Source: Octopus vulgaris
Lineage: Eukaryota
Direction: 5' to 3'
Assembly (NCBI GenBank): GCA_951406725.2
Contig: OX597815.1
Location: 14,260,001-14,324,000 of the forward strand
DNA length: 64,000 nt
Part shown: piece after piece, positions 1-64,000 of the stretch
Layout of the letters: each line of letters begins with the position of its first letter
How positions within the stretch are numbered: position 1 is the stretch's first letter
Made by a program: the position numbers and the translations under genes
Notes under the pieces: model-generated
The model's database searches: none
The model's input: only the letters and a program-made list of their open reading frames with translations
What the model was told of the DNA's origin: nothing

Positions 1-400
1 TATCGATAAAACAATTAACAATAGATAGCTTTAAAACATTTTATTAATGTCTGCGTACCGTGATATTTAACGTTTATAAGCAACGATATGCGAAACAATA
101 CCGCCAGATTAGGTGCATAATTATGATGACTATATCACTATAGAAGTTATATAGCAAGGATAGTGATACAGCATACAACTTCTACAAACTCACTGCTCTG
201 ATTCCTTGAAAGGAAACCGAACGGCGAAACTGATAACATACAGATCTCACGAGAGTAAGGCAACAAAGATTTAAGCACAAGGGTTCCAGAGGAAACGATA
301 ACAAACACACAGATGCATGATACATAGGTATATATGAGCGTGTGTGCGTACGCGACTACCAATATATTTATGTATATATATATATATATATATACATCTG

Positions 401-439
<39 letters not shown>

Positions 440-583
440 GTATAGACGCAGGATGTATAGACGCTCACATACACACATATAAATATAATTATATCTATAT
501 ATACATATAAATACATATATAAAATAAGAATAAACACGTGTATACGCACATGCATACGTACATACATATATTATGTATTTATG

Positions 584-624
<41 letters not shown>

Positions 625-647
625 TCACACAAACACACAAACAGACA

Positions 648-773
<126 letters not shown>

Positions 774-1338
774 TAGCTGTCTGTGCGTTTGTACGCTATG
801 TGTTTATGAATAGTTTATGTATAGTTTCAACTACTGGCTCATTAGGAACGTGAAACTACCACGTATGAAATTATTAAAAAACAAAAAACACGGATGAAAA
901 GAAAACGGAAAATTAAATATATCAAAAATATAATGAAGAATCATTCTTCAAACAAATGTACAGAATATTGATTACCAAAAACTAGTGAGATTGATGTTTC
1001 ACGACTAACCTTTTGATTCATTCTCTTGAAGGCTATCATATATTTTTTTCTTCTTTTCCAGACTGAAATTACAACAATATTTCGATTGACTGAGAATTAA
1101 TTACTACTCAAAGTCCTTTAATATAGTTGATAGCAAAACGAAACGAAAATAAATAAATAAATAAATAAACGCTAAGCCTGCTGGGTAACAAAAGGAAACA
1201 AGAAATAAACAAAAGAGGGAAATAAAGAGAATAACAATATTAAATCGATGTACTATTTCATATGTGCGTGTATGTCCGTGCATGGTATGTGTGTGTGACC
1301 CTCTGTATGTCTGTGACTGTGTTTGTGTGTGTGTCTGT

Positions 1339-1432
<94 letters not shown>

Positions 1433-1693
1433 GTATGTTTGGTGGGTTTGTGTGTGTTAATCCCAAATTGTAAATGTGGTTTGCGAGGTTTCCTTTTAAT
1501 ATTTCACAACGGAATCATCATTAATATTATTCCGATGTAGATGTTTTATTCAATGCTCTAACTGACCTTTCACAAAATGTAATAATGAGGAAAGAGATTT
1601 CGGCTGACTAATATGGTATCTGTTGAATGGGAAAGAGGAATTTGTATGGGATTATTGTTATATATATACGAATTCTAATTTCAACATACTGCG

Positions 1694-1729
<36 letters not shown>

Positions 1730-1800
1730 TATATGAACTCACACACACACACATATACATGCATATATATTTATATATACAATATATATATATACATATA

Positions 1801-2119
1801 GGCGCTGGTGTGGCTGTGTGGTTAGAAGCCTTGTGAGTGGATTTGGTAGAGGGAAGCTGAAAGAAGCCCATCATATATAGATATGCATATATTTATGTGT
1901 GTGTATGTGTTTTGTTTGCCCCCCTCTCCATCGCTTGACAACCGATGTTGGTGTGTTTATGTCCTCGTAACTTAGCGGTTCGGCAAAAGCGACTGTTAGA
2001 ATAAGTACCAGGCTCACGGAGAATAAGTCCTGGGGTTGAGTTCTTCGACTGAAACCTTTCAAGCGGTGCTCCAGCACATGGCCGCTGTCAAATGACTTAA
2101 ATAAGTAAAAGAGTAAAGA

Positions 2120-2120
<1 letters not shown>
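1801..2120 (+). mobile_element. tRNA-derived SINE family A (CORE-SINE-like), internally deleted copy
   Basis: Head GGCGCTGGTGTGGCTGTGTGGTT; body and tail GGTGCTCCAGCACATGGCCGCTGTCAAATGAC match the copies at 8336, 51140 and 63071. Confidence 0.85.
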
Positions 2121-2156
<36 letters not shown>

Positions 2157-2879
2157 ACACATATATATATCAAGGTTTGAACAGAAAGAACACAACAAGG
2201 AGAAAATGTTAGATGAAAGCAGAGCAAATAGGAAAACTTAACAGACAGTAAATTTAGTCAAAGACACGATACACGGAATATTCACAGCTTTTCCTCGTCA
2301 GTCAATGACGCAAAATATCATAGTGGTTTCGCGCCATTACTTATATAACATTGACTCAGCTCAGCATTACTTCAAGATTTGTAGGAGCAAAGACTACCTA
2401 AAATTTCAGTCGTCAGAGCTCAACTACTGAATATTTGACAGGACTGCACTAAATAATAATCCTATACTGCTTTCAGTCTTTATAGTTTATACTTACGATA
2501 TTCTCCACTTTGTATCGTTTCTTTTGTAACTACTACGATATGACTTTACTATTATAATTGTAGCCATACATAGGAATATACATATATATATACATTAATA
2601 TACAACTAATGTAGGATAAATTTTTTTTCGAAAAAAATGTTATCAATGGCCAGAATATTAAAAAATACCTTTAAAGGTTAAATTTATAAATAACTTATAA
2701 AATAAGAGCAAAAGAAAAATTATAATGCCAAATATGCCGAAAAAAGACATATTTGTCAATAACCATTATAATTTATGCGTCTCGAAAACAAGCCGATAGA
2801 AATTTCTAAAATAAAACGTTATTACTGTATTGGTCCCAATTTCGGGCTTAATTTATAAGTTTATAACTATTTATATACA

Positions 2880-2914
<35 letters not shown>

Positions 2915-2959
2915 TGTTATTATTGGTATTATATTAGCGCATGCTAATTTAGTTAGCAG

Positions 2960-4110
2960 GTATTTATCTTAAGGTTTGGTAACAATTCCCCTCAAATCTC
3001 AGGAATATTTATTTGGATTCTTGCAGAATATAGGATGGTACTTTTCTGCAGGTCGTCAATGCGAGTTTCAAATTCAATTTTTTCAGCCTTTTTTGTAGCA
3101 TTTTGGGTGTTGTACTTAGTCCCCCAATTGCAACAGGAATAATTGTTATCTTAAATTTTCACAGTCTCTTCAGCTCTCTAGCTAGATCCTGGTATTTCAC
3201 AGGTTTTTCAATTTCTTTCGTATCAACTCTGCTCCCCATAGAGAATCGCAAAATCTGTGATCTTACTTCGTTTGCTTATTTTGTCCTTTGTCATCATATC
3301 TTGTCTTCTTGCTTCATTAGTATGGACAGTCTTTATGCAGAAATCCCACAAGATTTTCTTTTATTCCCACCGTCTATCACAGCCTCTGGTTCATGTTAAT
3401 ACCATTTTTCTGGGGTTTTTTTAAGACACAGTATGTTGCCTACACGGTCATGTCTATGCTTATACTCCTATTGTGTTAGTGTAGCTCACGCACTCAGAAG
3501 AGGATTGATACTTTCGTCTCTTTTTCTGTAAATTCTGTATTTGCTGTCTGGCCGAGTTTTGTCGATCTTTGCCTTTATCAGATTTCTTCTAAGGTCTTGT
3601 TCCTGAGCGGTTATAATTAACGTTTCTGACCCTTATTTCAAATTTCCCATCCGTCAACTAGGATCAGTGATCTTTACTTCCAACATTCTCCGTTGGTTTC
3701 ATGTATTGGCCATGTAATTCCATTTCTTTCCGTTTGTTTTTTTTTCTTCCTTTTCCCTTTGAACTCTCCTATTGTTTCGATAAATTTTTGGGTATCCCTA
3801 TTTGCTGATAGTTTTCTTTCTTTACTCTGCCCAACATAATTTTTCAGGCCCAGTATCGCAATATTAACAGTGTCTTCCGCATTTAGTAATTCTCAGTCAC
3901 CTTCCTTTCTTGGCAGGTAGAACTGATCGATTTTACTTTTAGGATGGAATGCCTTGAGCTTTGGGAACAGCTTTCTAGTTCTTGGATCCAAGTTCGGCAG
4001 CTCGATGTTTGTCCATTTCAGAAAGGGAGTATCTCAGTACGAGCATTGCCCGTGTATTTATGGGTCTAATGATGTTCCCTCGACAGAAAAAAGTCCATTT
4101 CCCCACTGAG
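2960..4110 (-). mobile_element. Degenerate R4/Dong-like non-LTR retrotransposon, C-terminal half (post-RT, zinc-finger region, restriction-like endonuclease)
   Basis: Minus strand reads RTRKL..LKAFHPKSKIDQFYLPRKEG, then ETLIITAQEQDLRRNLIKAKID and EYKHRHDRVG, with many stops and frameshifts; similar to 9622-10942. Confidence 0.8.
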
Positions 4111-5164
4111 CACTTGTTTATGTGTATGTATATATATATATATATATATATGCGTGTGTGTATGTGTGTGTGTGTACGTGTGAGGGTACGTGGGTGGGTG
4201 TCAGTGTGTATTAGACAAAATGAGATAACAAAGCCAGGGATGTGAGGAGGTTAAATAGAGGTGAATATTAGAGTTCGAAATAAGGAATTTTTATGGAAAA
4301 GGAGGCGAAAGGGAATATAGAGGGAAATAAGAGAAAGTATATATGCATGTGTGTATGTATGTATGTATGTATACAAGTGATCAGTGAAGCGTTAATCATG
4401 TTGAACCGTTAATCCCTACATAATTTTCTCTCTCTCCATATATATATAGAGGCGTACGTACACTTTGATCTCTTATTTGTAAATATACATTTTTCTAAAT
4501 CTTGTACGACTCTATTTCTGTCTCTCAGCCTTATCACGCTCATTTGTTCATTCCACTCTTCGTTTTTTCGTTCTCCCTCTCTCACATTTATTTGCCTTCT
4601 CTTCTTGTTCACTTTCCCTCCACTTTTCACTTCACTGTGTCCCAGTAATCCCCCCTCTCCTTAATTCTTCTGTCCCTCTGCTTCTACTTCTCTCTCTTCT
4701 CTCTCTTCTCTCCCCACGTGACCGGCGTTCTGACAAGTCTGTTCTTTCTTTCTTGGTCTGGCCGTTGTCCGTGCAACATCGATATTCCTCCTTGTGTTTG
4801 TGAAATCTTGTATCTCTGCCTAAGGCTTCATTTCCACACACGCCAGCTTAATTTAGTTCGTCCTTAGTCGAAAGACACCTGTTGTTATTTTTATTGTATT
4901 TGTGTAATGTCCGTTTTGTCCGTCCTTGTTTTTGTAAACATTTGCTGCTTTCTTCCAAGGAATCTAATACACTTACTTTAGTCTTTCCTTGGGGCTGGCC
5001 AGATTGGAGCAATCTCAAGTATAATCAGCCGAAATTGCGAAGATAATCTGGTACTTGACTGAGGAAAGAAAACTTCAAATGACCTGTGCTTGTTTTCTTT
5101 GTATCATCTTTCTTGTATCACCTAGCTGTCTGGATGTTTTGCGTTCTTGTCCCAATTTGTATTT

Positions 5165-5249
<85 letters not shown>

Positions 5250-5283
5250 CGGTGTACGTACACTTTGGTCTCTCTGTCTCTCC

Positions 5284-5336
<53 letters not shown>

Positions 5337-5337
5337 G

Positions 5338-5375
<38 letters not shown>

Positions 5376-6042
5376 ATGTATATTTTTTTTTTTTTTTGTA
5401 GGAATTCAGTTGTATAATATATGAGCTAAACTGTGGTTAAGCAGCATCACCATCAACGGTTTCGGAAATATTTATGAATTTAGCCTGCTGAAATATTATC
5501 CGAGTTTCTCCGAATCATTGTCTCTTTCCTTAGCAAATGAAGGATATATTCTTACCAAATGAAGTCTCTCATTCTAGGTAACATAGGTTTGAATACCTGT
5601 CATTATATGTCAGTTTCATTGCTTTGGAGTTGGCATTCAAAAACAAAAACATATAGCGGATAAAAAGAATATTCGCTTCTTATATCCACACGCTTCAAAA
5701 TGTCCAAATCTAAGCTTATATTCCCACATACATAACACTAGTATATCATACACGCACACACAAACATATATGTTTAGCTAGATAGATGATTAGGTGCCTA
5801 TACGTGTGGATATGAATATATATGTATATATGTATGTATATATGTATGTATATATGTATATACAGTATGTGTGTGTTTAAAAGATAATCGAAAGTGCTGA
5901 CACACACTAGAAAGACATTTCTTTTAAAAAGGTTAATGATGTTCTGATAAAGAATTTACAACTTTTTTAAAGGATTTTTTAAAAGTCTTTTTTATACTTA
6001 GTAAAACTCTATAAAGTAATTTTCACAGACTTTAAACAGATG

Positions 6043-6118
<76 letters not shown>

Positions 6119-6119
<1 letters not shown>

Positions 6120-6597
6120 GCTTCTTTATTGGCCACACAGGGCTGCACACAGATGGGACAAGTTACAAGGTAGAGCTTTTATTTTGGGGGATGAAAAAAA
6201 CAAAACACAAAAGAAAAAAAAAAGGTGTGGCGTAGGTTTTCGATCAAGAGGGATCGTAAAAGGGAAGAAAAGAACAAAAAAAATAAATAAATAAAATAAA
6301 AATAGATAGATAGATAGATAGATAGATATGTTTCTTTATTAGCCACACAGGGCTGCACACAGATAGAACAAATTACAAGGTAGAGCTTTTCTTTTGAAGG
6401 TTTAAAAAAAAAATTTTTTTTTAAAATAAAAAATAAAAAATAATAAAATAACAAATAAAATAAAATAAAAAAGGGGGGTCGATCAAAAGGGATCGTAAAA
6501 GGAGAGAAAGAGGACAAAAAAAGGGGGGGTTAAAAAAAAAGGGGGAGAGGAAAAAAAATTGATCAATAGGGATCGTTATCACAGAAATGTCAATATG

Positions 6598-6600
<3 letters not shown>
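6119..6600 (-). mobile_element. Two tandem 3' ends of an L1/Tx1-like element inserted in a (GATA)n microsatellite
   Basis: Both copies (3' ends near 6119 and 6329) end ...GTGCAGCCCTGTGTGG(C/T)..AATAAAGAA and run directly into (TATC)n; the upstream sequence is T-rich and 3'UTR-like. Confidence 0.6.
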
Positions 6601-6695
<95 letters not shown>

Positions 6696-6855
6696 CACCA
6701 GAGTAAGCAAATAAATGTGAAACAATGTGGGAAGAATTGTGCTCGAATACTGGACGTAGAATAATATGCTTCATTGACAAAGCTGTAAAGGCATCACAAA
6801 AACTATTACTCAGATTTTCACGTTCCCCGACGAACGGGAACGTGAAACTCTGATG

Positions 6856-7345
6856 TCCTTGCAAAGATGCAAAGGTACTACGGGATTTTATGATTCAGTG
6901 CGACCATGAGGTAGAGAATAGGAAGACGGACATAGTTTTAATTGAGAAAGAAAATAAACTATGCTGGATCATAGACATAGCATGCCCAGCTGACAGCGAT
7001 AAGGAAAAAAGAAAAGTCGAGAGATATGAGAAGTTAGCTTGGGAAGATAAGCAGTCGTGGTCGATGAAAAAGGTAGCAGTAGTACCAGTAATTGTCGGAG
7101 CACTGGGAACAGTGAGATCACCTATATGTCTCTCATCAAGTAAGCTACCACTACGCTTTTCCTGTGCTATGAGATTACACATATTAGTAAGAACTGTATT
7201 TTCATTGTTATCTCTGATGCTATTGTCCATGACCCGTCTTTTGATAGCTTCAAGCTCTACTTCCGTGAACCAACAATTTTTTTCTTATTGCTCTAGCTTG
7301 ATCACATAGACTCTGTTCCGTGAGTTGAAACACTCCCTTTTCCAT
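6856..7345. mobile_element. Rearranged R4/Dong-like LINE: plus-strand endonuclease fragment (6856-7111) fused to an inverted N-terminal fragment (7112-7345)
   Basis: Plus strand: IQCDHEVENRKTDIVLIEK...IIDIACP...KVERYEKL...VVPVIVGALG (PD-(D/E)xK endonuclease). Minus strand: MDNSIRDNNENTVLTNM matches the plus-strand sequence near 52558-52670. Confidence 0.8.
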
Positions 7346-7669
7346 CCAATGATCAACCGTCAAATGTAAATAATGTACATAATATCTCATCTCTTCAATA
7401 TAGAACTGTAGTAAAAAGAAAGGTCAAAAGAGACGAAAAATATATTTTTTTAAAAATCTCTACTAACGAATATTAGGATTCATGCGTCTAAATATGCATA
7501 CGTGCATTTACGCATGAATAGGTTTGGATATATGCACATATATATACGCATATTTATATATGTATACACACAGATACACACGTACACACCCAAATATATA
7601 TTACACGCATAAATACACATATGCATCTTTACGAATATATCTTAATAGGTAGACAGACAGACTGGCAGA

Positions 7670-7985
<316 letters not shown>

Positions 7986-8200
7986 AGATTTCTTTACTAC
8001 CCACAAGGGGCTAAACACAGAGAGGACAAACAAGGACAGACAAACGGATTAAGTCGATTATATCGACCCCAGTGCGCAACTGGTACTTATTTAATCGACC
8101 CCGAAAGGATGAATGACAAAGTCGATCTCGGCGGAATTTGAACTCAGAACGTAACGGCAGACGAAATACGGCTACGCATTTCGCCCGGCGTGCTAACGTT
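7986..8200 (-). mobile_element. SINE family B with Tx1-like tail, inserted in (GATA)n
   Basis: AACGTTAGCACGCCGGGCGAAAT...GTTCAAATTCC (B box)...CCTTTCGGGGTCGAT...AGCCCCTTGTGGGTAGTAAAAGAAAT. Confidence 0.9.
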
Positions 8201-8335
8201 AGATAGAAAGATAGATAGACAGACAGACAGACAGGCATGCATGCATGCACACACACATACATATATACATACATACATACATACATACATACATACATAC
8301 ATACATACATACATACATACATACGTACATACATA

Positions 8336-8740
8336 GGCGCAGGAGTGGCTGTGTGGTAAGTAGCTTGCTTACCAGCCACATGGTTCCGGGTTCAGTCCCA
8401 CTGCGTGGTACCTTGGACAAGTGTATTCTACTATAGCCTCGGGCCGACCAAAGCCTTGTTAGTGGATTTGGTAGATGGAAACTGAAAGAAGCCAGTCGTA
8501 TATATATGTATATATATATATATGCGTGTGTGTGTTTGTGTGTCTGTGTTTGTCCCCCTAGCATTGTTTGACAACCGATGCTGGTGTGTTTATGTCTCCG
8601 TTACTTAGCGGTTCGGCAAAAGGGACCGATAGAATAAGTACTGAGCTTACAAAAGAATAAGTCCCGGGGTCGAGTTGCTCGATTAAAGGCGGTGCTCCAG
8701 CATGGCCGCAGTCAAATGACTGAAACAAGTAAAAAAAAAA
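8336..8740 (+). mobile_element. Full-length SINE family A (tRNA head, CORE-like box, internal TA/TG repeat, LINE-like tail)
   Basis: A box TGGCTGTGTGG, B-box-like GGTTCAGTCCC, CORE-like ACCTTGGACAAGTG, tail CCAGCATGGCCGCAGTCAAATGACTGAAACAAGTAAAA. Confidence 0.9.
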
Positions 8741-9231
8741 TACATAATACATACATACATACATACATACATACATACATACATACATACATACATACAT
8801 ACATACATACATACATGTACACTTGTCAGGCATCTTAGGAGATAAGCATGTTTATTAATATCTTCAGGAATAATCTATTGCAATATAGTGAATTTATGTC
8901 TCGTAAATAATTGGAAATCGTGCTATAGAGAATCAGAATGGAATGACAGCAAAAGACAGTATGTGTCACAGAGATTTATTTACTTCGGCTATTGCAAATG
9001 GACGAGCCATCAAATATTACCATAGAATAAAAAAAAAAAACATTTAGTTAAATTAGATGGACGAGACAGAATTATTGGCAGGCTGCTTCGCCCCAATAAA
9101 GCGATGTCTATGAGGTTAAGACTTGTATGAATATCTTGTGAGAGATTGGTTAAATATTCTCCGCTCTATGAAAATATCTTTCTTATCAAAAGAAGAAAAA
9201 GACAAAATAGCCTCAGCTTGCTCTTCTTTGT

Positions 9232-9280
<49 letters not shown>

Positions 9281-9328
9281 CATCATCATCATTATTATTA
9301 GTATTACTAATATTATTATTATTATTAA

Positions 9329-9536
9329 GGTGATGAGCTGACAAAATCGTAACCACGCCGGACAAAATGGTTAGTGTCCACCTTTATGTTCTGAGTTCAA
9401 ATTCCGCCAGGGCCGACTTTACCTTTCATCCTTTTGGGGTCGATATATTAGGTACCAGTAAAACACTGAAGTCGATGTAATTGACTAGTCCCTTCCCCAC
9501 AAATTTCAGGCCTTGTGCCTTCAGTAGAAAGGATTA

Positions 9537-9621
<85 letters not shown>
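9329..9621 (+). mobile_element. SINE family B with (ATT)n tail
   Basis: Family B body ending AATTTCAGGCCTTGTGCCTTCAGTAGAAAGG(ATT)n; also flanked upstream by (ATT)n. Confidence 0.85.
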
Positions 9622-10942
9622 AGACATCGTACAGTATCCAATATCGTGATGTTGTTGATTGAAGATACTGTGTTTACCAGAGGTTAGTACTCTTTGTCAA
9701 GTCACATCAAGGACCTCAGACCGTCAGTACTTAACGCAATATGTGTGCAGTTCCAAATAATGCCGATTTTTGCAATACACCTAGATCGAAGGTGTTTCGG
9801 ATTGGGTGGTATTGAACCCTATGTTCCGATGTCAACAGAGACAACCTTTATATTTGACTCTGGTAACTGTCACATCTTAGCAATCTCAATTCTCTGGTCT
9901 CCATATTTATCAATCTTTTATCTTTTTTTCATGATGATATGTTGATCTCCCGGCACTGCCACGTCAATTATTAGGCAGTCTTATTTGTCCTCCCTCAAGG
10001 TTACTATATTCGGCATTCGGTGCTCTAGCACCTTGTCTGTCTGGAAGTCAAAGTCGCAGAAGATTTTTGTTTTCCCCTTTTCGTTCATTATCTTTTCTGG
10101 TGTGTGTCTGTTCCAAGCACCCGTTACCTCGTATGCATACTTCCGGCATAATAACTAGTGATGGTTTTGGGTTACCTTTTCGTGTCTGGGTATGTACTCT
10201 TTCTGTGCAAGACGTTCACAAGCACTAACCATGTAAGTTACGCTGTCAACCCTCTTACCACACATTCTGCTGAGGTTCGTTGCACTTGTATGGTATATAT
10301 CCCTTTTCACTGAGTTTGTATTGAATGCCTGATCTTGGGTAGCGATGATTAGGCTTTCAGTCTTCTTTTTTAGCTTACCCTTGCTGAGCCACTTCATGAT
10401 GCTTCCTGGTCTTTTAAGTTGTTAGTTTTACGGTGAAATTGACCATGTAGTTCCATGCGGAGTAGGGGTTCTTCCCTCTCATTGGCTATTCGTGATCGGA
10501 ATTCATTTGGTAAATCCTACATTAGCAGCATACTGTAGCAGGCCTTGTTGCTGTTTACCAAATATTCTGCCATTTTTCGAGTAGTGCGATCGAGTTGGTT
10601 AACCTCCGCTCGTATCCATTTGAGGATCGGTGCACTGTTACGGACTACAGCAACAGTCCATATGTTGATAGCAGTTACAAGGTTCCTTGAGTTGAGTTTT
10701 GACTTCAAGAGAAGTTTAAGGTGCTTCAAATATGCATTTATGACCTTGCCTTTCATTTCTCTGTGCAAGATATTGTCCAGCCCCAGAATTCCATGGTGCT
10801 AGTACCCATCATCAACCAGGTCTTCCATTCGATCTTCGCTTGGCAATTCTACAGCCCTACAATCTGCTCTTTTTCCTCAAAGTGAGTACCGCACACTTCG
10901 AGATAACGAATTCCATCACCATATCCTTGCTGAAAATTTGCA
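9622..10942 (-). mobile_element. 5'-truncated R4/Dong-like LINE ending in (TAA)n
   Basis: IFSKDMVMEFVISKCA, LKSKLNSRNLVTAINIW and WLSKGKLKKKTESLIIATQDQAFNTN...RMC...VSACERLAQKEY.RHEKV; the 3' end abuts (TAA)n on the element strand. Confidence 0.85.
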
Positions 10943-10950
10943 GCAGCAGC

Positions 10951-11025
<75 letters not shown>

Positions 11026-11053
11026 TGTGGTGGTGGTGGTGGTGGTGGTAGCT

Positions 11054-11130
<77 letters not shown>
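10941..11130. repeat. (AGT)n/(GGT)n/(AGC)n compound trinucleotide repeat
   Basis: Seen directly. Confidence 0.95.
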
Positions 11131-11131
<1 letters not shown>

Positions 11132-12316
11132 TCCGATATTTGGTAATTTCAGGCAAATTTCTACTGCATCATCTACTACAGCTCTGTGATACTGGGATGT
11201 ATACAGCACTGTGTGTTCTGTTTTGCTGTTGGAGGAGTGCAAACTCTTCCCATTATTGTGCCGTATGTATAATGCGTTGGTTAATAGACTGCTGGTGGTT
11301 GTTTATTTATTGGATATTTGCTATATAGTGTATTACTTGTGTTTGTAGATTGTTTTTTTGCGGGGGAGGGATGGTATCATTAAATTGATAGTGTCTTGTG
11401 AAGGGTATGGGCTGTTTTTTTTGTTTTGTTTTTTGGATAGTGTGTAGTGTTGAGGGTCCAGGTATAGATTCTTATTATTACCTGACCAATGTAATGGAAA
11501 CAACATAAGACGACGACTGCAGGATATATCATGTGATTTCTTCAGTCTTATCTCCATCTGTTGTGTCACGCGATGTTCACCGCTGATACAGAACAACAAC
11601 TTTTTTAAGGGTTTTTTTTTAATAGGAGTCAGACTGAAGCATCTAACATTTTGAGGTCATAAAAGCATTTGATACGATATTGCGTCTGCTACTACTGCGT
11701 TTTCCTATAATATATAATTTCAAATTATGTACTGCATTTAGATGCATCTTATATGTTGTTTCGACCTGCTAAACATAGCAACTAATTTCTATCAAATTAC
11801 AACATACTCACTAAATTTTCCCCACTGTATAGAATGTCAGACAAGTGGAACATAACCTTTACTGAGGTATTGATTACTGATGAAATTCTAAAGGAAATCT
11901 TCGCCCCTGCATATACATAAATATTATATACACAGAATGAAGGCAACCATGGGTGTGTTGCAGATTAGACAACAGAATAGCTACGTTCGATAATCACACA
12001 TTGATCCGAATACTTTCCTTTACACTGTAGTCTGCAACCAACTAACCGGGCACGACTAATAAGAATTAGTGAAAACCCGTGAACATTAATCATATCTTTT
12101 CTGCAGGACTCTGTTCACCTGTAATTAACTAGTAATTTCATGCTACTTAGCAATTATTCATTTAGTCAGTAAGCAGTATCGTAATATTAAGCGTTAAGAT
12201 ATCCGCAAGGACATTGATAAAATATTAGCGACCAGGAAAAAAATATTTTCCATGCGTTTTTATACATTCAGGCAGAGTGACTCTTCCCACTTATGCATCG
12301 GAGTATTTCTAGAAAT

Positions 12317-12897
12317 AAAATGATATAAACAAATTTAAAATCGATCTGCCCCTTGTAGAATACGCTTCCATTTTTATTATAGCAAAATGATGTTAACAAA
12401 TTTAAAATTGATCTACCCCTTGTAGAATACGCTTCCATTTTTATTATAGCAAAATGATGTTAACAAATTTAAAATTGATCTACCCCTTGTAGAATACGCT
12501 TCCGTTTTTATTATAGCAAAATGATGTTAACAAATTTAAAATCGATCTGCCCCTTAAGAATACGTTTCATTTTATCAAATTTAAAATCGATCTACCCCTT
12601 GTAGAATACGCTTCCATTTTTATTATAGCAAAATGATGTTAACAAATTTAAAATTGATCTACCCCTTGTAGAATACGCTTCCATTTTTATTATAGCAAAA
12701 TGATGTTAACAAATTTAAAATCGATCTACCCCTTGTAGAATACGCTTCCATTTTTATTATAGCAAAATGATGTTAACAAATTTAAAATCGATCTACCCCT
12801 TGTAGAATACGCTTCCATTTTTATTATAGCAAAATGATATAAACAAATTTAAAATCGATCTACCCCTTGTAGAATACGCTTCCGTTTTTATTATTGC
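12317..12897. repeat. 67-bp tandem minisatellite, about 8-9 units, one partly deleted
   Basis: Unit AAAATGATGTTAACAAATTTAAAATYGATCTACCCCTTGTAGAATACGCTTCCATTTTTATTATAGC; period 67 (ATCTACCCC at 12411 and 12478). Confidence 0.95.
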
Positions 12898-13929
12898 AGA
12901 ATGTGTGGTCTGTTTTGCATTTTTGAACAAAAGTCTGGAATTGGTGAAATGTTTCAGGAACTTCCATCGATATGTAATAGAGGAATTTTCTGACTTAGCA
13001 AACATGCTAAAATAGTTTATCTCTTGCATAACGCGTTTGACATACACTGAAAGGTTATCATATAAATACAAACATTAATTTCCTAATACAGAAACGTTAT
13101 TAGCAATAAATTCCTTCAAGCTTACATTTAATACGCATGTAATATTCAAGATACAGAAGACGTAAAATCACCAGCCGTTGTTACAAATGAGAAACGTCTA
13201 AAAGTTATGTTATATGCTTGACAATTGAATATATAAATGTTTAAGGTATTTTCAAACAATTTTCTAGCAACCAATCAAATCTCTGTTTACTAGTGAGAAG
13301 GGAGATTTAGATGTGTTTGTGAATATTTTGCATTAAACATAATGTCATACGGGTTCTTTATGCGTTTCAATAAACATTAAGCACGTTTCGGTGTTATGAT
13401 TCAAGAATATTTAGCTTCTAATCAATTATAAGAACAGATATATATATATATATATATCTGTGTGTGTGTGTGTTTTATTACTGATTCAGCAAAATATTTT
13501 AATTTCCGGACCAGAGTCGGTAACTATCAGTTTCAGACGTAAATTTATTCAGTTATTATTATCTACATTAGACCGAAAAATCTGTTCATATTCATCTCGT
13601 ATGCTTTCAAAAATAGCCGTTACCTTTTATGATTTTATGATCCATTTTCCTTTCATCGTCGTTTATAGGCACTATTATATTGTTGTCCTTTCTCTTTCCT
13701 TTTTCGTTATTTTTGTCGTAAGAGTAAACAAATAGATTTTTCTTTACTAGTCGGTAAGGCTTAATCACATTTTTTTTTTTCGTGACCTTTGTCTGATCTC
13801 TCTTCAAGTCACTAAACCTTAACTATAAATTCTTCGGTCATTTTTTTTGGCTTCCATTGTATCAATCCCTAAAAATAATATCACATGCTTTCACAGACAA
13901 TATAAACTGTCTATATATAGATTTTCGAA

Positions 13930-14140
13930 GGTGGCGAGATGACAGAATCGTTAGCACGACGGGCAAAATGCTCAGTGGTATTTTATTCGTTCTTACGTTC
14001 TGCGTTTAAATTCCGTCGACTTTGTCTTTCATCCTTTCGAGATCGATAAAATAAGTAACGGTTGAGTACTGGAAACAATATAAATGACTTACTCCACCGC
14101 CGAAATTGTTGGCTTAGTGACAAAATTTGAAATCAATATA
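13930..14140 (+). mobile_element. Diverged SINE family B
   Basis: GGTGGCGAGATGACAGAATCGTTAGCAC...TTTCATCCTTTCGAGATCGATAAA. Confidence 0.8.
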
Positions 14141-15064
14141 TAGGTTTTCGTAGTTTGAACATATGAAACCTCACCCCAACCCCCACAAACAGATCATAAA
14201 CTTTATTCTGTGCGAACAGAATTTTTCCAACAGTATATCTATTCGGGTCTGCGTATGTGTCTATGTATACACATGTGTGTATGATTTTATAAATCCACAC
14301 ACACACAATATATATATATACTTACAATATATATATATACTTATTATATATATATAATTTACAAGATAAGGGCAAAAGAAAATTTTTCTTTTGCCCTTAT
14401 CTTGTAAATTATTTATAAATTTAACCTTTAAAGGTATTTTTGATATGCTGGCCATTGATAAAAAATTTTTCCCGAAAAAAGGAATTTTATCCTACATTAG
14501 TTTTATATATATATATACATACATACATACATACATACATACATACATACATACATCATACATACATACATACATACATACATACATACATACATACATA
14601 CATACATACATACATACATACAAGCATACAAACAGAGATACATACATGAACTCCATAGCCGTCACTCACTACCGAACATGACCTGGCAACATACGCCATG
14701 CTTCAAATAACTGCTTAGAGGGGCCATGCATCCACGTGTAGACATACAAGCCCTCAACGTTCCTCCCACTATTAATTTAGTGACATCTGTAGAGGGTGGC
14801 GGATGTGCAGCAATTTGTTGGTACTCGTTATCGGCCGAATAAACTGGAGCAATGTACGCTGTCCAGTCCATGAATTGAACTCACGTCCCTCTGATCATAA
14901 ACCTAACATTCTAAGCTCTAGGCTAGGCGCCTTCGTATAATTCGGAAATACATACATGAATATATTTGTCCGGAACAACCTATATTCTTCTCTCTTTTAT
15001 GTATGTCATTTCTGTTCTTTCGTCAGCCTCCATCTTTCTACCTGTGTCTCTCTTTCTCGCTCTG

Positions 15065-15115
<51 letters not shown>

Positions 15116-15590
15116 CTCAGCTTCTCTTTCTCTTTTTTTCTCTCTCTGTTATTCTTTCACTTGCGATTACACACAATAGAGAATATTAAAAAACTATAAG
15201 ATATAAGGCTGGCAGTTTTAGAAGAGAATATATTACGAATAAAATATCAATAACCGTCGTTATATTTAATGAACAGTTACTATCTCCATAAAACGAGTCC
15301 AGTCACCAATCAAAATACTATTTTGCTTTTTATGTATTACAATTTCTTTCACTGCAGTTCTTTACCTTGAGTATTTACTATAATTTATTTTTCTTATCAT
15401 TTCTTGGAATGTATTAAGACTCTTTTCTATGACATACATACGCACCTACATATATTATATATATGTACGTATACGTAAACATATGTATACATACACATAT
15501 ATATATATATATATATATAGATAGATATATATATATATATATACATATATAAATATATAGGTATACATTTAATATGTATGTGTGTATGAA

Positions 15591-15632
<42 letters not shown>

Positions 15633-17349
15633 TATATAGATATAAATAGATATATATATATAGATATATATATAGATATAGATATATAGATATAGGGTAA
15701 AGAATTATTAATTTAATAACTAATAAATTTTATCAAGTAGTTTCGGGATGGAAAAAACCATTATCAGTAAAATCTTGTACAAAAGAATTAGCTGTCTTTG
15801 GCTGCTGTTTCTAAATTTTCGGTACGTGGTGAAGCAACTTGTTGCTAAACTCTAAATAATATATATATATATATATATAACAGGTGTATATATGTGAATG
15901 TGCGCGTGTACATGTATACACACAGAGATGTACTTTTTTGTAATTTTGTGTGTGTTCATGAATAAATACGTACCACAAACCACACGTTTAGCAGTATTCT
16001 GTGAAGAGACGAAAGTCGTAACATCTGGCCGTGCAATAAGAAAAAAATAATCACCAAGTAATATTACTAAATGTTAGAGATCTGTCATCTTGTGGATTAC
16101 TACGATCAACTCATCGCCATCTATTTGCTCGATCAATATGTGTGTGTGTTTGTGTGCGTTCGTGTGTGTATACATACATACATACATACATACATACATA
16201 CATACATACATACATACATACATACATACATGTACGCACACACATGTAAATACACTTCACCATTACTTTCAGTGTTTTACGGCTTTATTCCATTCTGAAA
16301 TGGTTTGACTCTGTAGCCACAAATCAAATCAGTTCTTACAAAGATTTACTATTCTCTTAGATGTCTCCTTTATGCATTCCGATTTTAGCTAATCTGTTTA
16401 CAAAGGGATCTGAATGCAGTTTATTTGAGACCAAGAACTATATAGCTTGTTCTTTCTTTAGCAAGATTAAGGGACACACTGTACTCTAAGTTATCTCAGT
16501 TCTTTCACACGCTATCATAAAATGTGTAGCTGGGATATTTTATTGTGGTGTCAACACATGATTTCTCTCTACTTAACGTGGACTGAATTCATTAGTTAAA
16601 GGTAAATCTGAGCGCTCAGCAATATGTTTAGCTATATATGTCTGCCAGGATACACACGAACGTACACACACACGCACACACAAATATATATGTGTGTGTG
16701 TTTGTGTGAGTGAGTGGTAGGGTTGTTCGTGTTTGCGAGTGTGAACGTGCGTGTGAGTGCGTTCTTGTGTATGCTTGTGTGTGTGTGTGTGTGTGTGTGT
16801 GTGCAAGTATGTGTGTGTATGTGTGTGTGCATGTGTGTGTGTGTGTGATCATTTGTAAGATAAGCCCTGCAATAAATTTGTAAATAATGAACCCAGAGCC
16901 ACACAATCTAAATATGTATGTTATCCACCTTTCTATTCGATCCCAGAATAATCCATTATTTCAGTATACGAACCTCTCCTGTTTATTTTGAATTTCACCG
17001 ATTTTATTCCATTTTCTTTCTTAAACAATAACACTGTCAATTAAATGCTAACTTCAGTTCGCTTAACCAATTTTCCCCATTTGCATTTTTGACACCGGCT
17101 GTCATAAATATAATCCGAGCCAGTGAGTACATAAATTGAGGATTAGAATGCACAAACCTGAAGGAAATAGATCCAAATCTTATTAATTTCAGTTTCAAAA
17201 CTCAAGTTAATATGGTAATGTTACCATAACAACAAAGGTGTGTGTGTATATAACGGGAAGCTTTATGAAAATAAACAAAAGACGAAGGCAGGTGGAATAC
17301 AAACAAACAATTGTATTAGTATGGCGCTCAGGAATATAAATAAAACAAG

Positions 17350-17387
17350 TCTTTTACGTTTCGAGCCTACGCTCTTCAACAGAAAGA
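17350..17387 (-). ncRNA. Minimal type I hammerhead-ribozyme-like motif (variant core), Penelope-associated type
   Basis: Minus strand UCUUU-CUGUUGA-A-GAGC-GUAG-GCUC-GAAA-CG-UA-AAAGA: stem I, core, stem II and palindromic ACGU stem III. Confidence 0.55.
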
Positions 17388-17653
17388 TACACAGAAAAGA
17401 AACACAGAAAGAAGGAGAGAAAAAATGCGTGCAGAGGATAGCGAATCAACATGGCGATATGATTTCGGCCAGAAGTCAAATATCAAACGTGAGACGCAAG
17501 AGCGAAATTAGGGGAGATAATAGGGTTAAATGACCTCGCCCCAACATAAGAGTGTGTGTGTGTATGAGAGAGTATTAGTGCGTATGAGAGGTCTGGACGT
17601 GTGCATGTATATATGATGTGATGTGTAAAGTCGTATGGTGTAGTGTATATATA

Positions 17654-17700
<47 letters not shown>

Positions 17701-17772
17701 GGGAGAATTCACGAAAAAAAGCAAAAGACGAAACAGGTGGTGTAGAAAACAAACGCTAGGGAATTGAAAAAG

Positions 17773-17811
17773 TCTTTTACGTTTCGAGCCTACGCTCTTC
17801 CACAGAAAAGA
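17773..17811 (-). ncRNA. Second hammerhead-like motif, 423 nt from the first
   Basis: Minus strand UCUUUU-CUGUGGA-A-GAGC-GUAG-GCUC-GAAA-CG-UA-AAAGA. Confidence 0.5.
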
Positions 17812-17871
17812 ACACATAAAGAAACAAGGAGAGAAACAAAGAGAGAAAAAGATGTGTGTAGTGGCTACCGA

Positions 17872-17940
<69 letters not shown>

Positions 17941-18228
17941 AGCGGTTGTAGTAACCGACTAAGGGATAAAGTATCCGTATATACTATCAGCATCCGTTAC
18001 TTGTATTAACCCCGGGCAATGGTGTGCAAGCACACCATATACGTCGAACGCGGGTAACAACAGGATAAACAATATCCGGAACCGATGCAAATAATTATAT
18101 AATGGCGAAAAAAAGATTAACCAGCACATCGATTGGACCCCATTTTATAGCTTATTTATTGATACAATTCATGACATAACAAATCTTACAGCTATTTCTA
18201 ATCGGATTACCATAATACAAATAATTAC

Positions 18229-18537
18229 GGGTGCTGTAAATAGCACCAGCACGCTAAAAATAGCAGTCAGAAGACGACTACCACCACAAATTTTCACTGA
18301 TACACATTAATTGAAATTGGGGTAATGAGCAGAAACTCTAAGCCTCCATACCAATAACGAAAAGAATTGGAAATTGAAAAGCCAGACATGTCTGGCTTTT
18401 CAATTTACCTGTCTAGCTTTTTACTTACGATTTCTGCTCATTCTCCTGATTTCAATTAAAGTGTTTCAGTGAAAATTTGTGGTGGTAGTCGTCTTCTGAC
18501 TGCTATTTTTAGCGTGTTAGTGCTCTTTGCAGCACCC
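18229..18537. repeat. About 310-bp inverted repeat with a perfect 36-bp central palindrome
   Basis: Centre AAATTGAAAAGCCAGACA|TGTCTGGCTTTTCAATTT (18371-18406); outer arms ~18229-18343 and ~18424-18537 are diverged reverse complements. Confidence 0.9.
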
Positions 18538-18612
18538 TTGATTACCAATAAAATTTTGTTTTACCTTATGGCATTTTTTATGCATGCTATGCCACTTGGT
18601 ATTATTGTAAAA

Positions 18613-18834
18613 GGTGGCGAGCTGGCAGAAACGTTAGCACGCCGGGCGAAATGCTTAGCGGTATTTCACTTGTCGTTACGTTGTGAGTTCAAATTCCGCC
18701 TTTGCCTTTCATCCTTTCGGGGTCGATAAATTAAGTACCAGTTACGCACTGGGGTCGATGTAATCGACTTAATACCTATCTCTGTCCTTGTTTGTCCCCT
18801 CTATGTTTAGCCCCCTGTGGGTAATAAAGAAATC
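18613..18834 (+). mobile_element. SINE family B with Tx1-like tail and 14-bp TSD
   Basis: TSD GGTATTATT(G/A)TAAA at 18598-18611 and 18835-18848. Confidence 0.9.
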
Positions 18835-20762
18835 GGTATTATTATAAACAATAATATCCTTATATAAATGCACGAAACTGAGTATTAGTATTTTGGGTCG
18901 ATATCTGATGAAGAACTGGGGTCCTTCTGTATCTGTCCAACGTGTACGTTGTGTATTATTTAATGCATTTTTCATTTATTGAGTAACTGAATGCAACGCA
19001 TCCCGACTTTTGCTAACAGTAAGTTTTTATGTATATTCTCTCTCCCTTATTCCTCTCCATTTGCTACCCACACGTGTCCGGTGACTGATTTTCTATTTTC
19101 CGCCTTTTCTGGACACCCAGCGTGCTTGACAACATTTTTCTTCTCTCTTCTCAATTCTGTTCTTTATATTCATTTGAGGATTTCTTCCGAGCGTTAATCC
19201 ATCAATCTCGTGCTTGGCCTTAAGGCTATATTTATCTATTGTCTTCGTCTATCGTTTCAAATTACTATTGTTTACTTTCGTACGTCCGCCCTGTATTATT
19301 TTGTTTGCTCGAGCCCTAATTCTACGTAAATCTTGCAGGTACCGCTGATATACAAAGTTACTAGTTTTATCTTTAAAGGCACGAAGCTAGGTATTAGCAT
19401 TTTCGGTCGATAACTAATGAAGAATTAGTGTCCGGATGTCTGACTTTCGTGTACGTTTTGTAGTATTTAATGCATTTTTCATATATATATATATATATAA
19501 CAAAATAATAAATAAAACATATGCATATATACATACATATATGTACATACCTACATCTATATGTATATATATATGGGCATATATGGGTACTGGAAACCAA
19601 AAGACGTAGAACACAATGAGAAACGAAAACATAAAAACAAAAACATGGAAACGGACTGTTTCAAACGACGAAAAAACAGAGTACAAGACATACAACACAA
19701 GGAATATTCCCCTTCTTCAGTTGCCCCTGTTTCGACTACTCCGTGTTTCGAATATATAAGCTCAAGGAATTAAGTCATTCATCTGAAAACATGCAAAGCG
19801 TTACACATTGGTCTTATATGTATATTCGTGCATAGATGAAATATTAAGAATACTTAAGGCAAGGATAGTGTCCCTCTATCTACAGCGCATTTAAAATGTT
19901 TTGGCCAATTTTTCAGCCCTATTTATCCAAACAGTATAAAAGTTACATCTTAAACATCGATCTTTACATTATAGTTACTCTACGTCGTTAAACGCCGTCA
20001 AAAAGAATGTAGATATTCGCCTACCACAAAAATAAACTTTACGTCGTTAGAATTATGCACAAGATAATGATTCTCATTAGTAATGTAATTAATAGTTTTA
20101 ACTGTCTTATAACTAATTGGAATAAGTTTCAAAGCATTTACATTAAACAATAAAGCTTTGTATGGCATCAAATAAAAATATAAAATATAAGATTAACATA
20201 CTTCATTATAAAAATAACCAGGTAGCCAACCTTAATGTATACGTGAAGCACGCGCACATACACATGTACATACACACGCACACACATACCCAAACAGACG
20301 CAGACAAACACACGTCTGTATATCATTCATTAACGACTAAGTGTATTAAGTATTAATTACACATCATAAACAATTATATTTATATTCCATTCCTCATGAT
20401 CATTTTTGAAAGAAAATAATCATTCCAACCGCGTTGTCTGTTAACACACAAACACACACTGTCACACGCGCACACACTCACACAAGCACATACACACGCT
20501 CATTCACTCACTTATATACACATGTAACACACATCTAACTGCCATTTCTTCATTTTGAATTTGATATTGTCCTCTTTTAAACACATTATTCATCCTTTGT
20601 TTTCACCTCGTTCAGCTAATCGTTCCTATATCTCTGGTAGTCTACAAATATTTAGCAATTGCCAATGTAAATAAACTTTATAAATGTAATATTTCCTGCT
20701 TTTATAGTTTTGAAACTCAATAAAGCTAAATATTTCCAGTGAATTTTTTCGAATAATAATAA

Positions 20763-20958
20763 TCTTTATATATAAAAGTAAGGTTGTGTGTCTATCTCCT
20801 ACGATTTAGATTCCTAATTACTCCCACATTTTGCGGTGCAGTTTAACCGAAACCGGGTATCTTATAGTCGTGATTCATATCGAGCCCTTCTGGGTATTAG
20901 CGCGCGTCTACGATGAGTCTACGATTTAAAAAAAAATTTACCATCATTTTTTTCCACT
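20763..20958 (+). mobile_element. 5' part of a non-autonomous Helitron
   Basis: A|TCTTTATATATAAAAG start; matches the reverse complement of ~46380-46574; ends where a SINE A fragment begins (20960-21143). Confidence 0.75.
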
Positions 20959-21221
20959 TGACCGGTGCTGGTGTGTTTGCTTACTCATAACTTACTCATA
21001 ACTTAGACATTTGAGCGAAAGAAACTAAGAGAATAAGTGCCATATTTACAATCAGTACTGCAGTCGATTTCTGTGATTAAACCCTCAAAGATAGTCCTCC
21101 AGCATGGCTGCAATCCAATGATTGAAATGCGTAAAACATAAAAGTCTACCTTTGTCACTTGTTATCTAAATATTTCAGCATGTTTATTATGGTTGTAACG
21201 TGTCAGCAAAAAACTCATATA

Positions 21222-22320
<1,099 letters not shown>

Positions 22321-22323
22321 TGC

Positions 22324-22387
<64 letters not shown>

Positions 22388-22668
22388 CTATATTTTCATT
22401 AGATGTTTATTATTGTAATTATCTCGCGTTCTTATTTGAGATTGGCCCCAAATGCTATCACGCAATTATGCTATCTTTTATCTTATCTGAAGCGGAGATA
22501 ATTTTAATAAATACAGAACAACCTTTAGGCAAATTGCATATATCTGCCACGTAAATAAGCGTAAATATTTCACGGAATTGCACTTATGCGCATGCGTTAA
22601 GTGATAGATGATATAGAAAAATTAGTTCACCATCCACGCACCATTGCCACTTCTAACACCACCACCAT

Positions 22669-22739
<71 letters not shown>

Positions 22740-23336
22740 CCTTTCTTTAACCTTGCTATCAGAACATCAGCCTTCTGCTAAAATTATATGTCTAGCTCTT
22801 TTTCTATATATCACTACCTTCAACTAACTTTTTTAACTACGTAATAAATATTACGTTCCCCTTACCTACACGTCATGGTTGCTCTTTTTTCTCTTTCTCT
22901 CTTTCTGTCTCAGTTTTCACCTTATACTCTTTTTCTCTCTCTCCTTTTCCCCTTGAACTAATCACACGAAAGCGTAACAATTGCATTGAACGCTTCTCTC
23001 TCTCCCTTTCTCTCTCACGCTTTTCTTTCTTCCTCTTTTTGTCTAATCTAATGAAACCGTTCCCGACGGGCTAAGTAACGTAATGACAAGAAGAATTATT
23101 ATAAGATAGTATTTAATATGTCTTTACTCGTTATTCAAATGGATACTCTTATTTCTCTTAGAGCATTTTCACTTCATATAGACAGACAAACAGAGAAAGA
23201 GAAAGATAGAGAGAAAGAGGGAGAAAGAGAAAGTGTTACACACTCATGTATATAATATTGATAGATAGATAAGTAAATAGACAGACAGACAGGCAGGTGA
23301 GTAGATAGACAGATAGATAGAAAGATAGATAGACAC

Positions 23337-23457
23337 ATACATACATATATGCATACATACATACATACATACATACATACATACATGCATACATACATAC
23401 ATACATGCATATATACATACATATATGCATACATACATGCATACATACATGCATGCA

Positions 23458-23490
<33 letters not shown>

Positions 23491-23557
23491 GCATACATAC
23501 ATACATATATACATACATACATACATATATACATACATACATACATACATACATACA

Positions 23558-23590
<33 letters not shown>

Positions 23591-23681
23591 GCATACATAC
23601 ATACATACATACATGCATACATACATACATACATACATACATACATACATACATACATACATACATACATACATACATACA

Positions 23682-23715
<34 letters not shown>

Positions 23716-24040
23716 CATACATACATACATACATACATACATACATACATACATGCATACATGCATGCATACATACATACATACATACATACATACATAC
23801 ATACATACATACATGCGTACATACATACAAACATACATATATACATAATACATACATACATACATACATACATACATACATACATACATACATACATACA
23901 TGCATGCATGCATACATACATACATACATACATACATACACATACATGCATACATACATACATACATACATACATACATACATACATACATGCATACATA
24001 CATACATGCATACATACATACATACGTACATACATACACA
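23337..24040. repeat. About 700-bp (TACA)n microsatellite with TGCA/TATA variants
   Basis: Seen directly; source of the long HTYI/MYVC ORFs. Confidence 0.97.
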
Positions 24041-24432
24041 TGTACATTTATGCACGAGAATCCACAATGTACCCACATATAGAACACATAGAAAGGATCT
24101 CAGAGGAAGCAGCATTAAAAAAATCTCCTCCAGCAGAACCAGAAGCCTCTGTAGTTGTGCTGTAAAAAGAAAGAAGAGGGAAAGAAGAGAGAAGGAAGTT
24201 GCAGGTCCGTAGGCTGTTCTTTGGATGCGGTATAGGATATAGTTTTGTTAAACTTCAGCTTCGTTTCATAGACACAAAACATACAAAATTTCAATGAATC
24301 AAATACGTACGAAATTGTCACAGAGCAGAACTCCTGGAAATGCGGTACACCAAACCAGAAACTGGAACTAATAACAAATACTATAAATACTACAAAGGCA
24401 CTAAAACTTTCAAACATATTTATATATTCATT

Positions 24433-24478
<46 letters not shown>

Positions 24479-24505
24479 TTTATATTTATTTATTTATATA
24501 TATAG

Positions 24506-24538
<33 letters not shown>

Positions 24539-24611
24539 TTTATAGATAGATAGATTGATACAAATATATATATATATGTATATGTATATATACATATATA
24601 TATACATATAT

Positions 24612-24642
<31 letters not shown>

Positions 24643-24775
24643 CATGCATGCATATAGTTAAATATGCATCTAAACAGCACTCATAAACTGAATATTCACT
24701 CTATAATGTATATATATGTAGATATATAGATAGATAGATAGATAGGTACATAGATACACACAAGTGCACATATAA

Positions 24776-24808
<33 letters not shown>

Positions 24809-25299
24809 TGTACGTATGGATGTATGTATGTATTTATAGATGTATGTATGTATGTATAACGCTACTTTGAAGCAATCGACTGAATATTTTTCAAGTGTAT
24901 TCTCTTTTTGAAAGTTTGAAAATATTAGAAGTGTGTTTTTTTTTTAAATTCCCAATATTTTAACTACCCATCGAAATGCAAACAAATGTTCCTTTTATTT
25001 CTGCGCGATATTGAAGCACAAACAAATGTCCTCGTTTATTTATACGCGTGCGCAAACAACTTGCACAACACTTAGAACAGTTGAACAGCAAATGTTCGTG
25101 TATATTTTTACGCAAATAACAAATAAAATCTTATATTAGTCACAGAATATTTCACTCAGAACCACGAACAAATGTTCTTGTTTATTCTTGCACACAGAAG
25201 TTTCTATAAACAAAATCTATTTCAAAATCCTACTTCACACGTCTATTTTTGAAAGAAATGAATATACACTTCTCCTAAAAAGCTAACGACAATATATGC

Positions 25300-25389
25300 C
25301 TGTGTGTGAGAGAGAGAGAGAGGGAGAGAATGAGAGAGAATGAGTGAGACAGAGATAGAGTGAGTGAGAGGGAGTGAGTGAGAGAGAAT

Positions 25390-25420
<31 letters not shown>

Positions 25421-25735
25421 AGCGAGAGAGAGGGAGAGAGGGAGAGAGGGAGAGAATGAGAGAGAGAGAGAGGGAGAGACGGAGAGAGAGTGAGTGAGAG
25501 GGAGGGAGTGAGTGAGAGAGAGTGAATGAGAGAGAGTGAGAGAGACAGAGAGAGAGTGAGTGAGAGGGATAAAATGAGAGAGAGTGAGAGTGTGTGTGTG
25601 TGAGAGAGATAGAGTGAGCGAGAGAGAGAGTGAGAGAGAGTGTGAGAGAGAGAGTGAGAAAGAGTGAGAGACAGAATGAGAGAGAATGAGAGAGTGTGTG
25701 TGTGTGTGTGTGTGTGTTTGTGTGTGTGCGTGCCT
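25300..25735. repeat. (GA)n/(GT)n degenerate microsatellite
   Basis: Seen directly. Confidence 0.95.
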
Positions 25736-26385
25736 GCGTGCAACTGTCATTTAACGAATATTACTTCGAAATCCCACATCACGATACGCAAACCCGTGTC
25801 CGCAACAAACATAAAAGAGAGTGAAATTGATATTGTCAATGCCTGGTTGGGCTCGTCTCCAGCCGGAACACACACACACACACCTATTATATTTAATATG
25901 CCAACACTGCCCCCCCACCCCACTCTTCACTAAACTATCATCAAGACAATTTGAAAACAACTAAAGCAAATTTCGAAGGCCTTTCATCTCCTTAAAATAT
26001 ATGTGAAACAATTCCATTTAATATTCTCTTGATACAGTTCAGCTGCAGCTATCACAAAAACAATCATCTCTGTTTAGCACTGACCTTAATGACCTCGTTA
26101 CTGTCCATCCTTTTACTAATGGTACAGCTTCTCACCTTTCCTCGATAACCATATCTACCATTATGGCAACATTATCCTCATTATCATCATCATTCTCCCT
26201 CTCTTCCTAGTCATCATCATCATCGTCTTCTACTTTTGCTATAATTCCTACTGCTGCTACTTCTACTAACTCTATCAACAAGAGGAAACCATTTCCCATC
26301 ATTTTCACCATTTGAAATCAACATGAAAGTCTTATTAAACTCATCTAGCGTGGAAAGCATGACGTCATCCCCTAATGTACCTATT

Positions 26386-26981
26386 TCTTTAGTACCCACA
26401 AGGGGCTAAACACAGAGAGGACAAACAAGGACAGACAGACGGATTAAGTCGATTACATCGACCCCAGTGCGTAACTGGTACTTAATTTATCAACCCCGAA
26501 AGGATGTAAGGCAAAGTTGACCTCGGCGGAATTTGAACTCAGAACGTAGCGGCAGACGAAATATCTATTTCTTTATAACCCACAAGGGGCTAAACATAGA
26601 GGGGACAAACAAGGACAGACAAACGGATTAAGTCGATTACATCGACCCCAGTGCGTAACTGGTACTTACTTTATCGACTCCGAAAGGATGAAAGGCAATG
26701 TCGACCTCGGCGGAATTTGAACTCAGAACGTAGCGGCAGACGAAATACCTATTTCTTTATTACCCACAAGGGGCTAAACATAGAAGGGACAAACAAGGAC
26801 AGACATAGGTATTAAGTCGATTACATCGACCTCAGTGCGTAACTGGTACTTAATTTATCGACTCCGAAAGGATGAAAGGCAATGTGGACCTCGTCGGAAT
26901 TTGAACTCAGAACGTAGCGGCAGACGAAATACCGCAAAGCATTTCGCCTGGCGTGCTAACGTTTCTGCCAGCTCGCCGCCC
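26386..26981 (-). mobile_element. Trimeric SINE B array (one head plus three 184-bp body-tail units) flanked by one 18-bp TSD
   Basis: Period 184 (26381, 26565, 26749); TSD TCCCCTAATGTACCTATT at 26368-26385 and 26983-27000. Confidence 0.92.
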
Positions 26982-27449
26982 TTCCCCTAATGTACCTATT
27001 ACTAATACAACAATGCTAAAATCAATCAGTTCGGAAATTGCTCCACCCCTATCCGCGTAAAGAAAACAAATTCACAAAATCTGCCGCTACACCCTTCGCA
27101 AGAGACTATGGCTACATTATGACTGTACATTCCACCCATTTACTAAGAACTCAATGCAGCCAATCCATAGTACTTACACTAAAAGCAACCTACTTGCTAT
27201 TTTAATAAGATAAAGCCCAAGCACTACTATAGCTCTAGTTGCTGCGTTGCAGGTCAAGGGTTTCATATATCAACTCGGAAAACAAGACATTCGATGGTAA
27301 CCAAAGTCACAACTACAGGGGCTTTCTCTAATCAAAGAACGCCATTTAGTATTATAATTGGCACCTTGAACGTGAGTGCTGTATACCAGAAGAGCAAACT
27401 CGAAAACGTCAGCTGTGAGTGCGACTGATTCCACATTAAATTTATGTGC

Positions 27450-27665
27450 GCGGCGAGCTGGCAGAATCGTTAGCATACTGGGGAAAATACTTGGCGGTAT
27501 TACGTCCGTCTTTACGTTCTGAGTTCAAATGTCACCGGGGTCAACTTTGCCTTTACTCCTTTCGGGTCAATAAAAGTGGTACCAGATGAGCACCGGGGTC
27601 GATGCAATAGACTCAGCCCCCTCCCTGAAACATCTGGCCTTGTGCCAAAATTTGAATGGAATATA
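27450..27665 (+). mobile_element. SINE family B, older copy
   Basis: GCGGCGAGCTGGCAGAATCGTTAGCA...GGCCTTGTGCCAAAATTTGAA. Confidence 0.85.
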
Positions 27666-27997
27666 ATCGATCTGTGTAAAGTAGGATGGAAGGGTGCTGA
27701 TGAAAAAGGATCAACTGAGAATACGACCGTTTATTCCAGGGATGCATGCACGAGAGAATATTTGAGTTTTTAATCACAGCAAGCACAACTAAAAAAAAAA
27801 AAGGATACAAAGATATACGTATACACAAAAAGAGTGCGTATGTGTATCGTGGTTTCCTTTGTATTAAGGTACATTCGCCCTGGGTGGATATATACCTGTT
27901 TTCTCTAATGCACAATTTTTCTTTGTAACCTGGTAATCATGCACTAACATTTAACATTCACCGGAGCATGTAGCTTCATTTCTTTATAATTTTTGTA

Positions 27998-28204
27998 CGA
28001 AGGAGTAATGAAAAGTTCCTGGCTTTAAAAGTATCACCAAAGGCGTGGCTGGAAGCCCAACCTTCTGAGTTCTTTCACAGAGCTTAGAAAAACTGAAGGA
28101 CCGCTGCAATAAATATGTGAATCTGAGAAGAAAACATGCTGAATAAAATATATTAACTTATCCTCCTGTATTTTCTTTTACAGGAACTTTTGAGCATCCC
28201 CTGG
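27998..28204 (+). mobile_element. Mariner-derived MITE (internal deletion derivative)
   Basis: TA-flanked imperfect TIRs (...GAAAAGTTCCTG / CAGGAACTTTT...); interior encodes the transposase C-terminus KAWLEAQPSEFF / EKLKDRCNKYV. Confidence 0.75.
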
Positions 28205-29387
28205 TAAGTTATCTGCATTCAAGTCTCATATCTTACTATCATGCAAATCATAGTTCTAACATATGCAGTCATACAATCTGACCTCCACTCTGGGAGAGAA
28301 GATATTTGTTGCCAATAGGTTTCCGAACGTTTTCTAATCGTACTTAGCGTAACTATTATACTTTGTGAGCAATGTCCTATCCTTCTAATTATGCTTCCTT
28401 GGTAACTGAAGTTTATAGACCACCTCTAACAAGTAGGTCGGGCATTTAAGAGAATCTATTTCCGCTTTACTCATAGAACCTATTATACCAGTGAACTGTC
28501 ACACCGAGGTTTACTTCATCGGTTACCCCGAGAGTAATTTCACCATACCTCCAGTGTATCCACAGTTTACAAAGGGTACAGCATGTGGAACTTATACCTA
28601 CATTTTTCTGCTTATCGCGTAAGGCTATTTCCCTGACGGCATCGGGGTCCTGTCTCCTTTACTCTGTGTTTGTGTGTGTGATATTTGTGTGCTGTTAGGG
28701 GGATGCCTGTGTCTACGCATGTGCGATTGTGCGTGTGTGATACACATCTGGCTATATTGATATTTGAAATTTATGCGTTGCTTAATCGAGCACTGCATTA
28801 AACATTATAATTATGTACGTATCATGTTATCATAACATAAATTCATTATTTTCTTCCATAATTAGATATGAATCACTTTACTGCTTCTCTGAATTACTGA
28901 TTACTGATGTGATACACATAAATCACGAAGGGATATTTATTACGAGATAATATTGATTTATAGCTGAGACGCAATGTTTCAAACTTTGGAAGATGGCACT
29001 TTGTTGGTACTTGCTGTATCGATGCTGGAAGAAATAAAGTCAGGTGACAATTTAAGAAAATAAAACTCGATCGCAAAATAACTCATCGCATTTTCCCGAC
29101 ATTCTTCTGCTTTTCCAACTGAATGAAACGATGAAACTAGTGGTTTTTAACTAGTAGTTTCTTTCGAACTAAAAATAATTAATCTATCATTATGTATAAA
29201 TTAATAGTTTAATTAGGAAAAGGTAACGGCAGTCAGGACATTCCCAGAGTTTCTAAAACTAGTGACATCAACGTTTCTAGTGTTCACCACTACAAGCGTG
29301 TGTGGAGATGTGTGATTTGGGTGCAACTTCAGAGTCAGAGCGTAGAAATTATAACGAAAACATACGAGGCACATGTAATGGAGGGTA

Positions 29388-30662
29388 TTAGGTCGTCGAG
29401 TATGAAATTTGTTGTAAGGTATATGGTAAACTTTTGACAACTGCTCATTTTGCGCCATTATTATATTCTGACAATCTTTACCATTTGTTAGAATGCTGAT
29501 ACATCTATCTCTTTATTCTAACTCATTTTGCATTTTATAAAGTATTTATAAATCAATTTTTGCTATTTTCGTTTAGAGATGGATAAGTCGGAAATTCGTA
29601 CAGTTTTGAAACATGAGTTCTTTCTTGGATATACAGCATCACAGACAGCTAGGAATACTAATGGAGTATTTCATTCTAATGTTATTACACAGCAGATAGT
29701 ATCAAATTGGTTTGCAATATTTCGTTCTGGTAACTTTGGCCTCACAAATGAGGAACGCGGTCGACCAGAATCAAAGTTGGATAATGACGAACTGAAAACC
29801 ACCGTCGAGTCAGATCCATCTCAAAGTGCCTGTAAATTATCGTTGTTGTTTGGTGTTAGCAAGCAAGCAATATTGACTCACCTAGTTCAAACCGGTAAAG
29901 TGAAAATGTTGAGTTCCACGTGAACTCAATGAAAATCAGAAACAGCAACGTTTGGAAGACTGCATTATGCTACTTTCTCGTCACAAAAATTAATCATTTT
30001 TGTATCGAATTGCAACATGGGATGAGAAATGGATCCAACACAACAACCGTAAACGTTCAGCACAATGATTGGACAAAGCTGAAACACAGTCTGAAAAGCA
30101 AAATTCATCAAAAGAAGCTGATGGTGTGCCTTTGGTGGTGTGGCGCAGGTGTGATCCAGTATGATTTTATTAAACCTGACTCATCAATCACGGCCGAGGT
30201 ATATTGCAGTCAACTGGACCAAATGATGCAGAAACTTACAACAAAACAGCCTAGATTAATCAACAGATCCACTCCTATTTTATTGCAAGATAACTCAGAC
30301 CATACATCGCAAAGATGACATTGGCAAAACATAACGGAGTTGGGGTTGGAAGTTCTCCATCATCCACCATACACACCGGATCTTGCTCCCACTGACTAAC
30401 CACGTCTTCCAGAATTTGGATAATTTTTTGATAGGAAAGAAATTTAATTCCAACAATGCTGTAGAACAGCCTTTCCAAGTTTTTATTGAGTCTAGGATTG
30501 CTAGATTTTTACAGTTCCGATCTGGACAAGCTACCGCTGAAATGGCAAAAGTGTATTGACAATGTGGGTGCATATATTTGATGAATAAAACTATTCCTTG
30601 TATTTATAAAACATTAGCAAGTATTTTTTTCTTTCTAAAAATTTCATACTTGACGACTGGAA
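29388..30662 (+). mobile_element. Near full-length mariner (DD34D) transposon with inactivated transposase (29579-~30580)
   Basis: TIRs GTCGTCGAGTATGAAATTT / AAATTTCATACTTGACGAC; HTH N-terminus, TWDEKW, LLQDN and HPPYTPDLAPTD motifs split by frameshifts and stops. Confidence 0.92.
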
Positions 30663-31349
30663 AGATATACAGTTTAATCTAGAAAAAAAGTTTTATGTTA
30701 GTTTCTAGATTGTATCGAAATTAAGATCTGCGTTGAATGAATGTTTTGCGTGAAATAGAACTGTTTGTAATAGAACTCCATTTTTTGTATCACAAACATG
30801 ATGACTTAATACGTTATTTTGATAACCTTGCGATGTTATTTCTATGAATGTTATATAGTATAGAACATTTGAGAGAATAGTTAAGTTGATTTTATTAATA
30901 CTAGCACCTGAGCACATCATCATCAAAAATAAAAAAAACCGGAGTAATAAAAGACAAAGATAGCACTAGTGTGTTATTTGAACGAACAATTTAATGAAAT
31001 GTAAATAAATACTAAGAGTACTACTGACACAAATCACTATTTTAAAATTTAAAAATATGAGAAATAATATTTAATTATTGATGAAGTTTAAATTAGATAT
31101 AATTGAAAATCTATATTCACTTACTTCCTCTTGTTTTTACGCTCGTTATCTGCTGTATCTTATTTATTTAACTATGAATACGATTATTTTCAATGTTTTT
31201 ACTATGTTACTACCTAAGTGACAATAATGAGAGACTATATTGTAACTTAGGCAGACTGACACACATATAGAAACAAGATTACAATTTTTTTCAAGTATTT
31301 TCTAGTTTATGATTAAATATACGGACAGCATTATTATAGATTCTTTTAA

Positions 31350-32100
31350 GGCGGCGAGCTGGCAGAATCGTTAGCACGCCGGGCGAAATACGTAGCCGTA
31401 TTTCGTCTGCCATTACGTTCCGAGTACAAATTCCGCCTAGGTTGACTTTGCCTTTCATCCTTTTGTGGTCGATTAAATAAGTACCAGTTACGCACTGGGG
31501 TCGATGTAATCGACTTAATACCTATGTCTGTCCTTGTTTGTCCCCTCTGTGTTTAGCCCCTTGTGGGTAATAAAGAAATAGGTATTTCGTCTTTCATCTG
31601 CCGTTACGTTCTGAGTTCAAATTCCGCCTAGGTCGACTTTGCCTTCCATTCTTTCGGGGTCGATTAAATAAGTACCAGTTACGCACTGCAGTCAATGTAA
31701 TCGACTTAATCCCTTCGTCTGTCATTGTTTGTGCCCTCTAGGTTTAGCCCCTTGTGGGCAATAAAGAAATGTATAATTGTTTATTTTAGAGAAAAAAAAG
31801 CCGATGTCGACTTTGCCTTTCATCCTTTCGGGGTCGATTGAATAAGTACCATTTACGCACTGGTGTCGGCGTAATCGACTTTATCCGTCTGTCTGTCCTT
31901 GTTTGCCCTCTGTGTTTAGCCCCTTGTGGGTAGTATAGAAATAGGTATTTCGCCTATCTTTACGTTTTGAATTCAAATTCCGCCGTCGCCGACTTTGCCT
32001 TTCATCATTTCGGGATCGATAAATTAAATTGGGGTCTATGTGGTCGACTTACTCCTTCCCCGAAAATTTCGGGCCTTGTGCCTATAGTAGAAAGGATTAT
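31350..32100 (+). mobile_element. SINE B array: head, three Tx1-tailed units, final (ATT)-tailed unit
   Basis: Junctions GAAATA|GGTATTTCG at 31580/31581 and 31943/31944; imperfect outer TSD ATTATTATA.ATTC. Confidence 0.88.
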
Positions 32101-33531
32101 TATAAATTCATTAAGTAAGTACTCAAGCATTTCCACGATCATTCTCTATCCTAGTACACAAACTGCCAGGAGAAAATGCTAAAAGAGGTTAAAGTCCTGT
32201 GCACTTCACGAACAAGAAAGTAAATATGTGTACGCGCGTCTATTTGGGTGTGTATATGCATGCATGCAGACATATGTTTGTATTTAAAAATCTGTTTATA
32301 TATTAGTATCCACTGTCATCTAAATGACTCGAGACGGAATTTCACGTGAAGAATAATGTTACATAAATGACTTTGCTCGTCATTTTGTCTGCTAGCTAAG
32401 GTGAAATATGGTTGTGTGGTGTACGAGTTGGAAATGACTAACGACAAACACTTTCTTCGTAGATCAAGTCCACATCGGATTTCTCAAATTCCACTTACAA
32501 AAGAAAATGTTCTTCTCTTGTGAATTTGTAGTGAAATTAACTTCAGCGGATTAATCTACTCTAAGCATGTAGATCGTAGAGTGTGGGATGACGTCAGAGG
32601 AAGGGGCAGGAGTGACGTGCGCGCAGGCAGGGCAGCATTGGACCTTTTCTATCGAGGTAACCGAAGGAGTTGGACCTGTGAGCGCTTTGTTAAGGTAGGG
32701 GAATAGCAGCTGCTATTTCTAGTGTCCGAGTCGGGCTGCGTGGGAGGGTGCATTACCACTGGAGACGTCTCCATCGAAGAAGAGGAGGTAGGTGTCCTTA
32801 TTTCAAATCTCCCGCAGACACCACATAACAGATGCGAAAGATTATATATTTTTGGCCATCAGGGTGAGCTTCGATCTTTAGGTTTCCTTCATTTGGTTGC
32901 AGCCCTCTTGCATCTGGAGCTCTGAATAGTTCATGTATTTATATATTTTATAATATGTTTACTTGTTAGTTCATATCACGTTTTTATCCTTTTTACTTCT
33001 ACACCTGAGTGCATGTTAACACCTGCACAAAATTGTCCTCTTCATCTGATGTGATACCTCTGTGGCAAATAAAGGAAATCATTATTATTTTATTCTTACT
33101 ATTTTGCAGATCAATACAGTGTCGGGCACAATGCATTGAGGTCCTTGATCTGGCACTTTAAGCTCAGAGTTCAAATCCTGACGCAATCAGCATTACTTTC
33201 CATCCTTTCATCGTCAATGAAATAAAATACCAGTCAAGTACTTGGGTCGGTTGCGTTGGTAAACGCTCTTCAAAAAATTTGAGGACTTGGACCTATGCTA
33301 GAAATATTATTATAGACATTGGCACATCAACTAACTACTCAGGTTCCAGTTTTACTCCTTTTTGTTGGTCTTCATTATTATTTTTCATAGTTATTAAGTT
33401 CCAATGCATGAGGCTGGCGTGGGATTGGAAATTCTCACACGTAAAAGATAGTTTCAACTGGAAAATAAACCTACATTGCAGTGTCAAATCGTCGAACATG
33501 ATGTTGCTCGATTTAGTATCATAGATACGAG

Positions 33532-33921
33532 TGGAGGCGCAATGGCCCAGTGGTTAGGGCAGCAGACTCGCGGTCGTGGGATTGTGGTTTCGATTCCCAG
33601 ACCGGGCGTTGTGAGTGTTTATTGAGCGAAAACACCTATAAAAGCTCCACGACGCTCCGGCAGGGGATGGTGGTGAACCCTGCTGTACTCTTTCACCAAA
33701 ACTTTCTCTCACTCTTTCTTCCTGTTTCTGTTGTACCTGTATTTCAAAGGGCCGGCCTTGTCACTCTCTGAGTCACGCTGAATATCCCCGAGAACTACGT
33801 TAAGGGTACACGTGTCTGTGGAGTGCTCGGCCACTTACACGTTAATTTCACGAGCAGGCTGTTCCGTTGATTCGGATCATACGGAACCCTCGTCGTCGTA
33901 ACCGACGGAGTGCTTCCATCC
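33532..33921 (+). mobile_element. Full-length tRNA-derived SINE family C with 14-bp TSD
   Basis: A box TGGCCCAGTGG, B box GTTTCGATTCC, tail CTTCCATCC; perfect TSD ATCATAGATACGAG at 33518-33531 and 33922-33935. Confidence 0.9.
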
Positions 33922-34186
33922 ATCATAGATACGAGCCAATGAGATGGCCTCTACACGAACGCCTAACTGGCTGGAGATAACAGCCAAGTCTTCCTAAACT
34001 CACAACCTACCATATTAAAAAATGAGGATATATTGGATGTGTAAATAACATAGTTATAGGTACACTGCCTCTAAAGGTAGAGGAGATGGTTACGGATAGA
34101 AGACATTTCATCATAAGGTTGCTCTCATCTGGGGTTAAATCGTAAGTGTCGCCATAAAATTTGGTTTCTTTTGACATAGTGTAATA

Positions 34187-34650
34187 GGTACTACTAGCGA
34201 ACAGTGGTCCCGGTGCGCGCACTCACGCATCCACGCTAGCTAGTCGTAAGTAGTCGATCCTACAACCACTTGCGCGTATGTTTGTATTTCAAGGCTGAAT
34301 ACATATCAAAGAAAATTAAATATTTTTCGAACAAAGTAAATAAAACGCAAAGTAAATATTTTTTTAATTAAGTAAATAAATTATTTTTTAAAACAATGTA
34401 TATAATTTTTTTACACAAATTAAATATTTTTCTAACAAAGCAAATAAAACTCAAAGCAAATAGTTTTTTAAACTAAGTAAATAAATTATTTTTATAAACA
34501 AAGGTTAGGGTTAGGGTTAGGTTTAGGGTTAGGGATAAAAAGTTAGGGTTAGGTTTAGGGTTAAAAAGTTGTTGTAGGATCAACTACTTACGACTAGCTA
34601 GCGCGGATGCGCGAGAGCGCGCAGCGGGACCACTGTTCGCTAGCAGTACC
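34187..34650. mobile_element. Non-autonomous TIR element (MITE), Merlin-like, with internal TTAGGG-type repeats
   Basis: 85-bp TIRs (34187-34271, 34566-34650) starting GGTAC; possible 8-bp TSD GTGTAATA/GTGCAATG; internal ~100-bp direct repeat; GGTTAG repeats at 34503-34563. Confidence 0.85.
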
Positions 34651-36129
34651 GTGCAATGTCCCAGTTTCGAACATTCATGCTTCTCCGATAAGAATTAACC
34701 GACTAATAAGAGTTATATAGCATTAATGATGAGAGCCAAACTGTGTTCGGCTCACGGTTTGTCAAGAAAATTTTGTTCTAGGTTGCTATGAAAGATATTG
34801 ATTTATGATTAATATTGATTTATGCAACTGGTATAGGTTTCTAACATTAGGTATCAATATTGTATCTAGTATCACTAACTTTCAATAAAATCACGACGCA
34901 ATTTCGATTCCTGTTTGCAGCCGTTTTCCATTCACTTCTCTATTGACTCTTGTACAACATTTCAATCACACATCCTCCTATGGCTAAGTGTCTCAATTTG
35001 CGGTACCTGTGTAAGAAACAAATTATTTTTATATCCAGACTACATTATTCCAGCTGAATGTTAATTTTAATTATCACAAAATCAAAAAACAGCCGGAAGG
35101 ATTAAGATATCAATTCTTACTTAATATTCATGGTTTTCTTTTTTAGAATGTTTTATTGTAGATTTTTTTCTTATTGTTGTTATCGTTTTAGATGTTCTTA
35201 TATTTTTCCCTTGTTGTTCTGGGTGATTTTTCAACACGTAAATTATATCTTTAAGAATCTATGAAAAATTACTGTTTGTTTACAATATAATGCACAGCTA
35301 GCAAAATATATATAAATATAAAAGGAATAAATCTTTTTCTGATTTGTTCTTGCTGAGAGATGTCTGCTAAAGTTACTGGTGAATGAAACATAGGTTTATA
35401 AAGGTATAAACGAAACATATTGAGCGACACCACCCTTAAGACATACAAATGACTAAATAATATGTCTGCCTCTATATATTATCACATATCATCAATGTTT
35501 GTATCTGGCTATGAATCAATTTATGCGTATATATGTATATACGTGTGTTTTTATATTACTATAACATTTTGTACAAACACAGTGAAATAGAAATATATCC
35601 ACAATACATGAAGATAAAGACGTAATTAGAAAAGAAGAAAAATCAATAATAAAGAAAGAAAATAGATATAAATATATGTCTATTTGATTGAAAACTGCTG
35701 TAAATTTACAAATCAAATTAATATTAAGATTTTCATGTTTAGCGGTGCGTCTCGTTAAAATACGACTTCAGTGAATTTCTTGTGTTAAAGCGTAGTGACA
35801 AAAATTTAATGAGTACTTGGTTACACACGTAGAGCCGTTTTCACGAAGAAAAAAAAAAATGAAATACTCATGACTATCTTCAGAGATTCTAAGACAGGTG
35901 AAGACAGGTGGCAAAAAATTATCCTCAGATCGAAGACCTCAGATCTCGAATGCTTGCAACAGAATTTGTTCCGCTAGAAGCACTCCAGGAATATATGATG
36001 ATGTTAAACCAAGTAAATATAATACCGAAGAATTACCTTCCACGAACTTTCTAAGAAATTTTAGGAATGAAGAACAGGAAAAAAATATCACAAGATATGT
36101 TATCTAACTCTCAGGCGAATTCTGAGAAA

Positions 36130-37066
36130 AACACAAGGCCAGAAAGTTAGAGAAAGTAGCACAGACGATTTTATTGACTCCTGTACTTGACTAGCATTTA
36201 TTTTATCGATACTGAAACGATGACAGGCATTGTTAGCCTCGGCAGGATTTGATATATAAATGTAATAATAAAATAAAATTTATCATTGTATATTTCTCAC
36301 GTAATTTGTAATTGTATGTATAGTATTACTAATCCTTTCTACTATAGGCACAAGGCCTGAAATTGTGAGGAGGGGGGGACTATTCGATTACATCAGCCAC
36401 AGTGTTTCACTACTACTTAATTTATCGACCCCGAAAGGATGAAAGTTAAAGTTGACCTTGGAGGAATTTGAACTCAGAACGTGGTGACGGCCGAAATACT
36501 GCTAAGCATTTCGTCCACCGTGCAAACGAGTCTTTTGTTTTCTTCTCTAGGCACAAGGCCCGAAATTTTAGGGGAGGGGGCCAGTTGATTAGATCGACCT
36601 CAGTAGGCAACTAATACTTTATTTATCGACCCCGAAAGAATGAAAGGTAAAGTCGACCTCGTCAGAATTTGAACCCAGAACGTAATTACAGAAGAAATGC
36701 CTATTTTTTTTACTGCCCACAAGGGGCTAAACACAGAGAGGAGAAACAAGGACAGACAAACGGATTAAGTCGATTATATCGACCCCAGTGAGTAACTGGT
36801 ACTTATTTAATCGACCCCGAAAATGAAAGGCAAAGTCGACCTCGGCAGAATTTGAACCCAGAACGTAATTACAGAAGAAATACCTATTTTGTTACTGCCC
36901 ACAAGGGGCTAAACACAGAGAGGAGAAACAAGGACAGACAAACGGATTAAGTCGATTATATCGACCCCAGTGAGTAACTGGTACATATTTAATCGACCCG
37001 AAAGAGGAAAGGCAAAGTCGACCTCGGTGGGATTTGAACTCAGAACGTAAAGACAGACGAAATACC
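36130..37066 (-). mobile_element. Tandem array of SINE B units (Tx1-tailed and ATT-tailed)
   Basis: Repeated ATCGACCCCGAAAG.ATGAAAGG cores; tails near 36330, 36540, 36705 and 36890. Confidence 0.88.
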
Positions 37067-38038
37067 GATTTCTTTATTACCCACGAGGGGCTAACATAGA
37101 AAGTACGTGCACAATATCGGGGAACTAAAATTATAAAAAGGAGGCATAAAGAAAGAAGCAAAATTAAAAGAATCATGAAAAAGATGATACAATGAGGCGG
37201 AATGCCCACTCGACCCCCGAAATCGAGTGGTTACATTGAAACCGTTTTACCGTTCAATCATACTTATCTAAAATTCAGCAGTTCAATAACGTAGTCATTT
37301 TGTAGTTCGATATTACATGTCTGTTTTGGCGATTGCTCTCCTTCCCGTATCACCTTCCACAACTCAATACCCTTATCATACTTTTTTACTATCTCCATTT
37401 GTGCCTTATTTAATAATTGACATATAATAGGATCACCGTCTACATCGAAGCATTCCACATCGACCACATCCTTCCACTCGCTCATCAGGCTTACAACACC
37501 ATCCTCCGCGTCCGCATACAAAACGCAAGCAAAACAAACAGGGGGAGAGGGCGCCATATCTACATCATGTGTGTTTGCATTTCTTTTCTGTTTTGTTGTT
37601 CGAGGGGAATAGGTAGGTTTGGTGTTTGCTGGGGAGGGTGTGGCGAAAAGGGAGAGGGAGGGCACAGGGTGGGTTGGGGTTCACAAGTACTTACTTTCTT
37701 TCTTTTTCTTTCTTTTCTCTTCCCGGCTATTTCCCATTCCCTATCTTCTAATACTGGAGTTTCTCTTTCTCTTTCTACTTCTTGTATCCTCTCCTGTGGT
37801 GGTGGCTGTCGGTCTTCTACTATTTTGGGTGGTGGAGGGCAGTTCACTCTTATGTGGACGCCTTTCTGGCGACATTTAAAGCAGCGAGGAATCCTGCCCT
37901 CCGCCCACACTTTCAGGATCAAATCCCCAATCTACAGATTCTCGGGAAGCACTTCGAGGACCTCCACCTCAGCTTGGACGGTAATTTCGATGATTTGTCC
38001 CTTCGATGTTGCTCCTTCCATCACTTCCGCTTGAATTA
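37067..38038 (-). mobile_element. 5'-truncated ORF1-only L1/Tx1-like element 2 (HAL1-like)
   Basis: LKVWAEGRIPRCFKCRQKGVHIRVNCP (CCHC knuckle), then a basic/Pro-rich region, a short 3'UTR with no RT, and tail AGCCCCTCGTGGGTAATAAAGAAATC joined to SINE GGTATTTCG. Confidence 0.75.
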
Positions 38039-38342
38039 CGTAACTGGTACTTATTCAATCGACCCCGAAAGATGAAAGGCAAAGTCGATCTCGGCGGAAT
38101 TTGAAACCCAGAACGCAATTACAGAAGAGATACCAATTTCTTTACTACCCACAAGGGGCTAAACACAGAGAGGATAAACAAAGACAGACAAACGGATTAA
38201 GTCGATTATATCGACCCCAGTGCGTAACTGGTACTTAATTTATCGATCCCGAAAGGATGAAAGGCAAAGTCGACCTCGGCAGAATTTGAACTCAGAACGT
38301 AGCGGCAGACGAAATACCGCTAAGCATTTCGTTCGGCGTGCT
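38039..38342 (-). mobile_element. SINE B units between the two ORF1-only elements
   Basis: AGCACGCCGAACGAAATGCTTAGCGGTATTTCG... unit plus a partial second unit ending at CCAGTTACG. Confidence 0.88.
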
Positions 38343-40331
38343 GATTTCTTTATTTGTTATTTGTTTATTCCCCACAAGGGGCTAAACATAGAGGTGACAA
38401 ACAAAGACAGACAAAACAGCACAGTGGGGGTATAAAACATAGAACGAATGAATGATAAATGGATTATAATAATGAAAATTAAATGTCTAACCTGCTCCCC
38501 ACTCGCAGCAGTGTTATTTAAATGTTTTTGGTTAACGATTGAAATTCAGTTCTTTTTTTTCCTCTTTCTTGCATCGTTTTTTTTTTGTTTTTTCTTTGAA
38601 CGTCACTAACAATTTTTTAAATTTTACTTACATTGGTTCTTCCTTTTTATCATGCTAGGAACGTCATCAAATCTTGGAAGTCCACCACTGGTGGTAATTC
38701 GTCAAATTGAACTCTTAATGCCGTTATCTCTATCTTGTTCCAAAATTGTTCACTTAGTTTCTCACCTCTCGCTCTATCAAGATTGCCTTAGTGTTTACTG
38801 AGTATTCATTCGGTGCTAGTCTTACCATAATTGCTGTTTTTTATTTTTGTAATTTTCTTTTCTATTTCCACAATTTTAGCATATTTTATCATGTCCCATA
38901 TATGGTTTGGCTCTTTTTTCTGCAGTCCTTCTTGCTTTCCCATATTGGTTTCTTTCGATGTTGTTGGTTTGGTACATTTTTTTTTTATCTGTTGGTCTTT
39001 GCAATCCCACTTGCTTTTCCATTTTGACCTCTTTCGTTGCTGCTGGCATCTCCCGACGTGTCTCACTCTCACTTGGTTGTTTGTGCAGTTCCACCTGCTC
39101 CTTCGTCCTAACCTCCCTCGACGCTGCTGGCATCTCCCGTCTTACTTCTTTCCTCTTCTGCAGTTTCACCTGCTCCTCCTCGCTGGTTCCCTCGATGTCG
39201 CTGGACTTCCTTCTGTACTCTCTTTTCTTTTCTTTAGTGGACTCTTGGGTGGTGAGTCCGCATTTCCTTCTCACTTCTTTCTCTTTACCACCATAAACTG
39301 TTCCTCGACATTTTCTGAACTCTTTTCACCTACCGTGTTTTGCACATCGGTGATATGTCCCTTCTCGCCCTGCTGCTCCTGTTCCATTACATCCTTGTTG
39401 TATTTCTGGGGACACTTTGCCACCATGTGTCCCCGTACTCAACATTAGTAGCAGGTTGGAGGTCTTCCCTGCACCACCACTCTCAAAATCACATCTTCCG
39501 GCGGTTTCACCTCCTCTACTATGTTTTGAAGGTCTGGCAAACTGACCTGGATCGAAACCGCCAGTTCGTATCTCCACCAGTCCACCTCTCACGTTTTCAT
39601 CACTTTTAATACTTTTACTTTCTCTTTCATGTTGAAAAGGATGGATTCCACCAGCCACTCTTCTTGGATCTCAGGGGGCACTCTGCCGATACTCACTCTG
39701 GCTACACGTTTTCCACAGTAGGTCGGCAGAAGTACCCACTCTGGTGTTCTCAGCGCCACAGTGGAGTGGTTCATTGCTTCTTGATGATTGGCGAATCTCA
39801 CCTCCACTGTGCCGTACTTCTTCCCTCTTGTATAAAAAGTTGTGAGCTCTTCACTTCTTTTAGGCATTCTTCTATTGCCTCCTCTGTGGCTATTTCAATT
39901 TTCTTTGTCTTCAAGGACAAGGTTCTGTATGCCACTGTCCGCTCCATTATATTTGCTGTAAAACATTCCGGTGGTGTTAACTTTAGGCTGGTACCATACT
40001 TTTCCAAAAGTTCGTTGAATTCTTTCAACCTCTTCTGGTCCATTTTAATTTCTCGCACTTGCAACACATCCGCAGTTAAACTCCTTCCAGTGGATGCCGC
40101 ATAGCTGCCGGCTGGAATTGGTTCACTCTCCATTCTTTCTCCTACTTCATCCATAAATGAGGAGGAAAACAACTATAATATACTGACAAAAACAAACAGT
40201 AACAAATAATTCAAAAATAATGCCTCAACAATAGCTTCACACTTACGGAAGACCTTCAACAATCAAACAAATCCAATTGAATATCTTAGTCACAAAAACA
40301 ACGCGACTCGTTGCAGTCGTTGAAGTTGAAA
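38343..40331 (-). mobile_element. About 2-kb apparently full-length ORF1-only L1/Tx1-like element 1 (HAL1-like), ORF disrupted
   Basis: ORF1 from ~40154 to ~38650: RGKKYGTVEVRF, RVARVSIGRVPPEI, VVVQGRPPTCY*C*VRGHMVAKCP (CCHC knuckle), charged repeat; no endonuclease or RT; tail TTTAGCCCCTTGTGGGGAATAAA. Confidence 0.8.
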
Positions 40332-40741
40332 CACGTGTAGGTTCCAAAAAGATTTTATAGATAACTTAAATAAAATTATGTATGTGTAAAATCTCCGTTT
40401 CCCGAATCCTTATTATAGTGTTACAAAAGAACATACGCAGTCCCGAAAAGGTCATTCGGATTTACCCAGCGAGAAAAGTTACCAGAGGCTAACAGCTTGG
40501 GTACCACATAAGAACCGTTGTGATTAGCCGGCATATGAAACCGACTTGAGAGGAAGCATGGCAATCGCCAGGATGATATATCCCTTTAAAATCATCTTGG
40601 TAATTATGTGTGTGTGTGTATGTGTGTGTGTAATTCTATCTATCAAATTCCCTTACAATGCATTAATCTACTTGAAGCTACAGCAGAGGACATTTCTCAG
40701 GGTGCCGTACACTGAGACTAAAGACGAAGTCATCATCATCG

Positions 40742-40775
<34 letters not shown>

Positions 40776-40815
40776 TATCATTATTATCACTATTATTGTT
40801 GTTATTACTTTGAAA

Positions 40816-41830
40816 GCGGCGAGCTGGCAGAATCGTTAGCACGCCTGACAGTATGCTTAGCGACATTTCATCCATGAAACTCCGCCGAGGTCGACTTAGC
40901 CTTTCATCTTTTCGGGGTCGATAAATTAATTACCAGTTGCGTACTACGGTCGATCTAATCGACTGGCCCCTTCCCCAAAAATTTCGGGCCTTGTGCCTAG
41001 AGTGGAAAAGAATCATTAGCACGCCAGCAGAAATGCTTAGCGGTATTTCGTCTGCTGCCGAAGTCAACTTTGCCTTTCATCCTTTTGGGGTCAATTAAAT
41101 AAATACTAGTTACGCACTGGGGTCGATATAATCGACTTAATCCGTCATCATCATCATCATCATCATCAGTGTCATCATCATCATCATCATCATTATTATC
41201 ACTATTATTATTGTTATTACTATGAAAGCGGCAGTAAAGAAATAGGTATTTCGTCTGTTGCTACGTTTTGAGTACAAATTCTGCCGCGGTTGGCTTTTCT
41301 TTTCATCATCTGGGGTCGATAAATTAAGTACCAGCTGCACACTGGAGTTGATGTAATCGACTTACCCGCTCCCCACAAATTTCAGGCATTGTGCCTTTAA
41401 GATTTTATTTTTTATTTTACATGGCGTCGTACCGAGTAAAATGCTTAGCAACTGTTCGTCCGTCTGCATGTTCTGAGTTCAAATTTGCCTTTCATCCTTT
41501 CAGGGTCGTATGGTTGAGTACTGGGGTCGACGTATTCGGCTATTCCCGTCCCCCTAAAAATTTCAGGCTTTATGTCTATAGTAGAAAGGATTATTATTAT
41601 TAACAAGGCAGACAGCTGGCAGAACCTTTAACAAGCAGGACAAAATGCTTAGTGGCATTTCGTCCGCCTTTGTGGTCTGAGTTCAAATTCCGCTGAGGTC
41701 GACTTCGCCTTACATCCTCTCGGTTGTCGATAATATTAGTACCAGTTGGACACTGGTGTCGATGTAGTCGATATACCCCTCCATCTCCCCTGAAGCCTTG
41801 TACCAAAATATGAAACCTTTATTATGATTA
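40816..41830 (+). mobile_element. Cluster of about five SINE B copies interspersed with (ATC)n/(ATT)n
   Basis: Repeated heads and GCCTTTCATCCTT cores; junction AAAGAAATA|GGTATTTCGTC near 41244. Confidence 0.85.
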
Positions 41831-42177
41831 TTAATGTTATTAATTGGAAGAAGTTACAAAGTCACACAAGTGCCGATGAGTTTCATAAACACATTTTCGC
41901 TCTTTGTGTCATTTGGTTACTTCTCAAGAATAAAAAGTATATATTTTATAACTTCGTGTTCGATATAACTTTGTTATATCAATGCAGTTCTCTCTCTTTC
42001 TTTCTCTCTCTTTCTCTTTCTTTCTTTCTCTCTCCCTCTCTCGCTCACGTTCTCTCTCTCACTCGTTCGTTTTACTTTTGTTTATCTATCAATCTTTTAA
42101 CCCTGTCCCTCTGTATGTATGTGTGCGTGTGTCTGTAAAGGAACATATAGGGATATAAAATATATATATATATATAA

Positions 42178-42213
<36 letters not shown>

Positions 42214-42293
42214 GCATAGGCACACATATACGCACTCACAGACACGTATAAGTATATATGTTTGATGTGTGTGGGGTGTATATATGTATATAT

Positions 42294-42354
<61 letters not shown>

Positions 42355-43269
42355 ATGCTTATATATGTACGTGTATATATATGTACATTTATACGTATAT
42401 GTGTTATGCGTATATGCGTATATGAATAATGACCGAACTAGACACCTGGTTGTCGTGAAAGAGAACTATTATTAAAAGTATCCAGAATACATATATATAT
42501 GCAGATGCCAGTTGCCGGCGATTACAGCGAGATAGTACTGACTGATCATATATACACCCTAATTATACATGGACCCAGACGCACCTCTTGTTAATGAGTA
42601 GTAGACACGATACGTATTGCTTTACACGATACATGCAGAATTATATCCGCATATATATGAAGGTTTATATATATATACAACCTTGGGTGCCTGTATTTAT
42701 GAACTTCCATAAAGCATTATATAAGTAACATATATGTGTGTGTAAGTGTCTGTGTCTATGTATCTATGTATGTATGTATGTACGCAGATATGCATACACG
42801 TATACATGTCCGTATATATGTATACACACACAGACTTATTTACATATATGTATTCATGTTTGTGTGTGTATGTAACTATATATATAAACGTGCGCGTGTT
42901 GAGAAAGAAAGAGAGAGATAGTATCATATAATATCGGATTATATTAGCTTATCAGTTGTTGTTGATTTCTTTTTTTTTTGGCTTTTTTCTTAAAAACAGG
43001 TTGTTCTCTGGTTAATGGTATTAATGGACGGTATTTTGCTATAAATCCATTGATAAAGATTGTCTTATCTGCTTGTTTGCATTTGAATCCAAATTAGCAA
43101 AGTTTATATCATTTTCTGTGCTAAATTTAGTTTCTGTCCGTGAACATCGCTGATGAATTCCTAATGATGACTGATGACTGAAAACAACCCGCAAGAAATA
43201 AACGAGTCTTAACAAGTAATATTTCTATAATAATTATTTATCCTACAGAGTTCGAATTCTGTGGTAAAT

Positions 43270-43740
43270 GCCTACCTTGCTACAGCTGAATATTAACACC
43301 TGATCGTCGTACATTGAATTCGGAGAATATGTGACCAGATTGAAGCTTTTAACAGTTTCTGTTAACAGGTTCTATTCCACGACGAGGATTTCAGTATGGT
43401 GTAATACATTAGGTTAAGTCATTCGGTGAGACGGGGAAATGTGCGTAAATTACCTTTGCAGGTAGAACCATGTATACCCTGAAGGTCTGGTATCTCTAAG
43501 AATAGCCTCTTAAGTAAGAAGGCCCCAAACAAGTCAGTCACCTGAGCTGAATTGCTCGAGCCCATAGCCACATCGAAGTTAACAGCGGTATCCGACCTAG
43601 TCCAAAGCTTACCCTCAAATCCAATTACTGTCTTCCAAGCTAAGAGTATTATATCAATTTTTTCTCTATCTATAAGTGAAAGGTTACGGGCATATATTAG
43701 GGCCTTATTCAATAAAATTGGGGAAATACTCACGTAGTAA
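43270..43740 (-). mobile_element. Penelope-like element, reverse transcriptase fragment
   Basis: SISPILLNKAL...IILLAWKTVI...W...FDVAMGSSNSAQVTDLFGAFLL resembles the PLE RT motif FDV.MGS.DGAE.C.LVG. Confidence 0.7.
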
Positions 43741-43869
43741 TTTGATATGTCGTATTATATAACCATGTATATTTATGGCATTCTTTCCCATATTTCCTTA
43801 CTTTGACTGAGCTGTAAGTCCACTCACGAAGTCTTACGAAAGACGCTTCATATTCAAATTTGCCATTAA

Positions 43870-44186
43870 TATGTAGGGCAAGATACTGCGATAGCCTGGG
43901 CTTCAGAGGTCCACAGCTCTTCAATATCCTCCCGAAGGACCTGAGAGACCTGCATGGGGTAGATGCAGATGTCTTCAAAATAAAGTTGGACCTCTTCCTG
44001 TCAGGTGTCCCAGATGAACCAACTTCACGGCAGGAGGTGCAGATGAGGGCAGCTACATCAAACTCTCTCATGCATCAAATGTCAATTGCTAAAAAGCATT
44101 CGTGAAGTAAAATCATGTAGCAACACCGAATAGCAGTGCCCCAGCATGGCCACAGCTCGTGAGCTGAGACTAGATGAAGATGAAGC
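43870..44186 (+). mobile_element. 3' end of a CR1/L2-group LINE
   Basis: SLGFRGPQLFNILPKDLR...FKIKLDLFLSGVPDEP...RAATSNSL; 3'UTR GTGCCCCAGCATGGCCACAGCTCGTGAGCTG followed by GATGAA repeats. Confidence 0.8.
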
Positions 44187-44426
44187 TTTCACAGTTGGTC
44201 TTTCATCTTCTTTACAAAACCGTAATGGTTAATAGGAAAAATTGTGGCTTGGGTGATTCTATTCAACATAGACGTGGATGCATTCAGCATCTGTATCCTC
44301 TATGAAAGAACATTAATTTGGAGATCATGGGCAGCTGCTAAAGTAGATGAGAGTAGGGCTATCGGGTGAAACTGCTTGAAAGATGGGATGTAGTCCTGTT
44401 GTAAACAATTAATAGATGATAATTAA

Positions 44427-44637
44427 GGCGGCGAGCTGGCAGAAACGTTAGCACACCGGGCGAAATGCTTAGCGTTCTGAGTTCAAATTCCGCCGAGATC
44501 AACTTTGCCTTTCATCCTTTCGGGGTCGATAAATTAAGTACCAGTTACGCACTGGGGTCGATGTAATCGACTTAATCCGTTTGTATGTCCTTGTTTGTCC
44601 CCTCTATGTTTAGCCCCTTGTGGGCAATAAAGAAACA
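44427..44637 (+). mobile_element. SINE family B with Tx1-like tail
   Basis: GGCGGCGAGCTGGCAGAAACG...AGCCCCTTGTGGGCAATAAAGAAAC. Confidence 0.9.
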
Positions 44638-44842
44638 GATAATTGATGGAAATCACTTGTTGTTCATCCATATTATCTCCATTTTCTGTTTCCTTTAAAT
44701 TTTGATACCTGTTTATCCTTGTCTTTACCTGCAATTTCTGAGCATAGCTTGTTTGCCCATGCTTAAATGTAGGTAACACATACCGGTAGTAAAATGGTAA
44801 CTTTTATCCCTTAGACGGTTATTTTAACCTCTAACTCAGCTA

Positions 44843-44846
<4 letters not shown>

Positions 44847-44905
<59 letters not shown>

Positions 44906-45392
44906 ATGTATGTATGTATGTATATGTATGTATGTATGTATGCATGCATGCATGCATGTAAGTATGTATGTATGCATGTATTATGTATGTATGTATGTAT
45001 GTATATATAGATGTATGCATGTATATATATATATATATATATGTATATGTATATATATGCATGTATATATATATATATATATGCATGTATATATATAAAT
45101 ATGTATGTATATGTATATATATGCATGTATATATATATATATATGTATATATAAATATGTATATATATGTATATATATGCATGTATATATATATATATGT
45201 ATATATAAATATGTATATATATGTATATATAAATATGTATATATGTGTATATATATATGTGTTTGTATGTATGTATATGTACGTATATATATGTGTATAT
45301 ATATGTATGTATATGTATATGTATGTATATATATATATGCGTATACATATATGTATGTATATATATGCATATATATATATATGTATATATAT
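44847..45392. repeat. (TA)n/(TATG)n compound microsatellite
   Basis: Seen directly. Confidence 0.95.
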
Positions 45393-46068
45393 TAATTGTA
45401 ATGGTAAGACAACAAAAGAATGAATGGAACCTCGATATTATGTAAATAGAGGAATTTATCTGTAATATATGTGACAATTATTCGGTTGCCATCATAAAAC
45501 TCCGAGTTTTACATATGTAATATATAAAAATATTTTATATTTATATTTTTACTGCTTTATATATTTTTACATATTTTTCTGTATTTTACCCTTCACCTGC
45601 AATTTTCTTGTGCATGAACATATTTGTGCGCGTATGGGTATATACAAGTGTGTATGCGTGCGTGTGTGCGGGTATATATATATATGTACATGTATATGCA
45701 TATATGTATGGTTGCATATATATGTTGGTGTACATGGTGTACTTGAATGGCACATCACACTATATGAGACACGTTCATGAAATCATGCATACTACACACA
45801 CATCCGTACATGCCATATTTGAACAATATACTAAGGGCAAACACTTCCGGCGCAGAAGTACTCACAGCGTCAGCTAACACTTCCATGAAAACACAGGCCC
45901 ACACCTACGCACTATAACACCATCACATTCCTCTCATCAAAACACCGCTAAATAAAGCACATTCGCTTGCATGCACACTCACATACACATACAGTCCAAT
46001 AAGCATGTACTTCAATAAAAAGTATTGAATGAACCTTCAGTTTAACGTTGAATTGATTTTATATATAA

Positions 46069-46574
46069 CTATCAGTATCGCCCGGCGTTGCTCGGGTTTG
46101 TAAGGGAAATAACTATATAAGCATTTTTAGAGAGTTACTTCCCTTATAAATTCGGGCTTTCTTAGCCATTTTTGTTTTGATGTCTTCAAGCCATGAAGTC
46201 GTTGTTCTAAAAGAACGCTGGTTTCCTTCACAACGCATTACGACGTTGATTTCTTTACACTCCCTTCCCCACAGCTTCACGAGGGAGGGAAGGGGGAGAA
46301 GCAAACAGGTGCAGCTGTGAGCGTGGACGCCAACTCCGCCGCCATCGACATACGATGCATTTTATGCATTAAAATGGAATAAAAAATTATGTTAAATTAT
46401 TTTTAAAATCGTAGACTCATCGTTGACGCGCGCTAATAGTCAGACGGGCTCGATATGAATCACGACTATAAGATACCCGAATTTGGTTAAACTGCACCGC
46501 AAAATGTGGGAGGAGTTAGGAATCTAAATCGAAGGGGACAGACACTCACACAACTAGAGTTTTATATATATAGA
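46069..46574 (-). mobile_element. Non-autonomous Helitron
   Basis: Minus strand A|TCTATATATATAAAA 5' end; subterminal hairpin CCCGAGCAACGCCGGG; terminus (C>A)TAG|T; no TSD. Confidence 0.82.
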
Positions 46575-46619
46575 TTTGACATAAAAACAAACATTAATCT
46601 TTAAAAAGACAAATATCTG

Positions 46620-46960
46620 AGGCGTCGAGCTGCCAGAATCGTTAACATGCGGGGAAAACTGCTTCGCGATATTTCGTCCTTCTTGACGTTCTGTAATCAA
46701 ATTCCTCTGAGGTCGACTTTGCCTTTCATCATTTCGGGTTCGATAAAATTAATTACCAATTGTGTACTAGGGTCGATGCAATCGACTTACGCCTCCTCAA
46801 AATTGCTGACTTTGTTCCGAAATTTAAAATCATTATTTAGAAACACATTTCTAAGGTGGCAACTTGGCAGAATCGGGGCACTAAAATATGTTTCAGTGGA
46901 ACACTAGTTACTCCCTTCTCCAGAATTGGTGGACTTGTGTCAAAATTTAAAACCAATATT
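46620..46960 (+). mobile_element. Diverged SINE B copies
   Basis: GGCGTCGAGCTGCCAGAATCG...GGTCGACTTTGCCTTTCATC. Confidence 0.75.
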
Positions 46961-47296
46961 GATACAAACATACAGAATTGTGTGTGTGTGTGTGTGTACA
47001 CATATTTAGATAGATTGACAGAAGAATAATTTAACTAGATGTTAGATATCTTAATCAATTTGAAACAGCAAGCAGATACAAGCCCACTGGCATAAAACAA
47101 TGCCATCAATCCTTTTATCTCGAAATTCTAGATATTTATTTATTATATTGTATTTATTCTTCATTCTTTTGATTACCCTAAAGCAATAGTTTAGAAACGA
47201 AGTGACATGATATTCTGAACAGTAATGAGCAAATATTACATAATGTATTTGTATGTCTTATAATTATTATGTAATATACATATAAATATACATAAA

Positions 47297-47952
47297 TATA
47301 CCCAAAATAAACCGGAATTTTGCGATGCCCTTTCATTCACTTAGTTTTACATGTTTACACTTTTATCGTCTTCAAAGTATTCTCCATATGAAGCAATAGA
47401 TCGCTCCAGATGCTGGGACTCTTGCGATGCGATATCTTTTAACGCCTCCATCGTTTTTTCCTTCACCTGTTCTACACCTGCAAATTCCGTAGCACCAGGT
47501 TTCATAGCCAGTGATGATCTTCTAAAAATGGTCCGGATCAACTTCCAACTCTTCTTTTACTCTACGACACACATTCAGTCGTGAGGCTTTTCATCTTCCG
47601 TGAGCACAGATTTTGCTGCATCTATTTTCATTCGCAATTCCTAGCTCAAAATTCGTTGGCAAGAACTCTAGGACACACAAATCATATTAACGAGTTCGTC
47701 AATTCTTCAGAGCAGTTCACAAATTTTCATGATGTTTTCATTCGTTCGGGAAGTCGACAGTCGCTCTGAATTAGGTTGGTCTTCAAGCGAGAAGTGACCA
47801 TTCCTAAAGCGTGAAAACCACTCGTAAACTTGTGTTTTGTTCATGGTAGCGTCCATGTAAGCTGTTTTAAACATGACAACTGCTTCAGCCGCTGTTTTCC
47901 CCAGCAGAAAACAGAATTTCACGGAAGCACGCCGTTACTTCGTTACAGCCAT
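47297..47952 (-). mobile_element. Internally deleted mariner (irritans-like)
   Basis: VKFCFLLGKTAAE...VYEWFSRFRNG HTH; KIITGYETWCY joined directly to the C-terminal VEQVKEKT...GEYFE, so most of the catalytic domain is missing. Confidence 0.85.
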
Positions 47953-47953
47953 A

Positions 47954-48390
47954 CAGAGGTTGGTCAAAATAATGGAAACACCTAGCATCATAGTTTCATA
48001 ATTTTGGAATATCTATAAAACCGTCAAGAGCTTGTTTATTTGTATGTGTTTTTTTTAATTTATTATTAGTGTTGCTTAATATGTTTTGTTAGAATTGCTG
48101 ATACTTTTCAGTTATCATCAGAAAAAGGTAATTAAAATTCATTAAAAAGACAGATCTATCCGACTTTCAAAGAGGTCAAATTGTTGATACATGTATGGCA
48201 TGCGCTAGTATAACGAAAACAGCCAAAATGTTTGGTGTATAAACAACTACTGTCTCGAAAGTAATGACAACCTCTGAGAAAGAGGGAAAAAACCTCCTCG
48301 TCGAAACAAATCTCTGCAATTAAATCAAAACTTTCAGATAGGGACCGTCGGACTCTTAAGCGAATTGACAGAAAGGATCACAAGCTACAG
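47954..48390 (+). mobile_element. Tc1-like transposon, 5' fragment
   Basis: TA|CAGAGGTTGGTCAAAATAATGGAAACACC TIR; TDLSDFQRGQIV...TVSKVMT...[13 protein letters not shown]. Confidence 0.85.
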
Positions 48391-48619
48391 AATTCGTCCC
48401 TATATACATATATTTATATATATATTTATACATATATTTATATATATATATGTGTGTGTGTGTGTGCATGTATATATATATATTTATATATATATATATA
48501 TATAAATTTATATATATATAAATTTATGTATGTATATGTTTATATATATATAAATTTACATATTTATAATCATATATATATATTTATATATATATATATA
48601 TATGTATATAAATGTATAT

Positions 48620-48655
<36 letters not shown>

Positions 48656-49465
48656 TTATATATACATATATTTATGTATATATATATTCCTATTTATATA
48701 TATTCGCATATATATATTTATATATAATCAAAATAAGCAACAGGATTTCCAGAGATAATACAATACGATCGTTTCAAGCGACTCCATTTAATTGAACAAT
48801 GCTACCATTACACCAATTTAAATGCTGCTGTGTGAATAGTTGTATGTATGTACGTATATATATATATATATATAGATAGATAGATAGATAGATAGATAGA
48901 TGATAGATAGATAGATAGATAGATAGATTGATACATACACACATACATGCATACAATCATACATACATACATACATACATGCATACAATCATACATACAT
49001 ACATACATACATAAAGCGTTTCTTTCGGCGTCCGTCGACCAAATCTATTCACAAGGCTTTCGTGGGCTCGATCCTATCTAGAGCAGAAGACAGTTACCCA
49101 ATGTAATAAGCAGTGCAACTGAACCCGGAGCTGCTATGTCGTTGGGAAACACGTATCACACCACACAACATCATCTCTTATAAATATCTCCATTAGTTGC
49201 TACGCTTTTCGAAATTTAATCAAGGTCATGAACGGGAAGGCAGAAAAATATAACATGAAGCACTTTGTATCGCTTAAAGATTGGCATGTTATCGGTAGCG
49301 AACTGTAAATACGGTCTTCTGCCAATAGTTACAAACATGATGCAGATGCCCCCGTGGGCCTGTTTCTTGTATCTGATTAAATTGTGTCTTGTAATATCGA
49401 TATCATTATGCATAATGTATATATATTTTATGTGTGCGTGTATGCATATACATACGTAATATATA

Positions 49466-49506
<41 letters not shown>

Positions 49507-50798
49507 GTAATATGTATATATACATATATATATATATACGTAATATGTATATATATATATATATACATACGTAATATGTGTATAGATTCAATGTCCTACA
49601 GCAACTAGGAGTCTCTTACTCAAGCTGAGTCTCGCTGGAATGAGAGTGCACTAGTATATGCATATGTGCACGTGTGTGTTTATGTAAATATGTGTGTGTG
49701 TGTGTGTGTGAGTGAGTGTGTGTATATGTATATATATCTATATATATATATATATATACACTACAGAAGTATATTTATTTATATTAATCTTAACTTGGCA
49801 AGTATGTGTTTATGCTATCATTTTAATATTTGCATGTATATATAATTGTAAGTGTATTTTGTTAGTGTGTTGTGTGTGTATGTTGTGTGTGTGTGTGTGT
49901 GTGTGTGAAAGAGAGAGAGAGAGAGACTGCGGGTATATGCGTTTGATTGAACAAAATATTTGGTTTTCCTAAGTGTAATCAAATACCTAATTGCATTTTT
50001 CAACGCAATTATTTCTTATTTAATTACCTGGAATTTTCTAAAGGCAGAATGTTCCCGCTATGGGAGAAAATTAAATATTAATTGGTCCGTATCGCCTATT
50101 TCTTTGGACAACTAAAATTGCAACAACAACAACAACAATAATAACAAGGAAACATTTTATCAAGCAATGTTACAACAACAATATATGTATACGAAATATA
50201 TTTACTACCCAACGCTATCGCCATCAACTGCATCAACAACAACAACAAAACAGCAACAACAACAGCATCATCATCATCAACAATAACAATAACAATCACT
50301 AACATGAGCATCCTTAACAAAATGAAACCATAATTAACAATAAGATTGGAATCAATAACACCAACAATAACTAAACGCAATCAGAAATACTTAATGAACA
50401 ACAATATCGATAACAACAACAACAACAACAACCACAACAACAAGACAACAGCAACGACAACAGTATCAACAACACAATAAATAGATTGAACAAGTATCGA
50501 TTAAGTAAACAACAAGACGAGAATCTACGTTAAAATCAACAAGAGTAACTACGCCAAAAAACACATCAAAAACAAAATGTGTTAATTTCCGTTGATGAAT
50601 GAATTATTTTTTTTAAGATGTATGTGGTGTTCTTGTTACTGTAGAGGGAAATGGTATACATATATTCATTACTGCGATGATGGTTATGCTAACGACGATG
50701 ACGATGATGATTATGATAATGATGATGACGAAGAAGAAGAGGAGGAAGGGGAGAGGTTGTGGAGGCGGAGGCGGAGTACGTTGAGGATTTACTGATAC

Positions 50799-50909
50799 CT
50801 CTTTGATCAGCCTTGGAGAAATCAACGACAAATTCTCCTACTACAAGTTCGGAATGCGGAATGTACTTAAAAAAACTAGCAACGTATTTGCTCCAACGAC
50901 TCACCATTT
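50799..50909 (-). CDS. Candidate internal coding exon of an unidentified host gene
   Basis: Acceptor TATTGTTTCAG, donor AG|GTATCA; 111 nt, phase 1-1, open frame MVSRWSKYVASFFKYIPHSELVVGEFVVDFSKADQR; complex sequence between microsatellites. Confidence 0.35.
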
Positions 50910-50969
50910 CTGAAACAATAGTAATAATCCGAAATAATAATAATCCGAAATAACAATAATGATAATAAT

Positions 50970-51005
<36 letters not shown>

Positions 51006-51074
51006 AATAATGGGCTTCGTATATTTTACCCCAGTTTCCCTTTGATGGCATGCACTGCTCTCACTCAATAATAA

Positions 51075-51105
<31 letters not shown>

Positions 51106-51139
51106 AATAATGTGTGTATACGTATGTGTAAATATTTTT

Positions 51140-51532
51140 TTCCTTTTTCTTTTACTTGTTTCAGTAATTTGAGTGCGGCCATGCTGGAACACCACCTTTA
51201 GTCGAGCAAATCGACCCCAGGACTTATTCTTTGCAAGCCTAGCACTTATTCTATCGGTCCCTTTTGCCGAACCGCTAGGTTACGGGGACGTAAACACACC
51301 ACCATCGGTTGTCAAGCGATGTTGGAGGGACAAACACAGACACACAAACTCACACACACACATATATATACATATATACGACGGGCTTCTTTCAGTTTCC
51401 GTCTACCAAATCCACTCACAAGGCTTTGGTCGGCCCGAGGCTATAGCAGAAGACACTTGCCCAAGTTGCCACGCAGTGGGACTGAACCCGGAACCATGTG
51501 CTTGGTTAGCAAGCTACTTACCACACAGCCAC
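51140..51532 (-). mobile_element. SINE family A
   Basis: Reverse complement of the 8336-8740 copy. Confidence 0.9.
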
Positions 51533-52079
51533 ATATATATATATATATATATATTTTTCTATAAGTAATTTCAAATAGAACAGGTTGAATTGCTTCTTTT
51601 CAAGGCAGCACTCTAAGTGGCCACTGATAGTAGTACAATCATTTGACCTCTGCTGACCCAAAGGGTGCAAAAATTATTTTGTCTCTATGGCTGACCTCCA
51701 CACCATCTAACGCATCTATTTATAGACCTGTAGTTTATGATCTATTCACCAAACTGCTACCCAACTATTTCCTCCTCCAACAATAATAATATGCTGCAGC
51801 TGCTAGTACTAAATATCACTAATACTACAATAATACTACTACTACTATTATAATAGCACAGGAATCTGAGGCCCACTATCACCCTGACCACTACCCTCAT
51901 CTCTGCTACTGTTGCTGTTACACATAAAAACAATAATATCAGTGATGCCAGTGATTATGATGAGAAGAAGAAGAAGAAGAAGAAGAAGAAGAAGAGAAGA
52001 AGAAGAAGAAGGAGGAGGCGGAGGAGGAGGAGAAGAAGAAGAAGAAGAAGAAGAAGAAGAAGAAGAAGAATGAAAGGAA

Positions 52080-53960
52080 ACGGGTGTTGCCTCCTCCTCA
52101 TGGGCTGATTAATGATACATCTAGTGATGGTGTCAATATAAAAATACCGGTAAATGCGCAACCTGATAATCGCTACGTCATATGAGTGATAATGGAAAAA
52201 ACAAAATATTGTGAATAACGGTGGTAAGGAAACTGAAATCAGTGATGGTGACAGTGTTACACCCGGCAGGCTCAGAGATTCTTGTCCGGCTCCAGCTTAT
52301 CGATATCCAGAACGGGATCACCACATACGGAGAAGAGGGAGCAAGCAAATTAATGCTGTGGTCATGGAGTGTTACTACCTGAGCTGTCCGGCAGATAAAA
52401 ATGGTGCTCAAATTAGGAGTTACCGACAACGTATGTATGATCATTGGAGAGAAAAGGGTGTGTTTCAACTCACGGAACAGAGACTATGTGATTAAGGTAA
52501 CAAGAAAAAAAATGTTGGTTCCCAGAAGTAGAGCTCGAAGCTATCAAAAGACGGGTCATGGACAATAGCAGCAGAGATAACAATGAAAATACAGTTCTAA
52601 CTAATATGAGTAATCTCAGCACAGGAAAGGAGTAGTAGTAGCTTACTTAATGAGAGGCATATAGATGATCTAAAAGAAGGCGATAAAACCAATAGCGACA
52701 TGACAGATGAGCAAAAGGCAATCTATGACAGAATAAAGGTAAGACTACAGGAGAACGATAGCGACATTATTTGCAACGTTAAAAAGATAGATCGATGGAA
52801 ATTGAACCAAGAAACGAAAAATGTCAATGAGATTCTGAAATACATCAGAACAAACAACATCACAGAAACAAATAATTTGATCAAGGCAGCAAGTATTGTT
52901 GTAGCAGAAAACATGGGTGTTGATGTCAAGAAAAAGAAACATAATGGGAGTGACAAAAGAAAAGATCCATGGTGGAAAAGAAGAATCCAGGCAGGATTAG
53001 ACATGCTCTCAAAAGAAAGTGAACATGCGATTCTGCAGTACATCTCCAGCGTTCGAAGCTGTGCAAAGGCAATGATAATTATAATAATCGTGGAAAATCG
53101 GAAGTGCAGAAATGAAGTATATCATCAATGACAAAATATTTTTGTAAAATGAGGAATATTTTAAGATCAAAATTTGAATGTAGGAAATATAATACGTGCA
53201 ATTATCTTGAAGGCAATATCGCTAATAAGCTATGAGACACGTATAAACGAAGAGAAAAATATGAGTTAAAGTTATTGAAAGGAGGGCATACAGCAGCTCA
53301 CTAAGCGTCAGGGCGTGCAATTACGTTTATATAGGATTGTTTATACTGAAAAAGAACAATGTAGCAAAATTAGAGAGAATATGTCAAGGATTTTATGTAG
53401 TAGAAAAAGAAAAACTTCCCGACTTAATGAAGAGATAGGGAATAGTTATTTACAGATTTTATAGAATTCCGTAAAAAAAATAGAGGAAAATGTGGAAACG
53501 GTCAACCTTTGAATGAAACTGCATTAATTTTTGTGTGTGTGTGTAATTAACGTGATATGGTAACTGGATGTCAGAATCGAGAAAAATAGAAAGAGAAAAG
53601 GGAGTCTCCAATATGATATTCCGTCACACTGGAGTAAAGACACTGACAAAATTATATTCTTGCTGTTATTGAAGCGTTAGGAATGACAAGGATACATATG
53701 TGAGTAAACCTTCTGGAGTTAGGTCTCAATCTGAGTTTGAATGCAGTACAGAAAATTTACTTACTTAGTTCAACAAGAATTGTCTGGGAAGTTCTCGACT
53801 CAAAGTAATAGCAATTTATAGAACGATGGACAAAATGCGTCTCATCCTAGACAAGAGGTTGTGGTATGATAGGAGGCACGACTAAAAGGGTTGCAACATT
53901 AATGTCATGCAACATAAAAATGTGTAATAAATCCCTCAGAATGTGAAAAACTGCATAATA
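52080..53960 (+). mobile_element. Internally deleted R4/Dong-like LINE (N-terminus plus decayed C-terminus, RT missing)
   Basis: INAVVMECYY...YRQRMYDHW...EQRLCD; NITETNNLIKAAS...PWWKRRIQ; later AVIEALG-like C-terminal motif. Confidence 0.75.
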
Positions 53961-54618
53961 CCATTTTAAAATTATCGACATACATATGGCCAAGACCATT
54001 CTATCCGTGACCACCCCGTGTCACTACGAAGCCTACATTATCTACTTTGTCAGTTCTTTGTGAGAGATCTACATGCAATTTGAGGGAGATTTAGCTGCTA
54101 CATTTAGTTGGTCGAACAACCAACTCCATGCAGCGATGTCTATAAAGGAGAGATAACCATATAAAATAATATTCATGCCTTTTTGCGAGTCCGTAAAATT
54201 CAAGAAATATTGAAAAGTTGGATAAAAATCGGAAGGTACAATTGACTAACTTAATACACATCTTTCAAATTAAACTCTTTAAATTACCCTCAAGAAAATC
54301 TACTTTCCGACCACGAGAATATTCCCTAAATGTCACTGATGAATATTTTGAATACATAGTCAATATTATTGAGTATTTGAACCAAGATATACTCTCATCA
54401 AGCTGATGTATAATCAAGGTTGTTCCAGTCGCAAGCATTTGTATTTTTGTATTTATTTATTTTCTTTAATCAGAGTGTATTAGAAATACATTATTTTGTT
54501 TGTCCTTCCTTCCTAAAGGTCGTAGTGTGTGAATTTAAAAAGATTTAGCAAATATTTCTTGTAGGTAAGGGCTCTCTCTCCTCCTCCTCCTCCTCCTCCT
54601 CTCTCTCTCTCTTTCTTT

Positions 54619-54663
<45 letters not shown>

Positions 54664-55025
54664 ACATCTATGGTAATTCACAGATAAATATCTTGATATT
54701 TTGTTCAGAAACAAAACGAAACAAATGAAATATATCTGAGACCAGTTCTCGGCACATTAGTCACGAAAACTACATCATATCAAAAAGGCCATTTTGAATA
54801 CATTATTGACTAATTTATTGTTCAATTCTGAAGTATTTCATAGACGAAGAATAATATTTTCGTACTTAACTAATTTCGAATGTATTCTTTTTTTTTTTTT
54901 TTTTTTTTTTTATCAAACCGAATCTTCTATGGCTTCCAAGTCTATGATTTATCGAGGTAATGTAGATCTATGAACGACAGCGTGTTAAGCGGATATATTA
55001 AACGGATATATTCTGAAACTTGTAC

Positions 55026-55089
<64 letters not shown>

Positions 55090-55185
55090 TCAGTGGTTGA
55101 TATGTTTATCAATTAGAGATTGAGAATGAAGAGATTAATATATACTGTTTGCACTTGCTTTGACTTGAATACAAATTATTAAAAG

Positions 55186-55267
<82 letters not shown>

Positions 55268-55296
55268 TATATAAATGTATGTATACATATACATGT

Positions 55297-55353
<57 letters not shown>

Positions 55354-56153
55354 CATGTATGTATGTTTGTATTGTGAGTATGAATATGCATGTACGAAAA
55401 TAATAACAATGCACAGATACACAGATTCGCAGAGATGCTTACAGACACATACACTAAACAGATTACAAAAAATAAAACTCATTTCTGTGCTTATATAATT
55501 ATTTCTTCATTTATTAGTGCCTACATATTTTTTTATGATTGTGCACATAGAATAAATGTAAATGTTAGCATAATATAATATATACACACACATACATTCA
55601 CGGTCACACAAATATATATATATATATATAGAATACACTTATTCATATATATACATTTACATATGCGTGTGTGTGTGTGTGTGTGTGTAATATAAATACT
55701 TTCTTTTCTCGTGTTTGTTTATAAGAGATATACCTAGAAGCATAGCGCAAAATAGGATTAAACCTATCGTAAATCAAATTTTCCCTCCCATATCGTCAAT
55801 GAATACTAATAATGTTTGACTTGCTCCTAAAGTCACAATTCCTGTCGTTGCTTTTATTATGAAAAAAAATTGATTTGGCGAAAATAATATATTACATTGC
55901 TGCGGTGTATATGAAATGTTTTTCAAAAGCGTTTAGATTTATTTTTAGTGAGGGATTTTCGTTTGTTTGTTTTTTTTTTGTTTTTTTTCAGTAACTTCAT
56001 TTATTTATTTATTCATTTATTTATTTTGTCTTTTGAAATTATATTTATTTTCTGTACATAGATTTACTTGATACTATTTATCAATTATATGTATATAGAC
56101 ATAAGTGCAATGTGTGTGTACATATATACATATATACATATATACAGATATAT

Positions 56154-56234
<81 letters not shown>

Positions 56235-56347
56235 TTATATGTATATATATATATGTATATATATATGCATGTATATATCATGTATATATTATGTATATAT
56301 ATATACATATATATTTATATACATATATATATATATGCATATATATA

Positions 56348-56381
<34 letters not shown>

Positions 56382-56424
56382 TTACAAATATATAAAAATA
56401 TATACATTTATTTATATAATATAT

Positions 56425-56469
<45 letters not shown>

Positions 56470-56544
56470 TACATATATATATACATGTTTCTATGTACAT
56501 GTATATAAATATATAAACACATACATATATATAGCTATACATAC

Positions 56545-56575
<31 letters not shown>

Positions 56576-57229
56576 CATATGTGTGTGTATCTATATGTAT
56601 ACAAATATGAATTATGTATGATTTACACTAATGCATACATTTCTATGTGCGTGCTTATATACTTACATATATGTTTGTGTGTGTTGTGTGTGTGTGTGTG
56701 TGTGTACATATACGTATATACACACACATAAGCAATGAAGTACATAGATATACTTAAAATTGCCCTTTTCTCTAGAAATTACAGCTGTAATATTTTAAGT
56801 CAAGTGTCATCCCAAATGAATTTTTGATGTCAAACAAAATAATTCATTTTGTTTGAAAATTATTGAGCCAACGATACTTCAGAGAGTAAGGTTGCATTCT
56901 GGATCTTTATGTTTTTCATTATATATATCATTAAATTTGACGTGTAACCTATGTAGACTTTTAAGGTCGTTTTATATTACTTTGGAGGAGCGAAAGTAGT
57001 GCTTCGTTAGATGATGAGGTCGATGGGGCTGCAATTTTTACAAGATATTGGAAACGTTGTCGGGGATGCATTGTAGGGTTATGATAGGATGAGAATAGGT
57101 ATTACTAGGCATGGCCGTATGCAGTTGGCTGGACCCAAGAGGCAGGGTCTATGTTTGTAGGGGCAGAAGCAGAGCGAAACACGTCAATGTAAACTACTCA
57201 TTCTTGTTGTTGTAATCTACTCATTCTTA

Positions 57230-57372
57230 TTATTGTTGTTGTTGTTGTTGTTGCCGGTGGTGGTTGTGTTAGTGGTGGTGGAGGTAGTGCTGCTGCTGCA
57301 ACCGGTGGTGTTGGTGGTGTTGGTGTTGTTGTTGGTGGTGGTGGTTGTGGTGGTTGTTGTTGTTGGTGGTGG

Positions 57373-57403
<31 letters not shown>

Positions 57404-57660
57404 GGTGGTGGTGGTGGTGGTGGTGGTGGTGGTGGTGGTGTTGTTGGTGGTGGTGTTGGTAGTGGTGGTGGTGGTGGTGCTGTTGGTGTTGGTGTTGTTG
57501 GTGTTGGTGGTGTTGGTAGTGGTGGTGGTGCTGTTGGTGTTGTTGGTGTTGGTGTTGGTGTTGTTGTTGTTGGTGGTGGTGGTGGTGGTGTTGGTGGTGG
57601 TGGTGGTGGTGCTGCTGCTGCTGCTGCTGCTGGTAGTGGTGCTGGTGCTGGTGTTTGGGA
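57230..57660. repeat. (GGT)n/(GTT)n/(GCT)n trinucleotide low-complexity tract
   Basis: Seen directly; a similar (GGT)n/(GAT)n tract lies at 58310-58640. Confidence 0.93.
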
Positions 57661-59349
57661 TCGACGATGGTGGTGATGGTGGCTTCGTCGTCATTTATTT
57701 AGCTTCATCTCAGTGTTGATTAAACAAACCCTTGGTCAAAGTTATTCCAGCATCGACCATCTCACATTTCCCTATGTGCAGTAAACATGACAACACAAGA
57801 CAAATACGGCAACGTGTGATTTCGAGATATTTGGCAGCTATTTTCCAACAAGTAGAACTGCAACATTAAGGCTATCTCGTTCATTCGTGAATCATGGATT
57901 ATGATTTTTTGTGTGTGAGTATCTCCTTACTACTCTGCCAAGTAAATTTAACTAAAAAATTTGGTTATAGCCTAATATTCTGCTGCATGGAATAACAACG
58001 ATAGCTCTGTCCTAACCATTTGTATACTTTTTTCTTCAATATGTGCTTCACTTACATTTTTAGAAAGTTTGTGACTGATGTTGAAATCTGAATTGTTTTC
58101 TCACTTTGAAACACAAGACCAACATTTGAGATGACGTTTTAGGAACGTTATAACAATAATTCTATAAAAAGGGTCAATGCAGAAAAGTTTGAGTGAGTTA
58201 AAGGACATTTGGTTTTTTTGAGTCTCAAAGTTTCTAGTCATAAATGCAAAATGGAAAGATGAGAGTGTTTTAGTATTTAATTAGTTTAGCACCAGCTCGG
58301 GAATGGTCGATGGTGGTGGTGGTGGTGGTGGTGTTAGTGGTGGTGGTGGTGGTAGTAGTGATGGTGGTGTTGGTGGTAGGGGTGTTAGTGGTGGCGCAAT
58401 TAGTGCTGCTGCTGCAACCGCTGGAGATACAGCAGCTGGTGGTGCTGGTGGCACTGCTAGTGCCTTCTGGTGGTGGCGAGTGGTGAATGGTGATCATAAT
58501 GATGATGATTACGATGATGATGATGATGATGATGATGATGACGATGACGATGATGACGATGATGACGATGATGACGATGATGACGATGACGATGATGATG
58601 ATGATTACAATGATGCTGATGATGATGATGATGATGACAGAATATAGTTAGTTTGTAAGAAAGTGTGTCGTGGTAATGACGTTAAGATAAAGCATCATTA
58701 TGATAATGAAAGTTCGTTGTATTATATTGGAAAACTCATTCAGTCACAGCATCGTACCACATTCAATTACATTTTCAGATAATGTGTGTGCATTATGAGA
58801 CAGTGAAGTTAAATTACATGAAAGTGTCGATAGTTTTTGCAAGATTGTTCACTAAATGAACATGTAGTTCCATTGCCCGACAGCATAATTATAATGTATG
58901 ATAGTGAAATGTATTTTGTTAGAGTAAGATGTTTCAAAGAACAGTTATATATTATGAAGAATATGTCCTTAGGAGTGAATTGTTGGATCTTTTGATTGCT
59001 TTTTGCAGAATACACATCTTAAATCCTGTCCTCAGATATTTCCCTAAACAAACAAAAAATGGACCTCGTCATGTTTTTGTAAATATTTGCAGCCCTAATA
59101 TTCGCCAGATCGCATGCATGTATTTCTATGAGAATGCGGGTGGATGGGTTTGTGAGTGCGTATGATTGTTGATAAATTTGACAGATAGAGAAAAAGAGAA
59201 GGATTAAGAGATGACGGTCAAGCTGATACGGTTCCAGATAAACCAACGCAGAGGTCAACGTTTTCATATGATGTTACTGACCAAACCTTGTGAATTATTA
59301 AGGCACTTAGGTCTCTTAAGTCTCAAATTTCCTGATTGATATACGTGTG

Positions 59350-59400
<51 letters not shown>

Positions 59401-59439
59401 CTATCTATCTATATATATATATATATATATATGTATCTA

Positions 59440-59542
<103 letters not shown>

Positions 59543-59979
59543 CCATTAACAGAAGTATTAACACACAAGGTGCTCTATATCATAACAATTATCGTGTTGT
59601 GTAGATATTTTTATTATTGCAAGTTTCGGGTTCAATTCCCTCTCGTGTGTAAAGAGAAGTTATTTCTGTAAATAATCTCAGATCAGAAACGAATTCTACA
59701 TCATTGATGTCCTTTTTTCCATATGATCAATATTCTATATTTCGCGAGGGTCTGCCTTCAGTGACAGGTAAGTCGTAGTTTATTTCCCATTCCTTTAATC
59801 TATCTATTCTATAAATGTCCATCATCAAGTTAGTATCATAGTTGGCAACAAAGGAAATCATGGTGATATTGTATGTCACATGTTGCAACGTATATTATAT
59901 TTATAAATTTTTTTTTCTTGAAGTAGATAATATCACTATAGCAAACAGATCTTAATTCTGAACATTATTATTACTGTTG

Positions 59980-60650
59980 TTTTCAACAGTTTCATGCAAG
60001 TTCCTGATGCATCATCAAGTGCACCCATCAACGTGTTGCTGTGAAGTATGCAAAATTGTCTTTGGAGTAAGTAGGCCAGTGTTTTGTGTAGTGTATCTTT
60101 GTGACTTTTTTGTGGAGTTCAGCTAGTAGTTCCTGATATGTTAATAGTTCTTCTATTGTGTGCAACGTCTGTTACATTTTTGTTGGGTTTCTAATGTGTT
60201 GAGCTACCGTTGTTATATATTATAGTGCCGAGCCGGGTGGTAATTATGTAGAGTGTGTAATGTGTGATTTGCGTAATATTAATAGATTGGGGCCATGTTG
60301 AATGTGAGTGGTATGTGAGTGGTGTGAAATATTGGTTTCGAGTATTATTTGTATAGGCTTCACTTTATATTTTAAGGATGGATCGTTTAGAATATGTGTT
60401 GCGAAGTTTGTGTAATTGTACTGAGAGCTATAGTATTGTGTGTCTAGTCTGGGCAAACACTGCGTTGCTTGAGTTGTTGGTTTGAATTAAAACTCTCTGG
60501 CGCAGGATGTAAACTGTACTTAGTGCTGTCTTGGGAACAAGGTTTGGTTTGTAAGCTTTTGTTCATTTTCTTTTTATCATACACATTGTTTCACTTATTA
60601 ACAAGAACTGTTTTTAACATCGTACCTCACATCTTGCTTAATTCAATTAC
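59980..60650 (-). mobile_element. Decayed Penelope-like 3' region (GIY-YIG remnant and hammerhead-like terminus)
   Basis: Minus strand PNLL...LYI.TTRL...AQHIRNP; downstream CUUGAUGA-UGCA...UGCA-U-GAAAC at ~59985-60020. Confidence 0.45.
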
Positions 60651-60653
60651 CCC

Positions 60654-60720
<67 letters not shown>

Positions 60721-61020
60721 CTCTTGAGTAATGTTTTGATCAAAGAAGATTGCGATGCCTAATCCCATGCCCCAAGCCGTTATTCTGCTACTTGAGTATT
60801 ATAGCTGAAAGTATTATACCTTGATACGTTGAATAAGCACCTGCCAGATGATTGTACCCGAGACGTTGTTGTGTACTGGGTTTGATAATATATCGTGTCT
60901 GTGTTTAGATTAAAATGTTGGTGTATGAACCATTTCGCATAGCAGACGGCTCCACTGAATTACCAAGAAATTGCTGGCGAGATATGATGAAGTCAACGGT
61001 TTCGTGGTTATGTAGTACAA

Positions 61021-61251
61021 AACGGCGAGCTGGTAGAAACGTTAGCACTCCGGGCGAAATGCTTAGCGGTATTCCGTCTGCCGTTACGTTCTGAGTTCAA
61101 ATTCCGCCGAGGTCAACTTTGCCTTCCATCCTTTCGGGGTCGATAAATTAAGTACCAGTTACGCACTGGGGTCGATATAATCGACTTAATCCGTTTGTCT
61201 GTCCTTGTTTGTCCCCTCTGTGTTTAGCCCCTTGTGGGTAGTAAAGAAATA
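61021..61251 (+). mobile_element. SINE family B with Tx1-like tail and 12-bp TSD
   Basis: TSD GGT(T/C)ATGTAGTA at 61006-61017 and 61252-61263. Confidence 0.9.
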
Positions 61252-61900
61252 GGTCATGTAGTATGTGCTTATTGTTGGCGTGTCTTTTCACTATTTTATC
61301 TTTGTGGATGCTTGAAGCAAGAATTACTCTTCTCTTGTTTCAGACGCTCAATTTCAGTTTTTAACCCAAAGCTTTTTAATCAATGTTAGCTTTCACTCTC
61401 GCTTTTTTCTCGTCAATCGGTCTTTGCAAGTTATTGGCTATGGTGTTTTTCTCCCAGTTTTCTTTTTCTTGAATATGCTTTGTAAACCCATTTTGATTTT
61501 AAACTCTTCAGTTGTTTTGTCTTTGAATAAATTTTTTTTAATTCATGCAATTACTTACCTGTATGTTACACCATTGCTTTCCTCATTTATAGAATTTATT
61601 TTACCGTATTACACGACACATTCCACTTCCGTCTTTCTAAACATATTTCGATTCCTTCTATTGCTGTTTTGTAGTGGTTTTCTGTTTGTATGGGACCCAA
61701 TCTTATTCAGTTTAGAATATGTATATTCTATCTGCAACAGGCTTTTGGATGATGGCCTTGGAAAGCTGTTATTCTATTCTCTTTACATCCAGTTTATTAT
61801 ACTAAAACTTTACGGAGAAATACATCGCGTAGCAAATGTTTTTATCTGAGATGATGTGTTGAAACTAAAATGATTGCATCGTTCGTTTTATGCTCAACTA

Positions 61901-62282
61901 TCTCTCTATATATAAACGGCAGTTTGTCTGTGCGTGTTTCTGTGTGTCTGTTTGCTTGTACCCTCACCCTGACCACGGCTTTCAACCGATTCTGATGAAA
62001 CTTGACACACACATAGCCCAATGTCATAATTCAAATCTAACGCAGCGAAAATTTTGAAAAGTTCCCCCAGTTCTGAAAAAATCGATAAATTCGACATGGG
62101 GTCGAGAATCAGAAACACAAACCATAAACTGTCTAGGGGACGCAACTCCACCTTTTTTAAATCTCAAAAAAAATTTACCATCATTTTTTCCATTTTTTTG
62201 CTATTTTTTGGCTATAACTCTCTAAAAATGCTTTATAGTTATTTCCCTTACAAACCTGAGCAACGCCGGGCGATACTGCTAG
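61901..62282 (+). mobile_element. Non-autonomous Helitron, complete
   Basis: A|TCTCTCTATATATAAA 5' end; CCTGAGCAACGCCGGG hairpin; CTAG|T 3' end; inserted between A and T. Confidence 0.88.
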
Positions 62283-63070
62283 TAATTTCTAAATGGAATG
62301 GTTAACATGCGTTTAGATCTCATAGTTCTGACTCTTCTTCACACTACTATCGTAGTCTTTCTTAATTTTTTCCTTTATGTCTGCTTCTGTCTTTTATCGT
62401 TTCCGGTTACACATAAGTATTTGTATAAGTAATTATGTACAGATTCTCGGCTTTCGCTGCCCTACGCATAATATATCATTCTCAGTCCTGGTTAATTTCT
62501 CTTCTAGGTCACTCTCAACGCTAGTTATTACAGCAGCTTTGGGCTTATTCCATACTAATTTTTATGCTTTATCTCAATTCATGAAAACCTTTGAAAAGAT
62601 TTTTTCCAGCTTGATATTTCTCGTAGATAGTTTCAAGTCAACCACATGATGGAGATTGTAGATAATTTGTTTTTAGCATCTGTATTCCATGATAATGTCA
62701 TCCAGCAGATTTGTTAATGAGATCAAAGCCAGGCAGTGTTGGGGATAATAAATTACTTCGGAATATTCCCCTTCTTATGGGTAAAAAAAAGGTCTTGATT
62801 GTCTCCACATTGCTTGCAACGCTATTGTTAACAATTTTGTCGTGGTATGACTGATTTACTTTCGTTTGGTTTAGAACTCCAGCATCGCCTTTATCTGAGA
62901 GTATTGGAATGCTAGCACATGTCTTTCTATTTGATGCTAGCCTTTGCTTCCTTGTTTTGTTTTTAGTGTCTTCTACAATCGCTCGATTTGTATATAGTAT
63001 AACTGCTATTATATATCGATACATACCTTTTCGGCACCGTTTATTTTCATGTTGTTCTGGTGATATACTC

Positions 63071-63286
63071 TTTACCCTTTTACTCTTTTACATGATTTAG
63101 TAGTCATTTGACTGCAGCCATGCTGGAGCACCGCCTTTGGTCGAGCAAATCGACCCCGCGACATATTCTTTGTAAGCCCATTACTTATTCTATCGGTCTC
63201 TTTTGCCGAACTGCTAAGTTACGGGGACGTAAACACACCAGCATCGGTTGTCAAGCAATGCTAGAGGGACAAACACAGACACACAA

Positions 63287-63351
<65 letters not shown>

Positions 63352-63510
63352 TACGACAGGCTTCTTTCAGTTTCCGTCTACCAAATCCACTCACAAGGCA
63401 TTGGTCGGCCCGGGGCTATAGCAGAAGACACTTGCCCAAGATGCCACGCAGTGGGACTGAACCCGAAACCATGTGGTTGGTTAGCAAGCTACTTACCACA
63501 CAACTACTCC
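63071..63510 (-). mobile_element. SINE family A
   Basis: Reverse complement of the 8336-8740 copy. Confidence 0.9.
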
Positions 63511-64000
63511 AGTTCATCAAATATATAACCAGCATGTTGTGTTTGTTTTCTGGCAATCATTTTATAGGACTAGATTTTGTGAGTCTCGAGTATACTGAAG
63601 GATGTGGATTAAAATGCTTTTCACCTCCAGCATCCAGTTAGATGTTGCTTCTTGTCTGTTTATTCTCTCTTTGGATGCTACTGCACGGAAACTAGTTAGT
63701 TGAGTCAACTAAAACTTAGAAATCTTGTTAACCGCCAGGTGCTTTCCAACAGGTTTAGTTTACAATGTGCTGGCGAGTTCTTTGCCAGTAATAATGAACA
63801 GTGCTACCGGTACCATTACGTAAAATGTATTTATCTCTTTACTTCTGATTCATTGTAGAATTTTAGTACACTAATTGTTTTTGTTCCATAATCTCCATCC
63901 AGAATACATGAAAGTTCATTGGTGTTGGTGTTGGTGTGCCTCCCAGCATTTTAAATGTCGTTAATGTCCCTGTAGAATCATTTGCTATTTGACTGAATTC

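Follow-up and report, generated by a model that had tools for sequence, protein, structure and literature searches.

Two decayed ORF1-only retroelement copies in an octopus SINE array share the 3' tail of the SINE

The window analysed here, a stretch of 64,000 nucleotides of Octopus vulgaris DNA, contains two retroelement copies, E1 and E2, that lie on the minus strand within an array of SINEs and end in the same 3' tail as one of them, SINE B. On balance, we consider E1 and E2 to be decayed copies of two ORF1-only retroelements. An unseen Tx1-like LINE probably copied them in trans, with an enzyme that likely favours a site in the SINE head. No partner LINE was seen, and we infer its Tx1 clade. 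L1-Tx1 elements are abundant and recently active in O. vulgaris, with 80 families (PMC13282606). The features of the two copies are as follows.

38343..40407, minus strand: element E1, probably a decayed copy of an ORF1-only retroelement; 5' end uncertain, 40331 to about 40416
38650..40154, minus strand: E1 ORF1 from ATG to stop, interrupted by frameshifts and stops
39412..39453, minus strand: E1 CCHC knuckle, with two internal stops
38656..38907, minus strand: conserved domain at the C-terminus of the E1 ORF1, matching profile positions 15-99 of 100 (iE 7e-13)
38343..38649, minus strand: 3' untranslated region of E1, in which no endonuclease or RT was matched
38343..38415, minus strand: E1 tail in common with SINE B; 38370-38382 form a 4-bp hairpin whose loop is CUUGU
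37067..38038, minus strand: element E2, ORF1 of a different subfamily, 5'-truncated, with a short 3' region and B-type tail
37839..37883, minus strand: E2 knuckle, C-x2-C-x5-H-x4-C, across which relatives P0042 and P0044 align
37264..37680, minus strand: final open frame of E2 (138 codons), presumed to be the ORF1 C-terminus; P0042 aligns into the frame
37067..37100, minus strand: E2 tail in common with SINE B, joined to site p2

When a profile built from 80 database relatives was run against the six frames of the window, only two loci were recovered, E1 (iE 2.6e-69) and E2 (iE 3.6e-17). A preliminary description had placed both on the minus strand with 3' ends at 38343 and 37067, as we also find. 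Its 5' end for E1, 40331, is not fixed and may instead be near 40407, since in run X1 the contig depth, summed, drops from 1257 over 40344-40416 to 75 over 40417-40460. It had also proposed that each element encodes a distinct ORF1-type protein. Distinct they are, with 16 of 51 residues identical over the common part and a sole significant DNA match of 34 nt, within the tail (E 9e-7); intact they are not, as the ORF1 of E1 carries several frameshifts and stops and that of E2 is truncated at its 5' side inside the second domain.

Both proteins are members of an ORF1 family that is large in octopods, with 384 representatives found at E values up to 0.001; eight of the ten members that were looked up come from Octopus or Argonauta. 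The family plan comprises two predicted RRM-like domains, a CCHC knuckle and a C-terminal domain. The predicted fold of one relative has two RRM or ferredoxin-like domains and the knuckle, and is placed close to CCHC and ZCCHC3-like clusters. Searching the PDB by sequence gave mainly zinc-knuckle proteins. The natural end of the family is reached in E1 at 38656, the point to which relatives P0050 and P0077 align. The zinc knuckles that had been claimed for both elements are borne out by the relatives, which pass the zf-CCHC cut-off, and much less by the copies themselves: the E1 knuckle falls below the cut-off (E 0.025) and that of E2 gives no zf-CCHC match. The 138-codon frame of E2 had no Pfam match of note and none to the C-terminal profile, its best Atlas score was 0.80 and its single-sequence structure model had a pLDDT of 35. 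Since it matches nothing known, we only assume that it is the ORF1 C-terminus. Transposase_22 gave no match in the six window frames or in 31 relatives, and no L1 ORF1p structure was among the fold matches listed for the relative, where such a match could still exist. Judged by its predicted domains, the ORF1 of this family is therefore of type I (RRM and CCHC) and not of the mammalian HAL1 type. Type I ORF1 is consistent with Tx1 in non-mammalian animals, and is not exclusive to that clade, being found in CR1, L2 and further clades too (PMC5203782).

As the preliminary description had stated, each copy has a short UTR that lacks an endonuclease or RT: no such family was matched in any of the 12 read-through frames of E1 and E2, so that both, like HAL1, have ORF1p only. 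In E1 the tail follows within about 310 nt of the natural end of ORF1. Inspection of the 3' regions for ORF2 remnants, by eye and with Pfam, gave only unrelated sub-threshold matches. LINE copies truncated at the 5' end retain ORF2 and lose ORF1; an ORF1 followed by the tail thus needs either a template that lacked ORF2 or a clean later deletion, and this arrangement occurs twice in 3.3 kb, in two subfamilies. Database searches for longer fused ORF1-ORF2 proteins found none, returning one WD40 gene-model chimera and two plain relatives; this is weak evidence, as ORF2 is usually a separate frame.

For E1, the element covered in this comparison, multiple copies were found, as in elements of the HeT-A, HAL1 and Ag-Sponge kind. 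Divergent contigs in run X1 covered 30 of its 30 bins, with up to 24 contigs at the ORF1 places listed and 11 listed over the E1-specific UTR at 38480. The raw-read runs X21-X23 covered 6, 7 and 2 of the 30 bins, mostly with T-rich matches, and were uninformative.

Both elements end in AAAGAAATC, preceded by AGCCCCT(T/C)GTGGG, and a SINE follows directly after each. The tail common to E1, E2 and SINE B, proposed earlier, was confirmed: the last 58 nt of E1 are 84-91% identical to SINE B tails, the 34-nt match joins E1 to E2, and the hairpin is shared. Between tails of the A and B types the 4-bp hairpin is kept through two compensatory changes (71 of 72 cells paired, with two of the four pairs changed on both sides), which probably reflect a single split between the two types and not many events. 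A structured 3' tail is thus shared by SINE B and both ORF1 elements, as in a stringent SINE-LINE pair, the autonomous partner being unseen. The tail pattern had no match in metagenome contigs.

The array around the two elements, and two supporting sites elsewhere in the window, are made up as follows.

40414..40424, minus strand: possible 5' copy of an 11-nt duplication that would flank the entire array, its 3' counterpart lying at 36319-36329 with one mismatch
38135..38342, minus strand: U1, SINE B from site p1 (AGCACG, the end of an A-box-like motif), with complete B tail
38039..38134, minus strand: U2a, SINE piece of 96 nt that runs from site p2 (GGTAT) as far as the E2 5' junction
36885..37066, minus strand: U2b, SINE B unit from p2 to tail
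36702..36884, minus strand: U3, SINE B unit running from p2 to its tail and probably duplicated locally; 5' part U4-like and 3' part U2b-like (3/62 and 3/88 differences)
36529..36701, minus strand: U4, SINE with A-type tail, from p2
36330..36528, minus strand: U5, the final unit of the array, a SINE with A-type tail that begins 4 nt ahead of p1
26369..27000, minus strand: three B units, two joined at p2, with a 17-nt flanking duplication (0/2000)
31330..32110, plus strand: A-type SINE with its own duplication (7/2000) and nested B units, two joined at p2

The 11-nt duplication was not significant as a target duplication, since 37 of 300 random stretches equalled it. The 5' junction of E2 sits 96 nt downstream of p2; a 96-nt target duplication flanking E2 was rejected, as the SINE pieces on its two sides show differences at 15 of 93 positions. 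ARAGORN found no tRNA in the window, and Rfam gave two sub-threshold snoRNA matches only. We take the SINE head to be tRNA-derived from its likeness to A and B boxes, and the SINE may belong to one of the OK, OR1 or OR2 families. These tRNA-derived SINEs of octopus are attributed to Ohshima and Okada (1994), as cited in a passage of PMC4758252.

Both elements had been described as joined to SINE B at their 3' ends, and they are, at positions 24 nt apart: E2 joins p2, whereas E1 joins the SINE head 24 nt upstream, at the A box, with a junction that does not begin GGT. Nine of the 16 B-type tails in the window, that of E2 included, join p2, the same base of the SINE head (GGTATTTC), where about 6% would be expected from the GGTA sites (P 1e-7); this raw count is inflated, as U3 looks like a local duplicate, and with one junction per array it becomes 4/10 (P 0.002). 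An element is considered target-specific when more than 20% of its flanks fall in one sequence type, according to a passage of PMC4494074. For the SINE B class in this window, 10/16 tails are followed by a SINE (4/10 per array), above that 20%, and 6/16 are not directly followed by one; E1 and E2 themselves contribute one copy each. The units of the 26 kb and 31 kb arrays bear different subfamily marks, which argues against pure duplication, and the A-type SINE of the 31 kb array is older than the B units nested in it. At unique sites, three of the four headed SINE B insertions tested have duplications, of 12-17 nt, that start at GGT or 2 nt before it (null 0-1/2000). We conclude that the B tail class has a real, non-random preference for the SINE head. 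Homing to the SINE, as first proposed, is accordingly upheld as a preference and not as an exclusive habit, B tails also landing at unique GGT sites; the preference is for a motif, which the SINE head fits best.

It is unlikely, in our estimate, that E1 and E2 inserted as ordinary LINEs with two ORFs and that these single copies later had ORF2 deleted, with the SINE still borrowing tail and target. Both copies are indeed old and broken, and run X1 shows further E1 copies whose joints leave out between 41 and 1074 nt. Nor does any of the contigs listed prove that another copy has the ORF1-UTR junction: the two pieces at 38450-38648 go no further than the stop codon, and the other joints over this boundary have short sides or unknown letters between them, so that none listed bridges it securely. 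However, two independent deletions of several kilobases would be needed, each sparing the end of ORF1 and the tail and leaving no recognisable remnant of ORF2, and the X1 depth, which is not a copy number, is gapless over the boundary.

The elements might also be ORF1-only with no real targeting of SINEs: the enzyme would simply like GGTA, and the arrays would have arisen by slippage or unequal crossover between the GGTA that follows a tail and the GGTA of p2. The GGT-starting duplications of unique sites would give 4-5 nt of microhomology with p2, U3 is likely recombinant, and 274 of the 332 GGTA sites lie outside SINEs, which cover 8% of the window. We nevertheless hold this to be rather improbable: the preference survives the count of one junction per array, there are B tails nested in A-type SINEs (31 kb array; 41245), which slippage within one SINE B could not achieve, and E2, which is not a SINE, joins p2 exactly. 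Least credible to us is the reversed order, in which the tail end is the target, E1 and E2 came first and 5'-truncated SINEs inserted behind existing tails. It would account for the lack of a left SINE-head half upstream of E1, where none was found within 8 edits, and for the resemblance of the E1 tail tip, AGAAATC, to the AGAA(T/A)C just before p1 in the head; yet the outer duplication of the 31 kb array belongs to its final A-type SINE, so that the upstream B units were added later, and solo B tails, which present free ends, stand unoccupied at six sites.

If E1 and E2 were copied in trans, the ORF2p of the partner would bind the 3' hairpin of the tail, and its enzyme would nick such that the duplication begins at GGTA, priming reverse transcription there. 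The SINE head, holding GGTATTTC together with homology for joining SINE cDNA, would be struck far more often than the short motif predicts. As every insertion would keep both tail and target intact, head-to-tail stacks could grow, with unequal crossover adding further units. For E1 there may be a second site at the A box, beside the joins of A-type tails, or 3 nt may have been lost at such a junction. The retained ORF1p could coat its own RNA and help to recruit the partner's enzyme, as passages of PMC5786205 propose for HeT-A, HAL1 and Ag-Sponge.

L1 copies end 3' in poly(A), and HeT-A forms head-to-tail arrays. The label 'HAL1-like' serves as an analogy, mammalian HAL1 (half-L1) likewise being a non-autonomous LINE derivative that encodes ORF1p only; it fails for ORF1 type, as HAL1 derives from L1, whose mammalian ORF1 is of type II (Transposase_22) (passages of PMC5753468). 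E1 and E2 differ further in ending in the hairpin and terminal motif without poly(A), in being joined directly to a SINE and in their target preference. HeT-A (Jockey) and Ag-Sponge (CR1) are also bipartite non-autonomous LINEs with ORF1, thought to multimerise with their partner's proteins; they belong to other clades and hosts, and the passages of PMC5786205 on them describe no SINE-shared tail or SINE insertion. In crocodilians, SINEU and its likely Tx1 partner, Tx1-Mar, both favour another transposon. There the target is a Mariner DNA transposon and the SINE heads are snRNA-derived, whereas the octopus target is the SINE family's own tRNA-like head; the passages of PMC4494074 on this pair contain no ORF1-only member. 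Tx1 of Xenopus (in Tx1D), Keno, Kibi and Koshi likewise show the Tx1-clade preference for a multicopy target, but are autonomous and target a DNA transposon, U2 genes or microsatellites (passages of PMC4494074). Each part is already known: LINEs that carry ORF1 alone, and Tx1 elements that target other transposons. The combination of ORF1-only LINEs with SINE-head targeting was not found in the literature searched, a comparison outside which Repbase and Dfam lie.

More tentatively, octopods could harbour a self-targeting community in which Tx1-like LINEs, a number of independent satellites with ORF1 only and SINE subfamilies that capture tails all home to set positions within the tRNA-like head of the commonest SINE of the genome. 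The two tail types, with the same CUUGU loop and a swapped stem, would then stand for two partner enzymes and two sites, the SINE would itself create the sites on which later copies land, and the next insertion may be steered by SINE sequence that an element has picked up through read-through. If this is true, the driver now targets its own non-autonomous passenger, and the feedback could help to explain the SINE arrays and the SINE share of about 12% of octopus genomes (PMC13282606). Automated annotation would break such nested arrays into many spurious families, and the endonuclease of the partner, if it prefers GGTA-type sites, could turn out to be a novel sequence-selective enzyme. There would also be one more independent origin of ORF1-only LINEs, which would make the cis retention of ORF1p testable by comparison.

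The two retroelement copies E1 and E2, both decayed and on the minus strand, lie in an array with SINE units (U1 to U5, of which U2 is split into U2a and U2b).

Layout of the E1/E2 array (window positions).
3' end at 38343, 5' end uncertain, minus strand: E1, ORF1-type element
38342-38135, minus strand: U1, SINE unit
38134-38039, minus strand: U2a, 96-nt SINE piece
38038-37067, minus strand: E2, starting within ORF1
down to 36330, minus strand: U2b, U3, U4 and U5, SINE units, in this order after E2

In E1, ORF1 opens at an ATG (40154), and its reading frame is interrupted by frameshifts and stops. As the preliminary description had it, the two ORF1-type proteins are distinct, with 16 of 51 residues identical over their shared part and DNA similarity limited to 34 nt of the tail, and ORF2 is absent from both copies at this locus, none of the 12 read-through frames of E1/E2 giving a Pfam match to an endonuclease or reverse transcriptase. 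A profile of the C-terminal domain aligned to E1 as far as position 99 of 100, at 38656, indicating that its ORF1 is complete to the family's end, approximately 310 nt before the tail tip. The last frame of E2 gave no match to this profile. Some 35 nt past the E2 stop there is a perfect 8-bp hairpin, CCACTCGA / TCGAGTGG (37205-37229).

Searched against 1.84 billion representative proteins, the ORF1 family had 384 matches at E values up to 0.001. The 150 listed include a few unrelated plant knuckle proteins and gene-model chimeras; with these and many short fragments excluded, 80 were aligned, and the resulting profile matched E1 and E2 as sole loci in the window. Eight of the ten relatives looked up come from Octopus bimaculoides, O. 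sinensis, O. vulgaris or Argonauta hians, and this assigns the window to an octopod. Three database relatives (P0001, P0087 and P0147) are gene models that join the family to host WD40, LDL-receptor or RGS exons, and are probably annotation chimeras. In the predicted model of another, P0019 (mean pLDDT 76), two compact domains at the N-terminus precede the knuckle, and a C-terminal domain follows after a disordered linker. Foldseek with this model ranked tandem-RRM proteins best (six at E up to 0.001, with low TM scores), a wide fold search found RRM and ferredoxin-like folds (the best with Z 8.4 and rmsd 2.3 across 79 residues, close to background), and the clusters listed by Atlas were unnamed or CCHC ones (0.91-0.92) and a ZCCHC3-like one (0.89). 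As modelled, the family is type I in the scheme quoted by PMC5203782; according to that paper, type I variants are consistent with Tx1, yet all ORF1 types occur among CR1 and L2 elements.

E1 belongs to a repeat family, since contigs of sequencing run X1 cover all 30 of its bins (up to 24 contigs at listed places in ORF1 and 11 over the UTR at 38480), and the long pieces listed differ from it at about 8-13% of sites. At the ORF1-UTR boundary two near-identical X1 pieces stop at the stop codon, and the listed joints across it are weak. In run X22, which barely covers E1, 12 reads step back 58 nt at the tail (38358-38415), a sign that the sample may contain a tail-like unit repeated in tandem.

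Fifteen B-type tails, including those of E1 and E2, were identified in the window by motif, plus a tail tip at 41245; type A SINEs have a different tail. When 18 tails (E1, E2, 10 B and 6 A) were aligned, pairing held in 71 of 72 cells of a 4-bp stem that closes a CUUGU loop. Types A and B differ by a swap in two of the four stem pairs, probably in one split; because of this, and because the structure was read off the same sequences, support for the hairpin is modest. A-type tails at 36330-36701, 31944-32101, 40821-41011 and 9336-9560 carry the same loop with the swapped stem and (ATT)n-like ends. Two A-type tails, at 41009 and 36528, meet the SINE head 3-4 nt before p1 (AGCACG at the end of an A-box-like motif), and the A type may mark a second partner LINE that uses a separate site.

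The tail common to E1, E2 and SINE B, and the joining of both elements to SINE sequence at their 3' ends, were borne out: E1 is joined at p1, and E2 exactly at p2 (GGTAT), which lies 24 nt downstream of p1. The 5' end of E2 is joined to a SINE 96 nt further down, and the flanking SINE pieces show 15 differences over 93 sites, the same degree as unrelated copies; either E2 inserted at p2 and the preceding unit's 3' half was lost, or E2 brought along SINE sequence read through from an earlier site and was joined by homology. A search upstream of E1, allowing up to 8 edits, turned up no left SINE half. An 11-nt near-duplication around the stack (40424-40414 / 36329-36319), not significant alone (37 of 300), coincides with a drop in X1 depth at 40416-40417 and would place the entire 4-kb stack within one old SINE.

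Flanking duplications of 14, 12 and 17 nt were found at three of four headed B insertions tested (null 1, 0 and 0 of 2000), the fourth having a weak 7-nt duplication (36 of 2000). Two of the three begin at GGT and the other 2 nt ahead of it, indicating that the GGT after B tails derives from the target. Across 16 B tails, nine are joined at SINE head GGTATTTC (p2), one (E1) at p1 and six at other sequence, whereas p2 accounts for about 21 of 332 GGTA sites in the window (P 1e-7; 4 of 10 with each array counted once, P 0.002). For the B-type tails of this window, the proposed homing to the SINE therefore holds as a preference and not as a rule. In the array at 31330..32110 (+), it is an A-type SINE that the outer duplication frames (7 of 2000), and B units lie within this SINE, so B inserted into A, and neighbouring units here and in the array at 26369..27000 (-) carry different subfamily marks. 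Against targeting, U3 looks like a local recombinant, and duplication therefore inflates the junction counts. An A-type SINE at 41245 has a 13-nt B-tail tip at its p2 and lacks most of the head from the first bases to p2. By eye, the SINE head contains an 8-bp inverted repeat, GACGAAAT / ATTTCGTC (e.g. 38310-38335), with p2 next to its loop, and the tail tip GAAATA with TATTTC forms a short palindrome restored after insertion.

Other repeats in the window include a Mariner transposase remnant (29552-30318; HTH_48 E 1.6e-10, Transposase_1 E 9e-18) and a second abundant short repeat with near-identical translated frames (8199-8600, 51173-51568 and 63096-63641). Frames at 6854-7309, 52193-53131 and 43419-44074 resemble RTE-type and Penelope-type remnants by eye, with no supporting Pfam match at E 0.01.

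PMC5786205 and PMC5753468 establish non-autonomous LINEs that, like E1/E2, have ORF1 (HeT-A, HAL1, Ag-Sponge). PMC4494074 describes Tx1 families of crocodilians and Xenopus whose preferred targets are other transposons, and a SINE with the same preference, and PMC8869645 gives tRNA A boxes as the target of Dada DNA transposons. The octopus repeat literature reports L1-Tx1 and SINE abundance (PMC13282606 among it). The terms 'HAL1' and 'nested' are absent from the main text and one supplement of PMC13282606, whose sequence library could bear on novelty, and the accessible portions of PMC9115989, PMC8967140 and PMC4758252 hold nothing on an ORF1-only or SINE-head arrangement. A search of the full-text literature, with most subscription papers, Repbase and Dfam outside its scope, found no paper describing cephalopod ORF1-only or SINE-targeting elements.

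The tail in common, the hairpin, the GGT-initial duplications, the p2 excess and the lack of ORF2 in both copies are observed steps. In the mechanism we propose, a Tx1-like partner LINE would copy E1/E2 in trans, its enzyme recognising the tail hairpin and nicking at GGTA; ORF1p would act in cis, and E1/E2 would derive from ORF2-less masters. We lean towards this full reading, a SINE-directed system of a Tx1-like LINE, ORF1-only satellites and a tail-sharing SINE, as the somewhat more probable one. The E1/E2 arrangement itself is a real feature and a variant of kinds already known.
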